Positions 1 through 64,000 of a DNA stretch of 64,000 bases are shown here, piece after piece. A model generated the notes under the pieces. That model was given only the letters and a program-made list of their open reading frames with translations. It did no database searches and had not been told where the DNA came from. Each line of letters opens with the position of its first letter. Position 1 is the first letter of the stretch. Source of the stretch: Mesotaenium endlicherianum (taxonomy: Eukaryota); assembly GCA_009602735.1 (NCBI GenBank), contig WELA01003365.1, positions 268,954-332,953 on the forward strand, written 5' to 3'. The translations under genes were made by a program, and so were the position numbers.

Positions 1-1394
1 GATCCCCATGGACGCGGACAGCTTCAAGGACTCAACACCCCACAACAGGTTCAAGGCCATGTACAATGAGGTGGAGAGGAGGAGCTGGGAATTCTTGGCC
101 AGAGAAACCAGTCAGCTGGACTTTGCAGGGCACTGGTACCCTTGTACTCTCAAAAAGACAGAAGCTGCCTTCTTCCAAAAGCCCACTGATTGGCGGTAGA
201 TGACCATCAACATGAGGGACCAGCAGAATGACAGGGCGACGGATGAGGATTTCCTGACAGACCTAAACGGGAACATAGTATTGCCACCTCACATTGCGGC
301 TTGGGACCCAAGATTGGATGGAGTCAGAGACTGCATGAGCCAAGAGATGCAGGGGGACAGAAGCAGGGCCCGAGAGTCATTCTCCAAAGGGAAGCACGCT
401 TATGCCAAATGGGGCAAGTAAGCAGGGGGAAAAGGACCTCTATGCGGTCCGGACTCAGCAGCCCCCACCAGCACCCAAAAGGGGAAGGTCAGTAGGATAT
501 TCTTTTTCTCGGGAAGAGCTGGAGCAGCGGATAGAGGAGACCCCAGAAGTCTCAGAGGAACCCGGGGACGGCGAGGAGGCGGAGTCGGAGGAAGACGAGG
601 AGGACGGCGAGGAGGAGTCACTAGCCCCGCCGTGATCCTGACACCTGCCACATCCCCTGTAAGGGAGAAGACGGGGTGGGCCCCGCCGCAACTCGCTCAA
701 GAGGAGGATATCACTTGGCTGGGAACTGCCAGAGGACAGAGCCCATCTCCAGGCAAGAAGACCTAGTCGGACAGGGCAGACAGGAGGGCTGCTCGGGAGA
801 TAGCCAGAGGCCTGCCAGCATCTCCCTCGCAGAGAGGGCATGTACCCTTGGCTCATGTCATGCAACATCCTTCCGGGATGCCGGTATACGTACCTGTCAG
901 TTTGAGGGCTGCCCAGGAGAAGGCTGCCTCCCATCAGTTGCAGACTGTGCAGGAGGAAACATCCCGGTTACTGCGTTCTCCGCCGGGTCCTTACACGGAA
1001 CCTCCTTCTTTGACAGGCTTCAGAAGACCCCAAGACAGGAGGAGGTTTGGCTCCCCTGAGTATAGAGCCTCAGGGACATCTCCCTCCTAAGGGCAGCAGG
1101 CTGGGGATAAGAGGGACAGCACGCTGTTATTAGTGATAGTGTTGTTGAGGCGACAACATGATAAGTTGGAGGGATTGTAATGAATCAGTATATTGGTTGA
1201 TATAATATTCATTTAAATTATATAGTTAATTAAATTCAACCTGCTGAACTCTAGTTAACAATCAGTCTGCTGGACTTTACACTTCATGTCAGTTTAATGA
1301 CTGGGCCGGAAGTAGCAGGCTGAGGTCACCTTAAGTCAGCTTGCTGACACATTCTTTGACAGCTAGCTGACTTCCGTACTCGGTAGCAGCGAAC
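1..1394 (+). mobile_element. 3' part of a second copy of the same element (accessory ORF remnant, PPT 1163-1175, LTR fragment 1176-1394)
   Basis: Reverse complement of about 1799-3191; stop at 197-199 and frameshift near 410. Confidence 0.92.
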
Positions 1395-2017
1395 GGCAAA
1401 GGACAACACACTAGCAGTGAATAATACTCGTCAGTCAAATGCGGGTAAACTAGCATCAATAGTGCAAATCAGTAAACTCATACATAAGCAAGGTTAGAAG
1501 ACAGTGCGTATCAATGGCTTCTCGCCTTGGATTCAGATCTCTCTCAGTAAGCTGTACAAGAGAGTTGGCCTCGTTTCCGAATGCCGAACTCGAGAGCAAT
1601 GCCTAGCATATGTACATGGAATGAGTTTACTGTTCAACGGTCAGTGCGATGGCACCGCCTACCCGGGAGTTAACCACGTTGGTAGGACCTCGGTTAACCA
1701 CATCCACCGCCATCTCCCATCATCCCGAATAGCCATCCATCATAGGGATGTCATCTGGCCATTCATCTAGCGGGTGGTACTTAGATGCATACAAGGCAGT
1801 TCGCTGCTACCGAGTACGGAAGTGAGCTGGCTGTCAAAGAATGTGTCAGCAAGCTAACTTAAGGTGACCTCAGCCTGCTACTTCCGGCCGAGTCATTAAA
1901 CTGATATTGAATATAAAGTCCAGCAGACTGATCATTAACTAGAGTTCAGCAGGCTGAACTTATTTAACTATATTATTTATATGAATATTATGTCAACCAA
2001 TATACTGATTCATCACA
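1392..2017 (-). repeat. 3' LTR, lacking about 95 bp at its distal end
   Basis: Homologous to 9983-10610. Confidence 0.9.
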
Positions 2018-2030
2018 ATCCCTCCAACTT
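2018..2030 (-). promoter_or_regulatory. Polypurine tract
   Basis: AAGTTGGAGGGAT directly before the LTR start TGTGATGAATC. Confidence 0.8.
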
Positions 2031-2102
2031 ATCATGTTGTCGCCTCGACAACACTCACACTAATAATAGCGTACTGTCCCTCTCGTCCCCAGCCTACTGC
2101 CC

Positions 2103-3769
2103 TTAGGAGGGAGATGTCCCTGAGGCCCTATACTCAGGGGAGCCAGACCTCCACCTGTCTTGGGGTCTTCTGAAGCGTGTCAGAGAAGGAGGTTCCGTGT
2201 AAGGACCCGGCGGAGAACGCAGTAACTGGGCTGTTTCCTCCTGCACAGTCTGCAACTGAAGGGAGGCAGCCTTCTCCTGGGCAGCCCTCAAACTGACAGG
2301 TACGTATACCGGCATCCCGGAAGGATGTTGCATGACATGAGCCAAGGGTACATGCCCTCTCTGCGAGGGAGATGCTGGCAGGCCTCTGGCTATCTCCCGA
2401 GCAGCCCTCCTGTCTGCCCTGTCCGACTAGGTCTCCTTGCCTGGAGATGGGCTGTGTCCTCTGGCAGTTCCCAACGAAGTGATATCCTCCTCTTGAGCGA
2501 GTTGCTGCAGGGCCAACCCCGTCTTCTCCCTTACAGGGGATGTGGCAGGTGTCAGGATCACGGCGGGGCTAGTGACTCCTCCTCGCCTTCCTCCTCGTCT
2601 TCCTCTGACTCCTCCTCCTCGCCGTCCCCGGGTTCCTATGAGACTTCTGGGGTCTCTTCTGTCAGCTGCTCCAGCTCTTCCCGAGAAAAAGAATATCCTA
2701 CTGACCTGCCCCTTTTGGGTGCTGGTGGGGGCTGCTGAGTCTGGACCGCATAGAGGTCCTTTTCCCCCTGCTTACTTGCCCATTTGGCATAAGCGTGCTT
2801 CCCTTTGGAGAATGACTCTCGGGCCCTGCTTCTGTCCCCCTGCATCTCTTGGCTCATGCAGTCTCTGACTCCATCCAATCTTGGGTCCCAAGCCGCAATG
2901 TGAGGGGGCAATACTATGTTCCCCTTTAGGTCTGTCAGGAAATCCTCATCCGTCGCCCTGTCATTCTGCTGGTCCCTCATGTTGATGGTCATCCACCGCC
3001 AATCAGTGGGCTTTTGGAAGAAGGCAGCGTCTGTCTTTTTGAGAGTACAAGGGTACCAGTGCCCTGCAAAGTCCAGCTGACTGGTTTCTCTGGCCAAGAA
3101 TTCCCAGCTCCTCCTCTCCACCTCATTGTACATGGCCTTGAACCTGTTGTGGGGTGTTGAGTCCTTGAAGCTGTCCGCGTCCATGGGGATCATCCTGATG
3201 ACCCTATCTGCCCCCCAGATACCAGGAATCGAGACAGCTCCTGCTTCGTTCACCTGGGCCATTGCCTTGGCCTCTCCGATGGTATATCCTACCATCCTGG
3301 CGTAATCGTGGTAGAGGAGGAGCCCTGTGCCGACCTCTATATACTTGTCAAAGTTTTCGGATGTCTCCCCTTCCCTCTGGAGGATTTCCTTCTGCGACTC
3401 ACTGCGACTTCTCTGGGCATACTTGAAGGCCTCCTCCAGTAGATCAAAGCCCTTGCCCAGCACCGTGTAGCGGTAGCTGCTGATTCTCCTCTGTTCTTCT
3501 TCTTCAACCTGCTGCTTCCGCTTCTCCTCAGCTTGCCTTTCCTTTTCTGCTTTCTTGGCCTCCTCTGCAGCTTTTCGGTCCAATTCTTCCTGCCTCAGTC
3601 TGGCCTGTTCCTCCTCCTCCTTCTTCTTCTGTGCCTCCCGCTGTTGTTGGAGTCGTTGTGATTCCCGAGCGGAGATGGAAGATGATTCGATGTCTCCACG
3701 GACTTGCAAGTATTCTGCATGTGCCTCTTCCGCCCTTCTCTTCCTCTTGAGTTCCGACTTTTGAGTCAT
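2103..3769 (-). pseudogene. Accessory ORF of the retrotransposon (coiled-coil N-terminus, unknown central domain, disordered tail)
   Basis: 377 aa open (2636-3769), same sense as pol, between pol and the PPT; mirrored in the second copy at 1-1090. Confidence 0.75.
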
Positions 3770-4601
3770 CCTGTAGTGATTTGAGTTATTATATATTAGT
3801 TTGCATATATTTTAATGTTTTCAAATATATTTGGAGTAGTATTGTGTGGAGTCAAGTGTGAATAGGTACTCTAGTAACTTTGTTCATGTCCTTTGAACCT
3901 TCCAAGGCATTTTCGAAGTTAGAGGAAAGACCTAGAAGAACTCCATGTGGCAAAAGTCAAATGTGCCATTTTTAGGTCAAAAGGACATGTGTACATTATT
4001 CTAGAAAGAGGTGGCAAGTTTTGGGATGTGTTGGGTGCCAACACATCAACATACACCTTCCTAGAAATTACTTATGTAGCAAGTATATAAACAAGAGCTA
4101 GAACATTGAAAGACATTCGAGAATCACTCTTGTACTTGCCAAAATCCAGAAATATATTAACTTTCAAGAAGCCATCTCTCTTTCAAGAAGCTACCACTTG
4201 TGTTCAAAGATCCTTGTCTTGAATAGATAAAGTATTCTGTTTTACTAAGTACTTGATCTATCTGTTTCACTACACATCCTGCTGAATCATAAACACAATG
4301 CAGTTAGTGAAGTCATGTTATTTTGCCGCTACTGAGTGCCCTTGATGAAGAGGAACGCGATCGGGAGAGTTCCTAGTGTGGAATACCTGGTGTGAGTGAA
4401 TATAAGGGAAATTTGAGTTACAGAGCAAGTGAGTGTGAGCGCAGGTTGAGTGGGTAATATGGTGATCAAAGAATACCACTCTCTCCAACTTAATTTTAAA
4501 GGTGGGCTGCCTATCACAACTATCACTAACTGTCACATCCCTCTCCAACTTATATGGAGACAGGACAGCCTGTCACCTTCCCGTGTCAATCGAAATGACT
4601 G

Positions 4602-7600
4602 TTAGGGAGGTGCCACAGCCGCTCGAAGGTGGAACCGTTTCAACGCCCCTTTGGCATTGGTCAGCTGATCTTTAAATTCCCAAGTGCCCCCAGAGGCATC
4701 GTAACCCTTCCATCGGATGAGGTACTTCATGACATATTTAGACGATCGACGGACCGAGCGAGCGTCTAAAATCTCCTCGACCTCATATTCCTCAAGATCG
4801 CCGTCCCGGACAGCGGGGACCGGTCCCGGTTGGACAAGTAACCGACCTGTGAACAGTGAATCACCTTTGATGTATGGTTCCAGGAAGGAGACATTAAAGA
4901 CCGGGTGACCCTTGTAGTCAGCTGACATGTTCAGTTTGTAAGCATTCTGACCGACACGACGTACCACCGAATATGGACCAACCCTGACTGGGCCAAGCTT
5001 ATTCTTGACCACACCAGGGAGGTACACGTGCTGAGAATGCAGTTTGACTAAATCGCCCTTAGAAAATGTCAGCTCCCGACGGTGTTGATTAGCGTATTTT
5101 TGTTGGTTTTCTTGGGCTTTGTGCAGGTTTTGTTGGACTTCTGACAGGGTGTCAGCAAACTCCTGAGTTAACTGGAGGGAGACCGGGTTGTCAATCCCTT
5201 CAGGGTCAGTTAAAGACTCCCCCAGTACATCTGAAGGAGACTTAGGGACTCTACCGAGGCTGAGTTCAAAAGGAGTCTTGCCCGTTGACGTGTGCACCGC
5301 ACTGTTGACCGCAAACTGAATTTGAGGCAACATGTCATCCCAATTATCTTGTTTTTGGTTAATGTATGCTCTCAGCACCTCCTACAGAAATCGGTTAGTT
5401 CTTTCAGTCTGCCCATCAGTCTGAGGGTGGTTTGCTGTGCTCAGAAGCTGTTTGACTCCCATTAACCCCATTAAAGCTCTCCAGAACTTAGAGGTGAATT
5501 TCGAGTCTCTGTCTGAGATGATAGTTGAAGGGAGCCCATGTTGGCATACTACATGGTTGTAGAACTGTCTCGCTGTTTCGAGTGCAGTCACTTTGACAGT
5601 TGTGGGGATAAAAATGACCATTTTTGTCAGTTTATCCACGACTACCAGTATTGAATCATGCCCATTGGCAGTTCTTGGTAGTGAAACCACCCAGTCCATG
5701 GATATAGTTTCCCAGCGTCCAGCTGGGATGGGCAGCGGTTGCAAGAGACCTCCGGGTGGTGTGTGCCGAGACTTATTTCTCTGACACTGGTCACAGGATT
5801 TGACATATTTCAAGACCTTCCGGGGTAACCCCTCCCTATGATAATGTTTTGCCAGTTTGCCAACGGTTTTGGCCTGCCCCAAATGTCCACCCAGGAGACT
5901 GTCATGCGCTTGGCTCAGTAAGAGAGATTTTATTTCCAAGTTATTAGGAATGACCAGCTTCAGCCTGCCTGAAGTGGTTTCAGTCACCCAGACCCCTCCC
6001 TTAAGCTTATACCCGAGTGCAGTAGCACGACACACACCAGTAGTGGGGCTGGGCTCAAATGTTGGGTCAGAAAGGTAGGCTTTCCTAAGTTGTTCTAGGA
6101 AGGACTTTTTCACCTTTAGTGAAGTGAGTGCACACAGGACTTTATCTACAGCATGCTGACTAAAGTTCCGTTCTTGCAAGTCAGGTCTTCTAGAGAGTGC
6201 ATCAGCAGGATTCAACTTCCCTGGTTTGTAGACGATCTGGACTTGGAATTGCTCCAGCATCTGGCTCCAGCGGTTCTCCCTGCTCGAAAGCTTGAACTTC
6301 TTCTGAAAGTGAGTCAGAGCTAGATGATCTGTAATCATCTTAAAAGCTTTGCAATGTAAGTATGCTCTCCACTGTTTGAGTACATGAATTAATCTCCGCT
6401 GGATTAGATTTCATAGACTCATACAACACAGGATGCCACTCCTGCCGTACCTTACCATCCTTTGTGGTTTTGTCAGCAGGCTGCAACAAAATAGCACCCA
6501 TGGCAAAGTCAGAGGCATCAGTAACCACCTGCACCGGTTTGCTGGGGTCATACACGGCTAGCACTGGGGTAGAACAAAGGGCATCTTTAAGGGTCTGGAA
6601 GGCAGCCTGCTGCTCTTCCCCCCACACATACCCGATGTCTTTCTTAGTAAGGTCAGTCAGTTTACTGGCCTTTGTGGAACAATTCTCAATAAATCTCCCG
6701 AAGTAGTTAGCCAACCCGAGGAAGGATCTAACTTCAGAGACAGGCTGTGGTACTGGCCAGTCCCTTATGGTTTGGACTTTCTTAGGATCCACGCTGATGC
6801 CCTTTTTACTGACAATGTGGCCTAAGAATTCAATACTGTCTTTAAAGAAATCACACTTGCTCATTTTAGCATATAAGTGATTCGTTCTCAGAGTGTCCAG
6901 GACTGTCTTTAAGTGTTCAGCGTGCTGAGCTTCATCTTTAGAGAAAATTAAAATATCATCCAGGAAAACTTGCACAAACTTATCCAAATAAGGTCTGAAA
7001 ATGTCATTCATAGCACCCATGAAGGTAGCAGGAGCATTAGTCAGTCCAAATGGCATCACGTTGAACTCATAGTGTCCATAACGTGTGCGGAAGGCAGTCT
7101 TGTGTTCATCCCCCTCAGCAATTCTGATTTGATGATAACCACTCTTGAGATCTATCTTACTGAACACCTTAGCGCCAGACAGGGTATCAAGCAAGTCCTC
7201 GATTCTGGGTAAAGCATACTTGTTCTTTACTGTAATTCTGTTCAGGGCTCTGTAATCCACACACATCCGCATACTGCCATCCTTTTTCTTAACAAATAGG
7301 ATAGGTGCGCCGTACGGTGATTTACTGGGAGAAATGTAACCATTTTCCTCCAGCTCTGCAATCTGTGTTTTCAACTCCTCACTCTCCAAATAAGACAAGC
7401 CATACGTGCGTTGCCAGGGTGGCTGGCTACCAGGTAATAAATCAATCCTATGATCTACTTCCCGCTTAGGGGGTAGTCCTGGAGGCATATTAAACACATC
7501 CGTGTACTGAGCAACAATGTTTGCAGCAGTAGGGTGTTCCGGAGGGTGTACCTTTTTCTCAACCACTTCTTCAGGTTGAGGAGGTACCTCTCTTAGCAGC

Positions 7601-8376
7601 AGACAGAACATTCTGTCTTCCCTCGGGTTCCAGCTTTTGACGAACTCCATTGCATTCAGCAACTTGCATCCTTATGGAAACCTCTTCTTTTCCTTTATTT
7701 GCCATCCACACAGGACAAGAGGAAGAGCACTGGTGGGTGACAAGTCAGTCTGCCCATCATTGGCTCCTCTCACTTTAACTGTACCTCTGCTCCAACACAC
7801 TTCAGCTTGATGTCTCTTAAGCCAGGACCTGCCTAGCACGAGATCATAAAAGCCAGTGTTGAGTACCTCAAATGTAAGCGTTTCAGTTAGAACTGCAATG
7901 CCAGAACTTAAGTGGACCTCAATAGGCTTGGTTATAACTCCTCCCGAGATACTTGAGGCATCTCCAAGGAATAATTTTCTATTCCCTTGGGTGACAGTAG
8001 GCAGCCTTAGCCGCTTAACTAAGTCCTCGTGGATAAAAGTATGTGACGTCCCTCCGTCAAGAAATGCCCTCACCTTCCTACCTGCAATCATGCAATGCAG
8101 TAGGATAGGGGGGACTGTCTTTTCCTGACTTTCGCATTGTTCTCCTGACGTAGCAAAGAAATGTTGGACATCAGGTGGAACAAGAGCATCCAGAGTGTGC
8201 ACTCTCTGGACGTCTATATTGCTGATGGTCTCCTTTATCTGTTTGTCAGGCATGCATAGTGAATCCAGTTCAGCAGGACCCATAATACCTCCTACGAGGG
8301 CAGCTAGTGACGACTCACTATCTCTAGCATCCTCACAGTGAGTAGACTCGATTACTGACTGTTGCTGTCTTTTAAA
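4602..8376 (-). pseudogene. pol: pol: protease, reverse transcriptase, RNase H, integrase, chromodomain
   Basis: FLDGGTSHTFI (PR); [12 protein letters not shown] and FLDDILIFS (RT); [12 protein letters not shown] (RH); H2C2 plus ISDRD/HPQTDGQTER (IN); YEVEEIL..YLIRWKGY..TWE (chromodomain). In-frame stops at 7672 and 5382; deletion/frameshift in RH near 6340. Confidence 0.95.
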
Positions 8377-9854
8377 GGCTGGTCTTTTCTCTCGACCTTC
8401 GGAAGGTGCTTGACTGGACACTGTTCTCTGTAGTGGCCTTTCTGCTGACAATGGTAGCAAGTNGACAATGGTAGCAAGTGGATTTTGCTGAGGCTGGTCT
8501 CGGCTTAGTCCTACCACCACCTCTTCCATAGCCGCCTCGAGAGAAACCACCTCTACCTCTAGACTGNNNNNNNNNNNNNNNNNNNNNNNNNNNNNNNNNN
8601 NNNNNNNATCCTCAGCCTCGTCTCCTTCCACTGCATTGTAGGAACCGTGGGGCTTTTTGATAACCTTAGACACCAAAGCATTACTCTGGCGCTTGTGATT
8701 GAATTGCTGTTGATCCCNTTGATCCCAGGCATCCGCATCCTGGATGAAGTCAGCCAGTTTCTCATACTTTTTCTCAGCAAAATGACCAGAGACCTCCGAT
8801 TTCAAGCCATACTTGAAGTATGCTATCCTATATCGTTCTGGCAAATCGGGCTGCTTCATCATGTTCTCTTGGAACTTTTGAGCAAACTCAGCAACTGAAG
8901 TGGTCTGCTTCAGTGTCAGGGAGATCATCGCATAGATAGCTTTCTCCTGCTGGTTGATGACATCAAACTTCTCATGCAACTTCTCGACAAACTCTACCCA
9001 CGTAGGGTCACCGAGTTGCCGAGCCTTACGCTCTTCCTTCCAGTAAAGCCACCAGTCTGCGGCACTGTTCAGTAGCGCACCGGTGTGCCTGACCTTCTCG
9101 TAATGTTGCAGTGCTGGGTAGTTCTCCAGCCACTGCTCAACATCCGCGAGAAACTTGATCAGGTAATATTTTCTGTTTCCCTCAGGATCATAGTCCTGGG
9201 GAGGTTTCGGCTTGGGCTTACTAGGCCCTCGGCCACCACCACTAGTGGTTTGAGACCCCAGTTGGTCTCTGTCCCGTAGTAGGGACATTATGATTCTTTT
9301 GTCCTCCTGTTGGGACTGATACATGGTCGCCATTTGCGACTGCATCTGAACGAACAATGCTCCCAAGTCTACACTCTGGGGTGGTAGATTAGCAAATGCA
9401 GCAGCAGCATTGACCTCTACTCAGTGAGTAGTGTTATCAACAGTCCCTCTCGCTCCTGCAGCAGCAATTCTGCCGCATTCAGCCGGTCACGTATTTGATT
9501 TAGGGGTACATTGAGTTGTACAGCAGGAGGTGGGTTAAGAACATTGGCCCTTGATGCCATAATTTCCTCGACAGTGCGCTCGTCAGCTGGCTGTCTTTCC
9601 CTCCTTTCTGTATCTTCAGCGGCCTTCGCTAATTGTTCAGCTTCTAGCCTGGCTCTCTCCTCCTCAGCTTGCTGTGCTGCGACTGCGGCAATAGCAGCTG
9701 CCTCATCTGCAGCCTCTCTAGCTGCAGTATCTGCTACTGCTTCAGAATAGGTACGATTTCCCGCTACATGGCTTTCCGCCTGGTTTTCGACATTCTCGTT
9801 ATCCTGGTTCTCCATGTCTCGGGAGTTGCTAGTTTGAGACCTTGTCCTTACCAT
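8352..9854 (-). pseudogene. gag: gag with CCHC zinc knuckle
   Basis: MVRTRS start; retrotransposon-gag-like core; CYHCQQKGHYREQC followed by TAA at 8352-8354; disrupted near 9420 and by assembly gaps. Confidence 0.85.
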
Positions 9855-9874
9855 ACAAAGAAGACTGTGATAAC

Positions 9875-9887
9875 GGCTCCGATACCA
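9875..9887 (-). promoter_or_regulatory. Primer binding site (tRNA-iMet type)
   Basis: TGGTATCGGAGCC, 1 nt inside the LTR-terminal CA. Confidence 0.9.
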
Positions 9888-9888
9888 C

Positions 9889-10610
9889 TGAAATGAATCG
9901 ACTTACCAAATAGGCGATTAACAATTAATAAAGATCTTTATAGCAGCAAGTAATCTTTATGGTATTTTCCGTTAACTGGTTTAACGGCAAAGGACAACAC
10001 ACTAGCAGTGAATAATACTCGTAAGTCAAATGCGAGTAAACTAGCATCAATAATGCAAATCAGTAAACTCATACATAAGCAAGCTTAGAAGACAGTGCGT
10101 ATCAATGGCTTCTCGCCTTGGATTCAGATCACTCTCAGTAAGCTTGTACAAGAGAATTGGCCTCGTTTCCGAATGCCGAACTCAACAGCATTGCCTAGCA
10201 TATGTACATGGAATGAGTTCACTGTTCAACGGTCAGTGCGATGGCACCGCCTACCCGGGAGTTAACCACGTTGGTAGGACCTCGGTTAACCAAATCCACC
10301 GCCATCTCCCATCATCCCGAATCGCCATCCATCATAGGGATATCATCTGGCCATTCATCTAGCATACCACACTTAGATGCATATCGAGGCAGTTCGCTGC
10401 TACCGAGTACGGAAGTCAGCTGGCTGTCAAAGAATGTGTCAGCAAGCTGACTTAAGGTGACCTCAGCCTGCTACTTCCGGCCGAGTCATTAAACTGATAT
10501 TAAATATAAAGTCCAGCAGACTGATTATTAACTAGAGTTCAGCAGGCTGAACTTATTTAACTATATTATTTAAATGAATATTACATCAACCAATGTACTG
10601 ATTCATTACA
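9889..10610 (-). repeat. 5' LTR (722 bp)
   Basis: Minus strand begins TGTAATGAAT and ends ATTCATTTCA; 9983-10610 aligns to 1392-2017 at roughly 95% identity by eye. Confidence 0.92.
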
Positions 10611-11736
10611 TCACTTGAGTATCTATTCACACTTGAATCCACACAAAACTACTATAAAAATATTCAAAAGCATTCAAATATAGAAACAAATTAATATATT
10701 CTAATTTCTCTATCACTACAGTTTTGCCTTGGCAAATATTGATCCTACCATAAAAACCGAGCCCCCGGGACTGGTGCAAGCCACGCCTTGTGCCTTACTA
10801 TTCTAGATGGCACACTTCCTGTATTGGCGATGAAGAAGTATGAGCAAGAAGTTGGGAATGGTTTGACTGTGTCAAAACCCCTCAAAAAAAGAGAGCTTGA
10901 AAGCAAAAAATAGCTTTAAGCTTGAAGCTTTAGCTGAAAGGGAGGGAATTAAGGTAAGTTTGAAGGCGATCAACTTCAAAAGAGGAACTCTCATGAGAGA
11001 AGTCATGAAAGTGAGCTTGTGGTGTGCAAATACTCAAGCGACGCACTGAGGGAACTTGGCAATTTCCAGCCATGTCAAGGAAGGAGAAGAGTCAACAGGA
11101 CTTGACCAGTCACTGACACACTTGCAAAATCAATGGTCAACGATCAGGTTGATGACACACGCGCAGACCACCGACAAAAGGGACATCGACATGGATTAGG
11201 CACGACAGGGGCCCAATCGCTGCCCATCGCCCTTGAGCAAGTGGTAGCAAGGCCTCGCTATGGCCTGGGTTTTCAAGAACCAGCGATAGCGAGCAAAAGC
11301 TCCCGTGGTAAACCCGGGAATGTCGTTAAAAAATCCATAAAGAGTCGATTCTGCCCAGTTTCATGCAATAGTCCAGTCGAACATCTCGAGACGTGACTTT
11401 AATGGCCGTATGAAGTATTACACCTAACTATTTCCGAGGTCTACATGCCGCACAGGTATAGCTGCAATCGGCTGCAACGGTCTTCCCAGGTCTACCCGCC
11501 AAAGAAAAAAAGATGGCCATCGGGGTTCATGGGCCATTCGAGGGTGCAGGTTATTGACGCTTGAGTTTCGAAACTGTTTCCTCCTGCCGATACCCTTCCG
11601 CAGAGAAATTGGGTCTAGCGGAAGGTACACGGACCAGCAATTAGTTGCTATAGAAAAGGCGTAGTCACGACGCTCTTTTTAAATCCCTCGCTGATTGATG
11701 AATAATATCGGCAAGCAGTGACATATATTTTTCACG

Positions 11737-13707
11737 ATGGGGGGTGTAAGCTGTTGGCTTCTTGCAGCATTTCTTGTTGTAGGTCTCTTGTCGATACCTG
11801 AGCAATGTGCTGGATTTTATCTTCCTGGTATGTATCCGAAGGCTCATCCGGTAGGAGAAGCCGTCACCGTGAAAGTGAATTCCCTGACATCAGTGGCCAC
11901 GGGCCTTCCTTTCAGCTATTACAGCTTACCCTTCTGTGTCCCTGCGGAAGGCATCAAGAAAACGGATGAAAACTTTGGTGAAGTTCTCATAGGCGATTTG
12001 ATAGAAAATTCTGCCTACAAGTTTAAGACTATGCAGAGGGAAGACGGTGTGAAGGTTTGTGATTCGAAAGTTCTTACAGAGCAGGATGTCGAAAATTTTA
12101 AGGAGAAGATCGATGACTTGTATCATGTGAACATGCTGTTGGATAATCTGCCCGTGACAACAATGTTAATTGAGGAAAATCCAGGTGATATAGTGACCGG
12201 ATTCCCAATCGGTTTCAGCAAGGATGGTCAGTACTATGTCTACAACCACCTTGTGTTCAAGGTGCTGATTCATGAGTACAAAGAGACAGCGCAGCTCACA
12301 GGCATGTCAGTAGGAGATTCCGCCATAGATATTATGCCAGAAGGGGATGTGTCTGCAAAGCACAACAATACAGGCTTCTTAGTTGTAGGTTTTGAGGTCG
12401 GTTATTGCAGCATCTTGAGAGCAGCAGATGGCAAGAAAGCGCCTTACTCTTATCTGGACAAGGTGGACTGCTTGAAGGGCCCTCATCAGCCTTTGAAGGC
12501 TGGATCACAGATCGTATTCTCGTTCGATGTCAGATGGGAACCCAGTGACATTGCCTGGGCTAGCAGGTGGGACGCGTATCTGAAAATGAGGGGTGATCAG
12601 GTGCACTGGTTCTCCATCTTGAACAGCTTGATGGTCATCTCGTTCCTGGCTGGAATGGTCTTCGTCATTCTGCTGCGTTCAGTACACAGAGATTTGGCGC
12701 GTGTGGAGCAGCTTGACAAAGAGGAGGTTCAGCAGATGGCAGATGAGAGTGGCTGGAAGCTTGTGGTTGGAGATGTTTTCAGGGCACCCTCAAGGCCTGG
12801 GCTGCTTTGCCTTGTGGTTGGAAGTGGAGTTCAGATCCTCTGCATGGCAGCAGTGACCATCTTCTTTGCCGCTCTTGGATTCATGTCTCCAGCATCTCGG
12901 GGCGCTCTCCTTGTAGGGATGGTGCTCCTCTACTTGCTCCTTGGGATCACGTCAGGATATGTGGCAGCTCGCCTGTGGGTGATGATGACCGGCTTGCCTG
13001 AGGGGTCTGTCCTCATGGCTCTCAAAGTAGCATGCTTTTTCCCCGGCATTGCTTCCACGGTTCTTCTCATTTTGAACGCAATCCTTTGGAGCAGTGGGAG
13101 CACAGGGGCAGTACCTTTCTCCGTTTTCTTCAAGATCTTTGCCCTCTGGTTCGTCATTTCGGTGCCGCTTACTATCACCGGCACACACTATGGCATGAAG
13201 GCTGAGAGGTTCCCTTACCCTGTCCGTACCAACCAGATACCTCGCCAGATTCCTGAGCAGAGGTATCCTTCTTGGTTGCTCATTCTAGGAGGTGGTATAC
13301 TGCCATTTGGAACACTCTACATCGAGCTCTTCTTCATCATGTCCAGCATCTGGATGCAGCGCGTCTACTACGGCTTCGGTTTCCTCTTTGTAGTCCTCAT
13401 CCTTCTGATCTTGGTCTGCGCGGAGGTTGCTGTTGTCTTCACATACCTTCAGCTTACCATGGAGGACTACAGGTGGTGGTGGCGCTCATTCCTTGCCTCA
13501 GGCTCAGTTGCTCTCTACGCGTTCTTGTACTCTATCAACTACTTGTTTGTTGACCTTCACCGCATGAGTGGCACGTTGTCAGAGATTCTCTTTATGGGCT
13601 ATAGTTTGCTGATGGTGTTCGCCATCTTCTTGGCCACAGGCAGCATAGGATTCTTAGCTTCTGGTTACTTTGTCTACTATCTCTTCTCATCTGTAAAGCT
13701 AGACTGA
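11737..13707 (+). CDS. Transmembrane 9 superfamily / EMP70 protein (TMN11/12-like), intronless, 656 aa
   Basis: Signal peptide plus FYLPG, WASRWDAYL, HWFSILNS, ESGWKLVVGDVFR, RTNQIPRQIP, hydrophobic TM segments, C-terminal KLD motif. Confidence 0.97.
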   Translation: MGGVSCWLLAAFLVVGLLSIPEQCAGFYLPGMYPKAHPVGEAVTVKVNSLTSVATGLPFSYYSLPFCVPAEGIKKTDENFGEVLIGDLIENSAYKFKTMQREDGVKVCDSKVLTEQDVENFKEKIDDLYHVNMLLDNLPVTTMLIEENPGDIVTGFPIGFSKDGQYYVYNHLVFKVLIHEYKETAQLTGMSVGDSAIDIMPEGDVSAKHNNTGFLVVGFEVGYCSILRAADGKKAPYSYLDKVDCLKGPHQPLKAGSQIVFSFDVRWEPSDIAWASRWDAYLKMRGDQVHWFSILNSLMVISFLAGMVFVILLRSVHRDLARVEQLDKEEVQQMADESGWKLVVGDVFRAPSRPGLLCLVVGSGVQILCMAAVTIFFAALGFMSPASRGALLVGMVLLYLLLGITSGYVAARLWVMMTGLPEGSVLMALKVACFFPGIASTVLLILNAILWSSGSTGAVPFSVFFKIFALWFVISVPLTITGTHYGMKAERFPYPVRTNQIPRQIPEQRYPSWLLILGGGILPFGTLYIELFFIMSSIWMQRVYYGFGFLFVVLILLILVCAEVAVVFTYLQLTMEDYRWWWRSFLASGSVALYAFLYSINYLFVDLHRMSGTLSEILFMGYSLLMVFAIFLATGSIGFLASGYFVYYLFSSVKLD

Positions 13708-14420
13708 GTTGAGCTCGATGAGATCTGCTTGGGTTTATGTCCTCATTGTGGCGACTAGTGAGGGGCCTCTCCGACTCTCCGCAGCTCATGACACTTGAAT
13801 TGAGCTTCATGCCCTACCAGGGGAGGATATTATAAGTGTCGTAATAGATAGACAGGTTATAGCGGGGTTGGTAGAGAAGGAGACCTATGCCTGTATGAAC
13901 TTCAGTGCTTGTTAGCACCTTGCCAGTGGTGCACAAATACACAGGTTTCATTCATCTTTTTTTGATCATGTCCATGCTTTGTGTTATGGTTCATGTTCTT
14001 GACTGGATATATTGAACCGTGAACTTGGGATTTCTGACAAAGTTGGTCAAATAACGCACAGGTTGTTATATTGATCACATATATTATATGTATTGCGGTG
14101 ACAATATTTGAGATTCACAAGTTTCCCATGCTTATCTATTTGCTGAGAAACCAAGTTCCTACCAAGTGCATATAGTTTTCTGACTACTTTTCTAGTGGTG
14201 CTAGTTATGACGAGAAAAGAATAGAAGTGCCATCGTCTTGAGACCTGTTGTCATTTGAGGGAAACCAGTAGTGCCTCCCACGTATTGCTAGTAAATGATG
14301 TTCTTACGACTTGTTTGGCTTAGTCTATTAAATCATTGATTCCCTCAATTGAAGGCATATATAAATTGGCTACTGAGTTTAATGAAAGAAGAAAAAGTAC
14401 CTTTAATAGAATCTTCCTAC

Positions 14421-16223
14421 CTAATCAAACATGTATATGCGCGATCCTATATCAGACACTAACCATTCAAAGCCCTCGAACAGGCCTTCACCCGTAATAG
14501 CACTGCAAGAAACAATGTGATAATGACGGCTTTTCTCCATGACCTCGAGCTCAAGTATCTGCCATAAACCAAGACATGGACGTCATCATAAATCAGGATC
14601 ATAAAACTTGATGATCATCATCACCACTAGCAAGCTCAAGCTCTGCAGGGGCGTCTACGCTCCTTACTGATACCAATTCTACCACAGGAGCATTATGGCC
14701 AGATTGTTTTCCGACAATTCGTTTCATAGAGTCAAGTGCAGGCTACGTGCAATCTAGAAACTTAGGCATACGGCTGCCAGTGGGAAGTAAGCATTTGCCA
14801 TGGGTATACTTTCCCTCCTCTTTTTAAAGAATAGAACATCTGAGCAAGCCTACACCATGAGCCAGGGAAAAACCTAGGAAGCGAGGCAGCATACCCTGGC
14901 TATGTCAGCAGAAGTTACCGCTCCCGGTATGTCCTGTTTGTTGGCAAAAATTAGAAGAGTAGCCCCAGCCAGCCGCTGCAATAAGTTGGCGCTTGCCCAC
15001 ACCATCAAATGAAAACAAGCATGTTAAGCAGGAGTCACATAGACACTTGCTTCTCATGTTAAATGGGGGCTGGTTGCAATCATATGCAACTTGTGTATAT
15101 AAAAGATTGGGACAAAAGTAGAGCACAACTCGTGGCATGCAGAAGGCAGCTGCACGGTACTCTGCGCCAATCTTGAGAGGTGCGCACCACATGGCGAGTA
15201 TAGAGTACCCTCTATCAGGGCTCTGAAATACACAACTTTGCCAACACACGAAGCACCTTCCAAGCAGTAGACGAACAACTTTTTAAACAATGCTCAGGTT
15301 TCTCTGTTCGGCTTTTCATAGGCCACTACAGAGATGCTCATTACATCCCTGATTTTCCGCATTACCCCTTATCTACAAGTCAAAGGAGGGCTCCTCTTTA
15401 GAATGTCTACATGGGGCTGGAACTGTCACACTACATGCTTAGACAACAATTTCCCATACATGAGCAATCAAAGCAGGCTAATACTTCCCCCATAAGAACC
15501 TGCATATGAGAAAGTAAAGCAGTGCACCTCCTCTTGTAGAAGGCCATGGAGCTCAGCTCGGCAGTCCCCAAGACGCCGCACGTCAGCACTATCAATCACC
15601 CATATCAATCCGTCTGTCCTCTCAAAATAGTTCCTCCAATAAGGTCGCAGGGTTTTCTGCCCACCTACATCCCATATGTTGAGCTGGTAGCTGCAAGACA
15701 ATCCATCGCTTAGCAACAGGGCAACTCCTGCTTCACGAAAGGCTGAGAAGCACCCTCTTTAACTAAGAAGTTGCTGCGACTTCTACTTTAACGAGACAGA
15801 AAGGTGACCGTTGGAGCAGTAGTCCTTTGGAGGGCGAGAATGCCGCCATGTGTAGGGTTGGTTATTGATGAAAGCATATTACTTACTCCTTAAACTGCAT
15901 GGTCTGAATGTTGAAACCCAGAGTTGGGCTGATGGTACTCGTATCTTCTCCATTTATTTGCTTCACAATTGTTGTTTTCCCTGCATTGTCCAGACCCCTG
16001 CAACAATCCAAAATCTGACTTCTTTACAGGCATATAAAGAGCCAGCCCTCCCTTTGCAAGCAGGGGGTGGCTTAATGTACCAACTTTTTAAAAGAAAGAC
16101 CATGACATAGAGCTGAGTCACTATAAGGAGGTTGAAGTGCAGTTTGGGAGTCACTCACACCATGAGAATCCTCATCTCTCTCTCCTTCTGCTTCATTTTC
16201 CTGATTATTGTCAATAATCCCAT
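14421..16223 (-). CDS. ARL2: ADP-ribosylation factor-like GTPase 2 (TITAN5-like); exons 16223-16159, 15997-15887, 15690-15528, 14975-14895, 14558-14421
   Basis: Spliced translation [61 protein letters not shown]; all introns GT-AG. Confidence 0.95.
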
Positions 16224-16865
16224 CGTGGGTGTTGTTTCAACTTATGCACCAAATAAAAAACGTGAAAGAAGCCAGAAATTAGCGCCTGTAAAAATTTAGT
16301 GACGCGGATGGGATCAAATGCCAACTTTCATGGTGGAAGGTGGTACTCCAACTAGGACGAAGACACTCGTACTTACCAATTGTCTGGGAATGCTTCACTG
16401 TTGTTGAGCACAAGAAGACCAGTCTGAAGAACAAACGATTAGCGTACGCTTGCCGCTTCTATTCTCAGCTGTAGCGACATCAGGACACCATTAATTGAAG
16501 AACACACAGATTAACTTTGACCCTCCCTTCGACCCACGCCGGAGAATTGTGCATGCATGGTTGAATATGTGAGCTAGAATTCATCACCCATGTCCTCTGT
16601 CAAGAATATCGACTCTCTTTGGCGATCTCCCCACCCCTAAGCTCTTAGTAGGAGACGAGAGTCACACATTGCATAGGTTTTCTTCCCAAGCGTCGGGTCG
16701 GATTTTTTACTTCGCATATTTCGTATTAAGATTCCTGGTCCACTTAGGCTAATAGCAAGAGTAATTTATTCGCGCCTCTAGAGTGACAAACACACCATCA
16801 GTTGGATAGTAGTTCTTCTCACTTGCGAGACGGAATATGTAGTGCAGATACAACGATCTCATTGA

Positions 16866-19800
16866 ATGGTTAGCGTGCAGGCCATGCTGTGCACTGCAGG
16901 CATAAGTAGTACGTATGCAATTGTGGATGCCCCTGGATTAAATCTAGTGTCCACAGGCCCCAGGGAGATAAGCAAACGAAGGCACAATAGAGTGCACGTT
17001 GAAAAAAATACTGCCCACAATTTTTTTGTCCGCAAAGTTGGGCGTGTACGTCAAGGAACGAGGCAATTATGGGGAAGCAACCAGTGTTCATTCAAGCACC
17101 TAGATTGTAATGCCCTTGAAATACTCCAACGAAGACCGAGGAACATGGTAGGGTTGTCAAATGTTCTCCCTGGCCACTTTAAAAAGAGTAGTTGTTGATG
17201 ACGTTCATGTTAGGCCAGTAGGGAGGGGCACTATGCCTGTGATTTGGCAGTCAGATGATGACTTTCATTTTGTCCGGGTGGGGGAATTGCAGCAGTAAGG
17301 TCACTGATAACATGAGGACATGTAGATAACCTAGTCGATGCAGTCACTGGGAGCATCATTGGAGCCCATGATCAATATGTTGCATCAACAAAATGCTGGT
17401 GAACCACTGAAGTTGCCCTTTGGCTTCACGGAAGGAATGTTGATTTGACTCGCAGCCTATCATAGAAACTTGCAAAATTTATCAGGGTTGTGTGAAGTCC
17501 TCAAGCAGTACGTACTTCATCTTTACTCACAAGGATACATGAGCTTCGTTCTATTGAGTGCAGTGCCAAACCTGGACATGGAGGTAGCTGCTACTCATGA
17601 ATTCCCCTGCATAGCTTAAAGGAGACAAGACTATGCAGATGACAATGGTTGAGTAACCTCCGTCTAGCAGCTCGCCCTGCAGTCTGCCTCCTGGGTTCAG
17701 TAGGACCCTGCTGATCTAAGCTTCTATGCATATTGAGTACTTGTGTAACATGTTTTTGTTTCTGCTCGATCTTGTCTGGCTGGCTGGCAGTGCATTTGCA
17801 GGGCTTCCTTTGACAATGAGTTTCGGTCAAGCAGAGGCATTGCCCAGGGTGTCTACAAAAGATACAAGTGTGTGGTGGATGCAGGCTACCGAGACACCCT
17901 CAAGGCATGTCTGCATCTCTCCCCCTGCTCACTTTGCTCACACATTGAATTTTGGTCAATTATTTTCTTGGGGAGCTTTGCTATAGAGGCACTGCAGCAC
18001 CCTATTCACTATTGCGATTCCGTCGTGGCCCTGCTTGTAGCACTGTGTGAGAAGAAGCATTGCCCCTGTGTACCTGACTGTGACTATGTAATAGGCCGTC
18101 ATTGAAGGTGTGGCTATGCAAGGTGTGGGTCGACATCATCCTGGAGCTCTTTCTTGCTGCTCAGAAATTCCAGCCTCCATTGTGTGTCAATCTAGTGTCC
18201 AATCCAGTCTCCCAGCTCGTATGTGTCGGTGACAATAAGGCGGAATCGTGCCGGTCTGAAAGACTTTCGGGAGGCGGGCAAACATTGGCGCAGGAATTTG
18301 TGAGGGCAGGAGTGACGGCATACGCGGTGGGGTGCACGGAGGAGGGCCTCAGGAAGGAGCTTCTCTCGCTAGCCAGGGAAGAGGCTGTCGCTGCTGCAGA
18401 GCCTCTGGGAGTGGTGCCTCACGGAACCGCCACGAGCCTCAGTGTTGCGCCCACCATCACCCAGGAAGAGGTCGGGCTTCTTGTGGCACATCTCACGTCC
18501 TTCACAAAAATTGGCTGTCATATGGGGGGGACCGCACGTGCCCTCAGGGGAGGTGGTGAGTGGGGGACGAGGGGGGGGGACTGCTCACATGTGGTCTGTG
18601 GAGCCCGATAATGCTGCTGAATGAGTTGGAAAGAGGCCAGCGTAGGTTGAGGGTGGGTTGCAGCCAATGGGCTGTCTAGGCCTGTAACCGACCAGCTGCC
18701 GCCCATTCTTAACAGCCCTGCTTCCAGCCATGCGCGCTCTTGCTGGGGTGGTTCGTGCAGATGGCACTGTAGCATGTGGCTGGCAGGGGAGCAGATCCGT
18801 AGGACTGGTTCTCTTTGGAATCTGGTGTACTCCGTCCAATCTCTCTCGCTGCAGATGGGCTTGTCTCTTGGGGGAGGCCTTGTGCTGGCCCACTGCTTCA
18901 CTGCAATGCCTCACCATGTTCCCCCTTGAAAAACGCAACGAGAAAGGAATGTCACGTGAAGCCTTGTGGCCTACTCGTGCTTGTACCTGCAACATTCATC
19001 CGGTTGAGGATGGCAGCAGCGCACTTGATGCTGCTGGAGGTGCTATCTGTGGGCCAGGTGGACGAGTGCCTGCTGTGGGTGTCGATTGTGTTCATCACCA
19101 TCATGAGCGCGCCCGAGAAGGTGGTGCTGCGCTGGTCGACGGCGGCGCCCGTTTCGGCCGAGGCACAGCTTGCGTGGCGCGGCTTCTGCAAGCTCATCGC
19201 CAATGCATACTACTTGCAGGGCATGGCATGGTACGACAACTTGCCCCTGACTTGCGCACTCCAAGCCTCGTCATTGACCACGTTCAACCAGTTCTGACCT
19301 GCGTTGACCACCCTTGACTGGCCGTGGCTCTGGATCTGGCCCACTGACTTGCTTGCATGTTTGACGCAACCAACTTGCGCACGAGGGTATGCACATGGCT
19401 GCTGCTTGCAGGGACCGCCTGCTCCCTGGTCAGCTCTTGAGAAGGATGATTGACAAGCTCAGCCCAGCCTTGGCTGGAAGCTGGGGGCCATTTGCGTGTT
19501 AATGGTGGGGCTCGGGCTGTCCACTTTGTATTTTGAGCAGAGGAAGCTGCATTTTGTGAGCCACGTCAAGAGGCATCAGAAGAGAGCTCTATTGCGTCTA
19601 GTGGCACACGCCAGCGCTGTGGCCCGAGAGGCTGGTGAAGAAGGCAGGCGCAGTGAGAAGCTTGTCAGCCACGTATTAGCGTTGCCACAGAGACGGAACT
19701 GGGTTGGATGCAGGCGGATATGTGGTGACACGTGCATGCGTCTATGCAAGGGTGTGCCCCTCTGCACACATTTGGTACTATATGAGTATGTGCACGTGTC

Positions 19801-20794
19801 CATGCCGTAACCTGCCGAGTGTGTGCTGCACTTTGCTGAGCTGGCAGGTTTTCAGTGAGGCGGCTGCAGATGGAACAGATGGCTGTGGTGGGCCATGCGG
19901 AGGAGGCGGCCATAGTGAGTGACAGGATGCGGCTTGTCTTCACCACCCTCGAGGTTGTGGACCCACGCTGGGGGGGGCTTCAAGACTTCCCCATTTTCTA
20001 GTGTAACCCTGTCCATACTTCGCTCTCTGCTCCCCTTGGACCAGTCGCTTGCCCTTTGACTGACTTCCTCACTCTCTAGTGTAATCCCGTTCACACTTGG
20101 TGTCTGCTCCCCATGACCCAGTTGCTTGGCCTCTAATTGACTTCCCCATCCTCCAGAGTAACCCCGTTCACACTCGCTCTCTGCGTCCCCTTGAATTCGA
20201 TGCTTGCACATAAGCTGCCCGTCCAATAATCTCAACGACGACAGGCCTATGCCTGCTGATATCGTCATATGTCTCGTACACCTCTTCACACATGGCAGAA
20301 ACTTCTGTGGCAGACGATGCACGAGCCCTCTGTGCTGCGACCGTGTCATTTGTGCTCCTTTGCCAGGAAAGCAATGTGCAGTATAGCCTGGGCTGGCTGA
20401 TGAACTGCAAGGGGTGATGTTTTTGAACTGGACCTCTCAGAAGATCACCTTGTGGCAGACAGAGAGCGATGAGCTTGGGACCTTATTCTGGCTTCAGTCA
20501 TGTGCGTCAAATATTCCTGAAGCAAAAGAGTATGAATGAGGAAGTGATTGCAAACGTGATGGATCTTCGAGTCAGTTAGATTCTTTTGCCCGATGTCAAA
20601 ATGTTTTCAAAATTTTGGCTGATACTATGGAAGTATCTACTCGGTACCAGTCGTAGTCACCTGACTTGATACACCGAAGTCTTCTTTAATAGAGTGCTGC
20701 AGCCCATAACTTTCATGTAGTCAGGGTTATCCGCAACGCTAACAGCAGTCATAATTGTGTGCAGGTTGTTACTCCTCAGTGGCCATCCCGCTGA
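16866..20794 (+). CDS. Conserved green-lineage protein of unknown function (AT2G36895-like); conserved exons 18294-18470, 19058-19230, 19848-19953, 20765-20794; 5' exons uncertain
   Basis: GCTEEGLRKEL, VDECLLWVSIVFITI, WRGFCKLIANAYY, LQMEQMAVVG..RMRLVFTTLE|VVTPQWP* join in frame over GT-AG sites. Confidence 0.75.
19984..20190. repeat. Degenerate ~78-bp tandem repeat, ~2.6 copies, intronic
   Basis: Units start GACTTCC(C/T)CA..AGTGTAA..CACT..TCTGCTCCCC. Confidence 0.75.
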
Positions 20795-21499
20795 GACAGC
20801 TTTCAACCACTGAAGGTGGCAGAGAGGGCTGTGGCGCAGGCTGGAAAATTCACTTTGTACAGAGTTGTGAAGTTGTGTCTTCTTGTTGAAGGATCCCAGT
20901 GTAATATATTCACATTAGCAATAGCCGTTTAATCAATTATATTAACTGTACATTTTTGTTTCCCCACTTTCATCCCCACGGGATGTTTTTTGTCAACATT
21001 TTACGTTGAATACTTCTCAGCTTGTAGGATCACGAGCCCCAAAATCTTGAACCATGGAATTCCCTCTTGGGAACAGGTTCCACCGCACTTTTTAGGCAAT
21101 CAATTGTTTGCCTAGTAGTCTTTGCAAGATTGGGGACCGTGTCGGTGGACCGGTCTTGAGGTGTTCGCAAATGGGCTATTGTGGGCTACTTTTCAAATAG
21201 TGCTGCTAGCAGTAGCACTTGGCCAAATGAAATAAAATATAGTTGGTAGATCTCTATAATACCTTTTTATTATGTAATATTGGTATATGCGATCACTTTT
21301 ATGGCTCTAAGAAGGTTTGTACTCTTCAAACTCCCTACGTGCAACTAACACTTGTGTGAGATTATCCATCTGTGCAGGCGAGAGAGAGCATCGATTTTGT
21401 ATTTGAACAGTGAACTAGTATTAGAGCTGCGCATGATGAAGAATTTGGGGTTTGGCGAGGAATTGTGCAAGTAATTAAATAGAGAGACTTACAGTGAAA

Positions 21500-24400
21500 G
21501 GCTGAAAGGGAGAAGGGTGCAGAGAGTGCACACATACGACTCACTCACCCTCACCTACAGGTGGAAGCATGCCTGAGGGCCTTCCATAGTTGCATACACA
21601 AGGTGAAGTGGCCTGGTTGTGTGCCACCCTTGCAAGAGTTAGACGAGCACATGAGAGAGAAGTAGAAAAGAAGTTAGAACTTTATTTCATCATGTAGAAG
21701 TCGTGTACGATGAAAGATGCAATATGTAAGCTCTCAAGGTTTCTCTCCATTACTTGGTGCTTAGTGTTTTCTCTTTATAAACTCTAGCAAATTACCTCTA
21801 CTCTAGAATTTTCTACTTCGCTCCTTCCACGTAGGTGACCTTGCCTAGTTAGCATGTTGACCATAACAGCAACACAAACTTGAAACCCCTCCAGCTCTCT
21901 CTCTCCCAACCCCCCACCATTTCCAACTCTTTCGAGGCAGCCATGGCGAGAAGGGCCATGGCCCCCCACAGCTCCCACCGTGCCCTCCCTCGTCCACTTC
22001 TTCTCACCCTCTTACACGACAGATTATAGCGCCCCCTCCCTTGACTTCCTCGGCAAGGAAGCCCTCACCATGGTTGCTCCCCTGCCATAGCAGGCTTGGT
22101 TATTGCCCAATTTCCTCAACAGAGAGGGTGGAATCATGGCGTAGGTCGCTTCAAACGACGTCTCACACAGAAAAGCGGGGATGCGTGTCTCACAAATTCT
22201 AAGTGAGGCCGCCTCTCACCATAAAATTCAACATTATACCTGAACGATTTTACGCCTATGCTTAAGCTATTCTTGCTTACACAACTTGACACCAGTAAGT
22301 CCAGTAGTTTGTTGGCTTCAGTAAGGCACCCTCACGTAACTACTGTTGGGTAGAATGTAGTAAGGGCCTACTTCGCGTGAGCTTTGGCCCGTACATATGT
22401 TTCCCCGTACTTATAGCCATTGTGTTCGCATTTCACCTGGATCAACGCAAGAGCGTTTGATTCCATCTGACAGGCCTCTTCGTGTCTCCTGCTTCAGCTG
22501 TCGGCTGTGGTTGATCTAGTATACTTGGACGTGGCTAGGCTGGTCCGTGCGCACGCTCTAGTGAACCTCTACAACAGCCTAGAGCCGTCCTAGCTACGAT
22601 TTGCGCGCTCGCACTCTAGTGCGTGTATACCAGCTAGAGAGAGCCGCCACCTACCACTTCAGCGCCGCTTCTAGGTAGATTAGGGAGCTCCTCGAGAGCT
22701 CTCTTTCTCGCAGCTAGCTAGAATCGAGAGATTCACTATACGTAATGACAATGCTGGTCCTATATTAGTTCTGACCAGCAAATCTTTGATGTACATATGG
22801 AACTATTTAATGTGGCTTTGATTGTAGGAGAACACACGCAAGCTCGCTTTTTTGCTTGGAGTGAAGACTGTACATTTGGTAATTGGGGCTGAAAATGCGT
22901 GTCTTCTTTTCATCTTGGGGTCCTGGCTGCCAACTGGCTCGCCAAGAACCCTGTCCTTGTATACTCAATGTGTGCACACCTCCCCGTAGTCTTCTCTCTT
23001 CAATTCAGGTGGTAGCTAAAGTACAACAGCTGGATGATTACACCTGAGGAGGATGGACCCGAGGAGCTAAGACTGGAGGTGAAAGCCCAAAGGAAGCTGC
23101 CAGTTGGCCGAAGATCTCACACCAGCAGTCACTATTCCCGTGGGTCCCACCTGACAGGATCCAGGCTGAGCGCTTTCCTCATGATTAGCCATGAAATTTT
23201 AATGCGGCTGCTTAGACTATGCTTAGCGAGTAGATCTCTTAGTGACGGCCCCCACAGATTGGGAATGTCTCCCACAATCCGCCCTTTGGCGACCACCATA
23301 AAAATTACTTCTTCTAGGTTTTAGGGCCCCTTTCTCGCGGATACTCTTTGGTTAAAGAGTGCGCCCTTGGGGCTTTTCATGATCAGTCATGGCAAAACAA
23401 AAGCCTCGCATTGGCCGCAAGGTAGCTCGTAACAAAGGCGTGGGAGAGGGCGCTCTCGATTGTTAAATATGTTCGTGGGTCATAGGGTCGGGAGCGCCTG
23501 CTACTGAGCAGCCACGGCCTCTCATTGTAGCAGGTGGCCGTGGCCAAATGCTTGTTAAGACGGCATGAGGGAGAGAGAGGGTGGGAAGGGGAGGGGAGGG
23601 GAGGGTAGTATGGTGGGAGGGCACTTGGGATGTGGGAAAAGAGAGGAAGGGGGGGAAATTGTGGCGTCGACGGGGAGCGTCGACAAAACGCACTGTTTCA
23701 ACGATTCGGTTGTTGTGATTGTTCGACGGGGTTCGAGCGCACACCTCCACAATGAAGGGTAGATAAAGCGCTGATCGTCGACTAGCATCGACAAGTACTC
23801 GTTTGCCTTTTGTTACCGTGTAACCGACAAGCGGTCTACTTCTTCAGCGCGCCTTTCACATGCACCACGCGTGTGAAAGGGGGAAGGGTGCGGGGAGTGC
23901 GCCCATACACACTCACGCACCCTCACCCGCGAGTGGAAGCGTGCACGAGGACCTTTCCTAGTTGCATACACAAGGTGGAGTGGCCTGGTGGTATGCCACT
24001 CTTGCAAGAGTTAGAGGGCTACATGAGAGAGGAGTGGAAAAGAACTCACTTTATTAAGAAAATTCGTGTACAAGATAAGAAGGTTAGACTAGACTAAGCC
24101 CCCTCTACTTCCTTGTGCTTCCCATTTATCCTTTAACTCTAAGTGTCCTCTCTAGCAAGGTACCTCCAGAACCTTCTCCTATGGCTCCTTCCATGTACTT
24201 GACCTTGCCTAGTTGGACAAGCTAGCACACTCACACGCACACAATCACACTCTAGAATATTCTACTACACAATCCACTAACTCCTCACGGAGTTTCTAGA
24301 AATTCCACGATCACTTTGGCACTCTACGTAATTGTACGTACTTTCTGGAACCCTCATGTTTCAATGTCCTACTTCCTGGACTCCAACCGAAATTTTCGTC

Positions 24401-27400
24401 ACTGGACCTGTCCTTGTCACTAAATAGAATCTGTGACATTAAAAACTCACTAAAAACTTCCAAAATTCATAACTATCTCAATACTTGTCCAAATGACTTG
24501 AAATAAAGGCCAAAGTTCTTCTAAAATCACACTCTATGCATATAAAATACTAGAAAGAAACAAACTACACTTTCATAACCTTACAGCGTGGGCCGAATCA
24601 CGCGACACTTAATTTTGGCGTTGGGGGTACCAATTTGGTACCGATCGGTCTCACTCGCAATTCTTTTGACAAAGTTAAGAACGCGTTGCAGCAGCTCACT
24701 TATCTTCTTTATAATTCTCTGTACACGCTCTTAGCACTTACAAGTCCTAATTAAAAGTTGTTAAGCATTTAAGGGCGAACACCTCACAACAAAGAAAAAG
24801 ACTTGAGACGAATTGTGGAGGCATTTACGACTAAATAAAAGTGGCAAATTCACGAGAGTAAAGCCTATAAAAGGTAAACTATGGCTCTTTTTGCTGCACT
24901 TCCGCCCCACTAACTTTCACTACTGTTAATTATAATGTTTGTTATTTGCTTTGAAAGAATCGCGAATGAGTTTGAGACATTTTCACCTCGTGAATCTGTG
25001 AACAAATGCGTATAGACATATTTAGAGATGGGTTTGTGAGGAGGGGTACGAGCGGCCTGGGAAACGCAGGGAAGTGTAAGTGTCAACATATGCAGCATGA
25101 GAAGGGAAGAAAAATCATTTTTACTTCACTTTAACCTTGGGGGCAGGTTGGGGGCAGATTGGGGGCAGATTTTAGGGTTGGGGGCAGATTTGAGGATATT
25201 CGTTATTTGTTTACACAACAATTTCTTATACTTACCTGAGCAGTAGTATTCCAGTATTAGTACTGTACTACTCATTATTCACCTCTTAACTTCTTTTCTT
25301 TTGGGGTGGGGCTAGGTTTGTCAGAACCAAGCCGGAAAGATCGCCGTTATAACATGGCATCATTCCCCAACTACTGCAGCAACTGTGGTGCAGCAAGAGG
25401 TGTGGGACTTTCCTACTGTCAGAAATGCAACAAGTCTTCCATGCGAGCTGTAGAAGTGGACCCTATGGGCTAGCTTGTTAACTATAGAAAACGTGTCTAT
25501 AGGAGGATAAACTCTACTCTTCAAGCAAGGGTCCGCATTAGTGATGTGAATGTGCCTAAAAACTTGTTTGAGACTCTCTTTGCACTTGTAGGCAAAGAAG
25601 TTTTCCACTATATTACTAAAATCGAGCCCATGTTGTCTTGTAGTATTCGAAGAATGTGTTGGAGTGTAGAGGATTTGGATGCTCTTCTTTACTTCCAATT
25701 TGTCAACTCTGATTTGGGCTATGGGGCTGCTAAATTGCTTCCAAAATCAGGAGAGGTGGTAACTATTGTCCCCCCTTTTTTCATGGAATGGAGGATGAAC
25801 AAGTCTGGAGAGAAAACTCTCACTTTAAAGTTTTCATTTTCAGTTTCAAACAGGGGGGGGCATGTTGTGATGGCCCCTGACCAATGTTATGATAGACTTG
25901 TTTGGAAGGCACATCATCATATTGACACTAGCACTCATATACAATATAGACTTGCAGATTACCCTCTTAGGATGCGAGCACATGGGCTTGAAGTTAAGGA
26001 TGCCATGATAGAAGCATCACAACTTGCAAGAGCTTACTTTTGCAGATTTTAGTTTGTGTGCATATCTTGGGTCTCAATGAATGGAATGACCCAAAACTTC
26101 ACCAATAGCTCTATGAGGGCATGAAAAATCCAATGAAACAATGTGCAGATCCGTACTACAAATATATCGCATTTTACGGACTGTCACTCTTCACATGTGT
26201 GAAAAGCGCCACATGGCACACTTCGGAGGCCCATAAGTTGAAGGAATTATATGAATTATAATTTTTATTAAATTTTTGGCTGCCTATGAGGGTTCTTAGT
26301 AGCCTCTTAAAAAAATGGACTCAATTAGGAAATATTTGGACAATTGATGGTCATTTGTATAAAGCAGCAAGAATGAGACAAAGTGAGAATTTCCACTTTT
26401 GTCGACAAATTCTTCACTTTCACTAAAAGTGCAATGACTTATGGAGAATATGTTAGCTGTGTTTGAAACTTTAGGGAGGTCTACATGTATGGGTTATTTA
26501 TCAGATTCTGAAATTTCAGACCATTCCGACAAAAACGCCCCAAATGGCGCTAAAAAGTACCTAAGTGTCCAAAAAAAAGGCATTTGGGCTGCATGTGTTA
26601 AGGTCGAGTCTACTTCAACGTACACGACTGCCATTTGATGTGACACGACCATTGGCTTGCCATCTCAGCCAGTATATTCCTTATTTGCGGTCGTCAGTAA
26701 AGGCCCCTTACGTAACCTTTGTGAGGGGGAATTCAATAAGGGCCTCGCACACGCGCGTTGGTTTTTGCGGTCGGACGAGACATCGTTTTGACGTGTTCAA
26801 GATTACTCGAAACTTTGCATCCACATCGGGCCGGCGCATGATAAATGCTCGATGTGTCATCAAAATCATCATTTGTTTTTTTATTGTGTTTATGCGGAGA
26901 CGCCTAACGACTCAGGAGCCATGGCTGCTGGAGGGAGGGGATCGGGGTGCGGATTGGCGGAGGTGAGTTGTGTTGCGTCTCCCTCGTCCCTAACAATTGG
27001 ACATGGCGCGAGCTCTCTTCTTGCTTGGCCGCGCCTTGTTTTTATGATAATTTCTTGTTTCGACGGCGACGGGCGCCGTCATTTTCTTTGACGTGCTTAT
27101 TTCTGACGTGAATGTTTCGAATTGTCGTCAGTTTTTGGGGGCGTTCATGAGGGGAAGTTCACGGCCCCCTCGAAAACTATCAATTCAATGCAGTATAGGG
27201 CCTTATTTGTGGTCGTCCAAAACGAGGCCCAATTGTGTTCGTCAATAAGGGCCCCCTCACATAAGAGTTGTGAGGGAAAAATCAATAAGGGCCTCGCACG
27301 TGCGCGACGGATTTTGTGGTCGGACGTGAGGCCGTTCGACGTGTTCGGGATCATTCGAGACCCAGCCTCGACATCGATTCAGTGTTCAATTGCGCTTGGG

Positions 27401-29400
27401 CCAGCGCATAATAAATGCTCGTCCTCACATTACATTGGTCATTTTTTTCTCTATATTATGTTGTGAAGTGACGACTGACGAGCCATGGCCCTTGGCAGGA
27501 GGGGAGCGGGAGGCGAACCGGCCGAGGTGAGTTGTGTCGAGCCTGCCTGTTGGTCGGATGCGCGTTAGGTCTTTCGACGTGATTCAAAATGATGGAGAGT
27601 GTGAGTGCGCCAGGTCGGTGCACTATATATGTGCATCAAATGTCATCAAAAATATCATGCGACTTACAATTTTCTGGTTTAATGTGTTTGTGCAGTGACG
27701 TCTGACAGCATGGCTGGCGGGAGCGGGGGGCGGACCTGTAAGGTGATATGTTTATTGAGTGCATTTTTGAGTTATTTGTTTGAAGTACATATAGTTATAG
27801 AATGCATTTGTGTGGTCATTTTGATATAAAATTCGTCAAATTTGGTTAAGTATTGAGAAAGTTACTGATTTCTGAAGTTTAATTTGTTTAAAGGTTGGTC
27901 AACGACTGTCCTTAATTCGTGATAAGCGCGACCGTCGGAGTGACCGACAGCGTCGAGCGATCTGGGCCGTTAGAGTTCAAACCTTCACGTAATTTTGGCT
28001 GACGCGGAGTGCCGACCAGGTTTACCTAGAAGTTTCGGATTAGCCTAGCGCGTCTAAGTTTGTATATTCTAGATATTTCGATGCATGCATGTGGACGTGA
28101 AATCGGCCCGACACGTCGGATGAGGCTGATCTAGCCTACTCACACTTATTCTGGAAGGGACTATTTGACAAACACTAGGAAATTTCCGTTACTAAGCGGC
28201 CCTCCTTCCTAGCGGCGAGCGGTCGTCGTAGAAAACTATAAATAGGCATATCTTCTTCGTTTCTTATCAATTTTCACTTTTGTAGAATTCTACGGGTTTG
28301 TAGTGACGAGGCCTTTTATCCTAATCCACTTTCTTGCTACTCAAAATGTTGAGTAATTTTCCTAGGCTTTCTTAGTGATATGTTGCTGCACTCTTTAGTA
28401 TGATTGCAACTAGTTCTTTTCCGCGTGAGTCACTATTATCAAGTGTAATACAAAAGTACATAGCGCAGTATTTTATATTATCAAGTATAAAACATTATAT
28501 ATTGCCGTATATAATGTATATTACAAATGTATAATATACTATTAAGAAGCACTATGACACCTACCTAAAGTCATGACGCTCGTGGCATTAGCCAAGAGTC
28601 ATAACGAAACCTAGGGCACTTCGCCCCTTTCAGGACCGGTCCGAGGTGAGTTGCGTCGAGCCTGCCTCGTCTTTTTACTGTCGGACATGGCATGAGGCCT
28701 CTTCTTGCTTGGCCTCGCCTTTTTTTTGTGATAGTTGATTTGTTTCAACGGCAACGAGCGCCGTCGACTTGTTTCGACATTTGTATTCGTCGTGATCGTT
28801 CGGGGGCGTTCATGAGGGGAAGTTTGTGGACCCCTCACATAATTCCCACCCCGATCGAGAACAAGAAGGCGAACGAGTATGTTCATTAATTTGTTGTCGT
28901 CATCGTCAGTAAGGTGTCCCTCACGTTATTATTGTGAAGGGAAAATCAGCAAGGGACCTTGCTCGCGTGAGCGCGGGCCCGTACGTGCGTTTCAAATGTA
29001 TGTGTGAGCATTTTGATCTAAATTGACGCGAAAGTGTTTGATCGTGGAGACCCTTTTTCCTTGCAGTCCGCCCTTTGGCGACCGCCTTGAATTACGGCCT
29101 CGCCTCTTCTTTGCTTAATTAATGCGCCCTTGGGGCTTCTCGTGAGCGACCATTGCGAGCAGAAGCGAGGCGAAGCCTCGCCTTGGCCACGAGGTAGCTC
29201 GTGATGGGGGCATGGGAAAGGGCGCTCTCTCTCGTTAGCTAAATTTGTAGGCTCGATAGTTTGCAGCGCACGCTGGTGGGCAGCCATGGCCGCTCATCGT
29301 TGCAGGCGGCTATGGCTGCCTGCTTGTTATGAGGGTGTTAGAGAGGTGGGAAGGGGAGGGCGGGAGGGTGGGAGGTTGCATTGACAGCGTTCGAGCTGTT
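21500..29400. mobile_element. Repeat-rich block, probably degraded transposon sequence of unclear class
   Basis: Diverged direct repeats 21520-21850/23890-24210 and 23280-23600/29066-29370, ~550-bp units at 26690-27750, TTGGGGGCAG x4 at 25137-25190; no transposase recognised. Confidence 0.55.
25354..26052 (+). pseudogene. Intronless orphan ORF (232 codons) with N-terminal zinc ribbon and one in-frame stop
   Basis: MASFPNYCSNCGAARGVGLSYCQKC...; TAG at 25471-25473, then the same frame is open to 26052. Confidence 0.65.
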
Positions 29401-29856
29401 TCGACGCGATTTTTGTCGCGATTAATTGGAGGGTCTTTGCGAGGGGAAAAATGTCGGTTCCCTGACAACTTCGAGATAGTGTACTAGTTGCAGACCAGTA
29501 GTGTACTAAGGCCAGAACGATGGCAAGTCGAGTGCATGCAGTGCTAAGGACTAAACTCGAAACTGTGTGACACGTGCAAGACAATATTCCAGCTGTCCCT
29601 CTGCATGTCTTTAAAGTTACTCGCTGCGAACGGATACAGTTTCGATTCAAAGCTTGCCCTTATGGACGAGTGCCTCGATCCATTGCAGGATGACCTGTGA
29701 CCTGATCACCCTATGGTCACCAAGCAAACGTGGATTGATTGGCGATAATTTTATTGTACACCTTGCTCATTTGCTTGTTTCTCCCTCTCTCTGCTGCCAG
29801 CTGTAAGTTTTGTAACTTAGGCTATTTTCAAGCTCGTGTGTGTGCATCCCTCCAGC

Positions 29857-38610
<8,754 letters not shown>

Positions 38611-40415
38611 ACAATAGTATATCGAGCCAGATGAGCTTGACGAGTCACACTTGTACAAATCTAGAGTAAATCTTTGGTCCTATATATGTATATGGGTGAG
38701 CACATCTCTGCATGCAGCTACCCACCACAAGTATACGTGGCAGACTTTCCAACGGGGAGTATCCTCAGGGCATGTACACTCACTGTGTCATGGGCACAAC
38801 TGTTGAAAGCATATGACGAGTATTTAGTTTGAGAAGATTCATTTTGATCCTCGGGTGCGGCTGTGTGCTGACTTACGCTCATTTCCAGCTGCTAAGAGTG
38901 TGATGGCAAGGTGCACCTGCACCATGAATGACAGATGGACTCGGCCTGCAAGGCTATTCACATATATTGATGTACTCATTTTTGTCTTCTTTGAACCTTT
39001 GGCAAACAAGATCTTGCCCTTCTGCTGGCCAACTTCTCTCATCTGAGTCAATTAAATGATTGTGCATGATTATGTTGATAATTCCATCAAGCTGCATTCT
39101 GGTTAGTTGGTTCACTTTAATGCTATCACTAAGACCTAGGTTTTTTTGTGGTGTGGGTCTGTTACTTGGGTGTAAACCTCCTTGGCCGTGGCCTGCATAG
39201 TTATGGATGGATTCAGTAAGCTGTACCCTTTAGACAAAAGCGGATATTTGTTAACTCAGTGCTTTGAGTCCAGGCTGGGTCTAAAGATAAAACCACACTG
39301 ACATCCTAAAGGTAAGACAAATACTAATGTTCTCGAGATTTTAAAGAATCTCATCTTGCTCAATATACAAAAACAATGAAGCCATGGTAATGGCTGGAAA
39401 GACCAGCCCTACCAAGGGTACTAAAATAGAGGGAAGATAAGAAGCAACCATGATGTGAGTTCCTTAGTAATAGGCCCTGTCACAAAGGCAGAGCGTGAAT
39501 AAAAGAAAAGATCTGAAGCAAAGGAAAAGGTCTTGTTTATAGGAGGGTTGAGACCTTGTTTGGGCTAAACAATCAGTCACACAGCGAGCTTGAGTGGGTA
39601 TCCTTGGGATTGTAACACAAGTCAGCCTGAGGAAAAATAGCTCCGGAAGATTCGAAATCCTAATATTCTCTATTTCTAGACCTAGAAGAAGCAGCCTAGC
39701 ATGTTTTTGAGTCGTTAAAACGAACAGATCAAAAATAGACCTACGCAAATTTCAGCATCACGGTCTAACCTCCCAATTCCGAATAAGATTAACAGGCTGG
39801 GACGACTCATAGCATCTCTTTTCTTGAATAGAATGATTGACGCAGAGATGGGCTTAAATTTATGCTTGTTGACACTCGCATGCAATTCAATTGTATCTTG
39901 CAAAAAGGATTGATACGCTAAAGGCACCGGGTGCCGAATTTGTTGAATTTTTAGATTTTCACAGAATTCTCGATTGTTTTCATTCTGAGGTAATGTTTCT
40001 GAGGTTTTGTGAGCGGTGATAAGAGCTGGCAATTCCCTGGAGGCAGCTAATGATGCATAATTTTTTTGATTGCATAAAAATGCGTACATAATTGTGAAAA
40101 GTACGCTTAAGGCCATTGTCTCATAAAATTTATATAACCAGTCAAAGTTTCTCTTATTCATATCAATAGAATATCTTTTATTGTATGGCACTGATCTAAG
40201 TGGACAAGTTGAAGTGTTATTGAAACTTGTCCACTTAGATCGCATTAAATGATCGTGACTTAATTGTAGCTCAAGATGGTCTATTCGTCTACTTTTTTAA
40301 AAGAAGATAGGCTTGAAACGGGGGCGATGAAAGGAAGCTGCCCGGAAAAAGTGCGAGGAGCACTGCTATAAAGTTCAAACAACTCTCCGAGCACACCCTT
40401 GAGGATAGCACGGGN

Positions 40416-40959
40416 CGGGCCTTGGAAATTTGCACCTTCGGTTAAAACGAACCCAAATTTGATTTTTGCCATCTATTTCGAATTTTAATCTATCGCCCCA
40501 TTCTGAAATCACCGTCACTGTATGCACAGGCTTGCGTTGCGAATTTTTTTCTACAGTAAAATAGACCCCAGGATTGCGCAAAATTTGACTTACTACAACC
40601 CTAGAAACGCCATTGATAATAAATGTACCTATTGGGCTCATTAAAGGCAAGCTACCTAGAAACACTTTTTGCTTTTGCACATTTCGGTTTGCGTCATTTC
40701 TAAGCTCAGCTGGCACATACAGCCCAGCTGTATAACTCGAGAGGCTCCTTAAAGCTTCTCTCTCGTCCACATGAGGAATTCCCAACTTATATTCTTCACC
40801 ACACAGCCATAGCTTTAATTCATTTTCGGAATCCTGGACTATCGAAAAGAATCGCAGCTCTTGAATAATGCCATACTCTAAAAAATCCTGAAATCCTTTT
40901 AATTGCATAGCCTTAAAATCTGGTAATGCAAATACGCCTACGTCGCTGAGTCTGGCCAT
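40416..40959 (-). pseudogene. rpoB: Plastid RNA polymerase beta subunit, 5' fragment
   Basis: LPDFKAMQLKGFQDFL, YTAGLYVPAEL, LPLMSPIGTFIINGVSRVVVSQILRNPGVYF; ends at the n join. Confidence 0.92.
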
Positions 40960-41232
40960 ATATTCCTCATGTCTTTAGGCCCAACATATCTCCCGGGCCT
41001 AAATTGTTAATAGATCTAATCTAGTGTTTGGAATTGCTATATTCCTCTTAATATTTCAATGCGATATGTTAAAAAAGCCCCCCGAATAGTCAAACCTGAG
41101 ACGCATCTTTGATAGTTGCAAGACTATGCCGATATCAAGCTTGACTTGGCCTAGAAGAAAGGATATTATTTCTATAATAAGATAGCCGTATATTGTTTAA
41201 AGCCAAAAGCTTTTAGATCAAGGCCTAACTTA

Positions 41233-41303
41233 GGCGACATGGCCAAGTGGTAAGGCAAAGGATTGCAAATCCTTTATCCCCAGTTCGATCCTGGGTGTCG
41301 CCT
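41233..41303 (+). tRNA. trnC: Plastid tRNA-Cys(GCA)
   Basis: GGCGACA/TGTCGCC acceptor stem, GCA anticodon, GTTCGATC T-loop; divergent from rpoB. Confidence 0.95.
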
Positions 41304-41579
41304 GACTGCCAAAAAGCACAATAAAAAGGCTTGGGGCTGCCGTACTCTGCTAGCTACAAGTATAGAGTGTGATGCTCTAAATACATAGCCTGACACAGTC
41401 TCTACACTTGAACCTCTCATTAGCTGACAGCCCCATTTGATTGTAAAAGATCTTAGCCTTCGGCGCAAGGCCCTTTCTCAAACAAAGGTCCTCTTGGCAT
41501 CTACTAGTAAGCCTGGTATGATGAATTATGTGCACAGAAACATTACATCACACCTGAAGTCAACACCACATCATTATCT

Positions 41580-41669
41580 ATGGATATAGTCAGCATTGGT
41601 TGGGCATCACTCATGGTCATATTTACCTTTTCTCTTTCTCTAGTTGTTTGGGGCAGAAGTGGACTCTAA
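41580..41669 (+). CDS. petN: Cytochrome b6f subunit VIII
   Basis: [29 protein letters not shown]. Confidence 0.96.
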
Positions 41670-41821
41670 GTGTTTTGCTATGTTTTGTACAATATGCACA
41701 TTTAGAGCAAGCTTACTTCTCAAACATCAGAAAAGACACAGCCATTTTCTAAAAACAGATACTTTGCTCTTTACACTTGGTTATCCTGAAGACCATTGAC
41801 TTTGAAAAACAAAGAGCAGGT

Positions 41822-41859
41822 TTAATGGCCCTGCTTTAAGCAAAAAACAGGGCCATTAA
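41822..41859. terminator. Plastid 3' stem-loop after petN
   Basis: TTAATGGCCCTG...CAGGGCCATTAA, 12-bp inverted repeat. Confidence 0.6.
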
Positions 41860-42253
41860 TATCCATAATCTATGGGAATAGTATAGCTAATCTGTCCCCA
41901 TTCCAGTTCAAAGACCTTGNTAAGCAGATGTCCCCATTCCAGTTCAAAGACCTTGTCACTAAGCAGATCTCTTGGTCTATCTATGAGCGGTTGACCAAAT
42001 ACAGGTGGATTTGCAAGCCGTCTGTAACTCATGAGAGAGAGAGAGAGAGAGAAAAGTTGGCCAAGAGTTCAATAAGGTCTTAAGTGGCGGGAGAGACCTC
42101 GGCCTACTAGTTTTGTAGGAAACCTGCTGCTAGTAGAACTTTATGAATAAAGTTCTTGTCTTTTCTTCCTTTTTCTTGTCTTTATTGGAAGTAAAACTTG
42201 ACATCCGCTTTTTCCATAAGTATTTTATAAACAAGCTAGATAATGTTCATGTG

Positions 42254-42325
42254 GCCCTTTTAACTCAGCGGTAGAGTAACGCCATGGTAAGGCGTAAGTC
42301 ATCGGTTCAAGTCCGATAAAGGGCT
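42254..42325 (+). tRNA. trnT: Plastid tRNA-Thr(GGU)
   Basis: GCCCTTT/AAAGGGC stem, GGT anticodon, GTTCAAGTCC; TTGACA upstream at about 42198. Confidence 0.95.
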
Positions 42326-42911
42326 TTTACTATTTCCTGAAAAATGCAGATGATCACTTCATGTTTTTTCAATGTTCATTTCCAATTTTCAGTCTGGGAT
42401 TTTCAAAAGATAGAATGAATCTGCAAGATAGATCTGAGGTTATGTCTACTTTTTTTCTGCAACTCCAACTGTATTAAACAGTTTAGAGTTGACATTTCAG
42501 GCCTGCTTGACTTCAAAGGTTAGAAAATGTGTGCTGTATTAACCACTAGATTGCTAATTTGTTTTGCTCCTTAGCTCTAGTTATACTAGAGAAGAAACGG
42601 AGATCTAACCGTGTGCTCAAATTGAGCCAGGTTTTTGTCGAGAAGTGGGTTTTCCAAGACCAAAAAACTTGGAGACTAGGAAGAAAAGAAAAGCCAACTG
42701 TGTTTCTATCCAACTTCAATATTGCCCAGCCCTTGGCTAGTTTTTGGCTTTGTTAGAAAGCACCGCTAGCCTGCGTTATTCATTTACTTAAATACAAGTG
42801 AGCAGCCTGTGGATGTGATCAGGGCTGCTCACTCGTGTTTAAGTGAATGAATGAATGAATGAATGAATGAATGAATAGTGCTTAAAGCTGATTTAAATAG
42901 TGGGAGAGTAA

Positions 42912-45018
<2,107 letters not shown>

Positions 45019-46820
45019 TGAAAAAAATGTGTATTTTTCTCCCCTCGACATCCCCCCGACTATCCTCACTTCTCAAGCATGGTATATCAAGAATTGTCAA
45101 ACCTGTACTCCACTACGGCAGTTATGCAAGAATGAAAAAGAGGATTTTGTGGGACAAGGCCAGGCCCCCATGCATGCCAAATAAGTAAAACGCGATTATT
45201 GAATCTAGACCAGACCTTGAATTTCAATGTACGTTGCATACTTGTGCATACTCAAATGATAAAGTGATATTCATGGGGACCCTATGCCCATGTCCATTTG
45301 CGCCACCCTCAATTTGAGGTGCAGAGGTGCACTAGCGGGTGGATGTACTTGCAGAAGGCCGGCGTGGACGTGTATGTGAAATATTAAAGTGTACACTGTT
45401 GTAGTGCTTGGGAGCGAGAAGAACTTCAAGTCTGACAGGTGCACGCTGCACAATTCGGCCAATCTTCACGTTGAGTGGGACCTAGAAAGGTGACATGCCT
45501 ACCACAGCCGAGTGAATTGCAACGGAGGGCAAGATGCCATGCAACACAATATATATCTAAGGTTGTGAGTTCTATCCTTCAGCAGAGTTATGCAAAGTGT
45601 AATCACAATATGTTTACATTCAATGCACAGAGATTGCAATACCTCAAGATGATACATTTTAAGAAGTGTAGGTTCCTCTCATATGTCCTATCCTGCCAAA
45701 GGCTATACATTCGTCTCAAAACTTGTTTTCATACTAATGTTCCTTGCGCAGTCACTGAAGTCAACAAGACTACTCATGCTGCTACAGATACAAACATTAC
45801 ATGCACCTTTGTATGGCCGACTGTGCTGAAATAAAATTTCGGACAATAAGACTTCAAACAGAAGATAAAGTAAAGCTTTTCTACCTTCCTACAGTGCAGG
45901 GGTTGAAACTCGTCCGGACACAAACTTCCACCTTGTACTTTTTAACATCGAATGTTGCCAGTTTAGTTTAATGACTCTCTTTTTTGCTCACTCTTATGAG
46001 TGATATGCCGGCCTTCAGAAAAACCTTCAGCTCAGTTCTTTCAAGACAAAAATGATGTAGGCTCTAGGTAATGCAGACTAGTAAAACAATCATGTTGACA
46101 CTTTGGGACTATGGTGTAGACCGTAGGCAATGGTGCTGCCTGCAAGGTACATGTCATATCATGTACCTTGCAGGCAGCACCCTCTTCACATGCTTCATAT
46201 ACAACTAGCTCCTCACACAATTTGGTCGATAAATGCTGTCTCAAGCACAAGTGCCAATATGCTTACAGGAACATGAGGGGGAAGAAGTTTTACATAGCAC
46301 TGAAATGCCAGTGTGATACAAAAATTGGTGGTCCACTTCAGTCGAGACCAGCCTTGTAAGTTGCTAACTATACCTCTTCAAATGATACTGAAAAGCTATG
46401 ACGCCAAGGCTTCAATCACCTTCAACGCAACAGACTACGAAAAATAAACCTCTCCACTTGATGCCCACCCAGGATGTAATTTCTGGAGCTATCAAAAGGA
46501 CGACCGCAGGTGTCAATCGGATTTTGTACAACTTAACAAGGCAATTTTGAAGCCTGCCAAAGGTTGCCTGGTTGAAGACCGCTCATTTCCTACTTCTGTA
46601 CACTCAGGAACTTGTTTTTGCATATACCTGGCTCCGGAAGTCAAGCCAATGACTGTTCCATCAATAAGAACTATGTGCCTCCAGACCTTGTACAATGACC
46701 AGTCTCGAACCAAAATTGTATGATGAATCCCGGTGAATATACCCCAGTTCCCCACTTCAACACAACGAGGGCTGACGGTTTTCCTGCATGTAGCCTCCAA
46801 CACAGCTTCACTTGCAACTC

Positions 46821-47495
46821 CTAATACCTATCTGATGGCAGCTCCTCCATCGATGACCACCAGGCTCTCTCATCCAAGGAAGCTCTTGGCCAATCACGCT
46901 GGCGCTCCTGACGCTCATGGACAGTATTGACCTCTCCAAATCTGTCCTCTGGGACCCAGCAGCCACTCACTGGGTCAGGCCTCCACCACTTCACAGCCTT
47001 CTGCTTGCCCCACCAATTCGGGTCCTCAGTGACTGGCTTCATCTTGTTCAATTCAGCCTTGAAACCTTCCTTTGCATCGGCAGATACATTAGAGGAAATC
47101 TCTCGTGCTCCTGAACGGGAATTCTCTCTCTCCTCATGGCTGTCAACTAATGCTGCAGCTGTACCAAATGACTTGGTGCTGCATACATGAAGTGAACGAC
47201 AACAAGGGTCAGTACACAAAGTGCAAACATGTTTTCTTAAACAAACATGGACCTACCCCACCCATACAAACGAAGATTATGAGGAATTCAGACGTAACTC
47301 CAAGACGTGATGCCAGTGCGGACACATAGAGCGTCTGCTATAGAGTGTACTCATGGCGCCTTAAACACAACCTCAGATATTAGCTTTTAAGTGTAAATTG
47401 GTCAATGGGACGTGCCTGACAGCTGTCAATGCTTGGGGTCCAAGTACCCGACGCAGCACCCCTGACATATTCAAGCATAGAGCAAGAGACCTCAT
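46821..47495 (-). CDS. LEA_3 (SAG21/LEA5-like) protein; exons 47495-47416 and 47178-46821
   Basis: W-motif WRPDPVSGCWVPE; basic transit-peptide-like N-terminus; GC-AG intron joins the exons in frame. Confidence 0.75.
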
Positions 47496-48237
47496 GATGG
47501 CAACCCTAAAACTTGAAGACAAAAACTTGATCTCTTGCAGACAAAACGGCGAATGATTATGTAACAGACAACAAAGGAGCACAGTGGTTTATGAAACTGC
47601 GCTCTAATTCCACTGCAAAGAACAGCTACTCCCGCTGTTTAAAAAGCTCAAGTGGGTGGTGCGGACTTCCTTAGGACTTTGCTTGTAGCTCGGGCCAGCT
47701 GCGAAGGGCTAGTAAAGTGGGGCATACACTTAGCAGTGAGCAGCAGTGAGCACCCTTTGAGGCTTCGAAGTCCGGACACTGGATTTTGGAGGCGGCCCCC
47801 GTTATCAATTTGGGTTATTCCGTAAATTTCATGTGTGGTCCCGTCGCTTGGCTTTTGTTGCGAGAGATCTCCGAACAGCAGCCAACAGCAGCCAACAGCA
47901 GCCAACAGCCGATTGCGGAGCAGGGCCTTGAGCTGACCACCTCTGGCAGGCTAACAGCACACCAGTTTAGCCAAGAGCCCACGTAGGAAAGTTACCGCTG
48001 TGACGATAATGAACAGTTGTCTCGATAAACTGATAATAATTCAGTAATAAAGGTCGGCTGCTATATTTGGTGACAACAACTCGAAGGTCTACTCAGCACT
48101 CAACCGTCTATGACGTGGCAGGCAATTGTGGAAAATCCTGGGCAAACTGCAAGCAACTGTCGTCGAAGACAAGGCCAAGGTGGGCCAAGGCAAGGCCAAC
48201 ATGCTGGCGTGTGCTGGCGTACCATGGGGTGGAAACT

Positions 48238-48430
48238 GGCGCTAATTTTCCGAGATTTTGAATTCGGAGCCTTAAATTTTTGAATCTTGTCACTAAATTT
48301 CCTAAGTTTGACTTCAGGGCGCTATCAACAGATATTTGTTTGATTAAAGGTCGCTAATTCACTGTACTAAATTCGACATTTTGATTTCAGGGCGCTAATT
48401 TAAAGCCTTTAAATTTGGGCGCTATTTCAC
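48238..48430. repeat. Cluster of five GG(C/T)GCTA(A)TT-like motifs
   Basis: Repeated GGCGCTAATT, twice preceded by TTCAG; resembles transposon subterminal repeats. Confidence 0.5.
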
Positions 48431-49021
48431 CCGGATTCTCGAAGGGAGTTTCCCCCCCATGTGGCGTACCCGAATTTACTTCACAGTCGTACTCCTAGTT
48501 TGCATGTAGGTGCTTTCGCGACTGAGAGCCATTGGCGATCTACACGCGTGGGGAAAATCACGGCAAGTCGACGTACGGCACAAAGGCACGTTGACCGCAA
48601 AAGACTAAGCCAGGTCAATCTGACAAGGTCAAATTGAGATGGATAATGGACCCAAATGGACCAAGGTCATTGGCCTTTCTCATGCGAGAGATGTGACAGG
48701 TTTAAGAAGAAACCTCGACACCTTGGAATTCAGTTGGATTCACTTGGCGCGGAATAACCATTAAGGATCAAATATTTTTGTCCTACTCCTCGTCTAATTT
48801 GATTCCGTTTCTAAAATTCTTCAACCTTCTTCATTTATAACCATTAAGTGAAACAAAATACATCGAAATAACTAACACCCCCGCCTCGGAGGTCTATTGT
48901 GCCAGGCTGTGAGGTTGGAGCCTACGATCCCTTGTCACAGAAAATATACACCACGTCCAGATCCGCTCCCTCGTCTCCCACTTTCCCCTGTTTTCCTCTC
49001 TCTTATTCTTTTACCAATGAA

Positions 49022-49671
49022 ATGAATCATCTTCGTTTGACTACTCTCGTTTTCCTTGAAGCTCACACAGGGAACATCTTGCAAAACGAGTTGGACGCTG
49101 CAATAATAAAAATACGCAAGCTTGGGAAGAAGTCATTCTTTTAAAGACGGAAGATGACAAGATAATAATACAATCAACAAGTGATGGCAGGAATTTACAG
49201 GTGCAGGCGTCTGGGCGGTGTGTATTTGCTAACCACAATCAGGGCCTGTGGGAAAAGTTTGATGTTGAAAGTGATGAACATGGACGCGTGTACTTTATTA
49301 GCTGCCATACTGGAAATGTCATGCAGTGTAATAGGGAGAAATACGCTTGGTGTGACAACAAAAATCGACTGGAGTGGGAAGCTTGGAAAATCATTTCTCC
49401 AAGAACGCGTAACGACATGAACCATGCATTGGGAACAATTTGCCAGGCTGTTTCGTGTGCAGCTGTTGTCCTTGTGTCAGGCGTTGTGGCCAGCGCACTT
49501 GTGCCTGTTGCTATGGCAAGTTTTGGGACTGTTGTTGCTGGCATAGGAACATATCACGCTCCATTGAGTGCTGGTGGTTTTGCTACGTTTTTGCAAGCAT
49601 CTTCGGCAAAGTTACTTTCACCAGCAGCTATATCTTGTGGTCTATCAACAGGAGGTATGATAAGGCATTGA
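49022..49671 (+). pseudogene. Fascin-like beta-trefoil protein with hydrophobic Gly/Ala-rich C-terminus; one frameshift near 49090
   Basis: Three ~40-aa repeats (HTGNILQ..CNNKN..WEEV; DGRNLQ..FANHN..WEKF; HTGNVMQ..CDNKN..WEAW). Confidence 0.65.
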
Positions 49672-51318
49672 GCAGGTGTTCAATCTTGTCACAACCCCTT
49701 TGTCTGCAGGCAAAAGTCAAAGTGGTTGAAAGAGGGGAATTAACAAGGGTTCTCTGCTTAGGGAGGGGTTCTTTTGACTTTAGTTTTTTAACAAAGGAAA
49801 ATTTGTAGTTCTCGACACCATAGTACTTGGGGATATGCAATGGCAATCACTTAGGTCTATTAGAAGATTCATGTGTTTGAAAACTGAAAGACTTGTATGC
49901 CTTTTTTATATTCAAATTCTACTAATTTTGAAGTTGAAGAACTCTTACAAACTCGACGTATAGATTCATGTATTTGAAACGTGAATGACTTATAAGAACC
50001 TGTGGGCAAATGGTCTACTATAATTTGAAGCGGTGTTATTATTTTTGAAAAATCTCTTTGTACACGATGTCATCAGGAAAACATTTCCGAGAGTCCATCT
50101 CTCTCCTTTTGCAAGCCACTTTTTGACACATTGAGGATTAAATGCTCTCTCATGAAGTTACCTAAAGTTGTCCATGTGAAAATACAGGCTCTGGTAGATG
50201 TAGACTGAAGGAACCAAAAGTCTGCCCTTACAAATGGTTGATATCAGTGAAAGTGCCGCCCGAACAGGAAATTTTATACTTTTTTTAAATGTACAAATCT
50301 TTGTTAAAATATAGAGGAATTGGAGGGAGAATCTGTTTCCAATATAAATTCACCATCTCCAGATATAACTTCAGCATAGAGGACATGAGAACAAATTGCA
50401 CTGCGGATTTGCTATTATTTCTTCTTGATTAAAGTGGAATTGAAGACACCCACCCATTTGGCTAGTGACGAGTCACAGAATGGTATCAGCTTACTAAAAA
50501 GTTGGGAGAAATTCCTTTCATATTTTATTAAGTTTGGAAGTTGTTGATCCTCAATAGAGGCAAAGTAATGATCACTTATGACTGGGAATGAAGTGCAGGA
50601 GGAGGATGTTCATAGTCTGGTTTGTTACACATATGACAATGTTGAGCCGATGTTCTAGTAATGATGTTCATTTTGAAGAGCTGTAGCGTGCTGCATGTTT
50701 GAAGCAGAAGCAGAAGCAAATTAATAATGCCCCCTTTCTTCATTTTTTGTGTTCTTGTATATTGGGTGTTTTTGTCACCGGCCTATTCATGCTAAAATTC
50801 AAAGACTGTTATATTCACTATAAGCGGTATTTGTATTTTCTTTCTAATCGTCAGCATTGCCCTCACTGAGCTACTTAGGCTTGTTGAATCCTGAAACGCT
50901 TCGTAATCACTGTAAGTGTATGAATCACTAAGTAGGTTCAGATTGTCACGCATGGGCTACCTTGAGATTTGAAACATGCATCTCACACTTCATTGTTGCT
51001 CCCTTCTTCATAATGTTACTTGGCAAAAGAGTCTCCTTCAAACAAACTGGAAGCATATTTGCTGGCACATAGTCCACTCTTAGCTAAGGTGCAACCAAAT
51101 GTAATATACGGCATTTACACCAGAAAGAAAAAGCGTCGCTGAGATTCGTCAAAGACTTAGGCAGACCTAAAATCACGGAAGAATACTCAAGGGGGATGCC
51201 AATGCACTGCTGTTGACAAGAAAGCTTCCTTGTTTACATCCCATAAGTTACATGCGTGGTAACTTTGTCCTTAGTAGTTATTACCCAAGGAACAGTGAAT
51301 AGCATCGACAGTGATGGC

Positions 51319-52918
51319 CTACTCCATCTCGTCACCAGCCCCAAGCTTGTGGCCCGTCCCACGAGGACGCAACCCCAAACGGAGTGCTTTCTCATCCAGT
51401 TCCTTAAGCTTACGCTGCTTAGCAAGCTCCTCATTGGCAGCCTTCCTCTCTGCCTGTTCTTCCTGCCGTACTTCAAGGTCCCCTTGTTGATTAGCCAGCA
51501 TCTCTTCCTTTTTCAACCTCATCTCTTCTTTCTCACCTGCCCACATCACCACAAGAAGAATGAGAACGATGTTGCACCAAAGCTTATGTTGATTAATAGC
51601 TCAGCTGACTAGACATTCCATGTATTCAAAGCTCCCCTTAGCTCTCACTCTTTTAGCACTTCTGCTGCTCAAAGGCAGGCTGACTCGCACTAGCACAGCT
51701 AAGCTTACGAAGAAGCATAAATCAAAGCGGCACTGTCTTGAACCAACTTTCAGAAACAATGCCTTCCTCAGCAGACAATGTGCAGATACGTGATCAGACT
51801 CTCTCCCTCCCCCCCCTCCCCCCCCCTGCCGGCAGGGCCCTTCCCACTGCCTCCCTTTTTTCTCTCCAGCACTGGGTTTGATAAGAGCCAATCATCTTTG
51901 CAGGATCCATAACATGTACACTAGCAAACAAGTGAGCAGGTAAGCTTCACAACATCCCGCCAGTCTTTTTGCTGGCTAGCAACGGGTTTCATAGGTTCAG
52001 GTCAGGCCTGAGGATCTAGGGTTAAGGAGGGCCTTGAAAACTCGCAGACAATTATATTATTGCATCAGCCGCGAATGTACTTGTCGCACAAGCTTCACCC
52101 TGCGTCAGCTGCACTGTATATCAGAACGACCTTCAGATGGTTGTGCAAAATACATCAGTCAAGCAACATCCAGAATGCAAGAGAAGCTGGAGGTAGCACG
52201 TCACAAGCAAGCACCTTGTGAAAGCTCGTCTTCGCGTCCAAGCCGGTGGCCCGTCCCCGGAGGCCGCAATCCATAGCGAAGTGCTTGCTCATCGAGCTCC
52301 TTCAGCTTTGCTAGCCTGGCAGCCTCCTCCTTAATGGCCCGCTTCTCCGCCACCTCCCCCTTGATCTTATTCACCAGCACCTGCTGTTTCTCGTGCGCAA
52401 TGCGCGCTAGCCGGTCATACTCCGCCTTCTTCTCTGGTTCTGCATGTATTTAATCAAGTGTCATGTCAAGTCCATTATGCTATACTCCCACACTGTGATT
52501 AAGTTTAGAAGACCCATCTTTCTTAGTTGCTATTTGTTAGTATGCTTCAAGGTGGAAGTACAACAAAAGTAAGAACCAACAATCTCCCATGAATCTACCC
52601 TGACAGCCAATCCAAAGTCGACGTGAAGAAGCTCTGGGAAGTAAGATAGGCAGGGCATGCATATCAGCATTGCATTTGCTTGCAGCGAAAGTGGAAGAGG
52701 AGCTGCAAGGTTGAACGATATACAAAGAAGGAAAATGGGTTATGTTGCAACATTGGGAAAGGAGGATCAATACCCATAACTGGATCCGGAAGTACGTACT
52801 TCTCCAGCACCCAAAAAACAGTGGGCTGAATCCAATACACAGAAAATACTGCAAGCAAAATGTACCATCCATATGCCCGCATGAAGATCCAGAAGGCCTC
52901 CGCGTAGTCAACCGCCAT
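51319..52918 (-). CDS. Selenoprotein S/VIMP-like membrane protein; exons 52918-52774, 52439-52215, 51536-51319
   Basis: YGWYIL TM segment, coiled coils, two GTGH(R/K)LG motifs; phase-1 GT-AG introns. Confidence 0.7.
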
Positions 52919-54305
52919 AGCGTCAACTATATAAGTCGAGAGTCCAAGAGCTTGTGCTCAGCTTACAACCAGTAACTATTGAGTATGCTCTCCAGAGCAA
53001 ACTAGCATGTAACTTCTTCACACTCTTGGTACAGCAAGCCACGATGCACAAGAAGCGCCTCCTGACAGCTGCTGGTTTTTACTAAATCTAGCTTCTTACA
53101 AACATGTTCGTAACAATCGCGCATTTGAGTCTCGATCGCATAAGCACCATTCAGGAACATTCGAGTGCTTAGGCCCGGTTTATTCGTGCTTATTCGTGCT
53201 TGTCGACGCTTGTCGATGAAACATGATGTTATATGAGCACGAGCACAGTGCTACGGCTTGTCTTACATCCTGCCTATTTCGTACGCCCTCGATGAACTAA
53301 TCTTTGTGGCAGGGTGTGCTCTGTCGCAACATGTTAAGGAGATCAGGGAATGCTCCATGCTGGTGAACTTGTGGCCCATCAGACATGGATGGTACCTGCC
53401 CGCTCCTCCTCTCACGCAGAACGTAGAGAGTCCAGTGGATGCTTGCTTCCTACCCTTCCTCAATATCTTGAAGTGTAATACGCTGAAGCATGTGATCTGC
53501 TCAAGGTTCCTAATATGACCATCCGCACAAACTTGAGCTAAGACATGACTGACAGTTGAAAAATGGCCTCATGCTCTGCCTGCTGTGAACACGTTTCAAG
53601 GAAATGTCAGGCTCTAGGCTTGACCCTCAAGATTCTAGATGTAAATACTGAGTCAGCTTTGTAATTTCTCCATATAAGCACCATGTAATCTTTGATGTAC
53701 TCATCATAAACATGCTTGAGTGGAAACCAATTATATATGCAGACGTTGCGGCTGCATATGCATCAGGGCTCACAGTCAGACTTGGAGTTCAGAGAGAGGG
53801 AGCTTATGTGAGCTCCAATTGCATTAACAGTCATACGCGTCTATCTCTGGTGCAGATTTCAGGTAAATGTTAGGTTCAAACTGAACAGGAAACTCAGAAG
53901 CTTCATGGAGTCTACTTTTTAGACTTTCGGTGGGAATCTCTGCTTCACTTTCCCTGCTAGGAAATTTCCACTTCATCCTATTAGATTGCCAGGCTTGTAT
54001 ATGAAAAGTGGGACTGCAAGTACAACTTAATACTTACTTCAGCTTTTTGCTTAGACTGGTTGAGCTTAAAGTCAAAAAGTTATACCTTCCTTGCTCCACA
54101 CAGGACAACAATTGTTTTACTTCTCCAGTCTTCATACATGGCTGAAGGTGGGATAATAAGTGCATTTACCTCGAGCAGACCTGAAAAGCACATTCCGTCT
54201 CTACCTTGTCAGCTGAAAGATAAAGGCTCGGAGCTTGGTCGGGCATTGAGCATGGGGCAGCAAGCAGAAACTCTACATGTGACAATATTCTTTCTGCTGG
54301 TGCAG

Positions 54306-57300
54306 TTGTGGTCCAGGCAAACGAAGCAGCAGAGGCTGCCAAGTTGACATGGGCACCTGGCGCTGCTCAGGCCCTCTCATCGCTGCTGGAGGTTGTCGTC
54401 AGTAGGCTGGAGCTCGGCAGTGCTGACATCAGTGCACGACGGGGCCTGATTTTGCGGATTAAGAATCTCGTGCATGTGACTGAGCCAGGTATGCTGTGCA
54501 GGCAGCCCATCTTTTGGGTGAGGTGCATTTCTTCGTTGACTTACTGACAATAAATACCTGTCCACGAAGGTGTACTTACTCCTGATCATGTTCAGAATTT
54601 ATCCTAAACGCTATGTTGCAGTCTCTGGTACTGTGTCTATCTGTTGCCCTTCAGCCTGCAGAACTCGTTGATTAGGACCACTCTAAACAGGTCAAGCTGC
54701 AGCTTGACTCGCACGTGCAAATCATAGGCGAACAACAGTTAGTTGTTCAGTGCATACAAATGTAACCCACTTCAAATTCCAAGCAGCAACACGGGCCACG
54801 GATTGCTCCAGCTACTCATGATTCTAGTGGTGTTTGGGTGGGGTTGCTGGGGGGCGTGCTGTCAAGACAGGCACTGATGTGGCATGTTTTGGCTCTTTCG
54901 AGAAAGGTCTCTCGCTGCCTGGATCTGATCTGGACCTTTCGCTGGACTTGTCGTGCCACTCTATCCGTAAGTTTCGGAATGGCGAAGAGACTCAAGAAGA
55001 TAAGGTGGGTATCCTCAGGCGGTTGCTCCGCTTGCTCTATTCCATGGCCCGAGGTGAACTCTTTGTCCTCTTACTCTCTCTCCCAATCTCTCTCTCTCTC
55101 CCTCTACCTCTCACCCGCTTCCCTCTCCCCCATTCCCTCCCCCCCATACATCGCTCCCTCCCTCTCTCTGCCTTTCACTCGCTGGCGTGCCCGTGCAAAT
55201 TTCTGACATGTTCTGCACATTTACTGCAGGCACTGCTCGTGTGTCCTCTCTGTGGCCCTTCTCCTACCTAAGCTACACCTCAGCACTCTGTCAACCAGTC
55301 AGTTCGCACCCTCTTATGGCCGCAGCTGGCTAGCGTCACTAAGGGGCGCTGCTGCGCTGGGAGGCTACCAGCCAGTGGAGTGAGGCCAGGCCAGAGCCCA
55401 CTGCGAATCTCTGCTGTCATATTCTGCGCCATGTGTTCCAGGCGGGCCAAACTCCAGGCCCGTTATCTGAAACCCTGCTGTGTTCCGGGCCTCCCTGTGG
55501 CAGAGGGCCAGATAAGCAAGCTGTCGCCGGTGCTGAGGGCCTCGGTGCCCGTGGTGAGCTTCGTGGAGTGTGGCACGGGCGTGTCGTGCGACGTGACGGT
55601 CAGCAACTACGACGGCATGTTCCGCTCGCGCGTGCTGCGCATGATCATGCCTCTCGCCCCCCACTTCCGCCCCCTCTGCTTGCTGGTTAGTGTACCTGCC
55701 CCTCCCACACCCCTCCCCCCCCNGCACCTCTGCGATCTGCGACCACATGGTGCGCTTCAGCCATGTAGGGTTGAGATCTGCAGGGACTTGGCAGCTCTTT
55801 GCTTGTTCTGCTTCCGTGCAAAACCAACTGGCACAACTCATTGGCTCTCACTCTCTCTGTCCCTTCCTCCCCACCAGGTAGCTATGGATCGTGGGGAGGT
55901 GAGCTCTTCTCTCCTCTGGACCATGCACCACTCACTTAAATCTCTGTATGGATATTTTGGAATTCCTGAGGCGATTTGTTGGTCCGGGGACTGGCCGTGA
56001 GTCAGCACGCCAGGTCATACCTGCCATAGGGTTAACTCCACCTGCTCAGGCAGCAGCCCACCGGCCCCTACGCGCCCTTTCACGTGCACCAGCTGGCGGG
56101 AGAACTGTGGGGCAGCGCATATCATTCACAATGCACACTCCTCTCCTCTGCGGGCGTGGGCAAGCAGGTGAAGGCGTGGGCCAGGTGGCAGGACGTGAAC
56201 GCCTCCACCAGGGGCACCCTCAACTCCGTCTCGTGGGTGCTCCTTGTCGCCCTGCACCTCCAGGCATGCTATGCTGCACTCTTTCCTTCTCTCTCTTTTC
56301 TCTTGGGTAGCTGGCCACCTGTCAGGCATCGATAGGATCACCATGTATGCTGGCTTGGAGGGGCTACTGGGTTGCATTTAACTCCAGCGCTGCCACTAGC
56401 ATATGTATTTAAGTATTGCTCGTAGCAAAGGAAGGGGACAAGGCAGCTGGCGGCATCTAGCAAGAGAAGCTGCTGCTCTCATTGCAAGCAGAGGGGGAGC
56501 AAGAGAGTGGTGCCTGTGGTTCTGACTATGATGGTGTCTGCCTCGTCAATCGCTGCGGATCCATCACTGGCAGGGGAGGTTGCCCTGAGGCATGCCCGCC
56601 AGCTGGCACGTGCAGTCCAGCCCTTGTATGCCTGTCACCCTTTTCTTGCACTCCCCGTACAGCCACAAGCTGTGAGCTCCCCGCACCGTGTGTGCCCTTG
56701 TGCTCCCAGTGCAAGCATGGCTGGGACGTACTGCTGGACAGGGAATGTGCCCCCTGTGGGCCAGAGGTGCAGGCGCGCGGCACTCTCATGTCTGGATGCA
56801 GCTCACGGAGGTGCTGGGCTGGGCTGGGCCGGGCTGCTTTTGTGTGGGCAGACGAGGTCCCCTCCCCTCCTGCCACCCTTCTCCGAGATCGTGGGCCCAG
56901 ACGCAGGTCAGCAGCGGTCAAAGCATGGCGTTGTGCCACTTGTCCTGAGCATGCAGCTCGTGGCACGATTCATGCAAAGCAAGCAAAAGCTCCGCTTCTG
57001 TATGCGTGTGCGCATGTGAGCGCGTGTGTGAGTGCGCGCTTGTGTGTGCATGTTTCTTTCGTCTCTGTCCCCCTATGAGGTTTTTGAAGCTGTAAAAACC
57101 TTCAAAGTGCCCTCTTTCTGAGAAGTGCGTGAGCTTCTTCTGGATGAGCATGTATCAGTGTCCCCTTTCCAGCTCGTCACTCCCTGCTTCGTCTCTCTTT
57201 CTCCAAATTGCTGGGCAGAGATAGGGGGCCTGTCAAATCTCAGAAGGATGGTTGACGTCAACGCGCGGCTCCAAGAGTGCCAGGCGCGCATGGATGCGCT

Positions 57301-59319
57301 CGCCGCCAGGTGGCAGCCTGCCAGCACAGCCTCCCTCGGCGAGCTCCTCGCCTCCTTCTTCACTCAGGTACATCCCCTCTTCGGATGACCTCCCGCTCCC
57401 ATCTGTTGGTTGACGTTGCTTGCACTTCCTCCCAAATGTGCACTGCCAGAGAATTGGTGGGGAGGGTGCAATTTGCTGAAGCTCTTATGCAGTGCGGGTG
57501 CTGTTGGGAGCCTGTGCGCTTGTGCCGTCTGGGAATCAGCGATGGCTGAGCTGAGCTCTATGGCTTGCGGCATGCACGCCCTTCGTCCTCCTGGCCCCCG
57601 CTCACGCCCAGACCCCCACGTGTCTCACTAGCACTATTGATTCCTGCTCCCAAAACCAAATGTAATTGGTTTCAGTGTGGTCACATCAGCTTCACAAGGA
57701 TTGAGTTAAAACTATCTGAATGATCTGTGGTTTCAGCTGGTGTGTATGCGTGGGCTCTCGCACGCGTGTTTCATCGCTGATTGTCTTTGAGGCGTGTCGC
57801 TTGGCACGCGCGCAAGTCCTGCCAGGCAACGCTAACTTTGCAGTTGGTGATCGTGCGTGTGTGGGTGCTTCTGATGAGGGCCAGATGGCAGCGGTAGAGG
57901 AGGAGTCATGGGAAAGAGGGCTGTGTGCCAGCACATATCGCGGCTGCTGGACGACTAAAGAGTGGACCACTCACGCGTACTCCTCGGCCATGGGGGTGAG
58001 TCACCTTTTGCATATGCTTCGTCCTTCATTCACGTCAAACAGTTTTTATCTGAACCAAGCATACATGCGGTTGCCTGAAGGTGCACTCACCCGGTTGTCA
58101 GGAGGTCCACCTGCACCCACTCGTGGGAAGCAACAAGTAATCTGAACGAGCCTATCCTCGCTACTTTGTTTATTGTTTCTTTGTTATAGGCCAAAAAATG
58201 AGGTGTGACGTGCTTCAGGCAAACACATTCACTTTAGTTGTCATCTCTTGCGCACATGAACGCCCATGGCATAGAACATTGTTAGCGTTAAGCCAGAAGG
58301 GCCTCTGTGTGGGTGTGTGTGGACCATCAGGCGGCATACTTACCGGAGGGAGTGAGGAATGACAGCAATTTAGTATGAGTCAGGGCAGGTTGCAAGCTCT
58401 CGAGAACAGCCATCTGCCCTGGCTCGTTCTGCCCACTACACAACAAAAGCGTCCGTCCATACGCGGCCAACAGAGACCCACCCACCGTCATGCTTCGTGG
58501 TTGCGACAGGTGGAGGACTTCATCGACACGAGCATGAACTGCGCGCGCGCGTGTCAGAAGCACGGGCGCGCACAGATCTACGCCGCGCTGCGCCAAGCCG
58601 CGGTCTCCGTGCGCGACGCCGCCCGGGTGGGCACCAAGAATGCTGCCGACGCGTGCGACGTTCAACTCTTTGGACGCCTGGTGTCCAGGGGCAAGCGCGC
58701 CCTCCGGGGCGACGAGGCCGCCCCAGCCCCCGCCCCCAAGAGCTCCCAGCGCCAGGTGGCGGCAGGCACCAGGCTGATCGTGGGCGCGGGCACCGGAAGC
58801 TTGCTCAGCTCCAGCTCGCCTCGAAAAGTATTGCCAACTGCTCCGGTTGTGCTCTCTCGCCCCCCCTTGCTGCCAGCGCCTGTACAGGACCCGCCGATAC
58901 TGCCTGGGTACTCAAAAACCGCCCCCCCCAATGGGGCCCCTTCTCTCCCGCCACCGCTGGCCAACCCCTACAGCATGCAGTCGCAGTCGATTCCTCCCCC
59001 CATGCAGCAGTTGCCTGTTTACCACACGCCTCCAGGTAATTATGGCTACGAAGCCCCTTATAGTGGCCAAGTAAATCATAATGTGGGGTATGGGCAAGGG
59101 TCTGACCATTACACCTCCTCGCAACCTACTATGAGTCATTACAACCAGAGTGTAAATAGCTGGCCTCCGCAAAGCGGGCAATATTCTCAAGGATATGTGC
59201 CCAGCTACAGTATGGGAACACGACCTACTTATAATCAGCAGCCCTCCGACGTCACGGGTTACTATAACAGCCAGACCTGGTCGCCGTATGGAGGACCAAA
59301 CCAGTACAACCGCTACTAG
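54306..59319 (+). CDS. HESO1-like terminal nucleotidyltransferase (TUTase); exons about 54306-54488, 54871-55053, 55504-55685, 56168-56263, 56852-56906, ~57218-57367, 57885-57995, 58510-59319; start exon not located
   Basis: FGSF..SDLDLS, ASVPVV..CDVTVSN, LVKAWA..GTLNS, LLPP, SLGELLASFF, VEDF..NCAR; P/Y/Q/S-rich tail. Confidence 0.85.
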
Positions 59320-60606
59320 TCGTCGTGCGGCGTACCCACACTTAGTCAGCCATCAAGGGATGTTGCACATAGTCACTGAGCACCCCTGGTTGCTCATCAG
59401 CCAGACATATTATGCTTGGTATTCCTTTTTTATTCAAAACAAAATAAAAGCTTGGGCTCACCTTGCCCCGACTACATACACTTCACAGCGGTGTTCACCT
59501 TCTGGGAGAGGGGGAGTGGCTGTTACATCACAACTTGTGCTAATGAGCTCACAACTTAACTCACGTACGGCATGAACCTACCGTCCAGGGTATGAAACCA
59601 TTATGAAATTAATGAGGCATACGATTATTTTACGCATTGGTTAATGAGGAACAAGTATACGTCATCTCAAAGAAGTGCGTCAAACCAGTTCTTATGACTA
59701 GAGCTCAGAGGCCTCTTGTGTGATCTACATCGATCGACTCGTAGTACGCCTGTATGAAGGCAAAGTATTTACCCAAGTATATATTTTCACTATCACAGAA
59801 GAAGCAGGACAGCGTGCACTTGACTAGCAGTACAAAATTCAAGTGATGGCCCAGGCTGGTGAATATTTTGCATCAAATCAGGAGATGAGTAATAGCTCTT
59901 ATATGCAAGACCTAAACTATGATAAGCAGTAAATCTCTACATGGTTACATTCCAATCAATGTAGTAGTAAGGTTAATTATAGTCGTTGCAGCTAATGAAG
60001 ATGATTCTGGTATGTTTTTTTCCAAAAAAAATATCTGCAATTGTACAACACTCCTTATGCATGTGGACCAAAGGGAGTAAAAACAATGTAGTACTACAAC
60101 TTCTTATTTGGGGGAAAGGGGGCTTATATGCTTGGAAGGAAATGAGCAGTTATAGCCGTCGGCCACAAAAAAATGAGTGAAATCATTTCGTGTACTACAT
60201 CAGGCTTCATATTTTCAGCTTGTTAAAAAGTGTGTATCACAACACGTAACTTACTTGTTACAAAGAAGCCTCCTGGAAGCGCAACACGACCTTCACATTG
60301 AAATACGGCCACCCATTTCACTGAGCCGTGTGGCCCTTTTATTGTCCAACAACTCTAACTATACCTGAGATGCCCATCACGACCTGAATTTACCCCAATT
60401 TGACAACCAAAGAGAGACACACCAAGGTTGTTGCCCAGCCTATCTGGACACCCCTCGGCTCAACCCCGACCTTCTACCTCTGAGCTGACAAGGCAGCCAA
60501 TGAGAGCCCCCCCACCCAGCCCTATGTACCAACAACAATACGTTTGCCCCTACCAGCTTTCCAATCTATACACGTCTCGCTCGCTCCTCAGCCCTCCACA
60601 GCGAGC

Positions 60607-63600
60607 CTAGAACCAGGGATGCCACGTGGGATCCATCAAGCACAGGTTCCTCGGCCGCAGGGCCGCCTCCACGAGCTCGATCACGCCCTTCTGCACTGAC
60701 ACCGGCACAGGCGGCGCTCCGTTTCCCTCTCCTCCATCGTCCTGCCAGAAAACAAACGGCTTACTGTGTCAACTTACGTTGTAGCCAGCCGGCTGTCACA
60801 GCCTTCAGAGGGCTGGCACGCCGTTTGCACTTGAAGCAGTGAGCCTCCCGATGTTACGTCAACTGTCACTTCAAGGCATCATCTACTATCCATATCCGAT
60901 AGAGCTACAAACATTTTACACAAGCATTGAATTTTGTTATCTCAAAGCAGAAGAAAGGTTCATGAAGCCACTCGCTGCGAGCTGCAGCAGGGAGGTGGCC
61001 AGGGAGGAGAGGGCGAGGGAGGAGCACCTCTGGCACGTAGGACTGCGGCGCAATCCGATTGAGGCGCTCCATCACGCCGTCAATGTTGGCCGAAACTTTC
61101 TGCTTCAGCTCCGCCGTCGAAAGGCCCCCTCCCCCGCCCATGGGCTGCTGGCCCGCAGGCCGACGCCACGACCAGGAGATGAGGTCGTCGCGGAAGAACA
61201 TCGCCAGCTGGTGCTGCACGTGCGCGCTCTGCACACCCACACCACACAACCACACACACACATATCAACGGGTGCGGCGTTACCTCATGCAAGCTGCTCG
61301 GGCCTCCTTGCCACTTGGCAGCCGGGCCAAACCGGGAACCAAAGCAAGTGCCGTGTTGCCATCGACCAGAGTCCCATGCCCTACGCCTATACACGTCCTG
61401 GCACCTGATCCCAGGGGCCAGGGAGCTTACGGGCCACCACCGCACTAAGGGCCACCAATCAAAGGGAGAATGGGAGGACAAGCCACACACAGGCGCATCT
61501 ATGACGAGTGATCATATGTGAGAGCATCCTGCTTCTGGAGGTGGAGCTTGCAAACACAATTTCCGCAGGGAGGTAGCGGGGGCCTTAGTGGCACCTCTCG
61601 CACATGTCCCAAGACGAAACATCACGAAGCGCATTCCTTCAGCCAACAGCCCATAGCCTGCCTGCCCGCGCTGCATCCAGCGCGAGTGGCAGCAGCTACC
61701 ACCTCCGCCGGGACAGCCCCACCTCCTGCCTCCTACCCTCCTTGTTTGTACTATGGCAGGTGCAGCAACGGTACCAGCCAGAGCAGTGGCGGGAGCAGGA
61801 GCAATGGCAAACAGTGACACGGCCAAACAGGGCTTCAGTAAAACAGGGCGTGGGGCAGCGTGCTTGGCAGTACTGCCCCTGGCTGCTTGCGGGCAGCAGG
61901 AATGAGGAGCACAGAGCTGGCAGTGCATACTTTGGGGGCAACGATGGCTTGGGCCGACGCGCACATGGCAGCCACAAAGAGGCCGTCGGTGCCGAAGTGT
62001 GTGAGGAACGTCTGGATGTTGCGCGTCAGCCGGAAGGGCACGGGCTCCTGGCACTCCACGATCCCGTTGGCATCGTACGCTGCGCCGCCCACATCCCCAC
62101 CCCCACGGCAGAGCCGAGAAAGCACAGGAACGTTGAGCAAGAATCACAGACCAAAGAAAGAGAACACAAGTCTAAACGGGCCAAGACAAGAACAAGATAT
62201 GATTGAAAGTACATGAAGTGTACCCATATCAAGTCTATGATGAAGAACGCCCAACTACGCACGACATCAGCAGAGCCCAGTGGTCTCCAAGAGCGAGAGC
62301 GAGAGCGTGCAAAGGAGCACACCGCAGGCAGATGGCACTGGGCAGGCAGAAGGAGAACAAGAAGGAAGAGAACTGGGACAAGAAAATGTCTAGCTGACGG
62401 TAGAAGAGAGGGGACAAAAGACAGAGGAGAGAGTATGCAGCAGAGGGACACGCGCGGGGGGGAGAGAGGTGGTCAGCGAGGCAGGGAGGCCAACCAGGGA
62501 TGGGAGGGGAGGGGGGGGAGGCGTACTGGGGTGGAAGTCGGTCTGGAACACTTTGCCGGTGTTCTTTGCAAAGAGGATCTTGTTGGGCGAGCGGCCGCCG
62601 ATCTGCAGCAGGTATGACACGCAGCCCGAGAGCGCCAGCTGCGCCGCAAACTGCTTCTTGAACGTCCACAGGTGGTTGGACGTGGGCAGCGACTTGTACA
62701 TGAACTGCGACAGGATGTTCTCGCTCACCAGCTTCGCCGTCACCTCGCTGTACGTGGCCAGCCGCAGCTCCACCAGCGCCTCCCCCGACATCTGCTCCCC
62801 CTCCTCCGCCCCCCCCTCCCCCCACAGTCCCAATCACCCCGCAAGCCCAGCGGTTGCACCTTGTCAGCTGGCTACTCAGCGGTGCACTTGCTCATTGCTC
62901 CTTGTTGGACCGGAGGCGCCGAGTGGCAGAAGGCCCCAAGTGGTGCTGCGAGTGCGGCCAGCTGTTGCAACTGCAGCTCTGTGGCAGAAGCAACGGCAGT
63001 AGCGGCGGCAGCGGGGACAAGGCTTGGCACGGGAGGGTGAAGCAGGGCAGTGGTGATGCTGCTGCAAATGGAGAGCCTTCTTTGATACCCTCTGATGCCG
63101 CATCTAAACAGCTGCTCCTTCATAAGACACTGTCCGAGGCAGGCAGGCAGGCAGGCAGGGCAGGGCAGGGCAGGGCAGGGGAACGCACAGAGTTGGTGAT
63201 GGCGGAGTTGAGCTTCTCCTTGAAGTAGGCGATGGGGCCGTCCGCCTCGCGCCCGTAGCGCGCGCAGTTCACGTCGTACACCTCCGCCAGCGTGCTGTAC
63301 GTTGCCTCGTCCTCCACCAGCCTCACCTGCGCACGCACACGCCCAACCCATGCACAGGCGCACGCACACATCCCAACACCCCACTTATCAATGCAATGTT
63401 TGCCTCGTCCAACAGGTCGATGCTTCTTGCCAAATGCTGCAGGCACCAAGCAGGAAAGCCCGCACGCACGGCGCCTGCTGATACGGGTGCAGGGACGTGC
63501 ATGCGCATGTGTGACGGCACGTGCTGCGTCTTGCATGTGCGCTAGTGCATGTGCTTCTTACCCTAACCCATGCAGCATATGAAAATGCATCAAACAGCAC

Positions 63601-64000
63601 CTTTCATGACACGAGGGTCATAGAAGAGGAACATTGCGAGGCAGCATTCACACACCCACAGACACAACCAGGCACACATACAGAAACAGAGAGCGAGGAC
63701 AAGCAGAAGTGTCTCCCCTCGTCACTCCCCTCCCGTCTCCGCTTGGCCCCTTCAGTACCTGGGGCCAGACGGGGATGATGATGGGGGTGTGGAAGGCGAG
63801 GTTGCGGCGGCGCGACTCCTTGTGCTTGTCCAGCAGCCGGTTGATGACGCGGAACAGCTGCACCATGCGCTCGTCGCTGCGCGCGGACGGCGTCAGCGAC
63901 GTCTGCACCAGAAAGTGGCGGCTGGAGCCGTCGGAGCCCACCAGCGTGAGGCGCCGGTGGCTGCTGCCGTGGCGCCGCACGATGGGTACGTCCGCGCCGA
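60607..64000 (-). CDS. TRRAP: TRRAP/Tra1 PIKK pseudokinase, 3' exons (continues beyond the window)
   Basis: RRHGSSHRRLTLVGSDG, ARSDERMVQLFR, LWTFKKQFAAQLAL, EPVPFRLTRNIQTF, MFFRDDLISW, FATC end LCLMDPTWHPWF*. Confidence 0.96.

Follow-up and report, generated by a model that had tools for sequence, protein, structure and literature searches.

Introduction

Among the extra ORFs (aORFs) of LTR retrotransposons, those that lie in sense orientation behind pol, ahead of the 3' LTR, form a recognised class; as PMC7264820 describes them, they are often orphans and are labelled env-like when a transmembrane (TM) segment is present. The env-like aORF-3S of Athila and Bagy2 share with the ORF presented in this study their position, their orientation, their presence in many copies and the lack of similarity to known proteins (as characterised in PMC7264820). 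The Athila and Bagy2 ORFs have TM domains, and Bagy2 has a spliced mRNA (on the account given in PMC7264820), whereas the aORF analysed here lacks a TM segment, and the RNA runs analysed showed no spliced transcript of it. The carrier differs as well: the aORF here resides in a chromovirus, unlike Athila/Tat.

Chromoviruses with extra ORFs have been described from several groups. Tekay chromoviruses possess conserved 5' aORFs, which were found in 500 of the 523 members of Tekay group 2 in sunflower (PMC11728184). By the description in that paper, the Tekay product is an orphan of about 400 amino acids with an NLS, a few helices predicted with confidence and extended disordered stretches rich in Pro, and it is by this description that the protein reported here is likened to it (PMC11728184). 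The carriers are chromoviruses in both cases; the Tekay aORFs are placed upstream of gag (PMC11728184), whereas the aORF here lies downstream of pol. For fungal chromoviruses, an 'add. ORF' without a known function has been depicted (PMC2864245). Antisense aORFs also occur between pol and the 3' LTR, as listed in PMC7264820 for Boty and brtn (fungal chromoviruses), Grande gene23, RIRE2 and Retand. These are sometimes nuclear coiled-coil proteins, and the carrier of Boty is a chromovirus (PMC7264820); however, they occupy the opposite strand, have their own promoter according to the same source and are unrelated in sequence to the aORF here.

A further comparison is offered by the LTR elements of bdelloid rotifers, in which a non-envelope ORF3 behind pol was acquired as a module (as reported in PMC5408684), as we propose for the aORF here. 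The rotifer ORF3s carry GDSL esterase and DEDDy exonuclease domains (PMC5408684), whereas the aORF here matches none of the families searched. The earlier note on this locus, made from the sequence alone, had held that extra ORFs typify Athila/Tat/Ogre elements and not chromodomain-bearing gypsy elements; as a premise that chromoviruses lack them, this is not supported in view of Tekay (PMC11728184), the fungal 'add. ORF' (PMC2864245) and Boty (PMC7264820), as these sources present them. In our literature search we found no report of a 3' aORF in sense orientation and without a TM segment for any chromovirus with a seemingly algal/non-seed-plant chromodomain.

The carrier element

The window analysed in this study is a stretch of 64,000 nucleotides from Mesotaenium endlicherianum (contig WELA01003365.1). 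Analysis of its left 10.6 kb revealed an almost complete LTR retrotransposon in minus-strand orientation, called copy B. Its features, apart from the extra ORF, are as follows.

9889 to 10610, minus strand: 5' LTR of copy B with TG start and CA end, recognised by the direct repeat and by a branch point of RNA reads
9875 to 9887, next to the 5' LTR: PBS-like 13-mer TGGTATCGGAGCC
4605 to 9854, minus strand: decayed gag-PR-RT-RH-INT-chromodomain region, recognised by Pfam matches
4543 to 4553, minus strand: PPT-like 11-mer directly after the pol stop, with the same letters as the core of the true PPT at 2023-2033
4275 to 4601, minus strand: original spacer between pol and the aORF, about 327 nt, closed by stops in each of the three frames
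2018 to 2033, minus strand: PPT adjoining the 3' LTR
1392 to 2017, minus strand: 3' LTR of copy B, without about the last 94 nt

The LTRs were found as direct repeats (9983-10610 and 1392-2017) with 94.9% identity. Many RNA reads depart at 9889 with loose ends, which marks the true 5' LTR boundary. The 5' LTR thus extends to 9889, past the end of the repeat at 9983, and the 3' LTR is therefore short by about 94 nt. The PBS-like 13-mer next to the 5' LTR is a candidate tRNA-Met primer site. The truncation of the 3' LTR, which is located where a second and partial copy (copy A) abuts, had no place in the earlier note.

Pfam matches for Ty3_capsid, Retrotrans_gag, aspartyl protease, RVT_1, RT_RNaseH, Integrase_H2C2, rve, SH3_Tf2-1 and Chromo were identified in gag-pol, and from 9420 to 4605 they follow the order gag-PR-RT-RH-INT-chromodomain, which is the domain order of chromoviruses. 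The chromodomain (PF00385; E 5.7e-9; 36.2 bits against a cut-off of 25.1) comes behind SH3_Tf2-1, rve and Integrase_H2C2; in the last pol frame it takes up residues 199-251. By these predicted domains, copy B is a chromodomain-bearing Ty3/gypsy element, that is, a chromovirus. The residues Y, W and Y of the chromodomain presumably occupy the aromatic-cage positions. On these presumed cage positions, the chromodomain looks like the algal/non-seed-plant type as far as this is set out in PMC6317226.

The gag-pol region is decayed. In-frame stops are present at 9417-9419, 7672-7674 and 5382-5384, the frame changes near 6340-6410, where other copies have 32 more letters, and a run of N lies inside the region near 8560-8800. 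The pol stop is at 4602-4604. We considered the spacer behind pol as the remnant of an old LTR and rejected it, as only the 11-mer PPT core is common and the local score (48) is below the shuffle maximum (53). A contig of run X5 that diverges at 4543 was likewise considered as an ORF-less subfamily and proved to be an indel variant of the same spacer. Elsewhere, the window contains plastid genes and very GC-rich, Ala-rich frames; the host is a photosynthetic eukaryote.

Position and start of the extra ORF

The aORF is located on the minus strand, in sense orientation to gag-pol, between the pol stop and the PPT, which is the position of an aORF-3S. A sense ORF in the env position of a chromovirus had been claimed before, and we find it as claimed: the ATG is at 3769 and 377 codons stay open behind the chromodomain-bearing pol.

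3772 to 4274, minus strand: solo LTR of another family, inserted on the aORF start codon, 503 bp, with TG..CA termini and 8-nt inverted ends
2639 to 3769, minus strand: first part of the aORF, 377 codons, coding for a basic N-terminus (KRKRR), a long helix (residues 3-123) and a Trp-rich middle
2103 to 2573, minus strand: tail frame of the aORF, Pro/Ser/Arg-rich, 156 codons, with the terminal stop at 2103-2105 and open except for one stop (break 3 below)

In copy B the ATG occupies 3769-3767 and the first stop 2636-2638. Comparison with other copies revealed that contigs of runs X5 and X8 connect 3766 straight to 4275, omitting 508 nt. The omitted stretch has TG..CA termini and inverted ends, is flanked by a 5-bp target duplication (4275-4279 and 3767-3771) and shows a higher depth and an RNA cover of its own, and a related fragment is present at 10613-10721, just beyond the 5' LTR. 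On these grounds together it was identified as a solo LTR of another family. The insertion did not appear in the earlier note; of the approximately 830 nt that separate pol from the ATG, about 500 are thus a later addition. The ATG falls inside the duplicated 5 bp and is therefore also present in uninterrupted copies, and the uninterrupted flank has a stop, in the frame continuous with the aORF, four codons upstream of the ATG copy at 4275-4277. The start of the aORF is therefore secure.

Frame breaks and the proposed ancestral gene

The window holds a second, partial copy of the module in the opposite orientation, and comparison of copies A and B with the contigs of other runs revealed three breaks in the frame.

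1 to 1397, plus strand: copy A, an inverted repeat with the aORF from codon ~194, the PPT and the first 222 nt of the LTR
1088 to 1090, plus strand: aORF stop in copy A
1176 to 1397, plus strand: LTR part of copy A
2636 to 2638, minus strand: break 1, a stop private to copy B and a sense codon in copy A
2574 to 2576, minus strand: break 2, one base lost in both window copies, which shifts the frame within the acidic stretch
2427 to 2429, minus strand: break 3, a stop common to copies A (764-766) and B

Copy A is the inverted repeat of 1796-3191 with 96% identity (55 differences in 1397 positions, 4% apart). Two lesions are its own, the stop codon at 197-199 and an additional base at 411, and at the site of the private stop of copy B it reads sense. 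The lesions of the two copies are thus complementary, as had been proposed, and the frameshift near 2575 and the TAG at 764-766 in A, equivalent to 2427-2429 in B, are indeed common to both.

For the stops, contigs of four runs labelled as four organisms (X1, X6, X9 and X18) were aligned to 2018-3766. At 2636-2638, all four runs read sense in 100% of their depth. The codon at 2427-2429 is read as sense in 99.8% of the depth of X1 and in all of the depth of X6, X9 and X18. At 2575, one more base is present in all of the depth in five of six runs (X5, X8, X6, X9 and X18); in X1 about 47% of the depth has one more base, split over the neighbouring placements 2574 and 2575. These results support the conclusion that the two breaks common to copies A and B are derived states. 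When the breaks are restored, a single continuous frame of 555 codons extends from 3769 to 2103-2105. Other copies read through the three breaks, and an ancestral gene of about 555 codons is therefore the best reading. This agrees with the length suggested by the earlier note, which had placed the end of the gene about 70 bp before the PPT; the measured distance from 2103-2105 is 69 nt.

Copies A and B also have derived states in common, relative to the majority, at 2253, 2319 and 2424. Together with the common breaks, this argues that A and B come from one copy that was already broken; the duplication may have taken place either by transposition or by local duplication. The two copies meet tail to tail at 1392-1397 with no target-site duplication, and the junction stems from a rearrangement or, alternatively, from the assembly. 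Among the changes between A and B, third positions account for 7 of 13 in the main frame and, within the tail, for 2 of 15; this hand count has low power, and the differences are mostly post-insertion. With one private break in 1.67 kb of aORF, copy B shows a break density there within the range of its gag-pol, where at least four are found in 5.3 kb.

The possibility that there is no gene here, and that the frame is open by chance in low-complexity, purine-rich DNA, was also considered. The first ~100 codons are indeed rich in GAA, GAG and AAG, and neither homologues nor RNA were found (see below). However, the 270 codons after the charged helix are of normal complexity and still open, the GC content by codon position in the main part (0.56/0.41/0.64) is coding-like, and the stops of the window are missing from other copies. 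Frame length alone makes chance very unlikely, with a roughly estimated probability of 1e-7 to 1e-8 per frame for 377 open codons at about 53% GC. We regard a chance frame as extremely improbable.

Variation among copies

Analysis of the variants among copies covered 34 aORF sites, among the 40 variants listed of 69. Synonymous changes number 14 among these 34 listed; the other 20, which include the two stop sites, are non-synonymous. The same listed changes scored in the two other frames gave 7 synonymous and 27 not, and 9 synonymous and 25 not. With an expected synonymous share of 0.24-0.28, the excess in the aORF frame has a binomial p of 0.017 and a Fisher p of 0.055 for the 34 listed sites. 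The aORF copies thus lean towards synonymous change, by an excess that is modest, of borderline significance and drawn from a small sample of sites. Differences among old copies are expected to be mostly neutral decay.

The tail of the frame is less clear than its main part. GC content in the tail is 0.596 at all three codon positions, and in view of this lack of periodicity its coding status is weaker; several other frames are also open across it, for 144-170 codons. Of the 15 listed tail changes, five are synonymous, against two and four in the control frames (p 0.16). These observations would suit a shorter gene that ends in or just after the acidic stretch, followed by 156 untranslated codons that are open by chance. 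However, the extra base of the other copies shifts the reading into the one frame that is then open to 2103, the only stop in the tail is a sense codon in four of four runs, and no stop arises from any of the 15 listed changes in the tail. A shorter gene is accordingly judged improbable, and we retain the frame of about 555 codons.

With regard to copy number, 4898 contigs of run X1 were found on 1.75 kb, of which 1439 have at least 99% identity, 1833 have 95-99% and 1626 have 90-95%. Contigs in such number at 90-100% identity indicate that the module is present there in very many diverged copies. The aORF is covered in six of six DNA-like runs, where contig depth gives no share of the pol-bearing copies that have the module, and it was found in runs labelled as five organisms. 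In X5 and X8, contig depth is 9-25 for the aORF and 32-170 for pol, figures that are given once per contig and that sum diverged relatives, and that are therefore set aside here.

Protein features and homology searches

The order of domains in the predicted protein is a basic N-terminus (KRKRR), a helix of about 120 residues, a Trp-rich middle, an acidic stretch and a Pro/Ser-rich tail. Single-sequence AF2 modelling predicted one helix at residues 3-123, with pLDDT of 66-94 by block, and residues 1-125 contain 31 K+R and 29 D+E. The charged coiled coil described earlier fits this helix, and the motifs quoted for the middle (IPGIWGADR, FAGHWYPC and AAWDPRLDG) are all present in the translation. 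The middle (residues 126-345) has 24 aromatic residues among 220, of which seven are Trp by a count made by eye; AF2 was uninformative for this domain, with pLDDT below 50 in one model and a mean of 37 in the second.

The best Kyte-Doolittle mean of any 19-residue window is 0.88 over all 555 positions. No window exceeds this value, and the protein is therefore predicted to have no TM helix, as the earlier note had said. Its view that the protein is not an env also holds, given that there is no TM segment and that no env-related Pfam family was matched. An envelope-like or cell-to-cell movement protein, of the kind proposed for Athila or Bagy2, would be expected in this position and in sense orientation, as with the env-like aORFs in PMC7264820. 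However, the 555 residues contain no hydrophobic segment, the N-terminus is charged and is not a signal peptide, and the env-related families are without a match; such a protein is thus very unlikely.

Searches against Pfam (at E up to 1), NCBIfam and PHROGs revealed no family matched by the aORF protein. The sequences of the PDB gave a single match at chance level (E 0.5). Three word-index protein searches found no relative: the whole ORF was swamped by coiled-coil words, and the middle part of 273 amino acids was searched against near lengths and then against longer lengths. The ESM Atlas gave no usable match, and scans of metagenome, viral and prokaryote contigs, confirmed by tblastn, found no relative.

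A HMMER search against 1.84 billion proteins gave a single match, P0001 (E 2.5e-7), which is an SNF2 helicase with ten 89-amino-acid repeats. Seven weak matches, all to one motif of about 35 residues, add up to this score. When a profile of the P0001 repeat (10 starts) was used, the ORF domain scored 3.6 bits and shuffles scored up to 8.7, with 2 of 1000 scoring higher. P0001 was rejected as a homologue because its match is a sum of weak ones and the profile score is no better than that of shuffles. BLASTP found no internal repeat in the aORF protein. A match to a known env or host gene, which the earlier note had named as refuting its view, was thus found in credible form neither in Pfam nor in the protein searches.

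By these searches of sequence, the aORF protein is an orphan, and the absence of a homologue means that function and fold have no independent support. The claim of novelty made for it stands in one part, namely that the protein has no known relatives, and is overstated in the other, since an extra ORF in a chromovirus had already been reported. The aORF adds one orphan to the known aORF class, and exceptional novelty for chromoviruses does not hold.

LINE-1 ORF1p consists of a coiled coil followed by a nucleic-acid-binding domain. The likeness of the aORF protein to it is one of layout only, as both are non-enzymatic retroelement proteins with a long N-terminal coiled coil and a globular middle. 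No Pfam match of the aORF to Transposase_22 or to any RRM was found at E up to 1.

Proposed origin and expression of the module

Third-position GC content (GC3) is 0.64-0.66 in the aORF, against 0.48-0.53 in pol and 0.58 in the neighbouring host gene. The higher GC3 than in pol and the second PPT core directly behind the pol stop suggest that an older PPT was already in place when the module, from another source, was inserted downstream of it.

The run index showed no RNA run containing the aORF. For organism A, polyA RNA was represented by runs X23 and X24, of which approximately 6% and 12%, respectively, were read. In X23, no reads were found in the four bins at 2827-3687, and there were at most 0.5 reads per bin from 2253 on; X24 gave at most 4.7 reads in any aORF bin. 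With almost no reads in these portions of X23 and X24, no RNA joint onto the aORF or the putative acceptor was seen. The scarcity of polyA reads on the aORF carries weight neither way on expression. An acceptor-like, pyrimidine-rich ..CAG is present immediately 5' of the ATG, and GT donor-like sites are present in the leader and at the start of gag. The few X24 reads at 3114-3449 have a mate orientation opposite to that of the leader and pol reads, in a library whose strandedness is uncalibrated.

The differing GC3, the second PPT core and the near lack of polyA reads could also be accounted for if the aORF were passive cargo, that is, a fragment that came from a host gene or another element, was transduced behind pol and has no role there, its frame being open as a result of recent capture. 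Transduction of genes by LTR elements is on record (PMC7264820). However, transduced genes occur in one or a few copies as PMC7264820 reports them, against thousands of contigs in X1 and presence in runs labelled as five organisms; no host-like homologue emerged in any protein search; and the changes among copies lean synonymous. We consider passive cargo unlikely, although it is the main rival.

Overall, our analysis favours, with a probability of roughly 0.55, a decayed, lineage-specific sense aORF of a chromovirus family, whose product would be a soluble coiled-coil oligomer, likely intracellular and probably a nuclear helper of element replication, and not an envelope. The observation of an orphan aORF-3S is real; the function given to it here is inferred. 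On the favoured reading, the module would have been gained once, downstream of the older PPT, from a source whose GC3 exceeds that of pol, and selection on transposing lineages would have retained it. The KRKRR patch may direct the protein to the nucleus, and the long helix might form a coiled-coil oligomer. The protein would serve the element's own cycle, for example in the handling of RNA, cDNA or the integration complex, or by acting on host silencing. It could be expressed from a subgenomic RNA, either spliced at the pyrimidine-rich ..CAG site before the ATG or started internally there.

An anti-silencing or movement role, as mentioned in the earlier note, is speculation. A bolder version, in which an algal-type chromovirus captured a wholly new module that was kept by selection during the family's expansion to very many copies in one host and that encodes a coiled-coil, Trp-rich nuclear factor of new fold, acting for example in anti-silencing or as a cDNA escort into chromatin, is regarded as doubtful.

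Significance

Extra ORFs are common in LTR retrotransposons, and almost none has a known function. Well-delimited examples with signs of retention are candidates for a first functional study. The aORF here has clean limits: its start and its end are both secure, and its three breaks have been mapped. It plainly does not encode an envelope, and a large amplification in one host seems to have carried it along. In a host that is a tractable alga, the protein could feasibly be localised and knocked down. This case corrects the idea of chromoviruses as elements without extra ORFs.

Loci outside the chromovirus

Analysis of the window revealed the following features outside the chromovirus.

40300-45100, plastid DNA block with an rpoB fragment, two tRNAs, psbD and psbC
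41233-41303 and 42254-42325, the two tRNAs of this block
42912-43976, psbD of this block
43882-45021, psbC of this block
32500-34500, very GC-rich sequence containing a tandem duplicate, about 1.05 kb
11722-13707, 661-codon frame without introns that encodes an endomembrane protein of the EMP70/TM9SF type (PF02990, E 1e-173)

Since the sequence around the plastid block looks nuclear, the block has two explanations: insertion of plastid DNA into the nuclear genome, or chimeric assembly. An Rfam match to IsrR lies antisense within psbC. In the tandem duplicate, the 223-amino-acid frames at 32749-33420 and 33800-34471 are identical and an N adjoins them; the duplicate may be an assembly duplication. 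The EMP70/TM9SF frame was found at a distance of 1.1 kb from the chromovirus.

Structure of the chromovirus copies

The following features were identified in and next to the chromovirus copies.

1386-1400, tail-to-tail join of copy A (plus strand) and copy B (minus strand)
3772-4274, solo LTR of a second family, 503 bp, with TG..CA, 8-nt inverted ends and a 5-bp target duplication
10613-10721, truncated fragment of the solo-LTR family, adjoining the outer side of the copy B 5' LTR
4543-4553 and 2023-2033, 11-nt core of the polypurine tract (PPT), directly behind the pol stop and at the 3' LTR, respectively
9957-9990, perfect 8-nt inverted repeat, CCGTTAAC / GTTAACGG, within the 3' part of the LTR
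9420-9854, 145-codon frame, Ala/Glu-rich and helix-like, beginning at the first ATG behind the PBS

At the junction, the LTR of copy A ends after 222 nt, the 3' LTR of copy B lacks about its last 94 nt, and the two overlap by 6 nt with no target-site duplication at 1386-1400; the two copies were brought together here either by rearrangement or by the assembly itself.

The family of the solo LTR has a higher copy number than the chromovirus family, and polyA RNA cover of the solo LTR is far above that of its host element (depth 25-78). The site that it occupies is the start codon of the extra ORF (aORF) of copy B. P0001, the only HMMER match to aORF, is a SNF2-family helicase of 1739 amino acids in which ten near-identical repeats of 88-89 amino acids, belonging to no named family, precede the helicase; P0001 is unrelated to aORF.

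A further motif resembling the PPT core was observed near 4480-4495.

The 145-codon frame shares the gag reading frame, with a stop at 9417-9419 standing between them. Either gag once had a longer N-terminus, which a lesion has since disrupted, or the frame is an extra ORF on the 5' side, similar to those that Tekay elements carry.
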